Assembly: GCA_965223155.1 (NCBI GenBank)
Contig: CBDCVR010000015.1
Location: 1,152,001-1,216,000, forward strand
Reading direction: 5' to 3'
Length of the DNA: 64,000 nucleotides
Source: Candidatus Multivoradales bacterium
GTDB lineage: Bacteria > Acidobacteriota > Thermoanaerobaculia > Multivoradales > JAHEKO01
Numbering within the stretch: the stretch's first letter is position 1; each line of letters starts with the position of its first letter. The notes under the pieces were generated by a model. That model was not told where the DNA came from, searched no databases, and saw only the letters and a list, made by a program, of their open reading frames with translations. Shown in pieces: positions 1-64,000 of the stretch. A program made the translations under genes and the position numbers.

Positions 1-455
1 GCGAAGAAGAGACGGACATCGTCCGGGTTCGCTTCGAGAGCCGCGGTCTCGTCGGAATGAAAACTGTGGCGGGCGATCCGGAGCGCGTTGACCGGCCGGT
101 CGAGAGTCTCAGCGTCGACGCCAACTCGCGCGCCGCGGGCGACCGCGCAGGCGATGAGCCCGCGAGTATGGGTCAGATTGAAATCGACGCCGGCAATCTC
201 CTCGGCAAGGGCCGGCCGGCCGGCCCGGTTCGGACGGAATCGCCAGGCGGTTTCAGACCGGGCGGGACGGTCCTCTGTGTAGGACAGGGCGCGGCGCAAG
301 AGCGCCCGCCCGGCCAGGAAGTTGGCGCGCGCCTCCGGATGTTGAAACGACCGGGCCCTGGGGCTGTGCTCGTCTTCGGAGTAGGGTGTCAGCGCATCGG
401 GATGCGCGAGGAACAGATCGACCTCCGGCGCCTGGCCTATACTGATCGTCTCCAT
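1..455 (-). CDS. 4'-phosphopantetheinyl transferase, Sfp type (3' end runs off window)
   Basis: Not in the ORF track. Manual translation from ATG at 455 gives ...ANFLAGRALLRRAL...VDFNLTHTRGLIACAVARGARVGVDAE..., the FNLSH and VGVDxE motifs of Sfp PPTases. Confidence 0.85.
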   Translation of the reverse strand, partial: METISIGQAPEVDLFLAHPDALTPYSEDEHSPRARSFQHPEARANFLAGRALLRRALSYTEDRPARSETAWRFRPNRAGRPALAEEIAGVDFNLTHTRGLIACAVARGARVGVDAETLDRPVNALRIARHSFHSDETAALEANPDDVRLFF

Positions 456-466
456 TTCGAGTCGCC

Positions 467-1084
467 GTGACCTATCGCGCCGTCGCAAACTACTACCGGC
501 AGGAAGCCTTCGAGTTCTTCCGGCAATACCGGAACCCGTTTTACTCGCTCAACTTCCGGTTGCAGTTTAGCCGGTTGAAGGAATACCTGGACGAGCGCGG
601 CTACCGCAGTTACCTCAATCTCTGCTACTTCGTCACCCGGGCGATGCAGCCGATCGAGGCCTTCCGCTACCGGCTTTTGGACGGCGAGATGGTCCTCTAC
701 GACACCCTCCACCCCGCGATCACCGTGCCGGCCCAAGATGGTGCCTTCAGCTTCGTGGACTGCCGCTACGACGCGGACGTCGAGCGCTTCAACCGTAAGA
801 CGGTGTTGCCGGACCCGGAGGCGCCGCCGCGTCTCGCGCCCCATTCGCGCCACACCAACTACGCCTACTTCACGGCCATTCCCGGGGTGCCGTTCACGAG
901 CTTTACTCACCCCACCAACGACCGGGAGGACGGGGCGCCACGGGTGGCCATCAGCAAGCCCTTCGAGGAGGCCGGCGAGCTCTGGGTGCGACTGAGCCTC
1001 CAGGTGAACCACGTCTTTGTGGATGGCCGGCCGCTGGGCGAGCTCTACGAGCGCTGCGTGGCCGAGTTCGCGAATCCGGGCTGA
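467..1084 (+). CDS. CatA-like O-acetyltransferase (chloramphenicol acetyltransferase fold)
   Basis: N-terminal RQEAFEFFRQYRNPFYS and C-terminal LSLQVNHVFVDGRPLG correspond to the CatA QVHHAVCDG catalytic His motif. Confidence 0.8.
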   Translation: MTYRAVANYYRQEAFEFFRQYRNPFYSLNFRLQFSRLKEYLDERGYRSYLNLCYFVTRAMQPIEAFRYRLLDGEMVLYDTLHPAITVPAQDGAFSFVDCRYDADVERFNRKTVLPDPEAPPRLAPHSRHTNYAYFTAIPGVPFTSFTHPTNDREDGAPRVAISKPFEEAGELWVRLSLQVNHVFVDGRPLGELYERCVAEFANPG

Positions 1085-1341
1085 AGATCTTTTCGACGGG
1101 AGGAATGCCGGGCGGCCCGGATCGTCAGGACGATGCCCGTTTCCGTCGGATCGGGCGTCAACACCTTCGACTCCTAGGATCGAGCCTTGGGGTTGACTTG
1201 CGAATCGCAACGTCTTCCCCTACCCTGGCCGCGTGGTTGGTAATGGTTGTGTCGAATCTTCGGTTGCGCGAGCCCGTCGCTCTCAGGGCTTTCTGAGCCG
1301 CGAGTCGTCGTCCGCCAACGCATTCCAGCCCGTGACCAGCG

Positions 1342-4300
1342 ATGGAGTGGGTTGGCATGGGACGACAGAAGGCTAGCCCCTCCCGCCGATACCGAAGAAT
1401 CGGGAGCATCTGGGTTGCGGCACTCGCCGTAGCGGCACTGACCACCGCCCAGGAACCCGACCCGGGGCCGGAGGATCCTCCGGTCGGCGCCGACGTCAAT
1501 GATGCCCTTGTCGTCTCGCAGAACCTGCCGGACGCGATGTACTGCGGCGACACCGAGTCGTTCACGATTCGGCTCGAGAACGTCGGTACGGGCGACTGGA
1601 CCGAGGACGGTACGAACGGGCACCGGCTCGGGGTCACGGACAACGACGATCCGTTCCGCTCAAACGGCTCGAAGGTCCGGCTCCCCGCGGGCACGACCAT
1701 CGCTCCGGGACAGCGGCACACGTTCACCGTCGAGTTGACCGCGCCCGAGACCCACGGTGTCGTACGCACGGAGTGGCAGATGGCCGAGCAGGGGGTCGAA
1801 TGGTTCGGTTCGATCGTCTTCAAGGACATCAACGTCGTCTGCGGGGACCATGCGGTCCTCGCCGCCGAGGCGTTCCCGACGGCCATGAACTGCTCTTCGG
1901 AAGACGAAGCCACGGTGACGCTCCAGAACCTGGGCTCGACCGACTGGACCGACGCGGCCGGGTTCTATCTCGCCAACGTGGGCACGAGCGATGCCTTCAA
2001 TCCGTCCGGCGCTCCGGTGCGCTTGCCGAGCAATGTCACGGTCGGTCGCGGCGGAGGTCAGTACCCCTTCAAGGTTCCGCTCCAGGCCCCGAGCGACACG
2101 CACCAGAACGACGTCATGACGCTCTGGCAGATGGAGCACAACGGCGAACCCTTCGGTCCGCTCGTGACTGCCAGGATCGACGTTGATTGCGTCAACGCTG
2201 CGACCCGGGTCTCGGACACCCTGCCGGATTCCATGACCTGCGGCTCGACCCTGGTGCGCGAGGTGACGCTTCGCAACGGCGGCTCGAAACCCTGGACCGC
2301 AGCCGGCGGTCATCAACTGGGGGTTCCCGGGGATACCGATCCCTTCAACCCGAGCGGCGCCCGGGTCCACCTGCCGGCGAGCCTCGCGATCGAAGAGAAC
2401 GACTCCCACACCTTCGACGTCTCGCTGGTAGCGCCCGAGACGGCAACGACTCTGACCACCGAGTGGCAGATGGTCGAGAACGGGCAGTGGTTCGGCGAGA
2501 AGGTCTCAAAGACCATCACCGTGGTCTGTCAAGACGCTGCCCAGGCTATTGGTCACAACTTGCCGTCGCAGATGGCCTGTGGCGAAGTGGGGACCTATGC
2601 CGTAACGATGAAGAACACGGGCGACACGGTCTGGACACGGGCGGACGGCTACAAACTGGGCCCGACGGGAGGAAGCGACCCGTTCCGGGCCGATGCGACC
2701 CGGGTTCAGCTGCCCACGAGCGCCTCGATTGCCCCGCAATCCCAGCATTCGTTCTCGGTCGCCTTGACCGCGCCGTCGCAGCCCGGAAGCTATGTGACGG
2801 AATGGCAGATGGTCAACGAGGGCGTCGGCTGGTTCGGCGTCGTCGTCTCTCATCCCATCGAGGTGACCTGCCAGACGGGGGCCAACGACGCCGACATCGT
2901 CTCCGCCAACGTTCCGTCTCCGATGGCACTCGGCTCGACCCATACGATCTCAGTAAGTGTTGCCAACAACGGCACCTCGACTTGGCAGGCCGGCACCCAT
3001 CGGCTGGCCGTCGACGCCGACCTCGACTTCTTCCCGGCGAGCGTGGAGCTGCCGGCAGGTGCACAGATCGACGAATCTGGTTCGCACTCGTTCGTCTTCG
3101 AGGTCACGATCCCGACGACGGCAACGCTAGGCAACCAAGTCATCCAGTGGCAGATGGAGACGGTGAGCGGAGACGCGTTCGGCGAGACCGAGAGCACTGT
3201 GGTCAAGGTCGTCGATCCGTCCACTGCCCTGCCGATGGTTGACTCCGAGCTCATCGTCGTGCCCCTGGGAGCGGTGACGCGCGCCAGTCTCACGGGATCG
3301 GGCCTCTCGGGCGCCGAGGTCTCCTTTGCCCGGCCGGCGACCGGCGATCCGGCGAGCACTCCCCTCGCCAGCGCCGTGACTTCGTCCGGCCAGCAGCTGG
3401 CCTTCGACGTCGATACTCGAGGGGCGACCGAGACCGGCTTTCATGTCCTGACGATCGAGACCGCCGGTGGCGTTGAGTCGGCACTCGTCCGCGTCCTTGC
3501 TCCCGGACCGGTGGTGGACACCTACACACCGAGCGAGGTCGCCCGAGGTGAGACCTACGTGCTTCACATCGTTGGTGCGAATCTAGGTGGCGGCTCGATT
3601 TCCACTTCCAGCTCTGGCATTCAGCTCCACTCGGTCCACGCCGAAACCAATGGGATATCGGCTGTCCTGTCCGTGGAGGATGACGCGTCGACCGGCGAGC
3701 GCGAACTGTCGGTCATGACGTCGGCCGGCTCCGTCAGCCTTCCGCTCCGCGTGCTTGCATCTTTGTCCGGTGGCTCTCCGGCGACTCGGACCCTCGGAGG
3801 CGCACGCTTCCAGACGCCCGCGACCTACGGGGACTTTACGAATCCCAAATCGACGATTCCGGAAAACGCCTTCTTCGCGGGTTGCTACGACAAGAACTTC
3901 CGCTACAACGTCATCAATCACACTTCGACGCAACTGATTCTCGAAGACCTGCAGACGGCAGCCGCGGTTCTGCCCGGCGATGTGGTCAATCTTGTTCCCG
4001 AGATCGGACGGGTTCTTGACGCGACCGTTCTGCAGACCCATGCTCGGATCGAGGTCGAGGGGGCCGTCGTCGTCTGCGTCTTCTTTGAACCGCTCACCGG
4101 GACCTTCGAGTGGGGCTACAACATCGATCTCTGCATCCGGGCGGAAGCCCGCATCACGATTCCGCTGGTGCGGGGCTACATGTTCACCAAGGAATGGTGT
4201 TTCGGAGTCCAGCGCGAAGAGCCTCCGACCGAAACCGAGCCCACCGGAGACATGGAGTCCTTCTCCGTGCGCCACAGCGATGCCTGTGTCAAGGTCGTCG

Positions 4301-5277
4301 AGATCTCGATCGTGGATGGAGAACCTGAAGATCCCAACCGTCCGCCCACCGGCGTCAAGCGGGTGGAAGTCGCCATTCCCAGGGACTGCGGCTGCGAGCA
4401 GGGCGCTCCCCGAGACGGCATCCTCAGCGCCCGCGCCATCGGCAGCGGCTTTACGGATTTCGACACCGGGGACGAGGACGTCGCGGACACCCACGTCACC
4501 TGCGCCACGTCCTGTACCGGTGAAGAGGTGGAGATCGAGATCAGGACCTTTATCCCGACGAACCGGGCAGATCCGCCCGGATTTGCCCTCCACGTCGGGT
4601 GTTTCAAGAACACGTCCTTCCTCCCGACGACCTTTTCCGGCGATGACCGGTGGCTGGACCCAAACCCGGCCCCGCAGCCACTTCCACAGTATCCTGACTT
4701 GCCTTCGAGGAGGAACCGGTTTCGGACGCAGCAGACCCTCCGGCTACGAATCGATCAGGACCAGGAGCCGCTTGTGCTTTCGTCGAGCGCTGACACAGGG
4801 ACGACCTTTGAATTCGAGAAGCTGTCGACGCTGGCAGGCGACAATCGGGTCGACTTCCGGGACGCTGAGGACGGTGGAGACCACGATGGCGTGCTCGGCG
4901 ACTGTCACCTTTTGCATCGGTCTGGCGCGGCTCCCACCGACAAGCTGCGGTGGACGGCGACGGCAACCCTGCCAGGTCACCTGGGGTTGCTTGTCACGGG
5001 AGAAGCCGGAGACCCGCTTGTCGCAGGTGCGGCGCCCCTCGGCTATTCCTTCCAGGCTACCTTTCGGCGAAACTCGGACGGCTCTCTCACCTGGGCGATG
5101 AACGGTGCCCATGACTGTCAACCGGCGTTCGAGGTCTACATTAACGACGATCTGATCCATCATTATCCGCAGAGTCGGCCTCAGGTAACTGATCCCAATG
5201 ACCTTTGGCATTGTCTTGGTGGAAATCTTGAAATAGAGACGGGACTCCTCGAAGGAGAAATACCGTGTACACAATGA
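1342..5277 (+). CDS. Large secreted protein: 5 NBR1-Ig-like repeats, 2 IPT/TIG-like domains, Cys-rich region, C-terminal DUF3238-like domain
   Basis: Signal-like N-terminus. Five ~115-aa repeats with NxGxxxW and WQM...FG motifs. PVVDTYTPSEV..G IPT-like start. Tip motifs RTFIP, FSGDDR, FRTQQ, GDPLV, GAHDCQPAFEVYIN. Start could be ATG 1357. Confidence 0.75.
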   Translation: MEWVGMGRQKASPSRRYRRIGSIWVAALAVAALTTAQEPDPGPEDPPVGADVNDALVVSQNLPDAMYCGDTESFTIRLENVGTGDWTEDGTNGHRLGVTDNDDPFRSNGSKVRLPAGTTIAPGQRHTFTVELTAPETHGVVRTEWQMAEQGVEWFGSIVFKDINVVCGDHAVLAAEAFPTAMNCSSEDEATVTLQNLGSTDWTDAAGFYLANVGTSDAFNPSGAPVRLPSNVTVGRGGGQYPFKVPLQAPSDTHQNDVMTLWQMEHNGEPFGPLVTARIDVDCVNAATRVSDTLPDSMTCGSTLVREVTLRNGGSKPWTAAGGHQLGVPGDTDPFNPSGARVHLPASLAIEENDSHTFDVSLVAPETATTLTTEWQMVENGQWFGEKVSKTITVVCQDAAQAIGHNLPSQMACGEVGTYAVTMKNTGDTVWTRADGYKLGPTGGSDPFRADATRVQLPTSASIAPQSQHSFSVALTAPSQPGSYVTEWQMVNEGVGWFGVVVSHPIEVTCQTGANDADIVSANVPSPMALGSTHTISVSVANNGTSTWQAGTHRLAVDADLDFFPASVELPAGAQIDESGSHSFVFEVTIPTTATLGNQVIQWQMETVSGDAFGETESTVVKVVDPSTALPMVDSELIVVPLGAVTRASLTGSGLSGAEVSFARPATGDPASTPLASAVTSSGQQLAFDVDTRGATETGFHVLTIETAGGVESALVRVLAPGPVVDTYTPSEVARGETYVLHIVGANLGGGSISTSSSGIQLHSVHAETNGISAVLSVEDDASTGERELSVMTSAGSVSLPLRVLASLSGGSPATRTLGGARFQTPATYGDFTNPKSTIPENAFFAGCYDKNFRYNVINHTSTQLILEDLQTAAAVLPGDVVNLVPEIGRVLDATVLQTHARIEVEGAVVVCVFFEPLTGTFEWGYNIDLCIRAEARITIPLVRGYMFTKEWCFGVQREEPPTETEPTGDMESFSVRHSDACVKVVEISIVDGEPEDPNRPPTGVKRVEVAIPRDCGCEQGAPRDGILSARAIGSGFTDFDTGDEDVADTHVTCATSCTGEEVEIEIRTFIPTNRADPPGFALHVGCFKNTSFLPTTFSGDDRWLDPNPAPQPLPQYPDLPSRRNRFRTQQTLRLRIDQDQEPLVLSSSADTGTTFEFEKLSTLAGDNRVDFRDAEDGGDHDGVLGDCHLLHRSGAAPTDKLRWTATATLPGHLGLLVTGEAGDPLVAGAAPLGYSFQATFRRNSDGSLTWAMNGAHDCQPAFEVYINDDLIHHYPQSRPQVTDPNDLWHCLGGNLEIETGLLEGEIPCTQ

Positions 5278-8195
5278 GACGAGACTGCGGAGGCAGTCGG
5301 CTCCTGACAGGGCTGAGCACAGTGTGCCTAGTCCTGATTCCTGCCATGGTTGCGACGCCCGCAAGCTCGACGGACACGCTCTCCGCGGTTGTGGCCATGC
5401 TTTCGTCCCCGGAATCCGCAACACGCGCTCAGGGTCTCAATGCACTAGACTCCGACTGGCCATCCTTCGGGATAGATCACCTCGACACGATCTGGGGGCT
5501 TGTCCTGCCTCTCCTGGACGATCCCGACCTTGGCGTGCGCCTGGACGCGGCCCACACGCTCTTCCAAGCGGTGACCGTTAACCAGCGGCCGGAAGCCTTC
5601 GGCGCTTCGAACGCACAAGTCGGTGTTGCGGCCGACAACGTAGCGAGCTTCAACGAACGGCTGCCGGACATCCTCGGTCGCCTGGATACCGTGGCACCGG
5701 ACACTCGGGGCGACTTCTACACAGTTCTTGCCCACTGGCCGGACCTGCCGGCATCCGCGGTCCACGAGATCCTCCCGCCTCTTGACGAAACCGACACGGA
5801 GGTCCTGCGCATGTCCTTCGTTGCGCTGGCTGGCGTTCGTCCACGGGATGGATTGATCGTTGCCGAGCTCCTGCGGCGTTGCGAGGAGGACATCTCGGAC
5901 TTCTATGCAGTCGAAGCTCTAGGCTGGATGTATAGTAAGCGGAATCCTCTCGATTTCTTACCCGTACCCGAGCCGCCGCAAGAAGTTTTGGACGCTCTCC
6001 TGGCGGAGCTTGGCGATCCGGAAGCGAGTCACCGAGCAGTCGCAGCTAGGGCACTCTCGGGAATCGCAATCGGCAACGAAGCAATCTCCGAGATGCTCGC
6101 ATTGCTTCGAGATACGGATCCGTCAGAGGAGGTGCGCAACCAAGCCTCCCACGCCCTGAAAAGCATCGAGCGCTTCGAGAAGCACCCCGAGATCGTCACC
6201 CACCCGGCGTCGACCAACGCGGTCGTAGGGTCCACGGGACTCCTGTCTTGCTCGGCTACCGGAGGCGAGCCGCTGACCTATCACTGGGTCAAGGACGGCG
6301 TCGCCCTCGACGACGGCCCTGCCGGCACAGGCGCGACGCTCCAGGGCACCGCGACCGCGACCTTGACCATCCAGTCCGTCCAGAGCGAAGACGCCGGAGA
6401 GTACGTGTGTGGCGTGTCCAACGAGTGGGGGATCATCACCTCGAATCCGGCATTCGTTCGGGTGGGTAGTGCGCCGTCGATTACGGCCGGCCTGGCCGCA
6501 GCTTCGGTCGCCACCGGTTCTAGCTTCACTCTCGCTTGCACCGCCACGGGCACCGAACCGCTAGCTTTCACCTGGACGAAAGACGGTGCCGCGCTCTCGG
6601 ATACCGCGACTCTGTCGGGCACCGCCTCTCCGTCCCTCCAGTTCCCAGCCGTCGCTCTAGATCACTCTGGCAGCTATCGGTGCCACGTAAACAACGACTG
6701 GGGCTCCGCGGAGTCGGTCCCAGCGCAACTGACCGTCGGCGACCCTCCGGCGATCGCCGGCGAACCGGTGTCGGTGGAATCCGCGATCGGCATGAGCGCC
6801 GTCTTTTCCTGCTCGGCCTCGGGGACAGAGCCACTCGCCTATCAATGGCTGCGGAACGGTGTCGAGCTCGTGGATGGAGCCCGAGTGACGGGCTCAGCGA
6901 CTCCGAGCGTGACGGTTTCGAGTCTGGTCGCGTCCGATGCCGGCGGGTATGCCTGCCGGGTGGCGAACGGCTTTGGCGAGGCCGTGTCGGCCTCGGCGAG
7001 TCTCGTTATCGGAAACCCGCCGCAGGTGACGAGCCAGCCGGCCCCGGCGACGGCGATCGCCGGCGGAGAGGCGAGCTTCTCGTGCGCGGCGACGGGCGAT
7101 GGCACCCTCTCGTATCTTTGGCAGAAAGACGGCGCGGATCTGGCCGATGATGCCAGCATCGAAGGCGCCGCGACCACCCAGGTTACCGTTCGGAAGATCG
7201 ATGCCTCGAGCGCGGGCACCTACCGGTGCCTCGTGTCGAGCGACTACGGACAAGCCCTGTCGGATCCGGCGGCCCTCACGTTCGAGGCCTGGCGCGCCTA
7301 TCCGGTCGCCACGGTGAGCTCGAACTGGACTTCTTCGGAGCCGGTCCATGATCAGCTCGACGATCCCACCAACTTCGTGACCTCCCGCATGACGGCTGGT
7401 ACCAGTATGAGCGATGCTCTGACGGTTCGGATGGCTCCGATGGGCGATCCTGACACCGATCTCGGGCACGAGATCCACGTCCGGGCCCGGGCACTCGACA
7501 ACGCCCCGGTGACCTTGCGCGTGCACCTGATGCGGGGAAGCACCTCGCTGACCTACCAAAACCTCGAGTTCGGCTTCGAGGAGTCGGTCGCGGTATTCGC
7601 CGTGCCTCCCGAAGCCGCCACGAATCTCGAAGACTACGGCGACGTCCAGATCAAGGTGGTCAAGTTCCATGAGATCACGGGCAACAACTCGGATCGTCGG
7701 GCCGAGCTCATTGAGGTCGAGTTTCGAGTCCCCGAGGTTTCCGCTCCGGTCCAGCGGGTGGCCGCTGTCGGTACGACCGCGACCAACTCCTTCTCGCCGA
7801 CACCCGTTCACGAGCAGGTCGATGATCTGACGAACGTCGTCACCTCGTCGGTTTCGGCCGGTACGTCGGACTCGTTCACCCTGGCGATGGCTCCGATGAC
7901 CGATCCGGGGACCGACGCGGACCATGTTCTCCGGGTTCGCGGCCGGGCGCTCGACAACGAGCCGGTCCGCCTTCGGATCGTGCTGCTCCAGGGCGGCACG
8001 ACCCTCAAGTACTGGGGCCGCGATCTCTACTTCCAGGAATCGACGATGCGGGTTGCGATCCCGGCCTCGGTGGCCTCGGGCTTGACTGACTACTCGGACG
8101 TGCGCGTTCGGATCGTTAAGTTCAATGAGCTCTGGAACGAGAACAACCGGCGCGCCGAGATCAACTGGATCGAACTCGAAGCCCCGCTGCCCTAG
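5265..8195 (+). CDS. Secreted protein: HEAT repeats, 4 I-set immunoglobulin domains, duplicated ~145-aa C-terminal domain
   Basis: Signal-like N-terminus. HEAT motifs (LLDDPDLGVRLDAAHTL, TDPSEEVRNQASHAL). Four C-x-A-x-G..L.Y/F.W.KDG...D.G.Y.C.V domains. Overlaps the upstream stop (ATGA at 5274-5277). Confidence 0.8.
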   Translation: MYTMRRDCGGSRLLTGLSTVCLVLIPAMVATPASSTDTLSAVVAMLSSPESATRAQGLNALDSDWPSFGIDHLDTIWGLVLPLLDDPDLGVRLDAAHTLFQAVTVNQRPEAFGASNAQVGVAADNVASFNERLPDILGRLDTVAPDTRGDFYTVLAHWPDLPASAVHEILPPLDETDTEVLRMSFVALAGVRPRDGLIVAELLRRCEEDISDFYAVEALGWMYSKRNPLDFLPVPEPPQEVLDALLAELGDPEASHRAVAARALSGIAIGNEAISEMLALLRDTDPSEEVRNQASHALKSIERFEKHPEIVTHPASTNAVVGSTGLLSCSATGGEPLTYHWVKDGVALDDGPAGTGATLQGTATATLTIQSVQSEDAGEYVCGVSNEWGIITSNPAFVRVGSAPSITAGLAAASVATGSSFTLACTATGTEPLAFTWTKDGAALSDTATLSGTASPSLQFPAVALDHSGSYRCHVNNDWGSAESVPAQLTVGDPPAIAGEPVSVESAIGMSAVFSCSASGTEPLAYQWLRNGVELVDGARVTGSATPSVTVSSLVASDAGGYACRVANGFGEAVSASASLVIGNPPQVTSQPAPATAIAGGEASFSCAATGDGTLSYLWQKDGADLADDASIEGAATTQVTVRKIDASSAGTYRCLVSSDYGQALSDPAALTFEAWRAYPVATVSSNWTSSEPVHDQLDDPTNFVTSRMTAGTSMSDALTVRMAPMGDPDTDLGHEIHVRARALDNAPVTLRVHLMRGSTSLTYQNLEFGFEESVAVFAVPPEAATNLEDYGDVQIKVVKFHEITGNNSDRRAELIEVEFRVPEVSAPVQRVAAVGTTATNSFSPTPVHEQVDDLTNVVTSSVSAGTSDSFTLAMAPMTDPGTDADHVLRVRGRALDNEPVRLRIVLLQGGTTLKYWGRDLYFQESTMRVAIPASVASGLTDYSDVRVRIVKFNELWNENNRRAEINWIELEAPLP

Positions 8196-8227
8196 CCCGC
8201 CCGCGAGAACCTTCCTTCGCGCCGCCC

Positions 8228-8803
8228 TCAAGCGCGGTCGAGGTCGCGGACGGGGGTGGAGCTGGCGAGCTCGAGCTCGACGATGGCGTCGGGGTGGGTG
8301 GCGAAGAGCTGGCGGCCGCCCCGGTCGCCGGTGATGGCGGCGAGATCGCCAAAGAGGGCGCGGTCGAAGAGGACGGGGGCAAAGCGGTGTCCACGATAGG
8401 CCGGCACCACGATAGGTCCGCCGGTAGCGGCGTAGGTGTCGAGGATGCGATCCAGGGTCGCGGCGTCGAGGTCCGGGAGGTCGCAGGGGATGAAGAGGGC
8501 GGCGTCGGCGTCGGGTGCGACGGCGTCGAGGCCGCGGCGCACGGACGTGGACTGGCCGGAGGCGAAGTCTCGGTTCTCGGCGATCTCGACCGCCAGTCCG
8601 GCGAGGACGGCCTCGATCTCGGCGGCGCGGTGACCGGTGACGACGAGGATCTGGCGCAGCCGCGAGGCGAGCGCGGTCCGGGCAGTCCGCCGGACGAGAG
8701 GCTCGCCGTCGATCGCGTGAAGCTGCTTCGGGGCTGCGCCGCCGAAGCGGGTCGATCGGCCCGCGGCCAGGATGACGCCGGTGACGTTGACCGAGTGGGG
8801 CAT
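8228..8803 (-). CDS. mocA: Molybdenum cofactor cytidylyltransferase (MocA/MobA-like NTP transferase)
   Basis: GVILAAGRSTRFGG..KQL, PCDLP and GDRGGR motifs; lies next to xdhC. Confidence 0.85.
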   Translation of the reverse strand: MPHSVNVTGVILAAGRSTRFGGAAPKQLHAIDGEPLVRRTARTALASRLRQILVVTGHRAAEIEAVLAGLAVEIAENRDFASGQSTSVRRGLDAVAPDADAALFIPCDLPDLDAATLDRILDTYAATGGPIVVPAYRGHRFAPVLFDRALFGDLAAITGDRGGRQLFATHPDAIVELELASSTPVRDLDRA

Positions 8804-8869
8804 CACGGATCGACTATCTCGCTTGGCTGGCCGTGGCCGCTTCGAACCGGCCACGCCGAGCCGGGCGCG

Positions 8870-9988
8870 TCACGCGGGCCGGTTCTCGCCGGCCGCGCCT
8901 GGCTCCGGGAACTCCGGGAGCTCCGGGAGTTCCGGGAGCTTGCCGTAGCGGGCGGCGACGATCTCGGCCAGAACGGCAAGGGCGATCTCTTCGGCCCGGC
9001 GCCCGCCCAAGTCGAGCCCGATCGGGTTGTGAATGCGGGCGATCTCGGCGGCCGAAAAGCCGGCCTCTTCGAGGGCCGCGACGCGCTTGGCGTGGGTCTT
9101 CTTCGAGCCCAGAGCACCGATGTAGCGGGCCGGGCTGCGCAAGGCGACCTCGAGAGCGGGCAGCTCGATCTTGAGGTCGTGGGCGAGAAGGGCGAAATAG
9201 GTACCTTCGGTGATCGCTCGTCCGGCGAGGGCCTCTCCCGGCCACAGGCCGAGGAGCTCGTCGGCGCCGGCGAACCGTTCGGCGGTGGCAAAGGCTGCGC
9301 GTGGATCGATGACGACGGTGCGGAAGTCCAGCTCGCGCGCGAGTCGGATCAGGTGGATCGCCACGTGGACGGCGCCCAGGATCACGATCTCGGCGGGCGG
9401 CAGGAAGACGTCGAAGAAGACCTCGACCGGCTCCGGCTCGGCCGCGATCCGTGCAAGCGCAGAGGTGCCGGCGGCCAGGCGCTCGCGAGCGGCCGCGGTC
9501 AGGTGGCCGCGGTCGAGCTCCTGGCTTTCTGTAGCGGCGTTCGAGCCAAGAAGGCCGCCGTCGCCGTCGAAAAGAAAGTGCGCGCCCGTGGCGGCTCCGG
9601 AAACCACAGTCGCCAGGATCCGGGTCTCGCCGGCCGCGATCGCCGCGCGAAGGCCGGTCAGGGGCGAGTCGGATGCGGGATCGAAGGGCTCGATCCAGAC
9701 GTCGAGCGAGCCACCGCAGGACAGTCCAAGGCTCCAGGCCAGATCGTTCGAAACGCCGTAGGCGGAGAGCTTCGGCCGGCCGCTGTCGAGAACTTCGAGG
9801 GCTTCCTCGACCACCGCTCCTTCGACGCAGCCGCCGGAGACCGAGCCCGCCATCTCGCCATCCGAGGAGATCGCCATCTTGGCTCCCACCGGTCGCGGCG
9901 CCGAGCCCCATGCCCGGACCACCGTAGCCAGGGCGGCCTTCTTGCCCGCCGCGCTCCAGGCGTCGACTTGCTCGAGAAGCTCGCGCAT
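8870..9988 (-). CDS. xdhC: XdhC/CoxI family molybdoenzyme maturation factor
   Basis: ALATVVRAWGSAPRPVGAKM, GSVSGGCVEG, LGLSCGGSLDVWIE, YIGALGSKK, PIGLDLGG; start reassigned to ATG 9988. Confidence 0.92.
   Translation of the reverse strand: MRELLEQVDAWSAAGKKAALATVVRAWGSAPRPVGAKMAISSDGEMAGSVSGGCVEGAVVEEALEVLDSGRPKLSAYGVSNDLAWSLGLSCGGSLDVWIEPFDPASDSPLTGLRAAIAAGETRILATVVSGAATGAHFLFDGDGGLLGSNAATESQELDRGHLTAAARERLAAGTSALARIAAEPEPVEVFFDVFLPPAEIVILGAVHVAIHLIRLARELDFRTVVIDPRAAFATAERFAGADELLGLWPGEALAGRAITEGTYFALLAHDLKIELPALEVALRSPARYIGALGSKKTHAKRVAALEEAGFSAAEIARIHNPIGLDLGGRRAEEIALAVLAEIVAARYGKLPELPELPEFPEPGAAGENRPA
8902..8937. repeat. 4 x 9-bp tandem repeat (GCTCCGGGA-like) at the 3' end of xdhC
   Basis: gctccggga actccggga gctccggga gttccggga; encodes LPELPELPEFPE. 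Confidence 0.8.
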
Positions 9989-9992
9989 GGAT

Positions 9993-11219
9993 CTAGGGGG
10001 AGCTTGCCGCTCGGGTGATGAGAACCACGGCGACGGTATAGGCGGCGAGCGCCAGTGCCCACAACCAGGGACGAAGCGGCGGCGAGAGTATGGTTTGCTT
10101 CCAGCTCGCAAGCGTGCTTCTGGCTCGTGCCGCGAGCTTCGCCGCGCCTTCCGGAGGGCTGATCCGCGGCCGGGGCATCGAGGACGCCGGGGCGGTCGAA
10201 TCCGTAGCGTCGGCTCCGACTGCCGTCTGGGGCGTCGCTGGGTCGGCGCCGGACGTTGCGGGCGGGTCGGTCTCGGCCGCCGGGGCGGTTGGCGCTGGCT
10301 TCGAGATCGGCGCCGACTGGGGGGTACTAGCTCGAGCAGCCTTGCGCTGAGCTGTGACGGCCGGAGCCTTGGAAGGCTGAGCCCGGGTGGGAACGGGATC
10401 GGAAGCCGGAGCTGGAGACGCCGCAGCTGGACGCGGCTTAGAAGAGGGTTCTCCGCCGGCCGGCTGCGGAGCTGTCGGTTCGGGTCGTGGGTTTCTTTGC
10501 TGGCTTTGCTGGCTCGGCTGGCCTTGAGGACCAGGCGTGCTTTGACGATTCCGAGGCGACGGATCGCTCGCTGCTGTCGCTCCCGACGGGCTGGCCGAGC
10601 GCTCGGAGGCTGGCGCCGGGGCCGGTCGCGCCCAAAGCGGGCCGGCCTTGCCGGGCGGCTTGGGAGTGGACTCGGGGAGTGGCTGGCTTGATTCGACTTC
10701 GGATGGAGGGCTCGCGGCTCTGCTAGCTCTGTTGGCCTTGAACCCCGTGCCGGTCTCGACCTGCCCGGCCGGGCCGGGGGTCCCGGATTCCAGCCCGCGG
10801 GCGATGGCTTCGAGAGTCCGTTGCGCCAGGGAGCGCGCGAAGGTCTGAAGCGGTCCGTCGCCGGCCGATGCCAGACGTCCGCGAATCCGAATATCCGCGT
10901 CGAAGAGCAGGCGCGTGCCTCCGGCTCGGGGCTCGAGCAGGATGATGCCCTCGCCGTCGACCAGCCCCGCCGCACCCATGGCGCCAGCGGTGACCCGGTA
11001 ACTCACCGGCGGGTGTAGATCCTTGAGTTCGAGGGTGCCCTGAAAGTCGCTGGCGATCGAGCCCACCGCGACGCTCAGGGCGCACTCATACTCGCGGGTT
11101 CCGATGGGCTGCACGCGGGCCAGGCCGGGCATGCTGGCGGCCAGAGTCGCGGGGTCGAGGACGGCCCGCCAGACCGCCTCCGGCGCCGCCTTGAATTGGT
11201 GCTCGCCCTGAATCTTCAC
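9993..11219 (-). CDS. coxG: CoxG/SRPBCC family protein with long Pro/Ala/Ser linker and C-terminal membrane anchor
   Basis: MKIQGEHQFKAAPEAVWRAVLDPATLAASMPG and GRLASAG motifs; low-complexity linker; hydrophobic C-terminal helix. Confidence 0.8.
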   Translation of the reverse strand: MKIQGEHQFKAAPEAVWRAVLDPATLAASMPGLARVQPIGTREYECALSVAVGSIASDFQGTLELKDLHPPVSYRVTAGAMGAAGLVDGEGIILLEPRAGGTRLLFDADIRIRGRLASAGDGPLQTFARSLAQRTLEAIARGLESGTPGPAGQVETGTGFKANRASRAASPPSEVESSQPLPESTPKPPGKAGPLWARPAPAPASERSASPSGATAASDPSPRNRQSTPGPQGQPSQQSQQRNPRPEPTAPQPAGGEPSSKPRPAAASPAPASDPVPTRAQPSKAPAVTAQRKAARASTPQSAPISKPAPTAPAAETDPPATSGADPATPQTAVGADATDSTAPASSMPRPRISPPEGAAKLAARARSTLASWKQTILSPPLRPWLWALALAAYTVAVVLITRAASSP

Positions 11220-11397
11220 GGCGCCGGCAAGTTTGCCACACGGCTCGTGATCCGCATGCCCTTGGTGAGCGGTGCGGGCCGGCCGACCTGCTCAGGAGCC
11301 AAGCCCGTAGAATCGTCCTGATGCTTCGATCGCTCCGACAGCCGCGCGCACGACGCCTGCGACGCCTACGATGGCCGCGATGCTCGCGAGAGCCGCG

Positions 11398-11931
11398 ATG
11401 ATGGGACGACTCAGGAAGTTCGCGCGCCTGGGGCGCTCGGAGCGCCGGCTCCTGATCGAGGCCGCTTGGAACCTGGCACGTGCCCGCGCGGCGCTGGCGG
11501 TGGTTCCCTTCCGGCGCATCGCTCCCGGCTTGGGCATCCGTCAAGGCGCCCTGGCGGAGGAAGCCCACGGAGCGGGGATCGACGCGCCGCCGCTGGCGGC
11601 GGGGCCGCCGGAGGCCGAGCGGCTGCCCGACCGCGTCGCCTGGGCCATCGCCCACGCGGCTCCGGCAGTGCCCTGGCAGACGCAGTGTCTGGTGCGGGCG
11701 ATGGCGGCCAAGGCGATGCTGCGGCGGCGGGGCGCTCCGGCGACTCTCTATCTGGGCACCGCTCGAGACGACGAGGGCATCTTCAAGGCCCACGCCTGGC
11801 TCCGGAGCGGCGAGTGCACCGTCACCGGCGGCCGTATCGCCGAGCGCTATTCCGTGATCGCCCAGTTCGCCGAGAGGCCGGCCGAAGAAGCCCTGGCCGA
11901 CTCCGAGCGAGCGTCCAGAAACGAGTGCTGA
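11398..11931 (+). CDS. Lasso peptide B2-like protein (transglutaminase-like cysteine peptidase)
   Basis: CLVRAMA...LYLG...FKAHAWL..G..V.G motif of B2 peptidases; start uncertain (11371-11401). Confidence 0.85.
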   Translation: MMGRLRKFARLGRSERRLLIEAAWNLARARAALAVVPFRRIAPGLGIRQGALAEEAHGAGIDAPPLAAGPPEAERLPDRVAWAIAHAAPAVPWQTQCLVRAMAAKAMLRRRGAPATLYLGTARDDEGIFKAHAWLRSGECTVTGGRIAERYSVIAQFAERPAEEALADSERASRNEC

Positions 11932-11976
11932 CGGGACCGACGCTGGCCGGACGGAACCCGTCGAGCTAGCTCGGCG

Positions 11977-13440
11977 CTAGCGCACCGAGAAATCGACCAC
12001 CAGGGCCAGGTGGTCTGAAGCTCGGTCGGAGTCAGGCCGGTTGAGGCCGGCCTGGCGCAGTGCCTTGCCCGGCAGAAACTTGGTGTCGAGCACGAAGCCG
12101 CGCTCGCGTGCCAAGGCATCGCCGGTATAGAGAACCAGGTCCAAGCGCCCGGGCGCGAAGCGCGAGCTGGCGCGCCGCCAGGTGTAGGCCATGCGCCGGT
12201 GACTGTGACGGAGCGGCTCGTCCCGAAGCGATCCCTCGGCGCGGCCAGGAGCGAAATTGGGACCCTTGCCGGGATCGGTCAGGATGCCGTCGCGGATCGC
12301 CCGGAGCTGGCGGGTGAATCCCACCAGGTTGTAGTCGCCGGCGAAGATCGCGGCGTCCTCGGCATCGATCGAGAACGGGCCCGAGCCGTCGAGGAGATCG
12401 CGCCAGGTGGTCGCCAGGTTGTCGAACTCCCGGTCTCGCTCGACCTCATTGTCGCAGCAAGGCGGGTGCATGTTGAAGAGCACCAGGTCCCGTCCCATGC
12501 GGTTGGGCAGATCGATGTGGGTGACCAGGTTGCCGTCCACCGGGCTCCAGGAGACGATCGGGAAACGGCTCACGGTGATGACGTCGAATTGTTGCTGGGC
12601 GGACCAGGCGCCGCCGAGCACGCCCTCGACGAACTCGCGAGCTCGGGAGGCATTCCAGCCTTCGAGCTCCTGGAAGGCGATGACGTCGGGCTTTGCCGCC
12701 TTGAGGATCCGCCGGAAGACCTCGATGCGGTTGTCGGGGGTCTCCTCGACGTTGAGCGACAGCAGGCGCAGGTCCGTGCCCTTGGCGCGGGCCAAAGGAA
12801 TCGGCGCGGGCTCGTCCGGCCGCGTGCGGGCGAACTTGTAGCGCACCGCGCCGCTCGCAGGAAGCCGGTCGCCGCCCGGGACGGCTTCCTCCAGAAAGAG
12901 TCGGATCTTCTTGCGGCGCTTGGCGCCTTCGACCGGACGGAAGGCTTCCGGCAGCTCGATGCGGATCTCGAACTGGCTGGATGAGTGGGTGGGCATGCCC
13001 AGAGCCGACCCGGTGCCGGGCGAGACCAAGGTCTCGTGGCCCCGGGCGTCGTAGCGCCGCACCGAGCGGCCGCCGAAGCGGACCTCGAGATCGACTCCCA
13101 GGGCCCCGACCGGAAGACCGGTGCCCCGCTTGTTGTCGAGATCCAGATACAAGCGCAGATCGTTGCCGGCGTCGCCCTCGGGTGGATTCTGGAGGATGGT
13201 CTCCCGCCCGACTTCGAGGCGGAGATAAAGGGCCTCTCCGTCGTCGCCCAGCCACAGCCGGCCCAAGTCGAGACCTCCCGCCGGCCCGTCGCCGGAAGCG
13301 TCCTTCCTGCCCAGCTTGGCGCCCCGCCACTCATCGAAGCGTCCATCGGGAACGCCGGCAAGCTGCTTAGCCTCAGCCGTTCCGGACGAGACCAGCAGGG
13401 TCAGCGTCAGAACCGCCAGCGCTGGGGCGAAACGCGGCAC
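11977..13440 (-). CDS. Secreted endonuclease/exonuclease/phosphatase family protein
   Basis: Signal peptide; LLSLNV, PDVIAFQE, AGDYN, RLDLVLY and SDHLALVVDF motifs. Confidence 0.88.
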   Translation of the reverse strand: MPRFAPALAVLTLTLLVSSGTAEAKQLAGVPDGRFDEWRGAKLGRKDASGDGPAGGLDLGRLWLGDDGEALYLRLEVGRETILQNPPEGDAGNDLRLYLDLDNKRGTGLPVGALGVDLEVRFGGRSVRRYDARGHETLVSPGTGSALGMPTHSSSQFEIRIELPEAFRPVEGAKRRKKIRLFLEEAVPGGDRLPASGAVRYKFARTRPDEPAPIPLARAKGTDLRLLSLNVEETPDNRIEVFRRILKAAKPDVIAFQELEGWNASRAREFVEGVLGGAWSAQQQFDVITVSRFPIVSWSPVDGNLVTHIDLPNRMGRDLVLFNMHPPCCDNEVERDREFDNLATTWRDLLDGSGPFSIDAEDAAIFAGDYNLVGFTRQLRAIRDGILTDPGKGPNFAPGRAEGSLRDEPLRHSHRRMAYTWRRASSRFAPGRLDLVLYTGDALARERGFVLDTKFLPGKALRQAGLNRPDSDRASDHLALVVDFSVR

Positions 13441-13641
13441 GGCGCGACTCTACCAAGCAGGCTATGCATGGGCGTCGGCACCTAATCTTGCGGCTGGATC
13501 CTCTTGTTGCGAGTGGCCGAAATTCGAGGCTCCCGACGTCGAGCACCTCAAGGGTTCGGACCTCGACGGGAGACAATTTGATGGTGCGAGCCAGGATTGG
13601 GGCGCGAGCATGAGGCGCTTCGCTGCGCCGAGACCTCCTGC

Positions 13642-14037
13642 CTAGTAGGTAAGGACCTCGAGATTCGGGACGCGGCCGAAGTGACCGTGGTTCCGGGTCA
13701 CGAGCGGCAAGCCCTGCGCGCGGGCCGTGGCCGCGATCCACAAGTCGTTGGTACCAATGAGGAGACCATTACGGGCGAGAAATCGATAGTTCTCTCCGTA
13801 GTGCCAGCTGACCTCGAGCGACCACGGAAGAACTTCGAAGGAGCTCAGGAATCTCCGCCACCGAGACGAGTCGGCCAGAGACTGCCCGGCGGCCAGCTCG
13901 CCGGCAATCGTAAACGTTATGGCCAAGCGTGCGTCGCTGCGCTCTTCGAGGAAGGTCTGAGCCGGGCCGGACTCGCCCCGAGCCAGCTCCCGATCGAGAT
14001 CGATCAGAAACGTGGTCTCAAGAATCAGGTCCGCCAC
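13642..14037 (-). CDS. vapC: VapC PIN-domain toxin
   Basis: LILETTFLIDL, GEL, IGTNDLWIAATA, LVTRN..HF..VP.L PIN motifs; overlaps the antitoxin gene. Confidence 0.9.
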   Translation of the reverse strand: MADLILETTFLIDLDRELARGESGPAQTFLEERSDARLAITFTIAGELAAGQSLADSSRWRRFLSSFEVLPWSLEVSWHYGENYRFLARNGLLIGTNDLWIAATARAQGLPLVTRNHGHFGRVPNLEVLTY

Positions 14038-14261
14038 TTGTCTACCGGAGGAGCATCCTGGGACTTGGAGCGATCGATGTCCTCGAGCGAGAGCACGGAC
14101 TCACGCCGCCGGCACGCTTCGAGAAACTCCCCAGCGGTCTTCGGTTCCTCGGGCCACATCCCGCGCAGAACGACCTGGCTGAAGGACTCGTCCGGACTGC
14201 GCTTGGCCCTCTTGAGCTTCTCGTAGGCTGCGATCTTGAGGGAGATGGTCTTGGTGGCCAT
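14025..14261 (-). CDS. vapB: VapB-family antitoxin
   Basis: MATKTISLKIAAYEKLKRAKRSPDESFSQVVLR matches the KTIxL..AYE.L...K..ESFS.V antitoxin pattern; directly upstream of the PIN toxin. Confidence 0.85.
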   Translation of the reverse strand: MATKTISLKIAAYEKLKRAKRSPDESFSQVVLRGMWPEEPKTAGEFLEACRRRESVLSLEDIDRSKSQDAPPVDKWRT

Positions 14262-14395
14262 GCACAGATCATGCATGGTGCACTTTTGGGTGTCAAGCGT
14301 TGCCGCTCCCGGACGAAGGCTTGTCGGGAGAAACGCCGAAGCCCACTAGGGAAACCGACTCTGAGCGCCGCCAAGTCTCGCGGCGCTGCCTGCCC

Positions 14396-17149
14396 CTAGT
14401 CGCCGATCGGCTGGCCGTCGGCGTCCATGAGTTGGATGTCGGCGATCCCGAGCTCCTCGATGCCGGCCGCCACCTTGGCGCGGTCGCCGACGATGACCCA
14501 GACCACGTCGTCAGGGTGCAGGACGGACTCGGCGGCCGCCATGACCGCGGGTTGATCGACCGCCCGGACCTTGCCGGCGTACGAGTCGAAGTGGTCGTCC
14601 TCGTAGCCGAAGCGCACCAGCTCGGCGAGCGAGCCGGCGACATCCGAGACAGTTTCCCACTGTCCAGGGAGGGTCAGGGTGCGGCTGTCGATGGCCCGCG
14701 CGACTTCTTCGTCGGTCGCCGGCATGTCGCCCAGGAGTCCGCGCAGCTCTTTGGTGAGCTCGGCGATCGATTCCTTGGTCTTGTCGGTCTGGACGGGAGC
14801 GTAGGCCAGGAAGAGGCGCTGGCCGCGGGCGCCCGGGATGAAGGTGCCGGCGCCGTAGGACCAGCCCTTGTCCTCACGCAGGTTCATGTTGACGCGGGCG
14901 GTGAAGTCTCCGCCCAGAACGGTGTTCATGGTCTCGATCGCGACCTCGTCCGGGTTCGACTTGGGCGGCGCCAGGTGTCCGGCGAGCAGGATCGACTGCT
15001 CCGAGTCCGGGCGGTCGATGAGATAGATCCGCTGGCCTTCCAGAATCGCCACCTCCGAGATGTCCTTGGCCGGGGCCTCGACCGCTGCCCAGTCGCCGAA
15101 TCGCTCCTGGATCAGGGGGACGATCTCGCCCAGGGTGGTGTCACCCACAACCACCAGCTTGGCGTTGTTGGGCCCGAAGAGCGTCGAATGGAACCCGGTG
15201 AGCGTGTCCCGGGTGATCGAGGCAACCGAAGCCTCCGTGCCCGAGCCGGTGAGCGGATTCGAGTAGGCGTGGCCTTCGCCGTAGAGGAGTCCCGGAAACA
15301 CCCGGAGCGCCATCTGGATGGGAGTCGCCTTCTCGCGCTGGATGCGGGCAATCTGTTGCTGCTTCAGGCGTTCCAGCTCGGCCTCGGGGAAGGACGGGTT
15401 GCGGACCACGTCGGCAAGGAGATCCAGGGAGTCTCCCAGGTTGGTCTTGAGCGCTGAGAGCCGCACCGCGGAGAGGTCCAGGTTCGAAGAGGACCCGAGC
15501 TCGGCCCCGAGCATGGCGAGCTCGTCCGAGAGCTCGAGAGCCGTGCGCGAGGTCGTGCCCTCATCCAGCATGTCCATCGCCAGCCGGGCGGTGCCGGGCA
15601 CGGCGTGCTGATCCGAGGCGTAGCCGGCGTCTACCAGCAGGCGAAGCTCGACCAGGGGTGCGGCGTGCCGCTCGGCCAGGAGGATCTCGAGGCCGTTGGC
15701 GAGCTGCGTCCGCTGGATGTCCGGGAAGTCGGCCGAAGGAGCTTCGCCGGTGTCCGGTAGCTCTGAGCGGTCGGCGCCCTCGGCTGCCGCCTGGTAGTTG
15801 CCGAACGGAACGACGTTGATGGCGAGCTCGCCGTCGGCAAGCCAGCGCGCGGCGGCCGCCTGAACGTCTTCGGCCGTCGCCGACTTGGCCCACTCCAGCC
15901 GCTTCTTGTAGTAGCCGGGGTCGCCGCCGTAGACCTGGTGGCGGGCCAGAAGGTCCGACTTGCCGCCGAAGCCGCCGATGCCCTCGATGTCGCGGACGAA
16001 CTCGGCGAAGAGCTGGGTCTTGGCGCGGCCGAGCTCCTCGTCGGTCGGGCCTTCCGCGATCAGGCGGGCGAGCTCCTCGTCGAGCGCGGCCTCGACCGCG
16101 GCAAGATCGCCGCCGGGCTGGGCCGTGGCCATCAGGATGAAGCCGCCGGCCAGCTCGAAGGGCCAGATCCACGCGCTGACGTCGGTCGCGGTGCGGTCGT
16201 CGTAGACCAGTCGCTTGAACAGACGCGAGGTCTTGCCATCGGCCAGGACACGGGTGGCGAGCTCCAGGAGCTCGGCGTCGCGGGTGCCCCACTCGGCCAC
16301 GTTCCACTGCTTGTAGACGCGGGCCTGTGCCACCCGATCCTGAAGGACTTCACGGTGGGAGCCCGTGCGCTTGGCAACCCAGGTCTCGGGCTGTTGCACC
16401 GGCGGTCCGGACGGAATGTCGCCAAAGTAGAGCTGGGCTTTCTCGCGGGCGGTCTCGACGTCGATGTCGCCGGCCAGGACCAGGACAGCGTTGGCGGCAC
16501 CGTAGTAGGTCTTGAACCACTCGTGCACGTCCTCGAGGGAGGCGGCGTTCAGGTCGTCCATCGATCCGATGGTCGACCACGAATAAGGATGAGCGGCCGG
16601 AAACGCGGCCCGCGGCATGAGCTCCCAGACCTTGCCGTAGGGCTGGTTCAAGCCCTGGCGCTTCTCGTTCTGGACGACGCCGCGCTGCTCGTCCAGGCGT
16701 TCTTGATCGACGGCGCCCAGCATGTGGCCCATGCGGTCCGACTCCATCCACAGGGTCAGGTCGAGGGCGTTGGTGGGCACGTTCTGGAAGTAGTTGGTGC
16801 GGTCGAACCAAGTCGTGCCGTTCAGCTCGGTGGCGCCGATCCGCTCCATGATCCGGAAGTAGTCGTCGTTGTAGTTCTCCGAGCCGTTGAACATCAGGTG
16901 CTCGAAGAGATGGGCGAAGCCCGTGCGCCCGGGCTTCTCGTTCTTCGACCCGACGTGGTACCAGATGTTGACCGCGACGATTGGCGCTTTGTGGTCTTCG
17001 TGGACGATGACGGTGAGACCGTTGTCCAGGGTGAACGCCTCGTAGGCGACGTCGGGAATCTCGAACTCGGCGGCTGCCGGAGTTGCCGGGGCCAGGGTCG
17101 TAAGGGCTGCCATCAGAGCCAGAGCCAGGGCCAGGAGCGAGTTGCGCAT
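14396..17149 (-). CDS. M16 family zinc metallopeptidase (PqqL/pitrilysin-like), secreted
   Basis: GFAHLFEHLMFNGS (HxxEH); duplicated M16 architecture; NLREDKGWSYGA; signal peptide; AAGGAG RBS before ATG 17149. Confidence 0.95.
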   Translation of the reverse strand: MRNSLLALALALMAALTTLAPATPAAAEFEIPDVAYEAFTLDNGLTVIVHEDHKAPIVAVNIWYHVGSKNEKPGRTGFAHLFEHLMFNGSENYNDDYFRIMERIGATELNGTTWFDRTNYFQNVPTNALDLTLWMESDRMGHMLGAVDQERLDEQRGVVQNEKRQGLNQPYGKVWELMPRAAFPAAHPYSWSTIGSMDDLNAASLEDVHEWFKTYYGAANAVLVLAGDIDVETAREKAQLYFGDIPSGPPVQQPETWVAKRTGSHREVLQDRVAQARVYKQWNVAEWGTRDAELLELATRVLADGKTSRLFKRLVYDDRTATDVSAWIWPFELAGGFILMATAQPGGDLAAVEAALDEELARLIAEGPTDEELGRAKTQLFAEFVRDIEGIGGFGGKSDLLARHQVYGGDPGYYKKRLEWAKSATAEDVQAAAARWLADGELAINVVPFGNYQAAAEGADRSELPDTGEAPSADFPDIQRTQLANGLEILLAERHAAPLVELRLLVDAGYASDQHAVPGTARLAMDMLDEGTTSRTALELSDELAMLGAELGSSSNLDLSAVRLSALKTNLGDSLDLLADVVRNPSFPEAELERLKQQQIARIQREKATPIQMALRVFPGLLYGEGHAYSNPLTGSGTEASVASITRDTLTGFHSTLFGPNNAKLVVVGDTTLGEIVPLIQERFGDWAAVEAPAKDISEVAILEGQRIYLIDRPDSEQSILLAGHLAPPKSNPDEVAIETMNTVLGGDFTARVNMNLREDKGWSYGAGTFIPGARGQRLFLAYAPVQTDKTKESIAELTKELRGLLGDMPATDEEVARAIDSRTLTLPGQWETVSDVAGSLAELVRFGYEDDHFDSYAGKVRAVDQPAVMAAAESVLHPDDVVWVIVGDRAKVAAGIEELGIADIQLMDADGQPIGD

Positions 17150-17461
17150 GTCGGGAGTCTCCTTCTGAACTGTGCGGGATCGGTACGGATACGGGCGTCG
17201 GGCTCGGCGCGGCCGGCGAACGCCGGACTGGCGAGTATATCGGGCCAACACGGGGATGAATTGCGCGGATTAGGTCGGGCCGAGTCGGTTCGGAGGCGGC
17301 CGATCTGCGGCCCTGGCAGGCATCGAACTGCGTGCCCTGGGCAGTGCCAGACGGGAGTTGGAGCGGCCGGCCTCTCAGCGGTCCGGATCCGCAGTGGACG
17401 TTCGCCCTGCGGACAAGGTTGGCGGCCCCTTCGGGACTGGTCTTCTTGGCAAATTGGATCG

Positions 17462-17665
17462 ATGGCGGGGGGCGACAAACAGTACGCAGAGCGCTTGGCA
17501 ACGACCCTCGATTTGTTCGTCGCCGGAGAGGAGATCATGCGGCAGAATCTCCGTCGCCGCAATCCAGGAAAGTCTCCCGAAGAGATTCGGGCCCTCCTCG
17601 ACGCCTGGCTTCGACACAGGCCGGGGGCCGAATTCGGTGACTGCGTTGGAGTTCGCCGACTCTAG
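17462..17665 (+). CDS. Small MenA1/Rv0078B-like antitoxin (orphan)
   Basis: 67 aa AERLATTLDLFVAGEEIMRQNLRRRNP..EEIRALLDAWLRHRPGAEFGD resembles, from memory, M. tuberculosis Rv0078B (..LDMYEVGEQMQR..IDAW..RPGAEEGD). Confidence 0.65.
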   Translation: MAGGDKQYAERLATTLDLFVAGEEIMRQNLRRRNPGKSPEEIRALLDAWLRHRPGAEFGDCVGVRRL

Positions 17666-18225
17666 CCGGGGTCCTGCGATTCGGCCTGATTCTCGAACCG
17701 CAGGCTCTCGAGCGCTGCGGCGATGTCTCGATAGACCGCCGCGCAACCCTCGACACCGGCGGCGTAAGGGTCGCGGAACTCGCCCCGGCGAGTCGAAGAC
17801 AGGACTCCGAAGCGAACCGCCTTGGACTTTGCTTCCGGGAATCTCCGGGTCAACTCGGAGAAGAGCCATTCGTCGAAGACCGCCACGGCGTCGGCCCACG
17901 CCACGGCGGAAGCATCGGTCGCGCTCGATCGGTGGCCGTCGAGGTCGAACCCGAGCTTGCGGGCGGCCTTGCGGGCGTGCTCGGGCGTCGAGCGCCCCTC
18001 CTTTTCGAGAAAGCCGGTCGAACGCACCTCGATCTCCGGTCGGTGGGTCCGGATCCAGACCTCGGCAAAGGGGCTCCGGCAGATGTTGCCGTGGCAGACG
18101 AAGAGAACCCGCCGGGCGCCTTCCATTTGGCGCCGAGCGCCCTCCGTGCGCGCCGCGCGCAAGGGCGTGGAGTTGGGCAGAGTCAGCACCGGCCCGAGAA
18201 GGCGTCGTCGGATTCGCTCCCACAT
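17662..18225 (-). CDS. Low-molecular-weight protein-tyrosine phosphatase (Wzb-like)
   Basis: VLFVCHGNICRSPFAE (CxGNxCRS) and DPY motifs. Confidence 0.9.
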   Translation of the reverse strand: MWERIRRRLLGPVLTLPNSTPLRAARTEGARRQMEGARRVLFVCHGNICRSPFAEVWIRTHRPEIEVRSTGFLEKEGRSTPEHARKAARKLGFDLDGHRSSATDASAVAWADAVAVFDEWLFSELTRRFPEAKSKAVRFGVLSSTRRGEFRDPYAAGVEGCAAVYRDIAAALESLRFENQAESQDPG

Positions 18226-18339
18226 GGCCCTAGTATCGCCGCTTTATCCCTGGGGGGCGGTACGGAATAGGTATCCTTCTATGAGTCGGTCGGTTGGCGT
18301 CAAGAGTTTCGTTTCTTCTTTTTGTAGTTTTCCTTAGGT

Positions 18340-18505
18340 TTGGATCGAGGCTTGGGACGAGCTTCTATTCGCACTCTGTAGGGTTCTTCTTTGAACCGGT
18401 GCATGGTGAGTTTTGCGTCCGTTTAGGAATCGATGCTCCCATCTGTCACACGGTGTCGGGGCCACCAAGGATACTTTCGGAGTCATCGAACCTCTCAATC
18501 CGTCC
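18340..18505 (-). ncRNA. Predicted bridge/seek RNA of the IS1111-type element
   Basis: Hand-folded. Basal stem 18342-18349/18494-18501. Target loop closed by 18430-18439/18479-18489 with guides GUAUCCUU and GUGACAGA matching the insertion site. Donor loop closed by 18355-18359/18416-18420. Ends approximate. Confidence 0.8.
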
Positions 18506-18533
18506 TTGCTTGTTGGTCGTCTAGTTATCTCTT

Positions 18534-19547
18534 CTACGCTGCCTTGGGAAAGGCTCGGAAGCTCTCACCTGTCACCCACAGCCTGTGGAGCAACACCGCG
18601 ATCTTCCTAGCTAGCGCGACCACGGCCTTGCCCTTACCCAGCCTCTCGACCAGGCCCTCAGCCCATCTCTTGAGTGACGACTCTTTGCGACAGTTCAACG
18701 CCGCATGAGCTGCCTGCACCAAGAGTCTGCGCATCTCCGAGTCGCCCTCGCGAGTGATCCGGCCCCTGACCTCATGCCCTCCTGAGCTGCGAAGCGACGG
18801 TCTCAAGCCCAGACACGCTCCGACGTCGCGGCTTTTCTCGAACCGATCCGGACGATCCATCCAGCCGACGAACGCAAGGCTCACCAGAGGCCCCACACCA
18901 GGAACCGTCTGCAGCCGACGGACCAGCTCGTTTGATCTCGACTCGGAGATGAGGTCGTCTTCGAGATGGTGGATCCGATCGGTCAGCTCGCCGATTGTCG
19001 TTACCAGAGGTTCGAGCGCTCCCAACAGGCCGGCTTCGACCGACATCGACGCGTACCGAGCCACGAAGCTCTTCGCCGGACATGAGGGCACTCGGTAGCC
19101 CTGTGCCCGCAGCGTTCCGCGTACGGAGTTGATCAGCGAGGTCCTGGTCTTCACCAGACTCGTTCGGACCCGAAGACGCGTCCGAAGCTCTTGGGCCTCA
19201 CCTGTGCGCTGGTAGACTGGTCGAAGCAAACCCAGATCCAACCGGCTCAAACGAGCCAGGATCTCGGCGTCGATTCCGTCCGTCTTCAGGGTCGATTCCG
19301 CGATCAGACGTACCCGGCGTGGATTGACCACCATCACCTCATGGCCGAGCTCAGACAGCAGTCGATAGACCCAGGGTGTGACCGGACCGCTCTCGAGCGT
19401 CACCTGCGAGCGTTCCCGATTGGCGAAGAACCTTCGCAGGCCCGTCTCGGTCGTCGGAACCCGCCGGCGAACCGTCACCTCACCGTCTTCTGATACGCCA
19501 CACACCTCGCTGTACTTCGAGTGAACATCGATGCCAAGATACTCCAT
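18534..19547 (-). CDS. IS110-family DEDD recombinase/transposase
   Basis: YLGIDVH, TLES, KTDGIDAE (RuvC-like DEDD); TVPGVG; GLRPSLRSSGG (catalytic Ser region); VALARK; AAGGAG RBS before ATG 19547. Confidence 0.96.
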   Translation of the reverse strand: MEYLGIDVHSKYSEVCGVSEDGEVTVRRRVPTTETGLRRFFANRERSQVTLESGPVTPWVYRLLSELGHEVMVVNPRRVRLIAESTLKTDGIDAEILARLSRLDLGLLRPVYQRTGEAQELRTRLRVRTSLVKTRTSLINSVRGTLRAQGYRVPSCPAKSFVARYASMSVEAGLLGALEPLVTTIGELTDRIHHLEDDLISESRSNELVRRLQTVPGVGPLVSLAFVGWMDRPDRFEKSRDVGACLGLRPSLRSSGGHEVRGRITREGDSEMRRLLVQAAHAALNCRKESSLKRWAEGLVERLGKGKAVVALARKIAVLLHRLWVTGESFRAFPKAA

Positions 19548-19690
19548 GGTCGGTCTCCTTTCTCGGCTCTGATGCCGATTCTTGGTTATCTCCAACTGGC
19601 ACAGTGTCCCAGCTGGAGACCGACCGACTCATCTCATCTGTCACCGTATTACCACCAACGAACCGCGCTGCCCCGATACACTCCACTCCC

Positions 19691-21490
19691 GTGGAGACCG
19701 TCCGGAATTTCTGCATCATCGCCCACATCGACCACGGCAAGTCGACCCTTGCCGATCGGTTGATCCAGCACTGCGGCGCCGTCGAGGACCGGGAGTTTCG
19801 GGACCAGATTCTGGACTCGATGGACATCGAGCGCGAGCGCGGCATCACCATCAAGTCGAACACGATCTCGCTCGACTACCGCGCCCGGGACGGCCGGGAG
19901 TACCGACTGAATCTGATCGACACTCCCGGCCACGTGGATTTCTCGCACGAGGTGCGGCGCTCGCTCATGTCTTGCGAGGGAGCGCTCTTGGTGGTGGACG
20001 CGGCCCAGGGCGTCGAGGCGCAGACCGTGGCCAATCTCTACTTGGCGCTCGAGTACGACCTCGAGATCGTGCCGGTCGTCAACAAGATCGACCTGCCGTC
20101 GGCCGACGTGGACAGCGCCCTCGAGGAGATCGACTCGGACCTGGGTCTCGATCCGTTCGACGCCGTGCCGTGCTCGGCCAAGACCGGCGCCGGCATCGAC
20201 GAGGTCCTGGAGGCGGTGGTGACGAAGCTGCCTGCGCCGGAGGGCGATCCGGAGGCGCCGCTTCAGGCGCTCATCTTCGACGCCCAGTACGATTCCTACC
20301 GTGGCGTCGTGCTGCTGGTGCGGGTGAAGGCCGGAACCCTCCGGCCGAAGCAGACGATTCGCCTCATGCACACCGCCAAGGACTACGACGTCGAGGAGGT
20401 GGGCCTCCTGAAGCTCAAGAAGGTCAAGACCGGAGGGCTCGAAGCCGGAGAGGTGGGCTACGTCATCGCCGGCATCAAGACGGTCCGGGACATCGAGATC
20501 GGCGACACTTTGACCGATGCCACAAGCTCGGCGTCCGAGCCGCTGCCCGGCTACAAGCCGGCCAAGCCCGTGGTTTTCTCGTCGGTCTATCCGATGTCTA
20601 CCGACGAGTATCAGGATCTTGCCAAGGCGCTCGACAAGCTGGCTTTGAACGACGCCGCTCTGACCTACGAGAAGGACTCGTCGGCGGCGCTCGGCTTCGG
20701 TTTCCGCTGCGGCTTTCTGGGCCTCCTGCATCTGGAAGTGGTCCAGGAGCGGCTGCAACGCGAGTACGATCTGTCGCTGCTTCTGACCGCGCCCTCGGTG
20801 CGCTACCGGATCGAGCTCTCGGACGGTGAGGAGGTGCGGATCGACAATCCGCAGTTCTATCCCGATCCGACGCACATCGAGCAGGCCTACGAGCCGTACA
20901 TCAAGGCTTCGATCCTGATTCCGGAGCGCTACATCGGCACCGTCATGGAGCTTTGCCGCGAGCGCCGGGGCGAGAACACCACCTTCAACTATCTGGCGGT
21001 GGGCCGGGTCGAGCTGACCTCCGAGCTGCCGCTCGCCGAAGTCCTGTTCGACTTCTACGACCGCCTGAAGAGCTCGACCCAGGGCTACGGTTCGTTCGAT
21101 TACGAGATCCTCGACTACCGGCCCACGAGTCTGGTCAAGGTGGACATCCTGGTCAACGACGAACCGGTGGACGCGCTCTCCCAGCTCGTCCACCGGGACA
21201 AGGCCCGGGCGCGCGCTCTCCACTACTGCGAGCGGCTGGCCGACACCATTCCCAAGCAACAGTTCAAGATCAAGGTCCAGGGCGTGATCGGCGGCAAGGT
21301 CATCGCCCGGACCACGATCTCCGCTTTTCGCAAGGACGTCACCGCCAAGTGCTACGGCGGCGACATCACCAGGAAGCGCAAGCTTCTCGAGAAGCAGAAG
21401 GCGGGCAAGAAGAAGATGATGGTCGTGGGCTCGGTCGAGATCCCGCAGAAGGCCTTCGTCGAGGTGCTGAAGAGCGATGCTGGCAGCTGA
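19691..21490 (+). CDS. lepA: Translation elongation factor 4 (LepA)
   Basis: RNFCIIAHIDHGKSTLADRL, ERERGITIK, DTPGHVDF, GFRCGFLGLLH, KCYGGDITRKRKLLEKQK; start reassigned to GTG 19691. Confidence 0.98.
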   Translation: METVRNFCIIAHIDHGKSTLADRLIQHCGAVEDREFRDQILDSMDIERERGITIKSNTISLDYRARDGREYRLNLIDTPGHVDFSHEVRRSLMSCEGALLVVDAAQGVEAQTVANLYLALEYDLEIVPVVNKIDLPSADVDSALEEIDSDLGLDPFDAVPCSAKTGAGIDEVLEAVVTKLPAPEGDPEAPLQALIFDAQYDSYRGVVLLVRVKAGTLRPKQTIRLMHTAKDYDVEEVGLLKLKKVKTGGLEAGEVGYVIAGIKTVRDIEIGDTLTDATSSASEPLPGYKPAKPVVFSSVYPMSTDEYQDLAKALDKLALNDAALTYEKDSSAALGFGFRCGFLGLLHLEVVQERLQREYDLSLLLTAPSVRYRIELSDGEEVRIDNPQFYPDPTHIEQAYEPYIKASILIPERYIGTVMELCRERRGENTTFNYLAVGRVELTSELPLAEVLFDFYDRLKSSTQGYGSFDYEILDYRPTSLVKVDILVNDEPVDALSQLVHRDKARARALHYCERLADTIPKQQFKIKVQGVIGGKVIARTTISAFRKDVTAKCYGGDITRKRKLLEKQKAGKKKMMVVGSVEIPQKAFVEVLKSDAGS

Positions 21491-21517
21491 GGCGGTAGAC
21501 GAGCTCTGGGTCAACTC

Positions 21518-23467
21518 CTAGAAGCGCTTCCGGCGGCGTCCGAAGAAGTATCGGGCGGCCAGAGCCAGCACGAGGCCGGCGGCCACGCCCAAGCTGAACG
21601 ACCACGCGGCGATGAAGTCCACTCCGAGGTTGTTGACGTCCAGGTAGCGGATCAAGCGTTCTCGAGCGCTCAGACGAATCGGTCTCGGAGCGGAGCCGGC
21701 CACGTCCGCCGCGGGCTCGAGCGCCGAGGAGCCAGGGCCCGGTGAGCTTCCCAGCTCGAACGCGCCCAAGTCGGGAGCCTTGCCCGAGTAGTCGTCGTTG
21801 ACTCCCGGAATCACGACTCCCGCATCGACCGCGGCGCTGTCAGGCGCCAGCTCGGGGACGCGAAACCGGTAGGTGTCGTCCGGGTCCGGGCGAAGAGAGA
21901 TCGCGGGGTCGAAATCCTTCGACAGGTCCAGGACCAGCCCGTCGGGTTCGAGGCCGGTGTCGCGCTGGAAGTCCTCGAGGGTCGAGAACGCGCGGACTGG
22001 CCCTGGGCCGGGATCTCGCCAGCCGAAGATCGGCCCCGCCAGCGGCTCTTGGAGCTGGTTGTAGCCGTTGTGGTTCCAGACGATCGCCTCCACGTTGCCG
22101 CCCAGCTCGATGCCGGCCTTCGCGCCCAAGAACAAGTTGTTGAGAGCGTAGCTGTGATCGAAGTCGCTGGGCTGCGCTCTCAAGGCCACGTGCCAATTGA
22201 GGCTCGTGTTGTGCAACAGGAGCAGCTTGGGAGCTCCTCGGAGTTTCCAGGCATCCTGGAGGTTGTCGGCAAGTACGTTGCGGATCGCGTAGACGGGGCC
22301 AACCGAGTCCTGAACGCTCAATCCGACCAGGCTGCGAATGAGACGGTTGCCACGGACCCGGAAGTTGCCTTCCGCCCGGTCGATTTCGATGGCATCGTCG
22401 TTGATCTCGAAAATCGTGTTTCCGAGAACGTCCGAGCCGTGGGTTCCTCCGTCGGGCGAGAACGATGCCGCGACGAGGTCGTCCGCTTCGAGCCCCAGCT
22501 CGGCGGTGCTGATGCCGTCCCAGAATCTGGAGATCCGGTTGCGAGCGATGACGTGGCCCTGTCCGAGAGCGCGAATGCCGGTGCCGCCCGGTACGGAGGT
22601 CCGAACGCGCCAATTCTCGTAGCGGCCGACCAAGGTGTTCTCCGCCACGAACCAGCCGCGGCGGCCGCACACCAAACCACCCAGAAGGTAGTTGTCGCGG
22701 ACGACCCAGTGGCTTCCTGACCCTTGAAGGGCGGTGCCGTTGGAGCGCAGGATGAGTCCCTGGACCCATACCGAATCGACCGACGGCTCGCCGGTCAAAA
22801 CCGCCTCCTCGGGGCCCACGTCTGCGGTAAGCAGGACGTCCCCATCTCCTGCGGCCCCGATCACGATCGGCTGACTCTCGGTTCCGCTCCGGCGGAGGAC
22901 GAACGGCCCTCGGTAGAGACCGGCATGGAGTCGAATCAAGTCGCCGGGCCGGGCGGCGTCGAGCGCTTCCTGGAAGCCGGTTCGCTTGTCTGGAAAGACC
23001 TCGACCGTGCGGGCCGGCTCGGGTTCGAGGATCGGTGGCCGGGTCGCGACGAGAAGGCGCCGCTCGATCGGCTCGGCGCCGGAATCGAGCAGTGTCAGAT
23101 GGACCTCGTAGCGCGTGTCGGCCTCGAGGCCGAGAAGCGAACCGGCAAAGAGTTTCTTGCTACCCTTTCGGGCCGTGGGGATGAGTGGTAACGAATCGCG
23201 CCATCGCGACGTGCCCTCGCGCCGGAATCGCGCGTCAACCCTGGCGTCGCCGTCGTCGTCTCCAAGGACCGGCCAGCGTATGGCGATGCTCTCGAATGTG
23301 GCCGGCCCGGCGAACACTTCGAGCGGAAGCGGAGCGTCGGTCCCCTCGACGACGCCCGGGCCCGGGAGCAGCCCCGCGAGCAACCCCGAGAGCAACCCGA
23401 AGCGTAGCGCCAGGACCAGCGCCGGCTGGGTTTTCGATCGCCAAGCGGCGTTGTGCCCGGACTTCAT
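21518..23467 (-). CDS. Membrane-anchored FN3-like plus right-handed beta-helix (pectin lyase-like) protein
   Basis: Signal peptide; FN3-like GLEADTRYEVHLTL; ARPGDLIRLHAGLY; repeated N.I..N beta-helix turns; DDAIEID; PDLGAFE; C-terminal TM followed by RRRKRF. Start reassigned to ATG 23467. Confidence 0.75.
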   Translation of the reverse strand: MKSGHNAAWRSKTQPALVLALRFGLLSGLLAGLLPGPGVVEGTDAPLPLEVFAGPATFESIAIRWPVLGDDDGDARVDARFRREGTSRWRDSLPLIPTARKGSKKLFAGSLLGLEADTRYEVHLTLLDSGAEPIERRLLVATRPPILEPEPARTVEVFPDKRTGFQEALDAARPGDLIRLHAGLYRGPFVLRRSGTESQPIVIGAAGDGDVLLTADVGPEEAVLTGEPSVDSVWVQGLILRSNGTALQGSGSHWVVRDNYLLGGLVCGRRGWFVAENTLVGRYENWRVRTSVPGGTGIRALGQGHVIARNRISRFWDGISTAELGLEADDLVAASFSPDGGTHGSDVLGNTIFEINDDAIEIDRAEGNFRVRGNRLIRSLVGLSVQDSVGPVYAIRNVLADNLQDAWKLRGAPKLLLLHNTSLNWHVALRAQPSDFDHSYALNNLFLGAKAGIELGGNVEAIVWNHNGYNQLQEPLAGPIFGWRDPGPGPVRAFSTLEDFQRDTGLEPDGLVLDLSKDFDPAISLRPDPDDTYRFRVPELAPDSAAVDAGVVIPGVNDDYSGKAPDLGAFELGSSPGPGSSALEPAADVAGSAPRPIRLSARERLIRYLDVNNLGVDFIAAWSFSLGVAAGLVLALAARYFFGRRRKRF

Positions 23468-23505
23468 GGATTCGACATCCTGTTCGCTCGAGAGACGCCC
23501 CGCCT

Positions 23506-23550
23506 TCTCAGCATGCTCAGCAGTCTCAGTATTCTCAGCATGCTCACCAT
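23506..23550. repeat. 5 x 9-bp tandem repeat (KCTCAGCAK) in divergent intergenic region
   Basis: tctcagcat gctcagcag tctcagtat tctcagcat gctcaccat; ends at the sulfotransferase ATG. Confidence 0.85.
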
Positions 23551-24550
23551 GGAGCCAGTGAATCCACCAGCCCCCGGGGCCGTCAAGGTCCTGTTCATCG
23601 TAGGGTATCCCCGTAGCGGCAGCACCGTTCTGGGCGCTGTCCTCAATGAGCTGGCAGGCTTCGAGTTCGTGGGCGAGATGCGCTACCTGGGCGAGCTCCT
23701 TCGAAACGGCCAGCGACGCTGTGGCTGCGGCACGCCGATCGGACAGTGCGCCTTCTGGCAGTCCGTGCTGGCCGGGGAGCCGACGGACCCCGATGGTTTG
23801 GGAGGCTCGGTTGCCAAGTCCGGCGCGGAGGCGTTCGCCGCGTTTGCGGATCGCCAGGATCGGTTTGGGTCCTGGCTTCGGCTCGCCCTCGGGCGAGCTC
23901 CCTGGCCACGGAGAGTCGAGAGCCGGATCCGAGCTCGGCGGAATCTCTACAGGGCCGTTGCCAGGAGAACTGGGTTCGGCGTACTCGTGGACTCCTCGAA
24001 GTTGCCGGTCGATGCCGCCTATCTGGCGGCAACGCCGGGCATCGACGCCTACTTTCTGCACCTCGTTCGGGACCCGCGCGGACCGGTCTATTCACGGCAG
24101 CGCGGTCGGGATCTTCGCCTCCGTGAGGATCGTCATCCGAGACCTCTTCTGGCGAAGCTGAGAAAGTTGCTGATGGTCCGGGACGCTTTCGACTGGGCGC
24201 GGACGACGTTAGCCGTTAGGCTTTCCCTGCGCCGGGTATCGAGGGATCGCGTGTGTTTGCTTCGCTACGAGGACTTTGCGGCACGTCCGGAGCGGGAGGT
24301 CCGACGAATCGTTGCTTGGGTGGAACCAGGGACCGAGGTGGATTGCTTTTCTGAAGAATCGACCGTGGTGCTTGGCGAGAATCACTCGGTCAGCGGAAAT
24401 CGCACGCGGTTTCTTCGGGGCGAGACGCGAATCCGCGAGGATCGAGCCTGGAGCGACGAACTGTCGGGTCTCGAACAGGCCCTGGTGACGGCGTGTGCCG
24501 GGGCCGGAGCGTTGGGCCTCGAGGAGCGTGGGCATCGTGACGTCGGGTAG
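23549..24550 (+). CDS. Sulfotransferase (type A)
   Basis: GYPRSGSTVL 5'-PSB loop, LVDSSK, HLVRDPR, LRYEDF. Confidence 0.88.
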   Translation: MEPVNPPAPGAVKVLFIVGYPRSGSTVLGAVLNELAGFEFVGEMRYLGELLRNGQRRCGCGTPIGQCAFWQSVLAGEPTDPDGLGGSVAKSGAEAFAAFADRQDRFGSWLRLALGRAPWPRRVESRIRARRNLYRAVARRTGFGVLVDSSKLPVDAAYLAATPGIDAYFLHLVRDPRGPVYSRQRGRDLRLREDRHPRPLLAKLRKLLMVRDAFDWARTTLAVRLSLRRVSRDRVCLLRYEDFAARPEREVRRIVAWVEPGTEVDCFSEESTVVLGENHSVSGNRTRFLRGETRIREDRAWSDELSGLEQALVTACAGAGALGLEERGHRDVG

Positions 24551-24566
24551 GCAGTCGGACCGGACC

Positions 24567-25517
24567 GTGAATCCGCCGCTCGATTTCATCGTTATCGGCG
24601 CTTCGAAATCGGGCACGACGACGCTTTTCGAGCACCTGAAGAGGCATCCGGAGATCTACATTCCGGGAAACAAGGAAGTGCCCTTCTTTTCGAAGGACTC
24701 GCTCTACGAGATGGGGTGGGCGGCCTTTCTCAAGGAGTTCTTCTCCGAGGCCGAGCCCGGAGCGCTTCTGGGAAGCGTTTCGCCCCAGTATCTGGAGGAC
24801 GCCCCACGGGCCGCGCGCCGGATTGCCGCAAGCCTGCCGTCCGTTCGCCTCATCGCCCAGCTTCGGAATCCGATCGACCGAGCCCATTCGGCGTACCGGA
24901 TGCGGGTCTGGAAGGGGCGAGAGACTCGGTCATTCGAGGACGTGGTCGAAGCCCAGCTCGATCCGGAGGCACTGAGCCAGGCGCGAGAGCTCGACTGGTC
25001 TCTGGGAACGGTTACGGACCGGTACCTCGTGACCAGCGAATACGGGCGGCTCCTGGGCGAGTTCTTGCGGCACTTCGAGCGGGACCGGCTTTGCGTGCTG
25101 TTCGCGGAAGATCTCGCTCGGGCGCCGGAGGTGCTTCTCGACGAGCTGCTCGAGTTTCTGGATCTGGAGCCGGGCTTCCGCCCGGCAAGCCTCGGCCGGC
25201 GCTACTACCGCGGCGGCACGGGGATGCGCTCGTCCAAGCTGATTCGATGGGCGAGTCGAATTGCCCCCCTGCGTTGGCTTTGGTCGGGTCTCCCGCGAGA
25301 GCGCAGGCGGCGGCTCAAGTGGTGGGTCCAGACCGAGCTTGGGGTGCGGCGCTCGGGCAAGACCATTCCACCAATAGGCGCCGAGGTTCGAGCCCGCCTC
25401 AGGGAACACTACCGTCCGGACGTCGCCGAGCTTGCGCGGCGCTTCGAAGTTCGGCCGCCCTGGCCGGAGTTCGCCGAGACGCCCGCTACCGGGGCGGAGC
25501 CGGAGGCGCAGGCGTGA
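24567..25517 (+). CDS. Sulfotransferase (type B, heparan-sulfate sulfotransferase-like)
   Basis: DFIVIGASKSGTTTL...HPEI..P..KE..FF, LRNPIDRAHSAY. Confidence 0.9.
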   Translation: MNPPLDFIVIGASKSGTTTLFEHLKRHPEIYIPGNKEVPFFSKDSLYEMGWAAFLKEFFSEAEPGALLGSVSPQYLEDAPRAARRIAASLPSVRLIAQLRNPIDRAHSAYRMRVWKGRETRSFEDVVEAQLDPEALSQARELDWSLGTVTDRYLVTSEYGRLLGEFLRHFERDRLCVLFAEDLARAPEVLLDELLEFLDLEPGFRPASLGRRYYRGGTGMRSSKLIRWASRIAPLRWLWSGLPRERRRRLKWWVQTELGVRRSGKTIPPIGAEVRARLREHYRPDVAELARRFEVRPPWPEFAETPATGAEPEAQA

Positions 25518-26320
25518 CAACCGACTCTCCGGCGCTGTCTGGGGTGGTGGTTTGCCGCAACGAAGCGGCCGAGCTCGCCGACTGTCTTGCCTCCCTTGCC
25601 GGTTGCGACGAACTCGTAGTGGTGGATCTCGACTCCGAGGACGGCTCTCGGGACGTGGCCGAGGGAGCCGGCGCCGTGGTGCTTCGGCACGATCCGACGC
25701 CGATTCGCAACCGTCCCCTGTTTTTCGGGCTCGACGCGGCCGCCAACGATTGGGTGGTCAACCTCGACCCCGACGAACGCTTGGCCCCCGGCAGCCTGGA
25801 CGTCATTCGCCGCACGCTGAGGGCCAATCCTCGAGCCAGCCAGATTCGGTTGCCCTTCCAGTACTTCCTGGCTGGAAGGCCAATCCGGACCACGGTTTGG
25901 GGACGGCCGGGAATCGGCAGCATCCGCGTCGTCCATCGGAAGCGTGTGCCGCGGAGCGAGCTCGTCCACCGCGAGTTCGTGGTCGATGCGTCCACGGCAG
26001 TGCTTTCGCGAAACGAGATCGATCCCGTACGGCACTACTGGGCCGAGTCCTATGGTGAAGTACGAACGAAGTTGGGCCGGTACGCGCGTCGCGAGGGAGA
26101 GCGCCTCGAAGCCGTAGGGGAGGTCTTCTCCTGGCCGAGGCTCCTGGACCGGTGCGCTCGTAGCCTTTGGCGGAATCTGGTTCGGCACAAGGGGATCTTG
26201 GGCGGCACGATGGGGGTGAAGCTGAGCTTCATCCGGGCCGAATACGTGGTGCGGAGCCTCCTGGACCTGAGGAGGCTCGAGTTGGAGCGAAGCCCGGACG
26301 GCAAGAGTTCTGGCGGCTAG
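25514..26320 (+). CDS. Glycosyltransferase family 2 (WaaE/KdtX-like)
   Basis: VVVCRNEA, ELVVVD..SEDGS, WVVNLDPDER; GTGA overlap with upstream gene. Confidence 0.85.
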   Translation: MTTDSPALSGVVVCRNEAAELADCLASLAGCDELVVVDLDSEDGSRDVAEGAGAVVLRHDPTPIRNRPLFFGLDAAANDWVVNLDPDERLAPGSLDVIRRTLRANPRASQIRLPFQYFLAGRPIRTTVWGRPGIGSIRVVHRKRVPRSELVHREFVVDASTAVLSRNEIDPVRHYWAESYGEVRTKLGRYARREGERLEAVGEVFSWPRLLDRCARSLWRNLVRHKGILGGTMGVKLSFIRAEYVVRSLLDLRRLELERSPDGKSSGG

Positions 26321-26424
26321 CCAGGCCGGTTGGAGCTCTTGTCCGGGGAGCCTGGGTGGCGCCGCTCCGGCCGTTCCGGATCCAAGCTGCGTGCTAGCAT
26401 CAATCGCTTTCTGGGCGGCACGGC

Positions 26425-27273
26425 ATGGAGAATTCGTATACCGGTGCTGGGGACGAGGTCGTCACCCGCATCCGGCCCCGCCCTGGCTGGATCGCCATCG
26501 ATTTCGCGGAGCTCTGGTCGTATCGAGAGCTGCTGGCGTTCCTGACCTGGCGCAACATCAGGATCCGCTACGCCCAGACCATTCTTGGAGGGCTCTGGGC
26601 GATCATCCAGCCGCTGTTCACGATGATCGTGTTCACTCTCATCTTCAACAAGCTCGGTGGCGTTTCGGGCGGCAAGGTCGACTACAAGTTCTTCAGCTTC
26701 GCGGCCCTCGTGCCCTGGACGCTCTTTTCGTCTGGAATCTCGCTGTCGGCGAACAGTCTGGTCGGCAGCGCCAATCTCATTCGCCGGGTGTACTTCCCGC
26801 GCCTGGTCATCCCGCTCGCCGCGGTGCTGTCCGCGGTGGTGGACTTTCTTCTCGCGTTTGCCGTGTTACTCGTCATGGTGCCGATCTTCGGCGTCGCGCT
26901 CGACTCCAGGGTCTTCTGGGTGCCCGCTTTCTCGGCGCTTGCCGTTGCCGCCAGCCTCGGGGTCGGATTCTGGCTCTCGGCGATGAACGTGCAGTTCCGG
27001 GACGTCAAGCACGCCCTGCCTTTCCTGACGCAGTTTCTCCTGCTGGCGAGCCCGATTGGCTGGAAGGTCGCGGACGTGCCGGAACGGTACCGCCTGCTCG
27101 TGGGCCTGAATCCCATGGCTGGAGTGGTCGAGGGCTTTCGTTGGGCTATGGGGGGACAGGAAGCGCCCGCGCCCGGGCTTCTCGCGTTGTCCGCGACGAT
27201 TGCCGTGGTGCTTCTGGTGACCGGCGCGGTGTACTTTCGGCGTATGGAAAAGACCTTCGCCGACGTCATCTAG
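26425..27273 (+). CDS. wzm: Polysaccharide ABC transporter permease
   Basis: ELWSYRELL..L..R.I.IRYAQTILG.LWAIIQPL, VYFPR, LNPMAGVVEGFRW. Confidence 0.93.
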   Translation: MENSYTGAGDEVVTRIRPRPGWIAIDFAELWSYRELLAFLTWRNIRIRYAQTILGGLWAIIQPLFTMIVFTLIFNKLGGVSGGKVDYKFFSFAALVPWTLFSSGISLSANSLVGSANLIRRVYFPRLVIPLAAVLSAVVDFLLAFAVLLVMVPIFGVALDSRVFWVPAFSALAVAASLGVGFWLSAMNVQFRDVKHALPFLTQFLLLASPIGWKVADVPERYRLLVGLNPMAGVVEGFRWAMGGQEAPAPGLLALSATIAVVLLVTGAVYFRRMEKTFADVI

Positions 27274-27279
27274 GGGACC

Positions 27280-28596
27280 ATGGCCGAACCGGCAATTCGG
27301 GTCGAAGGGCTCGGCAAGCGATACCGCATCGGTGCCAGGAAGCGCCGGTCTCGGACGTTGTCCGAGAGTCTCACGACGACGGCTTTAGCGCCGGCTCGGA
27401 ACCTACGGGCGGTGCTTCGCGGCCAGGCCGCCCGCCACTCCAAGCGCTACCTGTGGGCGGTCGAGGAGGTTTCCTTCGACGTGCCACGGGGCCAAGTCCT
27501 GGGGATCATTGGCCGCAACGGCGCCGGCAAGAGCACGCTCCTCAAGATGCTCTCCCGGATCACCGAGCCGACTTGCGGATGGGCCGAGATCCGCGGCCGG
27601 GTGGGCTCGCTGCTGGAGGTCGGGACCGGATTCCATCCCGAACTCAGCGGGCGCGAGAACGTCTACTTGAACGGCGCGATTCTGGGGATGCGGAGCGCCG
27701 AGATCAGAAAGACGCTCGACCGTATCGTCGCGTTTGCCGAGGTCGAACGGATGATCGACACTCCGGTCAAGCATTACTCGAGCGGCATGATGGTGCGGCT
27801 GGCGTTCTCGGTCGCCGCCCATCTCGAGACCGAGGTGTTGCTGGTTGACGAAGTGCTGGCGGTCGGCGACGTCGCCTTTCAGCGCAAGTGCCTTGGAAAA
27901 ATGGGAGAGGTCGCCCGGAAGGGCCGGACCGTGGTGTTCGTCAGCCACAACATGGCGGCGATCGAGAGCTTTTCAGACCGGATTCTGGTCATCGAGGATG
28001 GCCGGCTGGTTCACGACGACACCGCCAAGAAGTCGATCCGCCACTATCTGGATCTCGTGCTCGAACCGTACTTGACCGGATCGCCCCTGGCCGATCGAGA
28101 AGATCGTACCGGCACGGGCTCGATCCGGCTGACCGAGTTTCGCGCGGAAGCACTGCCGGCAGACGGCGATCCGGATTCCGAAGCCAGCTTGCCCGTCCGG
28201 AGCGGAGCCGATGCGGTCCTCGCATTGGGATACGAGTGTGCGGCGGGACCCAGACCCCGCAACGTGGACGTGGGGTTCTCGATTCACACGCTCGACGGCG
28301 CGACCCTGCTGCGCCTGTACAGTTCCTACATGGGACAGGATCTTGGCGAGCTGCCGGAGGTGGGCGAGTTTCGCTGCCTGCTGGAGGACCTGCCACTCGC
28401 TCCGGGTAAGTATCTCGTTCACGCGAGGGTCACGGTCGGTGGAGAAGAGGCCGACTGGCCGCGCAACGGTGTCGGCTTCCTGACCGTCGAGCCGGGAGAC
28501 TTTTTCGGGACGGGACGGAACGAGTCCCAGGGTCGGGATCCGGCCCTCATTCTGCAGCGAGGCACCTGGTCGGTCGCCGAGACGGAGAGGCCGTAG
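27280..28596 (+). CDS. wzt: Polysaccharide ABC transporter ATPase with C-terminal Wzt_C domain
   Basis: GIIGRNGAGKSTLLK, YSSGM..RLAFSVA, LLVDEVLAVGD, VSH; C-terminal carbohydrate-binding extension (LAPGKY). Confidence 0.95.
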   Translation: MAEPAIRVEGLGKRYRIGARKRRSRTLSESLTTTALAPARNLRAVLRGQAARHSKRYLWAVEEVSFDVPRGQVLGIIGRNGAGKSTLLKMLSRITEPTCGWAEIRGRVGSLLEVGTGFHPELSGRENVYLNGAILGMRSAEIRKTLDRIVAFAEVERMIDTPVKHYSSGMMVRLAFSVAAHLETEVLLVDEVLAVGDVAFQRKCLGKMGEVARKGRTVVFVSHNMAAIESFSDRILVIEDGRLVHDDTAKKSIRHYLDLVLEPYLTGSPLADREDRTGTGSIRLTEFRAEALPADGDPDSEASLPVRSGADAVLALGYECAAGPRPRNVDVGFSIHTLDGATLLRLYSSYMGQDLGELPEVGEFRCLLEDLPLAPGKYLVHARVTVGGEEADWPRNGVGFLTVEPGDFFGTGRNESQGRDPALILQRGTWSVAETERP

Positions 28597-29315
28597 TGGC
28601 GAGCGGCTGGCTGCGAAGGAAGACGCGCAACGGCTTCGTCCGCCTCCATCGAGCGCTGTCGCCGTCGGAGCGGGCGTTTCGAGAGGTGTTTCGGGAAGTC
28701 GAGACGATCGAGGGTTTCCTGCGCTCGCCGATGCAAGAACGCTGGCTCTTCAAGGCGGCGCGGTCGCTTCCGGCCGGAGCCAGCGTCGTGGAAGTCGGGA
28801 GCTTCAAGGGGCGGTCCACGGGTTGCCTGGGAGCGGGGGTCAAGAGCCGCGGCGGCCACGTTTGGGCCATCGACCGGTTCGAGGGCGACGGTGGCGCCTA
28901 CGGAGACAACCGATTTCTGAAGGAGTTCCAAGCCAACATGGACCGCTTGGGGCTCGGTGAGGTCGTCTCGCCCGTGCAAGCCGATTCACGAGCAGCCGCC
29001 CGAGACTGGGACCGGTCAATCCACCTCCTGTTCCTCGATGGCTCCCATGAATACGATGACGTGACCGCCGACTTCGAGGCGTTTTTCCCGTTCGTCGTGG
29101 ACGGGGGCTTGGTTGCCTTCCATGATGTCGGTCCCGAGGAGCCGGGGGTACTGCGCATGTGGCGCGAGGTCGCGGGACCCCGGCTGACGAGCCATGGCCA
29201 GTGCAGTTCGCTGGCGTACGGTCGTAAGGCCGGAGCGGCGTCCGGGTTTCGCCCCTTCCTGGAGGAGGCCCTGTACCGAGGTCGGCGCGCGCGAGACTCC
29301 GGTGGCCTTGCGTAG
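28596..29315 (+). CDS. Class I SAM-dependent methyltransferase (Methyltransf_24-like)
   Basis: VVEVGSFKGRST, LLFLDGSHEY, GGLVAFHD. Confidence 0.88.
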   Translation: MASGWLRRKTRNGFVRLHRALSPSERAFREVFREVETIEGFLRSPMQERWLFKAARSLPAGASVVEVGSFKGRSTGCLGAGVKSRGGHVWAIDRFEGDGGAYGDNRFLKEFQANMDRLGLGEVVSPVQADSRAAARDWDRSIHLLFLDGSHEYDDVTADFEAFFPFVVDGGLVAFHDVGPEEPGVLRMWREVAGPRLTSHGQCSSLAYGRKAGAASGFRPFLEEALYRGRRARDSGGLA

Positions 29316-30474
29316 TCGCTGGCCGGGTCGTGTCGTCCTGGCGTTGCTGACCGCGATTCTGACCCTGGGTGCCTTGGAAGCGGGAGCTCGGATCTGGAAT
29401 CGGCTGGATCCTTCTCCGAGTCGAACCCAGGGAGGCTTCCGCGCCAGTCGGCCCGCACCCTACGAGGACGCCGGCTACTTCACCGACGCCTTTCTCGCCG
29501 AGCAGAAGCAGCATCGAGACTGGTATTCGCCTAGCGGCGCGCGGCTGGTCCTGCCCCGCGACTTCGCCGGCCGGTACTACAACATCTCCGCCGGCCGGCG
29601 CCGGACCGAAGGCCAGCCCCGAGAGGCGGCGCGGCGGATTGTTCTCTTCGGCGGCTCGGGAATGTTCTGCGAGGAAGTTCCGGACGGCGAGACCATCGCC
29701 AGTCACCTGCAAGATCTGCTGAACGGACCGGAAGCCGGACCTCTCGCCGGCAGTCGGGTGGAAAACCTGGGGGCGCTCACCGTCGGCATCGCCCAGCAAA
29801 TCGAGCGGATGCAGACGATGGAGCTCGGCGCGGGCGATCTGGTGGTCTTCTACGACGGAGTCAACGACGCGATCCTTTCGCTCTATCACGCGGCTCCGCG
29901 CTCTTCGATCTACCATCTCGAGCGAGACGGCCGGAGCTCTCAACCGGGTTCGGCGAGTCTGCGCCGTCTGCGCCGGCGCTCGGTCCTGGCGGGTCGGATC
30001 GAGCTTGCCCGCTTGCGCCGAAGCGCGCCTCGTCACCTCGAAACGGAAAATCGCCTGGACGAGCTCGAAGACGGCTTGTCCGAGCTCTATCGAGAGAGCT
30101 TGGCCTCGGCCGCCGAGACGGCCCGGGCGGCCGGCGCCGGCTTCCACCACTTCTTGCAACCCCACTTGTTCAGTACGGGCGAGTTGACCGACTACGAGAC
30201 AGAGCTTGCGGCCAATCCCTACCTGGTTCGCCCCGGGCTCGAGCAGGCTCTCCGGCGGGGCTACGAGGTTCTCCGGACCGCGATGGCCAGGGTCTCGGGC
30301 GACGGCGTCCGGTCTCGAGATCTCTCGGCCGTTCTCGCCCAGCGGGAAGAGGGAGAGGAATTCTTTCTCGACTACTGCCACGTCAACCATCGAGCGAATC
30401 GGCGGATCGCTCGAGCGATGTTCGATGCGATCCAGAACGGCGGCGGCCCTCGCGTCTTGGGCCCGGAATCATGA
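29308..30474 (+). CDS. SGNH/GDSL hydrolase-like membrane-anchored protein
   Basis: N-terminal TM; LFGGSGMF, VFYDGVND, FLQP, DYCH (DxxH); start uncertain. Confidence 0.75.
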   Translation: MRSRWPGRVVLALLTAILTLGALEAGARIWNRLDPSPSRTQGGFRASRPAPYEDAGYFTDAFLAEQKQHRDWYSPSGARLVLPRDFAGRYYNISAGRRRTEGQPREAARRIVLFGGSGMFCEEVPDGETIASHLQDLLNGPEAGPLAGSRVENLGALTVGIAQQIERMQTMELGAGDLVVFYDGVNDAILSLYHAAPRSSIYHLERDGRSSQPGSASLRRLRRRSVLAGRIELARLRRSAPRHLETENRLDELEDGLSELYRESLASAAETARAAGAGFHHFLQPHLFSTGELTDYETELAANPYLVRPGLEQALRRGYEVLRTAMARVSGDGVRSRDLSAVLAQREEGEEFFLDYCHVNHRANRRIARAMFDAIQNGGGPRVLGPES

Positions 30475-31523
30475 GCGCTCCCAAGGTCAGTGTCCTGCTG
30501 CCGGTCTACAACGGACTGGGGGTGGTTAGGACGGCGATTCAAAGTGTCTTGCGCCAGGACTTCCGGGATTTCGAGCTCGTGATCGTTGACGACGGCTCGA
30601 GCGACGGGACCGCGGAGATCTTGGCGGCGGCTCGATCCAAGGACGAGCGCATCGTAGTGGTCCGGAACGCAACCAACCGGGGGTTGATCGCAAGTCTCAA
30701 CCGCGGCCTGGCCTCCTGCCGGGGCGAGTACGTGGCCCGCCAGGATGCGGACGACGTCTCCTCGCCCGAGAGATTGCGATTGCAGGCGGCCCATCTCGAC
30801 GCGCATCCGGAGGTCGGTGTGGTCGCCTCCGCCTACTATCGTCTCCGGGACGGCGAGACCAGGATCCTGCGCCGTCCGCCTGCCGAAGACACGGCGATCC
30901 GCTGGAAGCTCCTCTTCGGGAACTGCTGGTGCCATTCCACGGTCATGTTCCGGCGGGACCTCTTGGATGCCGGCGAGACCGCCTACGGAGCGTTTCTCCA
31001 CGCCGAGGACTACGAGTTGTGGTGCCGCCTGCTGACGCGCTCGAAGGGGCATACCCTCGCCGCTCCCTTGGTGGACTACGCTGACGTACCCGGCGAAGGC
31101 GTGTCGCAGCAAAACCCCGCGGCCCAGGCCGAGATGGCCGAGCGGATCTCGGAGCGCCAGATCCGGGAGGTACTGCCAGACATTGCGGTCGAGGAGTGCG
31201 CCGCGATTCGGCGGCTGGCCCGAGCCGGGGAGGAAAGCGTCCAGTGGGCCGGGACGCTGCCGTTTCTGTTCGAGCTGATGGATGCGTTCCGGGCCCGGCC
31301 CGAGGTCGAGTCCGCCGTCATGGACCGCGTCGAAGCGGCCTGGCTTCGACGCTTTCTCGAAAAGGCGGGGACGGCCGAGATCGTCAGGGCCTGGCGCTCG
31401 GGCCTCCTGCGCCCGCTCCGCCAGCGGCACGGCCTTCGTCTTCTCGGCGCCGGCCCGCGCTGGCTTCGGGCCAGAGCTCGGCGGCTGGTGCGAGGAGGGG
31501 ACTCGGGGACAGACGCACCATGA
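30471..31523 (+). CDS. Glycosyltransferase family 2
   Basis: VSVLLPVYN, IVDDGSSD, ARQDADD, AEDYELW. Confidence 0.92.
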   Translation: MSAPKVSVLLPVYNGLGVVRTAIQSVLRQDFRDFELVIVDDGSSDGTAEILAAARSKDERIVVVRNATNRGLIASLNRGLASCRGEYVARQDADDVSSPERLRLQAAHLDAHPEVGVVASAYYRLRDGETRILRRPPAEDTAIRWKLLFGNCWCHSTVMFRRDLLDAGETAYGAFLHAEDYELWCRLLTRSKGHTLAAPLVDYADVPGEGVSQQNPAAQAEMAERISERQIREVLPDIAVEECAAIRRLARAGEESVQWAGTLPFLFELMDAFRARPEVESAVMDRVEAAWLRRFLEKAGTAEIVRAWRSGLLRPLRQRHGLRLLGAGPRWLRARARRLVRGGDSGTDAP

Positions 31524-33205
31524 CGCTTCGGGTCGGGGTTCTCCTGGATTCGACGGTTCGTTCTCGCTGGGTCGAACGGGTTCTGCGGGACGTCGTCGAA
31601 TCGCCGGTAGCGGACCTTGCCCTGGTGGTGCTCAACGAGGCCGAACCGGGTGCGCGGACCGGAGCGCTCGATCATCTCGTCTACCGCCTGCATCGCCGGC
31701 TGGATCGGAAGGTCTGCCGGTCGGTGCCCGACGCTTTTGAGCGGGTTGATCTAGGGCCGGTTCTGGAAGGCGTTCCGAGACGTGGAGTGACGCCGCGCCA
31801 GAAGCGTTTCTCGGATTTCTTGAGCAAAGCCGACGTGGCCGCGATCCGGGAGTTTGATCTCGACGTCGCGCTTCGCTTCGGATTTCGGATCCTACGGGGT
31901 CGAGTCCTGACCATTGCGCGGCATGGAATCTGGTCGTACCACCACGGCGATCCGGAGCGGTACCGGGGCGGGCCGCCCTGCTTCTGGGAAGTGATGGAAG
32001 GTTCCCCGGTGACGGGTTCGGTTCTTCAGGTTCTGACCGAAACGCTGGACGGAGGGCCGGTGCTGGAAAGATCCTTCGCGGCGACCAATCAGCGCTCGGT
32101 GGCGCGGAACCAGAACCATGTCTTCTGGAAGTCGACGGCCTTCGTGCGCCGGGCCCTGGAGCGGCTGGCCCGAGAGGGCGAGCCCCGAATTCTGCCGCCG
32201 GTGGCCGAGGCCGTGCCGGCCGCTTCGGACCGCCTGTACAAGAAGCCGGGGAATCTGGAGAGCCTGGCGCCGCTGGGCAAACAGCTTGTCAGGGCGGCGG
32301 GATCCAAGGTCAGGGACCGGCTGGCCGCGAAGACCTGGTTCGTTGCCTACGCCACCCTGGAGCCGGGCATGGACTTGCGTCTCGATGCGACCGAGGAGGT
32401 CGCTTCGTGTCTCGCTCGAGCGAGACCGCTCGAGGCGCCGGCGGGACGCTACTGGGCCGACCCGTTCATCGTCGAGCACGAAGGCGATCGCTTTCTCGTC
32501 TTCGAAGAGTTCGACGTCGCGGTCGGCCGGGGCCGGATCTCCGGACTCTGTATCGGACCAGGCGGAGGGCCAGACGGCAGGCCGGACGGCGAGCCGGGCC
32601 AGGCGTTTCCGGTTCTGGAACGGCCCTACCATCTCTCCTACCCGTTCATCTTCCGATGGCAGGGGGATCTCTATCTCTTGCCGGAGACCTTGGAGGCCGG
32701 TCGGGTCGAGCTCTACCGGTGCGAGCGTTTTCCGGACCGCTGGCAGCGGGCGGCTACGCTCGTCGATGCCGTCAAAGCGGCCGATCCGACGCTGGTCGAG
32801 GTCGATGGCACCTGGTGGCTCTTTGCGACGGAGCTGCGAGAAGGCATGGCCAACGCCAACGACGAGCTCTTGCTGTACTTCGCGGACCAGCCGACGGGAC
32901 CGTTCACTCCCCACCCGGAAAATCCCGTGGTCAGCGACGTGCGCTCGGCGCGACCCGCTGGCCGGCCGTTCTTGGGCCGGCACGGGCTGGTGCGACCCGC
33001 CCAGGACGGCTCGCGCGGTTACGGCTCAGCGATCGCGCTGCGACGGGTTACGGAGTTGTCGCCCACCCGGTACCGGGAAGAAGACGCCGGCCGCATCGAG
33101 CCGAACTGGGCGCCCGGGCTCATCGGCACCCACACGGTGAACCTGGGCGCCGGTCTCCTGGCGGTCGATGGCTTCACGCGCCGCGGTTTCGGAGCGGCGG
33201 GATGA
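31520..33205 (+). CDS. Formyltransferase-like N-domain fused to five-bladed beta-propeller (GINT1 N-terminal-like)
   Basis: GIWSYHHGD..YRGGPP.FWE...LDGG (formyltransferase fold); ADPF, HLSYPF, ADPT, HPENP, ARPAG, RPAQD...YG, HT.N propeller motifs. Confidence 0.72.
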   Translation: MTLRVGVLLDSTVRSRWVERVLRDVVESPVADLALVVLNEAEPGARTGALDHLVYRLHRRLDRKVCRSVPDAFERVDLGPVLEGVPRRGVTPRQKRFSDFLSKADVAAIREFDLDVALRFGFRILRGRVLTIARHGIWSYHHGDPERYRGGPPCFWEVMEGSPVTGSVLQVLTETLDGGPVLERSFAATNQRSVARNQNHVFWKSTAFVRRALERLAREGEPRILPPVAEAVPAASDRLYKKPGNLESLAPLGKQLVRAAGSKVRDRLAAKTWFVAYATLEPGMDLRLDATEEVASCLARARPLEAPAGRYWADPFIVEHEGDRFLVFEEFDVAVGRGRISGLCIGPGGGPDGRPDGEPGQAFPVLERPYHLSYPFIFRWQGDLYLLPETLEAGRVELYRCERFPDRWQRAATLVDAVKAADPTLVEVDGTWWLFATELREGMANANDELLLYFADQPTGPFTPHPENPVVSDVRSARPAGRPFLGRHGLVRPAQDGSRGYGSAIALRRVTELSPTRYREEDAGRIEPNWAPGLIGTHTVNLGAGLLAVDGFTRRGFGAAG

Positions 33206-34122
33206 GGCCTCTCGACTTCATCGTGATCGGAACGATGAAGGCGGGGACCACCTCGCTGTTTCACTATTTGCGGCACCACCCCGAGCTGTTTCTGCCGCCC
33301 GACAAGGAGCTGCCGTACTTTCTGCGGCCAGAGTGGTACGAACGGGGCTGGCCGCCCTTCGCCCGTCGGTACTTTTCAGAGGCGGGGCCCGGACAGATTC
33401 TGGGCACCGTGACGCCTCAGTACATGGAAGAGCCGGCGATGCCGGAACGCATCCACGGGCAAATGCCCGGGGTGCGGCTGATCGCCCTGCTGCGGAATCC
33501 CATCGACCGAGTGGATTCGTACTACCGCATGCAGGTTCGGAGAGGCCGGGAGACCCGTTCGATCGAACAAGTCGTCGAAGAGCTCGCGCTGCCCGCGTCG
33601 GCGGCTCGGGCTCGAGAGATGCTCTTCGGGGCCGAGTTCACGAGTGCGACCTATCTCGTGCGTTCGGAATACGCTCGGATTCTCGAATCCTATGCGAAGG
33701 TCTTTGGCCGGGACCGGCTCCTGGTGTGCTTCAGTGAGGATCTGAAGCGCGCTCCACAGGAAGTCGTAGCGGAAGTCTTCGAGTTCGTGGGTGCCGATCG
33801 GGACTTCGAGCCTCCGAACCTGTCTCGCCGCTATCACGTCGGCGGATCGGAGCGGTTTCCTGGGCTGATTCCGTTTGCCGCAAGGCTGCCACCGGCGCGT
33901 TGGCTCTGGCGGATGCTGCCTGAGCGATTCCGGCGCGATTTCCTGTTCCGGTTCCGGACGGACTTCAACGTCAAGACAACGCGCGCGACTGCTTTGACGG
34001 ACGATCTGAGGGCGCGGCTGCGGGGCTTCTTCGCCGCCGACGTGGACCGCCTTGCGGCGATCATCGGGAAACCTCCTCCCTGGCCTGAGTTTCTCGAACC
34101 TGGGGTAGGGGACCGCCCGTGA
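33202..34122 (+). CDS. Sulfotransferase (type B), paralog of 24567-25517
   Basis: DFIVIGTMKAGTTSL...HPEL...KELPYF, LRNPIDRVDSYYRM. Confidence 0.9.
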   Translation: MRPLDFIVIGTMKAGTTSLFHYLRHHPELFLPPDKELPYFLRPEWYERGWPPFARRYFSEAGPGQILGTVTPQYMEEPAMPERIHGQMPGVRLIALLRNPIDRVDSYYRMQVRRGRETRSIEQVVEELALPASAARAREMLFGAEFTSATYLVRSEYARILESYAKVFGRDRLLVCFSEDLKRAPQEVVAEVFEFVGADRDFEPPNLSRRYHVGGSERFPGLIPFAARLPPARWLWRMLPERFRRDFLFRFRTDFNVKTTRATALTDDLRARLRGFFAADVDRLAAIIGKPPPWPEFLEPGVGDRP

Positions 34123-35069
34123 CCCGCCGCCGCCGAGTCGTCTTCATTACCAGCCTGGGACACTCGGGCTCGACGATTCTTCATCTGGTGCTGGCGAGCC
34201 ATACCCGGGCGTTTGGACTGGGCGAGCTGGCGAGTGCCCGCCGGCGCCTCGAACGCGAGACGCCTTCGGCCGGACTGTGCGGGGTCTGTCCGGACGCTTG
34301 CCGGTTCTGGGATCTGGATGAGCGACGCCCTTTCTTGAAGAAGTACTTCGGAGGGTTCGATCGAGGTTGGCTGCGCTGGCAGATCGAGGGCCGTGCCGGC
34401 GCCTTCAAGGGTGATCTGTACCGGACACTCTTTTCCTGGCTGGGCGAGGATGCGATCGCGCTGGTGGATTCGAGCAAATCCCCGGGCTGGATTAAGCGGC
34501 AGCTCCGGCCGTGGTGGCACTGGCGCGATTGCGATCCCTATCTGGTGTACCTGGCGCGCGACGGACGCGCGGTCCTCAACTCCCGGCTCCGCAAGCACCC
34601 GGATCTTTCGGTGGACCGGATCAGCAAGGTCTGGCTGGCCGGTGTCCGGGCGAGAGAGCGGCTCTTTGCCCGCTTTCCGGTCGAGCGCCGGGTGCGGGTT
34701 GGCTACGAGCGGTTTGCCTTGGAGCCCGAAATCGAGCTCCGCCGTCTGTGCGCGGCTCTGCACATAAGGTTCGAGCCGCAGATGCTTCGGTACTGGGAGG
34801 GCGAGCACCATCCGGTTGCCGGCAACGTCGGCGCCTATCTTTCAATGTTCGTCGCAGAGGGCGAGAAGCGGACCGAGGTGCTCGAGCACCATAGGGCCAG
34901 AAGCCAGGCTGAGCGGCTTACCGACCTTCGGTACTACGAGTCGGTGGGCGCCGCGATCCGAGCCGATTTTCGCTGGACGACCGAACTGTCGGAGGCGAAC
35001 CTGGCGCGGTTTCAAGATATCGTCGGCAACGCGAACGACCCCTACGCGTTCGAAGTACCGAAAGTCTAG
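34119..35069 (+). CDS. Sulfotransferase (type A), paralog of 23549-24550
   Basis: SLGHSGSTIL, LVDSSK, LARDGR, VGYERF, H.VAGN. Confidence 0.85.
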   Translation: MTRRRRVVFITSLGHSGSTILHLVLASHTRAFGLGELASARRRLERETPSAGLCGVCPDACRFWDLDERRPFLKKYFGGFDRGWLRWQIEGRAGAFKGDLYRTLFSWLGEDAIALVDSSKSPGWIKRQLRPWWHWRDCDPYLVYLARDGRAVLNSRLRKHPDLSVDRISKVWLAGVRARERLFARFPVERRVRVGYERFALEPEIELRRLCAALHIRFEPQMLRYWEGEHHPVAGNVGAYLSMFVAEGEKRTEVLEHHRARSQAERLTDLRYYESVGAAIRADFRWTTELSEANLARFQDIVGNANDPYAFEVPKV

Positions 35070-35257
35070 TCGGCCGTCGTTCCAAGTTGTCCCGTGACCG
35101 GACGCGCCGGAATCTTGAACCGTTGGACCTCTTCGAGCCTTTCGTGGCGGCGCCAGCTCTCTTGGGCCACTCTCTGCCTCGGCCCGGCTTTCGAGCCGTC
35201 TTGCGGGCCGGGTCCGGGAGCCGGCGCTCCGGATCGGCTGGTTAGCGGGAGCGCGCT

Positions 35258-36169
35258 ATGAAGCCGAGCCTGAGTGTCGTCGTTCCGTGCCGGAACTCCG
35301 AATCCACGATCGCCGGAACCCTCGCCTCTCTGGCGGCGCAGTCTCTGCCGGACCTCGAGATCGTCGTCGTGGACGACGGTTCGGAAGACGCGACCAGAGA
35401 GGTCGTCGAAGGCCTCGACGTGACCGGGCTCCGGTTACTGAGTCACGATCCGCGCGGGGTTTGTGCCGCGCGTAATGCCGGCGCCGAGCTCGCCGGGGGC
35501 GAGTTTCTGGCCTTCCTGGATAGCGACGACGTGGCCCTGGAGGGCTGGGCCTCGACCCTGCTCTCCGGGTTCGAGGACGGGATCGGGTTGTCGTTCGTGG
35601 GGGCGCGCGTGATCCGGCACGGGGATGAGAAGGTACCCGAGAGGGTGCGTCTCCCCGTTGCCCTGGGCCCCGCTTTTGGCCGTCACGAGGGATTGTTTCT
35701 GGCGGGGGCGTTTGCTTGTCGGCGGAGCCTCTTCGAGTCAGCCGGAGGCTACGACGAGTCGCTGGAGTACGGTGAGAACATGGAGCTTGGACTGCGGCTT
35801 GTGGAAGAGTGCGAGGCGCTTGGAATGGCCGCCGCGACCCACGGGAGTCCCTTGTTCGAGTACCACCGCTCGCCGCCTCGACAGCACTCGCGCCGGGATC
35901 TCGAGCGGCGCCGAGACGCCGCTCGGAGGATCCTCGAGAAGCATCATCGGCGAGTTGCAGCAGACCCCAATCTTCGAGGAAATCTCCTGGCCGTTGCCGG
36001 CGTGAGCGCAGGCAGGCTGGGGGACTGGAAGGCGGCGCGCCGGGACCTCTTCCGGGCGCTGCTCTACGGGCGCAGTCCGGTCAAGAACGCGATGAGGCTG
36101 GCTGCGGCCTGGATGCCGCGGCTCGCGTCATCCCACTGGCAGATGCCGCTCGAGGCGGACCGTGGCTGA
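35258..36169 (+). CDS. Glycosyltransferase family 2
   Basis: SVVVPCRN, VVDDGSED, ARNAG, AFLDSDD. Confidence 0.9.
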   Translation: MKPSLSVVVPCRNSESTIAGTLASLAAQSLPDLEIVVVDDGSEDATREVVEGLDVTGLRLLSHDPRGVCAARNAGAELAGGEFLAFLDSDDVALEGWASTLLSGFEDGIGLSFVGARVIRHGDEKVPERVRLPVALGPAFGRHEGLFLAGAFACRRSLFESAGGYDESLEYGENMELGLRLVEECEALGMAAATHGSPLFEYHRSPPRQHSRRDLERRRDAARRILEKHHRRVAADPNLRGNLLAVAGVSAGRLGDWKAARRDLFRALLYGRSPVKNAMRLAAAWMPRLASSHWQMPLEADRG

Positions 36170-37109
36170 CCGGGAAGCTCGGATCAGCGTCGTGATCCCG
36201 ACCCATAACCGGGCGGAGCTCCTGCCGCGCGCGATTGCGAGCGTCCTGGATCAGACCTATCAGCGGTTCGAGCTCATCGTCGTGGATGACGGTTCGACCG
36301 ACGCCACCGCCGAGGTCGTCGCCGCTTTCGAGGATCCACGGTTGCGCTACGTACGGAGGCAAGAGGCCGGGGGCGCCCCGGTCGCCCGCAACCTGGGCGT
36401 CGCCAGCGCGCGGACGGACCTGATCGCCTTCTTGGATGACGATGACCGGCTGGAGCCGGAGTTTCTGGAGCGCACCGTCGCGATCTTCGAGGCCGCCCCC
36501 GCCGAGCTCGGCTTTTCCTGGTCCGGGGCCCGTTGGGTGCGCCCGAACTCACGGGGCGAGGAAGAGGTCCTTCGGCAGGGCGCCTGGCAGCCCACCTTTG
36601 CGAACCGGGAGGAGGCGTTTCGCTCGTTCTTGCGTAATCGCCACGTCGGCACGGCTTGCGGGGTCTGTTTCCGGCGCGAATGCTTGGAGGCCGTCGGGGG
36701 TTTCGATGAGCGCCTGGTGGGCGGGGCGGAGGATACGGACTTCTTCATCCGGGCGGTCCGCGAGTTCGACTTCGCGGTCATCCCTGAGATCCTGGTGACG
36801 ATCGACCTCCATGGCGGCGCCCACCTGCGCCATCACTCCCTGGCGAAGGCCGAGGACTACGAGATCATATTGGCCAAGCACCGGGAGGCCCTGCAAAGGG
36901 ATCCCGGAACGTTGAAGCAATTGCTCTACAAGACGGCTTGGTTGTTCTACGCCGCCGGCGACAAGCGCCGGGGCCGTACGTTCCTGCGCAAATGCCTGGC
37001 ACTGGCGCCGCTGCAACCCAAGGCTTGGGTGGCGGGCCTGCTGTACGAGACCCTGGGCCGTCACGGGGCGGCAGTGCACCGGCGCCTCTCGGACGCGAGA
37101 CGAGCCTGA
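36162..37109 (+). CDS. Glycosyltransferase family 2
   Basis: SVVIPTHNR, VVDDGSTD, AFLDDDD, GGFDE, EDTD. Confidence 0.92.
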   Translation: MADREARISVVIPTHNRAELLPRAIASVLDQTYQRFELIVVDDGSTDATAEVVAAFEDPRLRYVRRQEAGGAPVARNLGVASARTDLIAFLDDDDRLEPEFLERTVAIFEAAPAELGFSWSGARWVRPNSRGEEEVLRQGAWQPTFANREEAFRSFLRNRHVGTACGVCFRRECLEAVGGFDERLVGGAEDTDFFIRAVREFDFAVIPEILVTIDLHGGAHLRHHSLAKAEDYEIILAKHREALQRDPGTLKQLLYKTAWLFYAAGDKRRGRTFLRKCLALAPLQPKAWVAGLLYETLGRHGAAVHRRLSDARRA

Positions 37110-37963
37110 TGGCGGGTGGCAAGGCGCCGACCGACGGCGTCGAGCGGATGGTCAGGAGCCTGGGGAAGAAGGGCCTCGGTCTCTTCGGCTGGCTGCCGCC
37201 CGAGCGCAAGCTGGCCGCGGTGCGCCGGTTGCGGGGCTTTGTGGATCGATTCCGCAAGCAGCCCGCCGACGTCGAGGGCGTTCCCATGTACGTGCCTCCA
37301 CGGCTCTACCATTGGTACGTTCGCCGCGAGCTCGAACCCGTCGAGCGCGAGTTTGTGTCCGGCGCTCTGGTGCCGGGCATGCGGTGCGTGGACGTGGGCG
37401 CGAACATCGGGTTTTTCTCCTTGCTCATGGCGCGGCTGGTGGGTGCGAGGGGGCACGTCACCGCGTTCGAGCCCGGCCCGGCCAACTTCCGGTTCTTGGA
37501 GCGGAATCTGGCGCTCCACGGCATGGACAATGTCCGGGCTTTGCAGCTCGCCGCCGGAAGCAGGCAAGAGACCCGCCCGCTGCGCGTGGACCGCGCCGGG
37601 ACGAAAAACAGCTTCTTCGCGGGTCGCGGAAGTCGTGCCGTCGACGTCCAGGTGACGACCATCGACGCCGCCGTCGAGCGAGCCGATTTCGTCAAGATCG
37701 ACGTCGAGGGCGCCGAGCTGGAGGTTCTGGCCGGGATGGACAAGACCCTGGCCAGCGGCTGTCGCTCGATGCTGGTCGAGTGGAATCCGCGTCTCCTGAT
37801 CTTGGCCGGTCACTCGCCGGACGCTCTCCCGCGAGCCCTGGCGAGGCACGGATTCGCGCTTACGGTTCTGGATCAAATTCGTGACGTCGAAGGGGTGCTG
37901 GAGGCACTGGAGCGCGGAAGCCTGGAGCCCAATTGGTACGCGAGCTTGGCGGCTACCCGCTAG
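37109..37963 (+). CDS. FkbM-family methyltransferase
   Basis: VDVGANIG, AFEP, VKIDVEGAE. Confidence 0.92.
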   Translation: MAGGKAPTDGVERMVRSLGKKGLGLFGWLPPERKLAAVRRLRGFVDRFRKQPADVEGVPMYVPPRLYHWYVRRELEPVEREFVSGALVPGMRCVDVGANIGFFSLLMARLVGARGHVTAFEPGPANFRFLERNLALHGMDNVRALQLAAGSRQETRPLRVDRAGTKNSFFAGRGSRAVDVQVTTIDAAVERADFVKIDVEGAELEVLAGMDKTLASGCRSMLVEWNPRLLILAGHSPDALPRALARHGFALTVLDQIRDVEGVLEALERGSLEPNWYASLAATR

Positions 37964-38047
37964 CTTCTGTCTCGCCGCCCGCATGGTAGCCTTGCGCCTC
38001 GCTTTTTCGGGCTGTGCTGAGAGCGAGAGGTACGGAGTTAGGAAGAA

Positions 38048-39259
38048 GTGCGGATTTTCATTGCTGGAATCGACGGATATCTGGGTTGGCCGCTAGCGCA
38101 GTATCTCTTGGCGCGGGGTCACGAGGTGGCCGGCGCCGACTGCTATTTTCGCCGCAAGTGGGTCGAGGAGATGGAGTCGTGGAGCGCGACTCCCATTCTC
38201 TCGATGCCCGAACGCCTCGAGGCCCTCAAGGAAGCGACGGGCAGGGATCTTTCCTTCTGGGAGGCGGATCTCACCGAGTACTCGACCGTCGAGAGGATCT
38301 TTCGCGACTTCCAGCCGGAAGCGATCGTTCACCTGGGCGAATGTCCGTCCGCTCCGTATTCGATGGTGGACGTCCACCATGCGGTCTGGGTGCAGAACAA
38401 CAACGTTAACTCGACCTTCAATCTGCTCTTCGCGATGCGCGACGTCTGCCCGGAGGCCCATCTGGTCAAGCTGGGCACGATGGGGGAGTACGGAACGCCG
38501 GGGGTCGCGATTCCGGAGGGCTTCTTCGAGATCGAATACCGGGGACGCAAGGATCGGTTGCCGTTTCCCCGCCAGGCCGGATCCTGGTACCACTGGTCGA
38601 AGGTCCACGGCTCGAACAACATCATGTTTGGCTGCAAGATCTACGGGCTGCGGGCGACCGACATCATGCAGGGTGTCGTTTTCGGCACCCGCATCGACGA
38701 GATGGGCGACGACGAGCGCCTCTTGAGCCGGTTGGACTTCGACCAGGCGTTCGGGACCGCGATCAATCGGTTCTGCTGCCAGGCGGTGATCGGACACCCC
38801 TTGACGCCGTTCGGCAAGGGGCATCAGAAGCGGGGCTTCTTGCCGCTCAGAGACTCGATGCAATGCTTGACTCTGGCGATCGAAAACCCGGCCGGAGCCG
38901 GGGAGTACCGGGTCTTCAATCAGTTTCAAGAGGTGTACGACATCACCGAGCTGGCCACCACCGTCCAGCGAGTCGCGGGCGAGCTGGGGCTGGACGTCGA
39001 GGTGCGCAACCTGGTCAATCCACGCAACGAGCTCGAGCAGCACTACTACGAGCCGGATCACCAGCATCTTCTGGACCTCGGCTACCAGCCGTCGGAGGGC
39101 GTCGAGGCCGAAGTCCGGATCATGCTCGCCGACCTCATGAAGTATCGCGAGCGGATCGAAGCCAAGCGCGAATCCCTGATCCCGGACGTCCATTGGGACG
39201 GCAGCCGGGAGAAGGTCTCGTTCGTGGACGAGTCGGCGGCGGCGCTCGCGGGCGAATGA
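38048..39259 (+). CDS. sqdB: UDP-sulfoquinovose synthase (SqdB/SQD1/Agl3 family)
   Basis: GIDGYLGWP, PSAPYSM, HLVKLGTMGEYGTP, GSWYHWSKVH, FGTAINRFC.QA..GHPLT, NPR.E...HYY. Confidence 0.92.
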   Translation: MRIFIAGIDGYLGWPLAQYLLARGHEVAGADCYFRRKWVEEMESWSATPILSMPERLEALKEATGRDLSFWEADLTEYSTVERIFRDFQPEAIVHLGECPSAPYSMVDVHHAVWVQNNNVNSTFNLLFAMRDVCPEAHLVKLGTMGEYGTPGVAIPEGFFEIEYRGRKDRLPFPRQAGSWYHWSKVHGSNNIMFGCKIYGLRATDIMQGVVFGTRIDEMGDDERLLSRLDFDQAFGTAINRFCCQAVIGHPLTPFGKGHQKRGFLPLRDSMQCLTLAIENPAGAGEYRVFNQFQEVYDITELATTVQRVAGELGLDVEVRNLVNPRNELEQHYYEPDHQHLLDLGYQPSEGVEAEVRIMLADLMKYRERIEAKRESLIPDVHWDGSREKVSFVDESAAALAGE

Positions 39260-40236
39260 CGGCAGACGCAACCACCGGGCCGCCGCGTGCGCGCCGGGTG
39301 CTGGTCACCGGCGGCGCGGGCTTCGTCGGGGCCAACGTCGTCCGCAGGTTGGCGGGGAGCTGGCGGGTCACGGTTCTGGACGATCTGTCCGCCGGTTCGT
39401 TGGCCTATCTGGAGGGTCTCGACGTCGAATTCGTCGAGGGCGACGTCCTGGACCGGAGCTTGATCGCCCAACAGGTCGAGGGCCAGGACGCGATCGTTCA
39501 TCTGGCGGCTCAGACCGGCGTGCCGGGCTCGCTCGAAAATCCGGAACGGGACTGCCGGGTCAACGTCTTGGGTACCTTGGGCCTGTTGGATGCTTTGAGG
39601 AACGCGTCTCGCGTGGGTTCGCGGCCGGCACGGTTCGTGTTCGCGTCCTCGAACGCGCCGCTGGGTCGCCAGGAGCCGCCGGCGACCGAGGACAAGGCGC
39701 CGTTACCGGTCTCACCCTACGGCGCCAGCAAGCTGGCGGCCGAGGCCTACTGCCTCGCCTACCATGGCTCGTGGGGACTCGGGACGGTTGCCCTGCGCTT
39801 TGCCAACCTTTACGGTCCCTACTCGTTGCACAAAGAGAGCGTGGTCGCGAAGTTCTTCAAGGACGTCCTGCGGGACGGCTCGATCACGATCGACGGCGAC
39901 GGCGGTCAGACGCGGGACTTCATCTATGTCGAGGATCTGGCGGCGGCCGTCGAATTGGCTCTGGACGCCTCGATCGGAGGTGAGGTGTTTCAGATCGCGA
40001 CCGGGCGCGAAACCTCGATCGCCGAGCTCGCCGGGATGGTGGAAGCCTTGGCGAACCGCTCGGTGGACCGGACGTTCGCCGAAGCGAGACGTGGCGACAT
40101 CCGGCGGAACTACTCGAGCATCGAGAAGGCCCGAGACGTTCTGGGCTGGCAACCCCGGGTAGGATTGGAAGAGGGCTTGGCGCGAACCTGGAGCTGGTTC
40201 CAGGAGGCACTCGAGGCTCGAGACGGTGGCAGCTGA
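39256..40236 (+). CDS. NAD-dependent nucleotide-sugar epimerase/dehydratase (GalE-like)
   Basis: VTGGAGFVG, HLAA, PYGASK (YxxxK), LRFANLYGP, DGGQTRDFIYVED. Confidence 0.93.
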   Translation: MTADATTGPPRARRVLVTGGAGFVGANVVRRLAGSWRVTVLDDLSAGSLAYLEGLDVEFVEGDVLDRSLIAQQVEGQDAIVHLAAQTGVPGSLENPERDCRVNVLGTLGLLDALRNASRVGSRPARFVFASSNAPLGRQEPPATEDKAPLPVSPYGASKLAAEAYCLAYHGSWGLGTVALRFANLYGPYSLHKESVVAKFFKDVLRDGSITIDGDGGQTRDFIYVEDLAAAVELALDASIGGEVFQIATGRETSIAELAGMVEALANRSVDRTFAEARRGDIRRNYSSIEKARDVLGWQPRVGLEEGLARTWSWFQEALEARDGGS

Positions 40237-40254
40237 GCCGACCCAGTAGGGCCG

Positions 40255-41388
40255 TTGCGACTCCTTCAAATCGTCCAGAAGCCTCAGCGGCGCGGCGCCG
40301 AGACGTTCGCGCGCCAGCTGGGCGCGGTACTGCGGCGCGGCGGTCACGAAGTCCGCACGGCGTATCTCGAGCCGTGGCCGGGTGGGTACTCTCTCAGGGA
40401 CGGAGACGTCCTTCTGGGCTCCGAGCCGGCCGGCTTCGAGGAGCGCGTTCCGGGCTTGGGACCGGCGCGCCTGAAACGGCTTCAGGCGTTGACGCGGCGG
40501 TACCAGCCGGACGTGGTGCAAGTCGGCGGTGGCCGAACCGTCAAGTATGGAGTGGCGTTGGGCGTCGTCGCCGGCTCGGCCATGGGAACTTTGGTCTGGC
40601 GCAATATCGGGATGGCCCCGGACTGGGTCCGAGGCGGTCTCCGCAAGGCTGCATACCGACGAGTGCTCTTGCCGCAGGTCGATGGGGTCATTAGCGTCAC
40701 CGAGGCTTCGGCCGAGAGCTTCCGGAAGTTCTACCGCCCGCGGTGCCCTCTCGAGGTCATCCCGACGGGTGTGGACTCGGCGTCTCTTGACACTAGCGGG
40801 CCAGTGGCTTCGGTTCGCGACGAGCTGGCTACGTCCCAGGACGCGAGGGTCGTCCTCTTCGTCGGCAGCCTGGCGCCGGAGAAGCGCGTTGACCGCCTGC
40901 TGCGGATCGCCGCAGCGGCTGCCCAGAGGGTCGAGAACTTGGCTGTTTGGATCGTCGGAGCGGGCCCGTTGGCTGCCGAGCTGGCCGAGCTCGCGAGTGC
41001 ATCAGGCCTCGAGGATCGAGTCACGTTCACGGGGTCACGGCCGGATGTGGGCCGGTTGATGGCGGCCGCCGACGTCCTGGCTCTGACAAGCGATTCCGAA
41101 GGAATCCCTCGCGTCGTCCTCGAGGCCGGGCTCGCCCGGTTGCCGGTTCTGGCTCCCAGGGTCGGGGGAATCGCGGAGTTCGTCGAGCCTGGCGTCTCGG
41201 GAGAGCTCTTCGACCCGTCGGACGAATCCGGGGCCGGGGAGACGCTCGTTGGGCTGCTCCAGGATGCCGGAAGACGCCGGCGCCTGGGCGAGGCGCTACA
41301 CGCGACCGTTGCGACTCAGTTCACCATGGACGTCATCGCCGAGCGCTACCTCGACTTCTACCGCAGGCTGGGAGTGGATCGAGCCTGA
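40255..41388 (+). CDS. Glycosyltransferase family 4
   Basis: RGAE, VGSLAPEKR, SDSEGIP.VVLEA (EX7E). Confidence 0.9.
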   Translation: MRLLQIVQKPQRRGAETFARQLGAVLRRGGHEVRTAYLEPWPGGYSLRDGDVLLGSEPAGFEERVPGLGPARLKRLQALTRRYQPDVVQVGGGRTVKYGVALGVVAGSAMGTLVWRNIGMAPDWVRGGLRKAAYRRVLLPQVDGVISVTEASAESFRKFYRPRCPLEVIPTGVDSASLDTSGPVASVRDELATSQDARVVLFVGSLAPEKRVDRLLRIAAAAAQRVENLAVWIVGAGPLAAELAELASASGLEDRVTFTGSRPDVGRLMAAADVLALTSDSEGIPRVVLEAGLARLPVLAPRVGGIAEFVEPGVSGELFDPSDESGAGETLVGLLQDAGRRRRLGEALHATVATQFTMDVIAERYLDFYRRLGVDRA

Positions 41389-42536
41389 TGAGGGTCGCGT
41401 TCCTGGTCGATGGTCTCTGGGTAGGAGGGGCGGAACGCTCGATCGCCGAGCTTCTTCCCGAGCTTCAGCGCCTCGGGGTGGAGGCTTCTGTTCTCTGCCT
41501 GCGCCGGCGGACCGAAGGGGTCGAGGCCGAGGTTCTGGCTCAGGGTGTCGACGTGATCTTTCTCGAACCAGGGACCTACGTTGCTCAGTCGCGCGAGGTG
41601 GCTCAGGTTCTCCGCCGCCGGCGACCGGACATTCTCCTGTCGTCCCTGTTTCGAGCCAACCTCGTTGCCAGGCTGGCTCGCAGGACCGGCGTGCCCACGC
41701 TCATCGTCAACAGCCTGACGAACTGTGCGTACGAACCAGCGCGATACCGGGACCCCGGCGTCACGGCTTGGCGCCTAGGCGTGGTGCGACGCCTCGACGG
41801 CTGGACGGCGCGGCGATGGGTCGACTATTTCCACGCGGTGTCCGAGGCCGTCAAGGAATCGGCGGTGCGATCGCTGGGGATCGACGCTCGGAGGGTGGGC
41901 GTCGTGCCCAGGGGGCGAAGCCCCGAGCGGTTGGGCCGCCCTAGCCAAGAGCGGAGACTCGCCGCGCGCCAGGCCCTCGACATCGATCCCGAGACGCCCC
42001 TGGTGGTCACGGTCGGCCGCCAGGATTACCAGAAGGACCAGGCGAGCCTGCTGCTGGCCATGGCGCGAGTGCGCCGCCGGTTTCCGGAGGCCCTGCTGGC
42101 CGTCGCCGGACGGCGCGGAAGCATGACCGGGAAGCTCCAGGACTTGCGGAAGAGTCTCGATCTCGAGAGCTCGGTGCGATTCTTGGGGCATGTAGAGAAC
42201 GTACCGGACGTGCTGGCCGCGGCGGATCTGTTCGCATTCCCATCCTTGTACGAGGGGATGCCAGGTGCCGTGCTCGAAGCCATGGCCCTGGGCCTGCCGG
42301 TCGTGGCAACCGACATTGCGCCGGTGCAGGAAGTGGTCGATCCGGGCCGGAACGCCCTCTTGGTGACTCCTGGTGCGGCCGACGAGCTGGCCAGTGCTGT
42401 CGAGCGACTCCTGGCAGACGGCAGCTTGAGGGATGCATTCGGTCAAGCCGGCCGCGATCTGTTTCTGGATCGCTATACCGTGGAACGAAGCGCGGCAGCG
42501 ATGGAAGCTCTGTTTCGCCGGCTTCTCGAGAGCTGA
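41388..42536 (+). CDS. Glycosyltransferase family 4
   Basis: GGAER, VGRQDYQK, PSLYEGMPGAVLEAMA. Confidence 0.92.
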   Translation: MRVAFLVDGLWVGGAERSIAELLPELQRLGVEASVLCLRRRTEGVEAEVLAQGVDVIFLEPGTYVAQSREVAQVLRRRRPDILLSSLFRANLVARLARRTGVPTLIVNSLTNCAYEPARYRDPGVTAWRLGVVRRLDGWTARRWVDYFHAVSEAVKESAVRSLGIDARRVGVVPRGRSPERLGRPSQERRLAARQALDIDPETPLVVTVGRQDYQKDQASLLLAMARVRRRFPEALLAVAGRRGSMTGKLQDLRKSLDLESSVRFLGHVENVPDVLAAADLFAFPSLYEGMPGAVLEAMALGLPVVATDIAPVQEVVDPGRNALLVTPGAADELASAVERLLADGSLRDAFGQAGRDLFLDRYTVERSAAAMEALFRRLLES

Positions 42537-42663
42537 CGAAAGACGCTTCGTCTACGTCCGACAGCGGGGGCGAGCGAGGGCATCGAATGCTAAACTGAAG
42601 GTTCGCGCCTGCGTATCCATCGCGCCACCCATGTCGGGGCAGGGCGGGAGAATCGAGCCGATC

Positions 42664-43839
42664 GTGACGAAGAACTCGGACCAGCAAGGGAAGATTCGCG
42701 TCTTCCACTTGATCAAGGGACTAGGGGTAGGTGGCGCCGAGTCTCTTCTGAGCGAAGGTCTTGCGGTGGCCGACCGCGGGCGCTTCGAATTCGGTTTCGG
42801 GTATTTCCTGCCCTGGAAGGACCAACTGGTCGAAACGCTCGAGAGCCTGGGCGGCGAGGTCACCTGCTTCGATGCTGGAAGCCCCTTGGCGATGGCGCGG
42901 TCGATCCCGAGAGTCGCACGCTTCCTCAAGGACTGGCGTGCCGATCTGGTGCACTGTCACCTGCCATTGAGCGGAGTCGTGGGCCGCTTGGCGGGAGGCC
43001 GGGCCGGTGTCCCCGTGATCTACACCGAGCACAACCTTCAGGAGCGGTATCACCCGGCGACCGCGTGGGCGAACCGGTTGACCTGGCGCCGGCAGACCCG
43101 GGCCCTGGCGGTTTCGGGAGAGGTCGAGGCCTCCATCCAGCGCCATCTTGGCGACCGGGTGCCGGTCGAGCGGGTCCTCAACGGAATCCGGGTCGAAGCC
43201 TTCTCTCGGAACGGCGCGGGACCCGAAACACGGCGCCATCTCGGCATTCCGGATACCGCGCCCGTGGTCGGGACGGTGGCGGTCTTCAGGCGCCAGAAAC
43301 GATTGGACCAGTGGTTCGACGTGGCGGGCCGGTTGGGCTCGACACTCCCGGACCTCCATTTCCTGGTCGTGGGGGACGGACCGTTGCGTGCCGAGGTGGA
43401 AGCGCGGGCCGGCAGGCTTGGCGAGCGCATGCACCTGGTGGGCTTTCGCGACGACGTGGCTCCGTATCTCTCGGCGATGGACGTCTTTCTGATGACTTCG
43501 GAGCACGAGGGGCTGCCGCTGGCGTTGCTCGAGGCGATGGCGTCCGAGCTGGCGGTCGTGGCGACAGGGGTGGGGGGCATTCCCGAGGTCATCGAAGACG
43601 GCCGGTCCGGATTCCTCTCGGCGAGTGCCGAGTCCGCCGTGGACTTGGTGTCCCGGCTGGTCGCCGATCGGGTTCTGCGCGACCGCATCGGCGGCCAGGC
43701 GAGGCGCAGGGTAGCTGAATCGTTCAGCATGGAGCGGATGGCCAGAGCGCTGGAGCGGATCTACCTCGACGTGCTGGCGGACTTTGCGGGACCGGCGGCC
43801 GAGTTTGCCGCGGAGCGGAGCGTCGAGTCGTACTCTTGA
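42664..43839 (+). CDS. Glycosyltransferase family 4
   Basis: GLGVGGAE, YTEHN, SEHEGLPLALLEAMA; start uncertain (42631 or 42664). Confidence 0.9.
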   Translation: MTKNSDQQGKIRVFHLIKGLGVGGAESLLSEGLAVADRGRFEFGFGYFLPWKDQLVETLESLGGEVTCFDAGSPLAMARSIPRVARFLKDWRADLVHCHLPLSGVVGRLAGGRAGVPVIYTEHNLQERYHPATAWANRLTWRRQTRALAVSGEVEASIQRHLGDRVPVERVLNGIRVEAFSRNGAGPETRRHLGIPDTAPVVGTVAVFRRQKRLDQWFDVAGRLGSTLPDLHFLVVGDGPLRAEVEARAGRLGERMHLVGFRDDVAPYLSAMDVFLMTSEHEGLPLALLEAMASELAVVATGVGGIPEVIEDGRSGFLSASAESAVDLVSRLVADRVLRDRIGGQARRRVAESFSMERMARALERIYLDVLADFAGPAAEFAAERSVESYS

Positions 43840-44807
43840 CCGGCGAGTACTCGATTCGCCCGACGAGACCGGACGATACCCAGGCCATCGCCGAGCTCCT
43901 TCGACTGTGCCTCGGCGGGCGCAAGTCGCAGAGCTTTCTGAATTGGAAGCACGGCGCCAATCCTTTCGGATCTTCGCCGGGTCTCGTAGCCGAGGCCGAG
44001 GGGCGGTTGGTCGCGTTTCGCACCTTCTTGCGCTGGCGCTTCGACTTCGGCGGTGCTGCCGTCGATGCCTACCGGCCGGTGGATACCGCCACTCACCCCG
44101 AATGGCGGCGCCGAGGCCTTTTTTCGACCCTGACTCGGCAACTGGTCGCGAGAGTCGAGAGGGAAGGAGCTCACCTCATCTTCAATACTCCTGGCGCGGC
44201 CAGCCGCGATGGGTACCTGGGGCTCGGTTGGCAGAAGATCGGGCGGCCTCCGCTGCTGCTCAAGCCAAGTCCCGGCCGCACGGATCGCGCCGGAGAAGCG
44301 GCGCCGGCGTCTGAGTTTCTTGCGTCGGCCGATGTCGAGAGATTCCTGGCGGGGTGCGATTCGCCGCGGACAGGATCCGGTCGTCTCGTAACGCGAAAGA
44401 GTCGAGAGTTTCTCGCTTGGCGGTACGCTGACGTACCGGGTTTCTTCTACGAAGTACTCTCCTCCTCTGGGACCGATGGCTGCGCCGCGGTGATCGTTCA
44501 TTCCCGGGTTCGGCGCCGGTTCCGCGAGGTCAAGCTCTGTGAGGTCTTGGTAGGCGAAGGTGCGGCGAGCAAGAAACGAGCGATCGAGCTCGCCAGGGGT
44601 CTGGGGCGGCGCCTGCCCGCCGACTATTTCGTGGCCTGTGCCGCGCGCAGCACCCGCGAGCGGTCGATCTACCGCCGCGCCGGCTTCCTGCCGGTTCCTG
44701 CCGGACCGCCGCCGATCCTCGGGCGCCGGCTCGAAGCGACGACCGCCTCGATCTGGACGGGCCTGCGCAAGGCGGGCTGGAGTCTCGGTGATCTCGAGCT
44801 CTTCTAG
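43836..44807 (+). CDS. GNAT-family N-acyltransferase
   Basis: WKH..NPFG, DTATHPEWRRRGLF (GNAT motif A), FNTP...GY..LGW. Confidence 0.8.
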   Translation: MTGEYSIRPTRPDDTQAIAELLRLCLGGRKSQSFLNWKHGANPFGSSPGLVAEAEGRLVAFRTFLRWRFDFGGAAVDAYRPVDTATHPEWRRRGLFSTLTRQLVARVEREGAHLIFNTPGAASRDGYLGLGWQKIGRPPLLLKPSPGRTDRAGEAAPASEFLASADVERFLAGCDSPRTGSGRLVTRKSREFLAWRYADVPGFFYEVLSSSGTDGCAAVIVHSRVRRRFREVKLCEVLVGEGAASKKRAIELARGLGRRLPADYFVACAARSTRERSIYRRAGFLPVPAGPPPILGRRLEATTASIWTGLRKAGWSLGDLELF

Positions 44808-44809
44808 AA

Positions 44810-46030
44810 ATGACCTATAACTTCGTTGGTTTCGCCCTGCTCTCGGTCCTGGCATTCCTCTTCGTGCCCGTACTGGTCAAGCAGTGGCTGCGTATTCCTC
44901 AGGCGATTCTTCTCGGGGCGATCGCGGTTCGCGCTCTGGGGAGCCTGATCCGTTACGAGGTGCTGTATCGATTCTATGGGGGCGTTGGAGACGCGGTGGC
45001 GTACTACTTCGAGGGCCTGGAAGTTGCGCGCAGACTGTGGCGGTTTGATTTGGGGCCGCTGTCTCCCCTCTACTGGTTCGACACAGCGCGTTGGTGGGGA
45101 ACCCCCTTTCTGGAAAAACTGGCCGGCCTGGCTGTCGCGATGTCGGGTCCCTCGATGCGCTCCTCGTTCTTCCTGTTCAGCCTCGCCGCCTTTGCGGGTC
45201 TGGTGATGATGGCGGTGGCGTTTCAGAGATCGATGTCGGTGCCGGCGTCGATTCGATTTGCCACCTTTCTGCTGCTCTGGCCGTCGCTCTGGTTCTGGCC
45301 CGGAAGCATCGGCAAGGAAGCGGTGACGTTTCTGGCGGTGGGGCTGACGACCCTGGGTGCGGTTGGCAAGAGGGAATCCGTGTCCTGGCTGCCGCTGGTG
45401 AGCGGACTCTTGCTGGCCTTTGCCATACGACCGCACGTAGCGGTGGTGCTGGCCTTTGCGCTGGCGGTTCAGCAGTGGACGGTGCGCCGGGAGAGAATCA
45501 ACACGCGGGCCGCGGCCGAGGCGCTGGTCCTCGTGCTGGTCCTGGTCGTGGCATTGGCGGGGATGACGCAGACCTTCGGCTCCGACGAGCGATTCCAGCT
45601 TGGCGACGATGGCAATGTCGTCGATTTCCTGGGGTTCTGGGCCGGTCAGTCGACCGCGGGCGGAAGCCGAATCGCCGTGGCGCCACTGGGACTTGTCGGA
45701 ATCCCGGTGGCCTTTGCCAACATCTGGCTGCGGCCGTTCCCGTGGGAGATCGGCAACCCGATGATGGCCCTTGCGTTTGCCGAGCTCGCCGTGTTTTGGT
45801 GGTTGGTGGCGCGTAACCGGAATGCCGTATGGCTGACGCTCAAGAACTGGCGCCACAGCCGGATCTTGCGGTTTGCGCTGCCGCTGCTCCTGGCGTACAC
45901 GCTCTTGATCGGCTTTACCTTTGGCAATCTCGGGATCATCGCCAGGCAGCGCACCCCGGTCTATCCCTGCATGCTGATGGTGCTCTGCGCTATGCCGCGC
46001 CCGGTGCTCCGGACCGGCTCGCGGCGCTAG
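44810..46030 (+). CDS. Polytopic membrane protein, Wzy/GT-C-like polymerase
   Basis: About 10 hydrophobic segments; GDA..Y, WPSL.FWP.SIGKE, P.PWE, N.G...RQR motifs; last gene of the biosynthetic arm. Confidence 0.65.
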   Translation: MTYNFVGFALLSVLAFLFVPVLVKQWLRIPQAILLGAIAVRALGSLIRYEVLYRFYGGVGDAVAYYFEGLEVARRLWRFDLGPLSPLYWFDTARWWGTPFLEKLAGLAVAMSGPSMRSSFFLFSLAAFAGLVMMAVAFQRSMSVPASIRFATFLLLWPSLWFWPGSIGKEAVTFLAVGLTTLGAVGKRESVSWLPLVSGLLLAFAIRPHVAVVLAFALAVQQWTVRRERINTRAAAEALVLVLVLVVALAGMTQTFGSDERFQLGDDGNVVDFLGFWAGQSTAGGSRIAVAPLGLVGIPVAFANIWLRPFPWEIGNPMMALAFAELAVFWWLVARNRNAVWLTLKNWRHSRILRFALPLLLAYTLLIGFTFGNLGIIARQRTPVYPCMLMVLCAMPRPVLRTGSRR

Positions 46031-46055
46031 TCCGGCTGCTCTCGCTAGGGCTCGG

Positions 46056-47267
46056 CTAGAGAAACCACTCGCGCAGCACGACCGTGTCGCCCGCCTGCAA
46101 GGCGATGTCCGGCCGCTTGCCGGTCCGGATCTTCTTGACGTCGACCCAGAGGGTCTCTTGCTCGCCGCTTGACAGGCGGCGGATGATCGACACCTTGCCC
46201 AGCTTGGCGCGCTCGGTGGGGCCACCGGCCGCGGTGATGGCTTGCAAGACGGAGATACCCTCGGCGCCCAGAAACTCGATGCTTCCGGGGTTGCGCACGG
46301 CACCGGTGACATGCACCGAGAAGACCTTGCTTTCCGGAGCCATCACAATGTCTCCGGGCAAGATGGGGACGTTGAGACCGAGATCTCCTTCGTCGATGAG
46401 TCGAGAGGCGTCGATCTCGAGGCGGCTCTGGGCGCCGCCGGCGTCACGGCGGATGATGACGACCTTGTCCGAGCTCTGGCGGCCGCGGTCCAGTCCGCCG
46501 GCAATGCCCAACACCTCGAGCAAGCTCAGGCTACCCCGGGCTGGATAGATCCCCGGCCGGTTGACGGCCCCCTGGACCGAGATTCCGCCGAGCGCGGTCT
46601 CCTCGACCACGACGAACACCTTGGGATTCTTGAGAAACTGTCCCTCACGCAGCAAGGCGGCGATCCGTTCCTCGGCCTGCTCCGGGGTCAGGCCCGCGAT
46701 GTCGAAACGGCCCAGCAAGGGAAGTGCGATGCGCCCATCGGGAGTGACCCGCGGCTGACCGTCGAGCTCGGATGTGCCGAAAACGTCGACGTTGAGCTTG
46801 TCGCCGGGTCCGATTCGGGCGGTGCCGCCAAGAGCCACCGAGGACGCGGTTTGGAGGTGGAGCTCGACCGAATTCTGGCGGCGCTCGAGACTGAAGAAAG
46901 CAGGTTCTCGAGTCTCGACCGTGACCGTCACCAGGTTTCGCTCTCCGCGCAGGCTGGAAATGGAGATTCTGGAGACGAGGCCGCTCTGGTATTGCTGGTC
47001 GGCCAACCCCTGGGAGAGCAGGGCGTCTTCGAGATCGACTTCCAGTCGCCGGGCGCTGACCGAGCGTGTGCGCCAGTCGACCTGTCGGTCGAGATCGAAG
47101 ACGACGAGGGTGCCGTCCGTGTGCGTGACGCGGCCGACAGCGAGAAGGGTCGGAATCGTCTGAGTTTCGGAACCGACGGGACTCACCGCTTCGGCCTGGG
47201 CCGCCGCCGGTGGGGATGGCGCCAGAAGGAGAAGCACGCCGAGCAGGATTGGAAGAAGTCGTTTCAT
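46056..47267 (-). CDS. Periplasmic OPX (Wza-like) export protein: AMIN-like, Poly_export, 2 SLBB domains
   Basis: Signal peptide; RIGPGDKLNVDVFG, DGRIALPLLG, GAVNRPG, AGG; ends GDTVVLREWFL without an outer-membrane helix. Confidence 0.88.
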   Translation of the reverse strand: MKRLLPILLGVLLLLAPSPPAAAQAEAVSPVGSETQTIPTLLAVGRVTHTDGTLVVFDLDRQVDWRTRSVSARRLEVDLEDALLSQGLADQQYQSGLVSRISISSLRGERNLVTVTVETREPAFFSLERRQNSVELHLQTASSVALGGTARIGPGDKLNVDVFGTSELDGQPRVTPDGRIALPLLGRFDIAGLTPEQAEERIAALLREGQFLKNPKVFVVVEETALGGISVQGAVNRPGIYPARGSLSLLEVLGIAGGLDRGRQSSDKVVIIRRDAGGAQSRLEIDASRLIDEGDLGLNVPILPGDIVMAPESKVFSVHVTGAVRNPGSIEFLGAEGISVLQAITAAGGPTERAKLGKVSIIRRLSSGEQETLWVDVKKIRTGKRPDIALQAGDTVVLREWFL

Positions 47268-47284
47268 GGGGAACCTCGAAGGGG

Positions 47285-48574
47285 TTAGTTGGACACGATC
47301 TCGATGTCGTCCAGATCCAAGCCGAGCCCGAAGTGCAGCGCGTCGACGGTACGGTCGAACTCGGGGAAATTCGAGTCGTAGTCCCGGCGCGAACCCCCCA
47401 GGTTGAGACTGACGCGCCGCAGCTTCATGTTGAAAATCAAGCCGTAGGAGACGAAGTCATCTTCTCGTGGCGAGAATCCGCTCTCCTGGTAGTCGACGAC
47501 TCCGGACTCGCCGAGGACTCGTAGCGAGAGCCGGCTCGAGATTGCCGGAGTGAGCGAAACGCCGAAGGCAGTGGTCAAGTAGTATGGGATCTCTTGATTG
47601 AGAGAGTATCCGAGGCTTCGGCGGCCGAAGAACTGCAACCCCAGATAGGGGCGCGTTTGAATGCCGACCAGAGCTCGACCGAGCGCCTGGGACGTCGTTT
47701 GCTCAGGGAGGGCGTCGAACTCGATCTCGTGAACGGCAAGGTCGAGCGCCAGGCGGAGCCGCTCGTTGGCTTGATCGAAGCGAAAGATCCCGGCAGTACT
47801 GGTGTTGGAGCGATCGAAGCCGGCACCAGGCCGCGAGAAGTCCGACTCGGATTCCTGGATTCCGAGCCCGATATTGGCACCGTGGGTCGTCTGGTAGAGA
47901 AGACCCGCGGCGACGATGCTTTCGTCGCGATCGTGCGCCGCGACGTCGGCCAGGACGTCTTCCTGATCGAAGCCGGTCTCTTGGTAGGTCGCTTCGAGGA
48001 ACAAGCCGAGACCGCCGCGGATGGCGCCGGTCACGCGCAGCTCGGCGCGGTCTTTCCGGGTCGTCACCTGGTCCTCGAATTCCGAGCTGAAGATCTCGCC
48101 GTGCTCTTGAGCGGAGAGGCCGAGCGAGTAGCCGAGGCGCCCGGTCTCGCCGATCAATCGAGTCGCGATGCGGCCGCGGAATCCGCTGCGGGCGCCACCG
48201 TCCTCGAGCCAGGTGTAGCGTGGCAGGACTTCGGTTGTCCAGATGGTCCGTCTGCCCACGGGAAGGTAGCCCTTGAGACCCGCGACCAGCGAGGCCGTGG
48301 GCCGGGTCTTGGTGTCGTAGATGTCGAATCCGTCGCTCGTGGTCTTGCGCTGCCTTGCGGTCGTGCGGACACCGATCTGACGAATCTCGAGCGTTGGACT
48401 GAGAAAGTACCGGCCCAGCTTCCACCGCGCGTTGGAGAGCTCGTTCTCGAACAAGGTGTAGGACGGTGCGGGTTGCTCCCAGACGCCGGGTTCCGCGTGC
48501 CCACCGAATTGGGCGAACGAGGGGATCGCGGTGAGGAGACAGCTACAAGCGAGTACCGTGATTCTGGGTCTCAT
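47285..48574 (-). CDS. Outer-membrane beta-barrel protein (EPS-associated, BBP2/EpsX-like)
   Basis: Signal peptide; alternating amphipathic strands; RDYDSNFPEFDR near the C-terminus; adjacent to OPX. Confidence 0.7.
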   Translation of the reverse strand: MRPRITVLACSCLLTAIPSFAQFGGHAEPGVWEQPAPSYTLFENELSNARWKLGRYFLSPTLEIRQIGVRTTARQRKTTSDGFDIYDTKTRPTASLVAGLKGYLPVGRRTIWTTEVLPRYTWLEDGGARSGFRGRIATRLIGETGRLGYSLGLSAQEHGEIFSSEFEDQVTTRKDRAELRVTGAIRGGLGLFLEATYQETGFDQEDVLADVAAHDRDESIVAAGLLYQTTHGANIGLGIQESESDFSRPGAGFDRSNTSTAGIFRFDQANERLRLALDLAVHEIEFDALPEQTTSQALGRALVGIQTRPYLGLQFFGRRSLGYSLNQEIPYYLTTAFGVSLTPAISSRLSLRVLGESGVVDYQESGFSPREDDFVSYGLIFNMKLRRVSLNLGGSRRDYDSNFPEFDRTVDALHFGLGLDLDDIEIVSN

Positions 48575-48636
48575 GGAGGTCTCCCGCGGAGTCGCAACCG
48601 CACCGGGCGGCTCCGCCGGGCGGATTGTTTCACGAC

Positions 48637-49398
48637 TCAACCGTCGTCATCCACGGCGGCCAACAGAGCGCGCGGCCGCTGACGCAGCCACCGATCGACG
48701 TGGACCGCCGAGAAGGACTGTTCCAGAATGGCCGCCGCTCCGGCAAGGTTTGGCGGCCGGCGGACCGGATCGTGGCCGTCCGAGGCGATGAAGTCGACGA
48801 GACCGCCATGCAGGAGATGGTCGACCGGGCGCTTCCGTCCCCAGCGCGGCGTGCGGATGGCTTCGGCGTTGACCTGAATGACGACGCCGTCGCCCTTGAG
48901 CTCGGCGATGAGGGCGGGCTCGGCGGCAAGCGCCGGGTAGCGTTCGACGTGCGCGAGCACCGGCACGAAACCGGCGTCGGCGATGCGCTCGAGAGCCCCT
49001 CGGAAAGCGTGCGCCGGAAGACCGGGGAAGAACTCGACCAAGAGGTGGCGTGTGCCGGCCAGGGGCAGAACCCGCTTGTCCTCGAGAGCTTCAAAGAAGA
49101 ACGAATCGACGTAGTGCTCGGCGCCCAGGACGAGCTCGATCGAGGCGAGCGCCGGCTCGACATCGGCTCGTGCGGCCAGCGCGGCGCGGAGCTCCTCGAA
49201 GGTGCTCGCCAGCTCGGCCGGCGAGCGCTCGTCGAAATACGGGGCGTAGAGGTGCGAGGTTGCCGCGAGCACGGAGGTGCCGTTCGCGGCCGCGAGGCGC
49301 ACGAGGTCCAGGGCGGCCTTGAGATCCGGCGGCCCGTCGTCGACTCCGGGCAGAACGTGGCAATGGCAGTCGACGAACCCTGAGGAGGTCCCGTTCAC
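48637..49398 (-). CDS. CpsB/CapC PHP-family tyrosine phosphatase
   Basis: VDCHCHVLPGVDDG, ATSH, LAHVERY, IASDGH; GTG start overlaps upstream stop. Confidence 0.92.
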   Translation of the reverse strand: MNGTSSGFVDCHCHVLPGVDDGPPDLKAALDLVRLAAANGTSVLAATSHLYAPYFDERSPAELASTFEELRAALAARADVEPALASIELVLGAEHYVDSFFFEALEDKRVLPLAGTRHLLVEFFPGLPAHAFRGALERIADAGFVPVLAHVERYPALAAEPALIAELKGDGVVIQVNAEAIRTPRWGRKRPVDHLLHGGLVDFIASDGHDPVRRPPNLAGAAAILEQSFSAVHVDRWLRQRPRALLAAVDDDG

Positions 49399-50969
49399 GG
49401 CCGGCCGAGCGCGCAGCGGAACCCCACCAGCGAGCTCGAGGAGTCCCGCACCAGGAAGGAACGATGGTCGGGGTCCATGCCTTCGAGAGTATGGTGTCCC
49501 TTGAGCACTCGGAACTCGGCCGTTTCGGCCTCTTGGGTTGGAGCGCTCGGCTGATACCGGGAGTTGGTCCATTCGTAGAGGGGCTCGAGGTCCAACTTGC
49601 CCGTGACAAATGCCAAGCGCCACTCCTGCTCGGTGGGTAGGCGCTTGCCCGCGCTGGCGCAGTAGACAACGGCTTGGTCGAAGCGAACGTCGGTCGCCGC
49701 GTCCACCAGGCTGTTGGCACGAGGGATGGACTCCAGAGCGGAATACGCTTGGAAGGACACCGGCTTGCGATCGATCCAGAAGGTCTCCTCGCCGTTGGCC
49801 GGGCCCACCCGGAGCATGCCGCGGCTGGCGCGCTTGAATGTTTTTTGGGCCAGGACCGCGGGATCTTCGGTGGGTTCGGGCTGCGGAGGTGGCGGCACCT
49901 CGGCTACCGGGTCCTCGCTCGGTAGCTCGGCTGGCGCGGCCGTACGTTCGGCTACGACGGGTGCCGGTGCGGGCTCGGCCGCCACCGGTTGGCTCCGCTG
50001 TCCGGCTTGGGCAACAATCGCCGCGGGGGGTCCGCCTCGGGCCGGCCAATAGGGAACGTAGACCGTGTCGAGCTCGGCCAAGACCAGCGGCTCGGCTTTG
50101 CCTTGGCCCATCGCCTTGAGATTGGCGGTCAGGACGAGGGGCTCGCCGCCAGGCCCTCCCCGGATGACCGAGACCTTTTCGAGGCCGGCTCGAGGCGTCG
50201 TTCCTCCGGCCGCTCCAAGGGCGAGATCGACCGAGGGCAGGGGGCTCTCGATCTCGACGAGACCGGGCTCCTCCACGGCCCCCAGGACGTAGACGCGGGT
50301 GCGCTTGCGCGGTCGGACCAGGACAATATCGCCGGCTCGGAGCGGCAGGTCGAGAGCCGGATCTCGACTGGTCAGCAGGTGTTCCCCATCGATCGGCGTC
50401 TTGGTCTGTGAGCCAGCCTCATCGAGGCGAACCAGCAGGATCGACGCGTCGGTGGCGACTGCGGGCAAGGCGCCAGCTGCGTCCAGCAGGGCCAGCAGGG
50501 TCGGATGCTCTTCCAGCCGGTAGGCGCCGGGCTCGGTGACTCCGCCGGAGATCGTGACTTCGCGCGGAGCCAAGGCGTCCAGGGTCACGAAGACCTGCGG
50601 GTCTTGAATCAGATCGGAGGCTTTGAGGATCCGCGCCAGGCGCCGTTCCGCTTGTTCGAGGGACAGTCCGGCGACCTGGATGCGATCGACCAGTGGGATC
50701 ACCAGGCGGCCATCGGGACGGACGTCGTAGACGCCCGATAGCTCATCCACACCGAAGACCTCGACCTCGAGCCGGTCTCCGGGAACGATCCGATACTCGC
50801 TCAGATGCTCGGTCGGGAAGCGGGAAATCTCGATCGCGGGGGCTTCTGGCTCTTGCGCGGACAGGCCGCCGACACCCAGACAGAGCCCGGCAAGAAAGCT
50901 CGCAACGATCCAACGAGCGCGCCGGTAGCGCCCGGATCGGGCACCGGCGGCACCTCCTAGCGAGCGCAC
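49395..50969 (-). CDS. OPX (Poly_export plus 2 SLBB) fused to C-terminal FGE/SUMF1-type domain
   Basis: YRIVPGDRLEVEVFG, DGRLVIPLV, SLBB repeats, Pro-rich linker, then FWIDRKPV..Y, YC...GKRLPTEQEW, EWTNS, VGFRCA; start uncertain. Confidence 0.82.
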   Translation of the reverse strand: MRSLGGAAGARSGRYRRARWIVASFLAGLCLGVGGLSAQEPEAPAIEISRFPTEHLSEYRIVPGDRLEVEVFGVDELSGVYDVRPDGRLVIPLVDRIQVAGLSLEQAERRLARILKASDLIQDPQVFVTLDALAPREVTISGGVTEPGAYRLEEHPTLLALLDAAGALPAVATDASILLVRLDEAGSQTKTPIDGEHLLTSRDPALDLPLRAGDIVLVRPRKRTRVYVLGAVEEPGLVEIESPLPSVDLALGAAGGTTPRAGLEKVSVIRGGPGGEPLVLTANLKAMGQGKAEPLVLAELDTVYVPYWPARGGPPAAIVAQAGQRSQPVAAEPAPAPVVAERTAAPAELPSEDPVAEVPPPPQPEPTEDPAVLAQKTFKRASRGMLRVGPANGEETFWIDRKPVSFQAYSALESIPRANSLVDAATDVRFDQAVVYCASAGKRLPTEQEWRLAFVTGKLDLEPLYEWTNSRYQPSAPTQEAETAEFRVLKGHHTLEGMDPDHRSFLVRDSSSSLVGFRCALGRP

Positions 50970-53797
50970 CGAAACCCTAGGGTCGCGTGGCTATCCGCGG
51001 GTGCCAGGTAGCGCCGCTGCTGGATGTTGAGAGCGGTGCCCGCCGCCCGTCCCCGGACCGAGCGGAAACTCTCGCCGTACTGAGACTCGGGCCGCTCGTT
51101 GCCCGGGTAGGCCTGGTACCAGGAACCGGTCCACTCCAGAATGGGGAAGAGATTGGCGTCAAGACGTTGCGCCGCCGCCTCCCATTCGTACTCGGTGGGG
51201 AGCCGTTTGCCGAGAGCTTGGCAGAAGGCTCGGGCGGTATCGAAGTCGACTCCGGTCGCGAACCCCTCCTTGACGGCTGGCGGTGGACCGCCGGTGATGG
51301 TCTCGTAGTCGATGGCCTTGACTGGCGCGAGATCGAGCTCGAAGGCCGCGAGCCGAGCCTCGAAGCGAGGCTGCTGGTTGTAGTAGGAGGCTTCGCCGGC
51401 GGGCAGTCCGATGGCGTAGCGGCCGCCGCGCACCCGCGCCATTCTGGTTGTGGGTCGGGTGGTGGGCCGGGCCGCGGGCGCCCGCTCCGAGGGGGTTGGG
51501 GGTTTCGAAGACGGCTGCCTACCCGGCGATCGGGCCTCGACGCCTCGGGACGCCTTGGCCACGGCCTTCTGGGCCGACTCCAACTCGCTCTCCAGCGTGG
51601 CGATTCGATCGGCCTGCCGTCCGGTCTCGGAGCGGGCCTGTTCGAGCTGACCGGTGAGCTCGGCAACCTTCGCCTCGAGAACCCGTCTCCGACCCTCGTT
51701 CGCGGCCAGCGCCTCTCGGGCGCCGTCGAGGTGTTTGCGCAGCTCGGTCTCGGACTGGCTGGCGCCGGAGCGGGCCGCCTCAAGCTCCTCTTGGAGAGCC
51801 TCGTTTCTGCGGTTCGCCTCTTGGACGGCCCCGGCCAGACGGCTCCGCTCGCTTTCGACGGCATCCAGGCGGTCCTTGAGGTCGGTCGCTTTGGCGGATT
51901 CGACTTCGAGCCGTCGGTCCAGCTCACTCTGGGACGAGACGGATTTCTTCCGGGTTTCCTCGAGGGCCGCCTGGGCGTCCTCGAGCTCTGCCTTGGTCCG
52001 GTTGAGCTCCCCGGCGAGGTTCTGCCGCTCGGAACCGGCGTTCTCGAGGTCCGAGGCGAGCTCGGCCGCTTGCGCCGCGCTTGCAGCCAGATTGGCCTTG
52101 ATCTCCCGATTCTCGGCGGCCAGAGAGCTCAAGGACTGACGAACGGCCTCGATCTCGCTTTCGAGGTTCGAGACTCGAGTTCCGGACTCCGACTGCAGCG
52201 CCTCGAGACGGGAAGCGAGGCCATCGCGTTGGCCCGTGACTTCATCCAGCTTGGCATTGAGGTCCGCGGCCTGGGACTCGGCCTCGCGCAACCGGGCGCG
52301 GGTGGCCGCGAGCTCGGTTTCGAACTCACGGGTCGAGGCGCCCTGCTCGGTGCGGAGTTTGGCGATCCGGCCCTCCAGAGATGCGATCTCGGCGGCGAGC
52401 CTGGTGCCGGATTCACGGCTTTCGGCAAGCGCGGTCTCCGAGACGGCGAGTTTTTGGGAGAGGTCCTCGGTCTCTCGACTCCGTGCGCGTAGCGCGTCCC
52501 GAGTCTCGGCAAGATCGCTGGTCAGCTCTGTCCCGCGCTGCTGCGAGGCCTCCAGGTTGGCGGTCAGCACAAGGCCCTGCTCGCGGCTTTCCGCCAAGTC
52601 GCCTTCGAGCGCCGCGATCGAGGCATTGGCCGCCTCGAGGCCGGTCCGCGTTTGCGTCAGGTCCGCGCGCAACTGGTCGCGCTCGGCACGCACTTCGCGT
52701 GCCACCCGGACCTCGGCCGCGCCGTCGTCGATTTCCTTCTGGAGCCGGCGGCCGTGGGCCTCGGCCCGGTTGAGCTCCTTGTCCAGCCGGTTGCGTTCTT
52801 TGCGCAGTTCGCGATAGTCGGTGACCTCGTCTCCGGCCGAGGAGAGGTCCTTCTGGAGCCGGACGATCTCGTCTCGGGCGTGGGCGAGTGCTCGGTTCGT
52901 CTGGTCGCGTTCGCGGCGGAGCTCGCGGTAGTCGGCGACCTCCCCGTTGGCGGCTTCGAGTTGTTGCTCGAGACGCGAGGCCTCCGCGCGGGCGTCGGCA
53001 AGTGCTTGCTCGGCCTGGTCGCGTTCGCGGCGCAGCTCGCGGTAGTTGGCAACCTCGCCGCTGGCGGAATCCAGGTCGCCTTCCAGCGCCGAGATCTCCT
53101 CGCGGGCTCGAGCCACGTCGCGCAGCAGACGGTCGCGCTCCTCGCGGACCGGAGCCAACTCGATGAGTTGTTCGTTTGCGGCCGCGAGCTCGGTTTCGAG
53201 CCTGGACTTGTCTGATTGAACGCCGGTGAGGTCGCGCACGAGCCGATCTCGCTCGGCGGTGACCCCGTCGAGGGTCGTGACGCGCTCCCGCGCCGCGGCG
53301 ATCGAGCTCTCCAGGGTTGCGACCCGGTCGTTGGCGTCCGCCAAGGTGCCGCGCGCCGCTAGGAGATCGGCTTCGAGCGTTTGCTTCGCGGTCAAAGCTT
53401 CAGACAGTTCACGGGTGAGAGTGATTCTCCGATTCTCGGCCTGTTCCAGGTCCGCCCGCAGGCGCTGAACGTCGGCGGATGCGGCTGGACTAGGCGGGGT
53501 CGAGGCGCTGGCCGCCAGCTCGAGGCGGTTCGCCGGAACCCTGAAGCGAACCTGATGGCCCGGCTTGACGTCGGTTCCCGCGGGAAGCCGGAAGGCCGAC
53601 TCGCCGTCCTCGGTCGCGGCGATCTCGCCGTGGCCGAGCTCGATCCGCTGCGAACGGCCGCCCACGACCAGCTCGTAGTAGACCTCGCCTCGGTCCCCCG
53701 GCCGGAGACCGCCGAGGGTCCCTTGGTCGAGACGGGCGAGCGCACCATCGATGTCCAGAATCGTGGCCAGGACGACCACCAGCTCAGCTACGTTCAT
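50957..53797 (-). CDS. Long coiled-coil protein with small N-terminal beta domain and C-terminal FGE/SUMF1-type domain
   Basis: About 650 aa rich in E/A/R/L with heptad character; C-terminal FC...GKRLPTEYEWEAAA, EWT.SWY..YPG, RSVRG, LGFRCAR. Confidence 0.82.
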   Translation of the reverse strand: MNVAELVVVLATILDIDGALARLDQGTLGGLRPGDRGEVYYELVVGGRSQRIELGHGEIAATEDGESAFRLPAGTDVKPGHQVRFRVPANRLELAASASTPPSPAASADVQRLRADLEQAENRRITLTRELSEALTAKQTLEADLLAARGTLADANDRVATLESSIAAARERVTTLDGVTAERDRLVRDLTGVQSDKSRLETELAAANEQLIELAPVREERDRLLRDVARAREEISALEGDLDSASGEVANYRELRRERDQAEQALADARAEASRLEQQLEAANGEVADYRELRRERDQTNRALAHARDEIVRLQKDLSSAGDEVTDYRELRKERNRLDKELNRAEAHGRRLQKEIDDGAAEVRVAREVRAERDQLRADLTQTRTGLEAANASIAALEGDLAESREQGLVLTANLEASQQRGTELTSDLAETRDALRARSRETEDLSQKLAVSETALAESRESGTRLAAEIASLEGRIAKLRTEQGASTREFETELAATRARLREAESQAADLNAKLDEVTGQRDGLASRLEALQSESGTRVSNLESEIEAVRQSLSSLAAENREIKANLAASAAQAAELASDLENAGSERQNLAGELNRTKAELEDAQAALEETRKKSVSSQSELDRRLEVESAKATDLKDRLDAVESERSRLAGAVQEANRRNEALQEELEAARSGASQSETELRKHLDGAREALAANEGRRRVLEAKVAELTGQLEQARSETGRQADRIATLESELESAQKAVAKASRGVEARSPGRQPSSKPPTPSERAPAARPTTRPTTRMARVRGGRYAIGLPAGEASYYNQQPRFEARLAAFELDLAPVKAIDYETITGGPPPAVKEGFATGVDFDTARAFCQALGKRLPTEYEWEAAAQRLDANLFPILEWTGSWYQAYPGNERPESQYGESFRSVRGRAAGTALNIQQRRYLAPADSHATLGFRCAR
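52575..53262 (-). repeat. Six 38-aa (114-bp) internal repeats in the coiled-coil gene
   Basis: VTAERDRL, VREERDRL, LRRERDQA, LRRERDQT, LRKERNRL, VRAERDQL recur every 38 aa; boundaries approximate. Confidence 0.8.
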
Positions 53798-54816
53798 GAT
53801 TCGACCTCCATCGATTCGTCGAGACTTCGAATGTCGGTGACTTCGACCTCAACCACGTTCCGGTCGACGTCAACGGCTTGGTCAAGGGCCTCTTCGCGTT
53901 CGCGCATCTCGCTCAAGAGATCGGTTCCGCCTGCGGCTGCCCGCTTCGTTTCCGATTCGGTTGCCGACTCAGACCCGGCCCCTTTGAGCCGGTTCGGCGC
54001 TCCGGGATTTGGAGCCGACCCGGAGCGGCCGCGGCGAAGGCCTAAGAGGGCCGCGCCCGCGGCAAGGGCCACCAAGACCGTGATCGGCCAGCCCGACCAG
54101 CCCGAGATGCTGGCTTCTTCGGTGTCCCAAGACGACGGCGAGGTCGAGTCCGCGTCGGCTGCCCCGTCCGAGGCCGCGCTCTGACTCGAAGCCGCCGGCC
54201 CGGATTCTTCGGGCGCGCGAACGGCATCGGTCTCGGTGCGCACGCTCGTGGCCTCGTGGGAGGGCTCGCTGCCCGAAGCCGTGGATGCGGCTGGAGAGGA
54301 GTCCTCTGCCGGGGGTTGTGCACGCGGCTCGCTGGTTGTCGTCTGGCTTGCGTCGGCGCGGACGTCAGAGGCTGGATCTCGCCGCGGTCGCGGCGCGGGA
54401 ACCGGAGGTGGGCTCGATCGTTGACGGCGCTCCGGTGCCGTGGCCGTCGGCCGGGTGCGCTGTCTCGACGCTTCTGGCTTCGTGTCCGGTACGGCGGAAG
54501 AGGGTTCGGCGCCGGGCTCGGCCGGGTCCTCGCCGGAGGCCGGGCGGAGCCGCGCCCGCAACGTCTTGGGCTCGGCGTCAACCGCGACCGAGAGCGTCAG
54601 ACTCTCGAAGCCTTCTTTCGACAGGGTCAGGCGATACTTGCCCTGTGGGATCCCTTCGACGGTGAGCACGCCGGTGGAGCTGGTCTTGCCCAGCGGGACC
54701 CCGTCCCAGAAGACTTCGACGTCGGGCTGAGTCGAGATCACCAGCGATCCGCCGGGGGCCTCCGCCGCCAGGAAGAGCAGGGCAAAGGTGGCGAAAACAC
54801 TCATCACGGCATCCAT
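53794..54816 (-). CDS. PEGA-domain membrane protein with Pro/Ser-rich linker
   Basis: Signal-like N-terminus; GSLVISTQPDVEVFWDGVPLGKT...GIPQGKYRLTLSKEGF PEGA domain; single TM; acidic tail. Confidence 0.8.
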   Translation of the reverse strand: MDAVMSVFATFALLFLAAEAPGGSLVISTQPDVEVFWDGVPLGKTSSTGVLTVEGIPQGKYRLTLSKEGFESLTLSVAVDAEPKTLRARLRPASGEDPAEPGAEPSSAVPDTKPEASRQRTRPTATAPERRQRSSPPPVPAPRPRRDPASDVRADASQTTTSEPRAQPPAEDSSPAASTASGSEPSHEATSVRTETDAVRAPEESGPAASSQSAASDGAADADSTSPSSWDTEEASISGWSGWPITVLVALAAGAALLGLRRGRSGSAPNPGAPNRLKGAGSESATESETKRAAAGGTDLLSEMREREEALDQAVDVDRNVVEVEVTDIRSLDESMEVES

Positions 54817-54895
54817 CCGATCGACCCGCTACGCTATCCCGGCGGCGGTTGGTTGTCGAACCGAACCGCCCGTTGCCAGGCGCCTTTGCAAGCCC

Positions 54896-57385
54896 TCAGG
54901 GAGCATCGCCGGAAGGTCTCCGAATCAGGCGAACCGCCTCCAGAATCACCTGGTCGCAGGAGGCGGAGGAAGTACCTCGCAGCGTCACGTTCACGGTTCC
55001 CGGTCCTTCTAGAGCGATCTCGGTCACTCGGATCTCGGGCTTCGCGGTCGTCGGAGCGAGCGCCAGGAAAGCACGAGCCCGGGTCCCCCGTTGGACCAGC
55101 ATCCACTGGAGAGCGGGAGCGCAGTGCGGCGCTCGGTACCGAACCGACAGCTCGTAGGTCCCGCTCCGGTCCAGGACGGCCGTTTGCGTGATGAGGGTCC
55201 CCGGCGACGGGCGGACGGCGAGAACGCTCTCCCCGTCGAGGGAGCGGAGGGCGAGGTCCTCCGCAGCCTTGCGTGCCGTCTTCCAGCCGAAGTCCGTGCC
55301 CGCGAACGCAGCATCGAAGTCCCCGTTCCAGAGAAGATTGTGGCCGTCGAGGTAGTCGCGGTCCGTAACTCCTCGGAAGGCTTGCCAGTCGGCCCAGCCT
55401 TGGCGGGCCTCGGTCGTCAGACCCTGCTCGGCGAATATTCGTAGGATTCGATCCCGCCTGCCGTCGGGTGCCGGCAGCGAGGCTTGCCAGACCTCGAGCA
55501 GTGCCTTGCCGTCGGGCTCCGGGCGAAGCGGACTATCGCGTCTCGCGGCCAGCCGCAGGAGCTCGAGCTGGCTGCGGGCATCGCCCGGCCAGACGGCCCT
55601 CAGCTGATCGAACGAGGCTCCCGCGCGAGCGAAGACGGAAAACCCCAGGCGGCCGTTCGTGCCGGCATCCAGTGCCCGGCCGAAGGCCGCCAAACCGCCC
55701 TCGAGATCGCCGCCGCGCAAGAGGAAGTTGGCGTGAATCCAGGCCAGGTTCGGATCTCGAGGATTGCGCTCCCTGGCGCCGGCCAGGGCCTCGGCAGCTT
55801 CCGGCCGCCGCTGTGCCAGCTCGTAGGAGGTCGCCGCCTCCTGCCAGTATCGCCAGTCCGCCGGCTGGAGCGCGACCGCGCGCTCCAGCGCCTCGAGCGC
55901 TCCGGGGTTGTCGCCGTGGGCGCGGCGGACGAAGCCGAGCCGGAAGAGGGTCTCGGCGTTTCTCGGGTCGAGTCGCGCCGCCCGTTCGAGGTTGACCGGG
56001 CTGGGCTCGCCGAAGGTCAGGGCGCGGGCCGCGAGCCGATGTCCGGCGATGAGGCCCGAAACGGCGAGAATGCCGATGGCTATGAGGGAGACGAGACCGG
56101 CCGCGGGCAGCGCGTTTCCGGCACGGCCCCGGCCCCCGTGGGGAGCCTGGATGCCCAGGCCGCAACCCAGGAGGGCGGCGAAGGCAAGTGCGTTGGCGGG
56201 GATCTGGAGATTGAAGTCGACCAAGCCGTGGACGAGGAGGCCGACGACCGGGGCCAGAAGCAAGAGAGATCTTCTGGCCCGGGAGTCGTCCTCTCCGGCG
56301 ACCGCCGTCCGGATTTGGACGGCCAGCCACCAGCCCAGCAGGGCGAGAAGCATCGCGGCGACCGGCAATCCCCATTCGGCGGCCAGCTCCAGGTAGTCGT
56401 TGTGCGCGTGGTAGTAGGTGTTCTTGAGGTTCGGCGTCTGGAACTCGCGAAACCGCCAGCGGTACATTCCCGGTCCGACGCCGGCCAGAGGATGGTCGGC
56501 AACGAGAGCGAGAGTGTCGCGGTAGATCGTGAGCCGGTCCTTGAGCGACAGGAGGCCGGAACGCACCACGAGGGCGGCGGCCGCGGCCAAGGCCGCCGGC
56601 ACCGAGATGCCAAGGACAAGCGCTCCAGGACGGTTCCGGTTGCGCCGGAGCCGCCGCAGGAGAACGAGAGACGCCGTGAGGATGGCCGCGGAAGCGAAGG
56701 CCAGCCATCCGCCTTTCGAGTCCGAACGGTACAGAGCTGCGACGCAGACCGCGAGCATGGCGCCGGCGCCCAGCCGGAGTCCAGGCCGCGCCCCAGCCCG
56801 GCTCTCGCCGGGTTGCCCCCCGAACGGCGTCAGAAGAACGCCGGTCAGGATGAGGGCACCGATCGAGACCGCGCCGGCAAAGTGATTCGGATTGACGAAG
56901 GTTCCGGAGGCGAGATCGACCGGAATCTCGGGATCGGGACCCAAACTCGGAAGCAGTCCCGAGGCCGCGGCCAGACCGTAGAGCGCTTGCGCCGTCGAGA
57001 GACAGGCCAGGACGGCCAGCACGAGATCGGCTCGCCGCGTGCTCGCCGCGACCGCCGCCGCCGCGACCGTAAGGGCCGCCCAGACCGACGCGGCGAACAG
57101 AAACCCGTCGGCGCGAAGCGTCGGCAGCCCGACAAAGGCCGCGACCGGCGCTAGCCCGGGAAGCGCCAGGGCCCACCACCGGAGCGAAGCGCCCCTCCTC
57201 GCCTGGGCGACCAGGACCCGGCCGAAAGCGAGCGCGAGCGGGATCCAGATCGCCAGGCGGATCCAGGACGGCGTGCCGCCCAGGCCCACTGTCGCAGCGG
57301 CGACCACCCCCAAGAGCAAAGCCAGAGGGCCGGCGGGCACCTGCCCGGCTTCCGGCGCTGCTTCGGCCGGTGCTACCGACACCAC
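54896..57385 (-). CDS. O-antigen ligase (WaaL/Wzy_C) family protein with TPR repeats and C-terminal beta-sandwich
   Basis: SGTFVNPNHFAG, SKGG, HPLAGVGPG, HAHNDYLE..AEWG, HGLVDFNLQIPAN; TPRs; NLLWNGDF CBM-like start. Confidence 0.88.
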   Translation of the reverse strand: MVSVAPAEAAPEAGQVPAGPLALLLGVVAAATVGLGGTPSWIRLAIWIPLALAFGRVLVAQARRGASLRWWALALPGLAPVAAFVGLPTLRADGFLFAASVWAALTVAAAAVAASTRRADLVLAVLACLSTAQALYGLAAASGLLPSLGPDPEIPVDLASGTFVNPNHFAGAVSIGALILTGVLLTPFGGQPGESRAGARPGLRLGAGAMLAVCVAALYRSDSKGGWLAFASAAILTASLVLLRRLRRNRNRPGALVLGISVPAALAAAAALVVRSGLLSLKDRLTIYRDTLALVADHPLAGVGPGMYRWRFREFQTPNLKNTYYHAHNDYLELAAEWGLPVAAMLLALLGWWLAVQIRTAVAGEDDSRARRSLLLLAPVVGLLVHGLVDFNLQIPANALAFAALLGCGLGIQAPHGGRGRAGNALPAAGLVSLIAIGILAVSGLIAGHRLAARALTFGEPSPVNLERAARLDPRNAETLFRLGFVRRAHGDNPGALEALERAVALQPADWRYWQEAATSYELAQRRPEAAEALAGARERNPRDPNLAWIHANFLLRGGDLEGGLAAFGRALDAGTNGRLGFSVFARAGASFDQLRAVWPGDARSQLELLRLAARRDSPLRPEPDGKALLEVWQASLPAPDGRRDRILRIFAEQGLTTEARQGWADWQAFRGVTDRDYLDGHNLLWNGDFDAAFAGTDFGWKTARKAAEDLALRSLDGESVLAVRPSPGTLITQTAVLDRSGTYELSVRYRAPHCAPALQWMLVQRGTRARAFLALAPTTAKPEIRVTEIALEGPGTVNVTLRGTSSASCDQVILEAVRLIRRPSGDAP

Positions 57386-57391
57386 GGACTG

Positions 57392-59665
57392 CTAGCGGTT
57401 GCCGGCGGGCGACGTGTTGTACGAATCGTAGTAGCCGTACTTCGAGTAGTACCCGTACCGGAAGCGCGAGCTTTCAACGCCGTTCAGCACTACGCCCAGG
57501 ATCGAGGCGCCGACGCTCTGAAGCAGGTTCGCGGTCCGTCCGACCAAGGCCCGAGGAGTCCGTCCGCTGCGAGCGACCAGGATGACGCCATCGGCGTGCT
57601 GCGAGATGACGAGCGGATCCGACAGCTCGAGAGCGGGCGGGCTATCGATGACGACGTGGGTGAAGTACTCGCGCATCAGATTGATGCCGCGATCCATCCG
57701 CTCCGAGCCGAGAAGCTCAGGGGGATTGGGTGGGGTCTGCCCCGCGCCGACGAAGAACAGGTTGGACACCTCGGTGGTGACGATGAGCGAGGACAGATCG
57801 GAAGTACCGGCGAGAAAGCCGCTCAACCCGACTTCGTCCTCGATGTCGAGGAGCGCTCCGAGCCGTGGCCGTCGCAGGTCCATATCGACCAGGAGGGTTC
57901 GGTTGCCGGCCTGGGCGAGCGCGATTGCGATATTCGCGGCGGTGGTGGACTTGCCTTCCGAGGGTGCCGCCGAGGTGATGAGGATTGTCTGCGGCGGCTT
58001 GCCGGAGTGCGACAGGAGAATCGAGGTGCGCAAGGCGCGGTAGGCCTCGCGTGCCCGCGCGCTTTCGCGGGTCGTTTCGGCGTCGGAGAGCAAGATCTGG
58101 TGCCCTTCCGCCCGATGCCGGCGCAGCCGTGCCCGAAGGCCCCTGGCGGGAGGATCGAGCCTCGGGATGACGCCCAGGCTCGGCAGGTTCAGATACTTGG
58201 TGACGTCGTCGGCGCTCTTCAGACTGTTGTCGATGAGCTCGACGACGAATGCTACGACCACTCCCAGACTGGCCCCAAGGAGGAGCGCCAGAAAAAGGGC
58301 CTGCGTTTTGTTCGGCGTGTAGGGCGAGACCGGTCGCAAGGCGGGCTGAGTGACCGCGATGTTCTGGACTTGGATGCCGGCGGCGACTCCGGCTTCCTTG
58401 AGACGGGTCAGAACGCTCTCGTAGAGTTGCTTGCTAGTCTCTGCCTCCTGCTTGAGCAAGTCGTACTCGGCGGTCTCGGCCCGGTTCTCGCCAACGGAAG
58501 ACCGCACCGAGTTGCGCTCGGCCTGAAGCCGTCCGCGCCGTGAGCGCAGAAGTTGCAGCTCGCGTAGCGCTCGATCGGCGGCCCGGTCCTTTTCGGCCGC
58601 AAGCTGCAGATCCAGCTCGGCGAGCTTGTCCCGGGTGTCCTGAACCTCCGGCCAGGCGGGGCCGAAACGAGCCCGCAGCTCCGCCAGCTTGTTCTCGAGC
58701 TCCCGCCGCTGCGACAGCATGGCAAGGATGGAGGAGTCCAAGATGGAATCCGGAAGGTTTTCCACCGACGAGCGGCGGATGGTGTCGTACTTGGCCGCCT
58801 GGGCGGCGATGTCGTCGTCGGCGCGGGTAATGGCTTGGCTCAAGTCATTGAGTTGCTGCTGGCTAGAGCTACGTTCGCCGCCGAGGTTCTCGAGATTGTT
58901 CTCGCTGGCGTATTCGTACAGGCGCCGTTCCGACGCTTCGAAATCGATCTTGAGGTCTTCGAGCTGCTTCTGGAGAAATTCCGTGGCTTGGCCGATGCGG
59001 CTGAAGCTGGCCTCCAATTGCTCGTCCACGAAGAGCTGAGCGAGGCCGTTGGCGACCAGTTGGGCCGCGTCGCGGTCCGGCGAGTCAAAGTGGATGTTGA
59101 TCAGCCAGGTGCGGCGAACCGGTTGGACCGAAGAGTATTGGCGCACACGGTTGATGAGAGCCCGTTGCCCCGGTTTCGAGCCCCTGGCTCGGATGGAGTC
59201 TCCGCGAACGAGTCGCTTGGCCACTGCCAGCGCGCTCTCTCCTCCTTCCCTCAGAATGCCGGACTTGATGGGCGCGATGAACGCTTCGTTGTCCGCCAAG
59301 TCGAGCCGTTCGACCACCTTCTCGGCCAAAGCCGAGCTCCTGAGCTTGGTGATCTCGGTCTGCAGAGCCTCGTCCTGGCTGCGTCCTCGCCGGGCCTGTC
59401 CCAGGTCCTGGAAGGGGAGTACGTTGGCCGGGTTCGGATCGACCTGAATCGTCGCGGTCGAGCGGTAGAGCGGGGTGATCGTTGCGACCTGGAGCGCCGT
59501 ACCCGCGACCACCAGGGCCAGCATGCCGGCCACCCAACGCCAGCGGCGCTGCAGAATCTCGAGATAGCGCCGTAGCGAAAAGACGTCCGAATCGAGCCCG
59601 GCGGGTTGCTCGATAACCGCTGGAACCCCGAACGGATTCTCTTTTTTGGGAACGAGTTGGCCCAT
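57392..59665 (-). CDS. wzc: Wzc/GumC polysaccharide co-polymerase with BY-kinase domain
   Basis: Wzz-type N-terminal TM; coiled periplasmic domain; ITSAAPSEGKST, LVDMDLRRP, VIDSPP; C-terminal Tyr cluster RYGYYSKYGYYDSY. Confidence 0.95.
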   Translation of the reverse strand: MGQLVPKKENPFGVPAVIEQPAGLDSDVFSLRRYLEILQRRWRWVAGMLALVVAGTALQVATITPLYRSTATIQVDPNPANVLPFQDLGQARRGRSQDEALQTEITKLRSSALAEKVVERLDLADNEAFIAPIKSGILREGGESALAVAKRLVRGDSIRARGSKPGQRALINRVRQYSSVQPVRRTWLINIHFDSPDRDAAQLVANGLAQLFVDEQLEASFSRIGQATEFLQKQLEDLKIDFEASERRLYEYASENNLENLGGERSSSQQQLNDLSQAITRADDDIAAQAAKYDTIRRSSVENLPDSILDSSILAMLSQRRELENKLAELRARFGPAWPEVQDTRDKLAELDLQLAAEKDRAADRALRELQLLRSRRGRLQAERNSVRSSVGENRAETAEYDLLKQEAETSKQLYESVLTRLKEAGVAAGIQVQNIAVTQPALRPVSPYTPNKTQALFLALLLGASLGVVVAFVVELIDNSLKSADDVTKYLNLPSLGVIPRLDPPARGLRARLRRHRAEGHQILLSDAETTRESARAREAYRALRTSILLSHSGKPPQTILITSAAPSEGKSTTAANIAIALAQAGNRTLLVDMDLRRPRLGALLDIEDEVGLSGFLAGTSDLSSLIVTTEVSNLFFVGAGQTPPNPPELLGSERMDRGINLMREYFTHVVIDSPPALELSDPLVISQHADGVILVARSGRTPRALVGRTANLLQSVGASILGVVLNGVESSRFRYGYYSKYGYYDSYNTSPAGNR

Positions 59666-59769
59666 CCTGGCTCCGATGGCCGGCTTCGATAGCTAGCTTC
59701 GATTGCTTCGAGCGGGCTCCACCCGCCGCCGGAGCCATTCATTCTATGCAACCCACCTTGCGATCACAA

Positions 59770-59798
59770 TTGCGCGACTGGTGTAGAGGGCCTATAAT
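59770..59798 (+). promoter_or_regulatory. Sigma70-type promoter
   Basis: TTGCGC, 17-bp spacer, TATAAT; followed by GGAGGA RBS and ATG 59831. Confidence 0.75.
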
Positions 59799-59830
59799 GC
59801 ATTCCGTCACCCACTGTGGGGGAGGAAACT

Positions 59831-60613
59831 ATGCGTAGGTACATGAATTTCAAGGTGTTTGTGTCCGTACTGGTTCTGGGCATTGCCGCACTTGGCGCCC
59901 AGCCCATGTTCGCAGCGGCTGTGATCGGCCAGGTTGCGACCGGCTCGATGCAGCTCGACGGCGTTGCGGCGCCTCCAGGCACGACCGTGATGAGCGAGAC
60001 GGTGCTGGCGACCGGCCAGGACTCCGCGACGGTCTATCTCCAGAATGGGCAGACGGCGATGCTCGAGCCGGAAACTCGAGCACGCTTCGAGGTCAACGAG
60101 GGTGGCGAGCTTCTGGCGAGCGTGGGCTCGGGACAGCTCCTGGTGAGCCAGCCGAGCGGCGAGTACGTCCGCATCGGTTCCGAGGAACCGGCTAGCTTCA
60201 ACCAGGAAGGCACCGTCGGCGAAGGCGAAGCGGTCGAGAGCACGGTCACCATGTGCGAGTGCGCGGATCCGGCACCCAAGTGTGAGGGTTCCGAGGATCC
60301 CCTGTGCGTGCAGATGGATGACGGCTGCGACGACTGGGACCCGATCGAGGTGGCCCTGTCCGAGGTTGACGCCAAGAAGGCCGACGGCCTCGTGGTCGCG
60401 GGCAACAACGACCTCGGCCTGGACGGCAACTGCGAGGAGGAGATCCTGGTGCCGTTCTGGACGACCGGCAAGAAGGTCCTGGTCGGCGTTCTGGTTGCCG
60501 CCGGCGGCATTCTGCTGCTCGACGACGATTCGGACGACGCCGACACGGACGACGACGGGGGCCCCCAGCCTCCGCCTCCGCCCGCGAGTCCGGCCGCCGA
60601 GTCCGGCAACTGA
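59831..60613 (+). CDS. Secreted acidic hypothetical protein (FecR-like beta N-domain, Cys-rich segment, C-terminal hydrophobic helix, acidic/Pro tail)
   Basis: Signal peptide ending MFA-AA; strong RBS; own promoter and terminator. Confidence 0.75.
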   Translation: MRRYMNFKVFVSVLVLGIAALGAQPMFAAAVIGQVATGSMQLDGVAAPPGTTVMSETVLATGQDSATVYLQNGQTAMLEPETRARFEVNEGGELLASVGSGQLLVSQPSGEYVRIGSEEPASFNQEGTVGEGEAVESTVTMCECADPAPKCEGSEDPLCVQMDDGCDDWDPIEVALSEVDAKKADGLVVAGNNDLGLDGNCEEEILVPFWTTGKKVLVGVLVAAGGILLLDDDSDDADTDDDGGPQPPPPPASPAAESGN

Positions 60614-60636
60614 CGTCTTCAACGAGAAACGTTTCG

Positions 60637-60668
60637 AAAGGGCCTGCCGCGGCAGGCCCTTTTTTCTT
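60637..60668 (+). terminator. Rho-independent terminator
   Basis: AAAGGGCCTGCCGCGGCAGGCCCTTT perfect inverted repeat followed by a T tract. Confidence 0.9.
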
Positions 60669-60744
60669 AAAGCCGCGTCTAGCTTGGACTCCTACCGAGG
60701 GCTCTCTGGCGAGAAGTCCGGGTGAGGATCGTAAAGTGGGAGCT

Positions 60745-62010
60745 ATGGCGGAACCGCCTCGTTCCCAGGCCGAGGGCCGGGCCGCTGCCCGGAGTAGGTT
60801 CCATTCCGGCTCCGAACACGGGCTCTACCTGCACGTGCCGTTCTGTTCGGCCATCTGTCCCTATTGCGACTTCGCCGTCACTGTTGGGGATCGGGACCGG
60901 CGGCGTCGGTTTGTGGCCGCGTTGGAGGAAGAGATCCGGCGCCGGGGGTCTGGCCTGTGGGTCGACACGCTGGCTCTGGGGGGCGGCACGCCCTCACTTC
61001 TCGAGGTCTCCGAGCTAGCTCGGATTTTGGGTGCTGTTCGGTCGCAAGTCGGGCTCGCCGGGATCTCGGAAGACGCCGAAGTCTCGCTGGAAGCCAACCC
61101 CGAGGACGTGACGCTCGAGGCGCTCGGCTCGTGGGCCGAGCTGGGGGTCACCCGACTTAGCCTCGGCGTTCAGTCCTTTTCCGATGCGGAGCTGCGGTTC
61201 CTGGGAAGGCGCCACACCGGTTTGGAGGCGCGCAACGCGGTCGCCGCGGCGGTGGCCGCCGGGTCCTTCAGCGTGTCGATCGACCTCATCTATGGCCTTC
61301 CGGGCCAGAGCGCGAAGGCGTGGACCAAGTCGTTGAATTTCGCAGCGGATCTCGCGGTCGATCACGTCTCCTGCTACCAACTCACCATTGAACCGGGAAC
61401 GCCCTTCTTCGTCCGCCGCAGCCGGGGAAAGCTCGAAGAGCCGCTCGATTCCTCTCTGACCGAGCTCTTCGTCACCACCCACCGCCACTTGGCGGAGTTG
61501 GGATTCGAAGCCTACGAAGTTTCGAACTTCGCCCGTACGCCCGGACATCGCTCTCGCCACAATGCCAAGTATTGGGACCGCAAGCCCTATCTGGGTCTTG
61601 GTCCTTCGGCTCACTCCTTCGACGGCACCGAGCGCTCCTGGAACGAACGCGACGAGGCGGCGTGGCGGCGCCGGGTGGTTTCCGGGGAAGAATCGGGGGT
61701 GGGCCGCGAGGTTCTGGACGAGTCCCAGATCGCGCTCGAGCGGTTGATGCTCGGCCTTCGGCGGCCGGCCGGCGTGGCGCTTGCGGCGATCGATCTCGAC
61801 GGCTCGTTTGAGAGCCGGAACCGGGAGCGGTTCGACCGGTATGCGGAAGCCGGCTGGCTCCGTCTCACCAGCGAGCGGAGCGGGCGCCAAGGGCGGCTCG
61901 TGCCTACGCTCCAGGGCTTGGCTCGGGCGGACGCCTTGGCCCGGGAGCTCGAGATCCTCCCGGAGACCGAGCCTGAGATTGGATCCGAGATCGGGACCAA
62001 GAGCCGCTAG
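60745..62010 (+). CDS. hemW: Radical SAM heme chaperone HemW (HemN-like)
   Basis: LYLHVPFCSAICPYCDF, GGGTPS, EANP, YEVSNFA, HNAKYW (HNxxYW typical of HemW). Confidence 0.9.
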   Translation: MAEPPRSQAEGRAAARSRFHSGSEHGLYLHVPFCSAICPYCDFAVTVGDRDRRRRFVAALEEEIRRRGSGLWVDTLALGGGTPSLLEVSELARILGAVRSQVGLAGISEDAEVSLEANPEDVTLEALGSWAELGVTRLSLGVQSFSDAELRFLGRRHTGLEARNAVAAAVAAGSFSVSIDLIYGLPGQSAKAWTKSLNFAADLAVDHVSCYQLTIEPGTPFFVRRSRGKLEEPLDSSLTELFVTTHRHLAELGFEAYEVSNFARTPGHRSRHNAKYWDRKPYLGLGPSAHSFDGTERSWNERDEAAWRRRVVSGEESGVGREVLDESQIALERLMLGLRRPAGVALAAIDLDGSFESRNRERFDRYAEAGWLRLTSERSGRQGRLVPTLQGLARADALARELEILPETEPEIGSEIGTKSR

Positions 62011-62099
62011 GCGCGCCCTGCCTCGCGCGGTGGTTCCGAGCGGGAAGATCGGGCTAGGATGGCGCGGCGTTTGGACCGTCCCCGATCCAAGGGATCTCC

Positions 62100-63119
62100 A
62101 TGATCGAGCCTCCGGAATACCTTCCCGACAGTTTGCCGAATGGGGGTGACCCGCCTGACCCGGACACGATTCGGGAGGCGCGAGCCAAGCTAGGCGAGGC
62201 GATTCGGACGACGCCGACCTGGACCTGGCGCGGCCGCCGGTTGGAGGAGCGCATCGGCGCTGGCACCGAAGCGGTTCTGAAGCTCGAGCTCTTGCAGTTC
62301 GCCGGCACCTTCAAGCCGCGGGGCGCCCTGCTCAACATTCTCGCGCTGGGCGCGGAAGAGATCGAGCGCGGAGTTACCGCGGTCTCGGCCGGCAACCATG
62401 CGATGGCGGTCGGCTACGCGGCGGCAAGAGTGGGGACCTCGGCCAAGGTCGTCATGCCGCGGAGCGCCAACGCCGCCCGCGTCGAGGGCTGTCGCCGTTT
62501 CGGCGCCGAGGTCATCCTCACCGAGGACGTCCATGCCGCCTTTGCCGAGGTGCGCCGCATCGAGAGCGAGGAGGGGCGCACCTTCGTCCATCCGTTCGAG
62601 GGCTTGAGAACGATCACCGGCACGGCCACGGTCGGCCTCGAGTGGTGCGAGCAGGAGCCGGAGCTGGACGCGGTCGTGGTGCCGATTGGCGGGGGCGGAC
62701 TCATGGCGGGAATTGCCGCCGCGGTCAAGCAGCTCCGCCCCGGCTGCCGGGTCATCGGGGTCGAGCCGACCGGCGCCGACTCCATGCACCAGAGCTTTGC
62801 CGCCGGCAAGCCGGTGGCGATCGAGCGGGTCGCCACCATCGCCGACAGCCTGGGAGCCCCGCATGCGGCTCCCTACAGCTTTACCCTCTGCCACCGCTTC
62901 GTGGACGAGCTGGTTCTGGTCGACGACGAGGAGATCCGGGATGCGATGCGACTTCTGTTCGACGAGATGAAGCTCGCGGTCGAACCCGCTGGAGCGGCCG
63001 CGACGGCGGCGCTGTGCGGGCCGCTCAGGGAATCCTTGCGCGGCCGGCGCGTGGGAGTTCTGGTGTGCGGCTCGAACATCGATTCGGCGAGCTTTCTCGG
63101 GTACCTGCGTGGCGACTGA
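62100..63119 (+). CDS. PLP-dependent threonine/serine dehydratase family protein
   Basis: KLELLQ..GTFKPRGA, SAGNHA, VPIGGGGL, VEPAGA, CGSNID. Confidence 0.92.
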   Translation: MIEPPEYLPDSLPNGGDPPDPDTIREARAKLGEAIRTTPTWTWRGRRLEERIGAGTEAVLKLELLQFAGTFKPRGALLNILALGAEEIERGVTAVSAGNHAMAVGYAAARVGTSAKVVMPRSANAARVEGCRRFGAEVILTEDVHAAFAEVRRIESEEGRTFVHPFEGLRTITGTATVGLEWCEQEPELDAVVVPIGGGGLMAGIAAAVKQLRPGCRVIGVEPTGADSMHQSFAAGKPVAIERVATIADSLGAPHAAPYSFTLCHRFVDELVLVDDEEIRDAMRLLFDEMKLAVEPAGAAATAALCGPLRESLRGRRVGVLVCGSNIDSASFLGYLRGD

Positions 63120-64000
63120 TGCGCGCTCCGCGCACGGTGAGGCCAGACGTCGCCTTGCCGCTTGGCGAACCCGGGGTCGCATGGTCTCGGTCTTGGATCG
63201 AGATGTGTTTGTCGTCGACTCCGGCGGCGAGGACAAGCCCGTGCTGCTCTTGGTTCACGGCTTTCCTACCGCGAGTTTTGACTTTCACCGGGTCTTCGAA
63301 GAGCTGGCCGCCGGCCACCGCGTCATCGCCCACGATCAGCTCGGCTTCGGCTACTCGGACAAGCCCCGCCTCTATTCCTACTCGCTGATCGAGCAGGCGG
63401 AGCTGGCCGAGGCCCTGTGGCGCAAGCTGGGTGTTGCGCGCGCACATCTGCTCGGCCACGACTACGGCACCAGCGTCGTGACCGAGCTTCTGGCACGGCG
63501 CGAACGAGGCTTCGGCCAGATCCCGTTCTCGAGCGTCGTTCTCTGTAACGGCAGCGTCCATCTGGATCTCGCCCGTCTGCGACTGACGCAGCGGGTGCTC
63601 AAGAACCCCTGGGCGGGCCCGGTGTTGGCTCGCCTGGCCGGGCCGGCGTTTTTTCGCCGCCGGCTGCGGGCGCTCTGGGGGCGGCCCGAGCTCGCAGACG
63701 CCACCGATCTCTCCGCGCTCTGGCTGCTTCTCGATCACAACGGCGGCCGCTTTCGTCTCCCGGCTCTCTCGGGATACCTGGATGAGCGGGTGCGTTTCCG
63801 CCGGCGTTGGGTGGGTGCTCTCGAGCGGCTCGACTTGCCCGCTTTGGTCCTGTGGGGACGCAAAGACCCGATTGCGGTCCCGGCGATCGCCGACGCCCTT
63901 GCCGGTGAGATTCCGGGCGCGGCCCGAATTTGGCTCCGCGAGGTCGGACACTTTCCGATGCTGGAAGCGCCGAGTGAATGGAGCGCCGCGCTCCGTCGCT
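63109..64000 (+). CDS. Alpha/beta hydrolase (epoxide hydrolase/MEST-like), runs off window
   Basis: Not in the ORF track. Manual translation gives VLLLVHGFPTASFDF, DQLGFGYSDKP, LLGHDYG, WGRKDP, VGHFPMLEAP. Confidence 0.88.
   Translation, partial: MATDARSAHGEARRRLAAWRTRGRMVSVLDRDVFVVDSGGEDKPVLLLVHGFPTASFDFHRVFEELAAGHRVIAHDQLGFGYSDKPRLYSYSLIEQAELAEALWRKLGVARAHLLGHDYGTSVVTELLARRERGFGQIPFSSVVLCNGSVHLDLARLRLTQRVLKNPWAGPVLARLAGPAFFRRRLRALWGRPELADATDLSALWLLLDHNGGRFRLPALSGYLDERVRFRRRWVGALERLDLPALVLWGRKDPIAVPAIADALAGEIPGAARIWLREVGHFPMLEAPSEWSAALRR

Follow-up and report, generated by a model that had tools for sequence, protein, structure and literature searches.

An IS1111-group insertion sequence of a Multivoradales bacterium with a putative bridge RNA whose guides match its insertion site

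Members of the IS110 family of insertion sequences (ISs), including its IS1111 group, were described in 2024 as choosing their insertion sites through an RNA of their own, the bridge RNA or seekRNA. According to excerpts of the account of the IS1111-family seekRNA elements ISEc11, ISPa11, ISKpn4 and ISPst6 (Siddiquee et al. 2024, PMC11187229), transposases of this family are 330-350 aa in length and carry the motif GL-P----S(t)G, and the RNA segment complementary to the top strand of the target precedes the one complementary to the bottom strand. The subterminal inverted repeats of the IS1111 group span 7-17 bp, as given in an excerpt of Durrant et al. (2024, PMC11208160). Excerpts on IS621 (PMC11208160; Hiraizumi et al. 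2024, PMC11208158) describe an RNA of two loops, each of which reads both strands of its DNA with an overlap on a CT core. The element described here is a clear new example of this mechanism, which is itself already known.

The window, by which is meant the whole 64,000-nt stretch of DNA analysed (Candidatus Multivoradales bacterium, contig CBDCVR010000015.1, positions 1,152,001 to 1,216,000), contains an intact and recently active IS1111-group member of the IS110 family. We consider it very probable that this element picks its insertion site through its own bridge RNA. What can be seen at the locus, in its genome and in related elements is the anatomy of the element, its true empty site and core, site-specific insertion in multiple copies, and the covariation of guides with flanks and of paired stem positions. 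In window coordinates, the element and its boundaries are as follows.

18278..19639, minus strand: insertion sequence (14 full copies at 100% identity and one IS-split copy; boundaries from the comparison of filled and empty sites)
18271..18277, plus strand: left half of the target, GTATC, and the left CT core copy at 18276-18277 (filled/empty pairs)
19638..19645, plus strand: right CT core copy at 19638-19639 and the right target half GTCACC (copy flanks and filled/empty pairs)
18278..18294, minus strand: right end in transposase orientation, a 14-bp subterminal inverted repeat at 18281-18294 followed by the 3-nt extension AGA at 18280-18278 (inverted-repeat search)
19619..19637, minus strand: left end in transposase orientation, the 5-nt extension ATGAG at 19637-19633 and a 14-bp subterminal inverted repeat at 19632-19619
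18534..19547, minus strand: recombinase gene, 337 aa from an ATG with AGGAG 9 nt upstream (Pfam, NCBIfam, and alignment to the IS621 and ISCro4 transposases)
18299..18304, minus strand: conserved CTTGAC just inside the right-end inverted repeat

Counting one CT core, the IS is 1362 bp long. Its subterminal inverted repeats of 14 bp, with terminal extensions of 3 and 5 nt, are those of the IS1111 group, as is the placement of its non-coding DNA, 256 nt of which lie downstream of the gene (18278-18533) as against 90 nt upstream (19548-19637). The end layout sTIR-CTCAT-RGA-AG is common to related elements, and CTTGAC or TTGAC precedes the right-end repeat in those inspected. To judge by its sequence, the CTTGAC motif could serve as the -35 box for a promoter that is completed at the circle junction; a promoter and terminator scan of the integrated element returned no sigma-70-like site.

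The recombinase possesses both an N-terminal RuvC-like DEDD domain (PF01548, residues 4-147, 87.8 bits against a cut-off of 29, E 8.5e-25) and a C-terminal Transposase_20 domain (PF02371, residues 210-289, 75.5 bits against a cut-off of 21.3, E 4.5e-21), and scores 241 bits (cut-off 140) with the NCBIfam equivalog NF033542, 'IS110 family RNA-guided transposase'. These matches bear out the description of an IS1111-type DEDD element in the first-pass annotation, a model's reading of the bare sequence. The same annotation called the 337-aa enzyme compact; the size is ordinary for a family of 330-350 aa (PMC11187229, in excerpt). Candidate catalytic residues are D7, E52, D90, D93 and S255. In the alignment with the IS621 transposase, E52 falls on its Glu and S255 on its Ser, and the motifs GIDV (D7) and KTDGIDA (D90, D93) align with both ISCro4 and IS621; the catalytic roles are those given in an excerpt of PMC11208158, where the chain numbering is offset by 2. 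The motif GLRPSLRSSG at residue 247, which spans S255, and the length of 337 aa are both those of an IS1111-group transposase.

In the 4.0-Mb genome the element is found as 14 full copies, 100% identical, together with one copy interrupted by an IS256-type element; a relative that is 81% identical is present twice. Every full copy and the interrupted copy lie at one and the same site, with the junctions ...ATCCT/TCTATG and CATCT/GTCACC, and their flanks define 13 distinct loci; copies at unrelated sites, which the first-pass annotation had named as evidence against its reading, are thus not found among them. The left 7-mer GTATCCT flanks 13 of the 14 full copies (the exception, L012, reads GCATCCT), and GTCACC lies 3′ of all 14 and of the right part of the interrupted copy. 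For two loci the variant contigs of the assembly provide both a filled and an empty state (C11 vs C14, and C7 vs C14). The empty form reads ...GTATC-CT-GTCACC... and the filled form ...GTATC-CT-(TCTATGAG...CTCATCTCAT-CT)-GTCACC..., and because of these pairs the core is a 2-nt CT and the insert 1362 bp, where a 3-nt TCT core had first been proposed. The empty site deduced from that longer core, GTATCCTTCTGTCAC (GTATCCT-TCT-GTCAC), has 0 matches in the 4.0-Mb genome, as against 17 for GTATCCTGTCAC (GTATC-CT-GTCAC(C)), of which 0.23 would be expected on the three large contigs. Insertion at one specific site, with CT repeated at the junctions and no longer target duplication, is that of the IS110 family.

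A short palindromic repeat, specific to this bacterial family, contains the 13-nt target motif GTATCCTGTCACC, which serves as a landing pad; on the main contigs, about 40% of its exact occurrences are occupied. Guided recognition covers 5+2+5 = 12 bp, so that the earlier estimate of about 15 bp of specificity was too high; a further conserved base, the 13th, is part of the host repeat and is mismatched to the guide. It might be argued that the copies are fossils, spread by the duplication of repeat-rich regions, and that the element is no longer mobile, since several of them fall within a single IS-dense stretch (C13, 297-308 kb), some flanks are part of the same longer repeat, and one copy is broken by the IS256-type insertion. 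This is very unlikely, however, with the full copies identical and their open reading frames intact where scored, with differing flanks at the 13 loci, with two loci found both filled and empty, and with precise junctions that carry a single CT each. Among four contig sets covering 18000-19900, the element is present, its contig depth being 6-9x that of the left flank in two (X2 and X3), and in none of the four was a circle junction or an empty form of the window locus found. Joints seen in contig sets over this interval fall in the adjacent GTPase gene and come from other organisms. Of 8 sequencing runs listed, none is catalogued as RNA.

The element carries, 3′ of its gene and on the transposase strand, the non-coding region in which the putative guide RNA is located. 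Its features are as follows, all on the minus strand.

18430..18489: target-binding loop, with an outer stem of 18479-18489 and 18430-18439 and an inner hairpin at 18452-18466 (centroid fold)
18468-18474: 5′ target guide GUAUC-CU (covaries with flanks)
18443-18449: 3′ target guide GUGAC-AG (covaries with flanks)
18440-18442: AUG after the 3′ target guide, which matches the start of the element's left end
18355..18420: donor-binding loop, with an outer stem of GGACG (18416-18420) and CGUCC (18355-18359) (compensatory changes)
18403-18415: 5′ strand of the donor loop, with CUCA at 18407-18410 (register from family-wide pairing)
18371-18402: inner stem-loop of the donor loop, closed by GCAC/GUGC
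18360-18370: 3′ strand of the donor loop, with AUAGAAG at 18362-18368

Across the target loop the RNA reads ...UCGAUGACUCC-GAAA-GUAUCCUU-GGUG..CACC-GU-GUGACAGA-UG-GGAGCAUCGA..., and the letters of the target and donor guides that were first picked out by eye are confirmed. GUAUCCUU (18467-18474) and GUGACAGA (18442-18449) each match 8/8, as had been claimed; the matches hold for the junctions of the inserted element, and the eighth letter of each is the element's own end base and not a base of the target. In the 5′ target guide this eighth base (U) varies across the family, T and G alternating, and is probably not a guide base. The remaining GUAUC-CU and GUGAC-AG fit both strands of GTATC-CT-GTCAC with an overlap on the core, and the top-strand guide precedes the bottom-strand guide, the order described for IS1111-family seekRNAs (PMC11187229, in excerpt). 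The match is far beyond chance: when the 256-nt non-coding region was shuffled 200000 times, 3 of the shuffles contained both 7-nt guide cores in this order within 60 nt.

The structure comprises five helices, including those of the donor loop (helices 3-5), with 95.4% of cells paired and compensatory change in 23 of 28 pairs, in an alignment that was fitted to the model's structure and so favours it. This level of pairing was reached by 0 of 500 shuffles, and slid controls attained at most 44%. The centroid fold of the 138-nt RNA shows both loops; taken by itself, the folding energy does not stand out (z = -1.56 over 270 nt, -1.37 over 138 nt). A scan of 17800-20000 against Rfam at E <= 1 matched no bridge-RNA family, and its sole match, to a snoRNA, was set aside as chance (it lies inside the coding region and scores 14.9 bits against a gathering score of 39).

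The donor loop can be read against the ends of the element itself. An identical copy of AUAGAAG lies at the right-end tip, 72 nt downstream of the RNA, and the 3′ strand of the loop matches the joined ends at 7/7 positions, in agreement with the early proposal that AUAGA is complementary to the circle-junction donor. The 5′ strand matches at just 5/7. This partial match had also been noticed; it is real, but it is no defect of this copy, the mismatch pattern being common to the family, in which 5′-strand pairing is seen at positions +2 to +5 of the left end and at the first base of the core. Among 26 loci, the right-end tip carries the donor 7-mer unchanged in 21 and with a single mismatch in 2 (one of the exact matches, in L033, lacked the repeat context and was dropped), and the 7-mer follows A/G differences in the right end as well as the AA core of L035. 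No handshake match in the 3′ strand of the donor loop was apparent by eye in the few elements compared.

Related elements were collected by a phylum-wide genome search, and the RNA was sought with a covariance model built from 3 sequences, which located it in 26 of 29 related loci. Element ends were placed without use of the target loop, and guides were compared with flanks by a windowed match count with the flanks of other elements as controls; an exact-match search missed cases with one mismatch or a shift of one base. The 5′ guide matched its own flank at 7.35 of 9 positions on average and the flanks of other elements at 4.13 (n=20), and the 3′ guide at 6.82 of 9 and 4.21, respectively (n=17). 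The observed sums were reached by 0 of 20000 permutations, a count for which the related elements are not statistically independent and which was the same without three close relatives. A covariance model from homologs, with guides expected to co-vary with insertion sites, was the check suggested at the outset, and it came out in favor of each element's own flanks. Guides do not fit their flanks in every case: with the 5′ guide 3 elements out of 20, and with the 3′ guide 5 out of 17, agreed with their own flank at fewer than 7/9 positions.

Closely related elements illustrate the same relationship. The 81%-identical relative in the same genome has the guides AAAAGG-GU and GUGCC-AG, and its two copies are flanked by GAAAGG-CT / CT-GGCACC and AAAAGG-GT / CT-GGAACC. 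In a 79%-identical relative from a genome of the same genus, the guide AAGUGG-GU-U equals its own flank at 9/9 positions and GUGCC-AG equals the other flank. An 85%-identical element in an Acidobacteria metagenome-assembled genome (MAG) has one guide-flank mismatch, GUAAC vs GTAGC. The idea that the fourth guide position follows the variable base (T, G or A) of the host repeat was rejected on this element, whose guide has A there; of the 18 repeats listed in its genome, 13 carry G and 5 carry T. Read from their sequences, the different guides that fit different flanks in sister elements represent natural reprogramming. The alternative is that the site is found by protein-DNA contacts or through the inverted repeats, with the 3′ region a mere untranslated tail whose likeness to the target is incidental. 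A target within a conserved host repeat could in principle be read by a protein, but the guides change with the flanks in the 81% and 79% relatives and across the 20 and 17 elements of the permutation test, and the stems around them still pair through compensatory changes. Moreover, published experiments on IS1111-family relatives found their non-coding region to be both essential and programmable (PMC11187229, in excerpt), and recognition by protein alone is accordingly given very little probability.

A bridge RNA read by base pairing, the reading we prefer, also raises a question about the core. The sister lineage, made up of the 81% copies and the 79% copy, has a 5′ target guide written for GT and a 3′ target guide written for the donor's CT. 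In both of its insertions with a GT junction the target-left junction keeps GT and the other carries CT, and an unoccupied look-alike site, AAAAGG-GT-GGAACC, is present in the genome. It is conceivable, if rather doubtful, that this lineage recombines a target core, GT, that differs from its own core, CT. If so, one guide would fit the state after strand exchange, drive the reaction forward, and record the letters of the surviving strand; the unpaired donor-loop positions beside the core, which occur family-wide, may serve the same purpose.

It is extremely improbable that the guide region works as DNA, whether single-stranded or folded into a hairpin within the circle. Sequence comparison alone does not distinguish RNA from DNA pairing, but a G-U wobble is kept in several pairs (among them columns 26/121, with UG:4, and columns 137/224 and 140/221, each with UG:2), and wobble pairs are typical of RNA. 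Solved structures and biochemical work on relatives, in the excerpts cited, show RNA (PMC11208158; PMC11187229). By analogy with such work, the RNA of this element would be made and bound, a circle would form, and strands would be exchanged by the same chemistry. The element would leave as a circle in which its right and left ends are joined around the CT core, and the 3′ non-coding RNA, transcribed along the transposase strand, would fold into two internal loops. In the target loop, GUAUC-CU would pair with one strand of GTATC-CT and GUGAC-AG with the other strand of CT-GTCAC, overlapping on the core. In the donor loop, AUAGAAG would pair with CT-TCTAT (7/7) and CUCA.C with the other end, leaving two positions, beside and in the core, unpaired. 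The AU(G) that follows the 3′ target guide matches the incoming element end and would be placed like the 'handshake' bases of IS621. The DEDD/Ser recombinase would then swap strands at the CT core, and the 1362-bp element would land between GTATC-CT and CT-GTCACC.

One genome with 15 copies, unoccupied sites, two filled/empty pairs, and a sister element with rewritten guides makes a well-documented natural case. The surrounding clade of about two dozen same-phylum relatives, with a common RNA architecture and known ends, is open to comparison and could be a source of new programmable recombinases and of rules for mismatch tolerance near the core.

The best tblastn match to the recombinase in a plasmid collection is 37% identical, and related elements of the same phylum, the close ones set aside, are at most 44% identical. 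As far as excerpts of PMC11187229 describe them, ISEc11, ISPa11, ISKpn4 and ISPst6 resemble the present element in their 330-350-aa DEDD transposase with its GL-P----S(t)G motif, in subterminal inverted repeats with short terminal extensions, in a long non-coding region downstream of the gene, in two short RNA segments that overlap in the target, the top-strand one being 5′, and in insertion at one specific site. Compared by description, they differ in target, which is here a motif of a repeat specific to the bacterial family. ISPpu9 of Pseudomonas putida (PMC12288879, in excerpt) differs in host phylum and in target. IS621, in the excerpts cited, has its RNA upstream of the gene and subterminal repeats of 2-3 bp (PMC11208160), whereas here the RNA lies downstream and the repeats are 14 bp. 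Unlike IS621, the present element has its gene antisense to the CT strand; in its donor loop the 3′ strand (5+2) is the guide that pairs fully and the 5′ strand is the weaker, and the loop shows no handshake match to the target (PMC11208160; PMC11208158). The two are alike in the catalytic Glu and Ser, which align; as whole proteins they match with an E of only about 1e-10. They are also alike, by the same excerpts, in a two-loop RNA, in loops that each read both strands of their DNA with an overlap on the CT core, in two bases after the 3′ target guide that match the donor as handshake bases do, and in the order of left guide then right guide along the CT strand (PMC11208160; PMC11208158).

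The element at window positions 18278-19639 (minus strand) is a real, intact and recently expanded IS1111-type insertion sequence that is guided by a bridge RNA. The first-pass annotation had recognised both the kind of element and its guides, and the letters that it transcribed agree with the sequence. The recombinase gene is bordered by 256 non-coding bases downstream and 90 upstream, and the parts of the element are as follows:

19547 to 18534, minus strand: recombinase open reading frame, 337 aa, with AGGAG 9 nt 5′ of the ATG
18281-18294 and 19619-19632: 14-bp subterminal inverted repeats, found by inverted-repeat search

The 337-aa protein contains both IS110-family transposase domains of Pfam, PF01548 (E 8.5e-25) and PF02371 (E 4.5e-21), and scores 241 bits against the NCBIfam equivalog 'IS110 family RNA-guided transposase' (cut-off 140). 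The ISCro4 and IS621 transposases are its sole solved-structure relatives by sequence (E about 1e-10). Alignment to these two proteins places D7 within GIDV and D90 and D93 within a KTDxxDA motif, while E52 and S255 align to the catalytic Glu and Ser of the IS621 transposase, residues whose roles are described in PMC11208158. In the plasmid collection, the best matches reach 37% identity and carry no more specific label than 'IS110 family transposase'. By analogy with its relatives, the element would be transcribed into an RNA that is bound by the recombinase, and would pass through a circle form by the same strand-exchange chemistry; neither the circle junction nor the empty form of the window locus was seen in the contig sets compared with the locus, and the sequencing runs listed include none recorded as RNA.

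Strain variants seem to be present in the assembly, so that copy counts that include the small contigs count some loci twice. The genome (G000) has 14 full copies, all 100% identical, and main-element copies sit at 13 distinct loci as judged by their flanks. Seven of the 12 small contigs (C1, C2, C5, C7, C8, C9 and C11) are 96-99.9% identical to stretches of the three large ones, and some of them differ from the large contigs in the presence or absence of the element. The genome also contains two copies of an 81%-identical relative, and a 43-bp end fragment. One additional copy of the main element is interrupted, within its transposase gene (equivalent window position about 18670-18680), by another insertion sequence, unrelated and about 1372 bp long, with terminal inverted repeats and 8-9-bp target duplications, which encodes a 435-aa Mutator-family (IS256-type) transposase (PF00872, E 1.8e-65). 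Copies of this IS256-type element, and a stretch rich in insertion sequences and repeat sites, lie at the following positions on contigs of G000:

C7:11411-12782 (2474-3845 of locus L015): IS256-type copy
C13:299686-301056: IS256-type copy
C14:571680-573051: IS256-type copy
C15:374671-376045: IS256-type copy
C11:5664-7038: IS256-type copy
C13, 297-308 kb: stretch rich in insertion sequences and repeat sites

Among the variant contigs, two loci are present both with and without the main element. The empty form of both reads ...GTATC-CT-GTCACC... and the filled form ...GTATC-CT-TCTATGAG...CTCATCTCAT-CT-GTCACC..., and the insert boundary can be shifted over two bases and no more. This makes CT the core, gives an insert length of 1362 bp and assigns the eighth base of both annotated 8-mers to the element's own end. 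A TCT core had been proposed instead, and the empty site obtained by excision at a shared TCT, GTATCCT-TCT-GTCAC, has no match in the 4.0-Mb genome. The sequence GTATCCTGTCAC has 17 matches genome-wide, 16 of them on the three large contigs against 0.23 expected from base composition; on these contigs, 11 filled sites stand beside 16 exact empty sites. The left flank of the full copies is GTATCCT in 13 of 14 and GCATCCT in one, and on the right GTCACC borders all 14 of them as well as the right half of the split copy. Insertion at unrelated sites, which the annotation had named as a finding that would count against its reading, was thus not observed.

The two 8-mers lie, as annotated, at 18467-18474 and 18442-18449 (minus strand) and equal the junction sequences at 8/8 positions. 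The guide match is far beyond chance even with the corrected core, as shuffling the non-coding region 200000 times produced both guide 7-mers, in order and at most 60 nt apart, in 3 cases. Two stem-closed internal loops, the target loop and the donor loop, are present in the centroid fold of minus-strand positions 18355-18492, and the folding energy taken by itself is unremarkable (z = -1.37 for 18355-18492 and -1.56 for 270 nt). A covariance model built from three close sequences, with the structure supplied by the analyst, found a matching RNA at 26 of 29 loci encoding related transposases (most 33-44% identical) among 401 sampled genomes of the phylum; no match came from the three loci that are most distant. 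In the resulting alignment, which was fitted to the model's own structure, 95.4% of cells are paired and 23 of 28 pairs have changed on both sides; none of 500 shuffles did as well, and pairing in slid controls was at most 44%.

Three independent lines of evidence, from the 81% sister element, a 79% relative and the family as a whole, point to the target-loop strands as the probable guides to the insertion site. The related copies are:

G000 C13:297852-299225 (L016): 81% sister element
G000 C15:372319-373687 (L017): 81% sister element
L053 (contig C32 of same-genus genome G401): 79% relative, mixed junction

The sister element keeps the stems and has the guides AAAAGG-GU (main element GUAUC-CU) and GUGCC-AG (main element GUGAC-AG), and its two insertion sites are GAAAGG-CT / CT-GGCACC and AAAAGG-GT / CT-GGAACC. 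In the 79% relative, the guide AAGUGG-GU-U equals one flank at 9/9 positions and GUGCC-AG equals the other. For the family, target-loop strands were compared with their own flanks and with those of other elements, right ends being set from the donor-loop 7-mer and left ends from the inverted repeat, with the target loop unused; three loci had no right end, and another three (two partial alignments and L033, a locus with no credible end) were excluded beforehand. The 5′ strand matched its own flank at a mean of 7.35/9 positions and other flanks at 4.13/9 (at least 7/9 in 17 of 20 own-flank and 4 of 380 other-flank pairs), and the 3′ strand at 6.82/9 and 4.21/9 (12 of 17 and 8 of 272). The observed sums were reached in 0 of 20000 permutations, in a comparison whose nine positions include two from the nearly constant core and whose elements, being related, are not independent; the result stands with L028 (a locus from the unpublished genome G152) left out and with the three close relatives left out.

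At the core, the target guides of the sister lineage read GU (5′) and AG (3′), and the L017 and L053 insertions each have one GT and one CT junction, which suggests that this lineage may naturally use a target core different from its donor core. An unoccupied look-alike site, AAAAGG-GT-GGAACC, lies at minus-strand offset 1146357 of C14. The 43-bp fragment, in the stretch C13:299257-299335, is a solo left end in opposite orientation, 62 bp past the right end of the sister element, flanked by CT-GGAACC and preceded by a site-like AAAAGG-GT-GGTGCC.

The donor-loop sequence AUAGAAG (18362-18368) is the reverse complement of the right-end CT-TCTAT. In 21 of the 26 loci, the rejected L033 among them, the corresponding 7-mer recurs without mismatch at the element's own right-end tip, and in two it does so with a single mismatch; it tracks an A/G difference in the end extension as well as the AA core of locus L035. 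The 5′ donor strand had been annotated as only a partial match; the mismatch is real and is not peculiar to one copy, being family-wide in 19 elements. Match rates there, computed from two registers only, are 0.84-1.00 at left-end positions +2 to +5 and 0.84 at the first core base, falling to 0.26 at the base beside the core and 0.11 at the second core base. This strand also tracks end variants, with CUCA for ATGAG, CCCA for ATGGG and CCUUA for ATAAGG.

The 13-nt landing motif, GTA(T/G/A)CCTGTCACC, is part of a repeat specific to the host bacterial family. It was found in 16 of the 24 other genomes from this family, as many as 70 times in one of them, and in one of 16 genomes from other families of the order; the reversed pattern gave 0 or 1 match per genome. 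Copies often form short arrays or inverted pairs 34-58 bp apart. Single copies in G000 lie between short complementary arms whose letters differ from site to site, and a short tandem duplication often follows the motif (for example, CCGATCTCCCCA CCGATCTCCCC). Examples are:

window 18258-18277 and 19640-19653: landing repeat
G000 C15:702794-702885: landing repeat
G000 C13:301094-301164: landing repeat

A conserved CTTGAC(G/A) (window 18298-18304, minus strand) lies 17-18 nt from the right-end tip, at the same place in related elements. In a circle it would lie opposite a hexamer that extends across the core and the first two left-end bases, and on this sequence pattern the junction could form a putative promoter for the transposase gene. 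In the window stretch 19640-21490, a gene for a translation-factor GTPase with the LepA-like motif IIAHIDHGKST has its likely start about 50 bp downstream of the element. The element is itself downstream of an open reading frame in divergent orientation (17662-18225, minus strand). A long reading frame listed from 19604 starts inside the element, and 19604 is probably not its true start.

The host repeat resembles the repetitive extragenic palindromes reported in PMC12288879 as targets of other IS1111-type elements. For IS621, PMC11208160 and PMC11208158 describe loops that each read both strands and overlap on a CT core, and two 'handshake' bases 3′ of the right target guide that, once the strands have been exchanged, pair with the donor. 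The main element has the same layout when it is read along the CT strand. Of 21 related RNAs whose target loop is complete, 19 have AU after the core of the 3′ target strand, and AT starts every left end determined among related elements; since both are invariant, they are consistent with a handshake and not evidence for one. Where the main element departs from IS621, it does so in the traits that define the IS1111 group, namely an RNA located downstream of the gene, long subterminal repeats and a gene that runs antisense to the CT strand. The first of its two guides is consequently the one complementary to the top strand, as in the IS1111-family seekRNAs described in PMC11187229.
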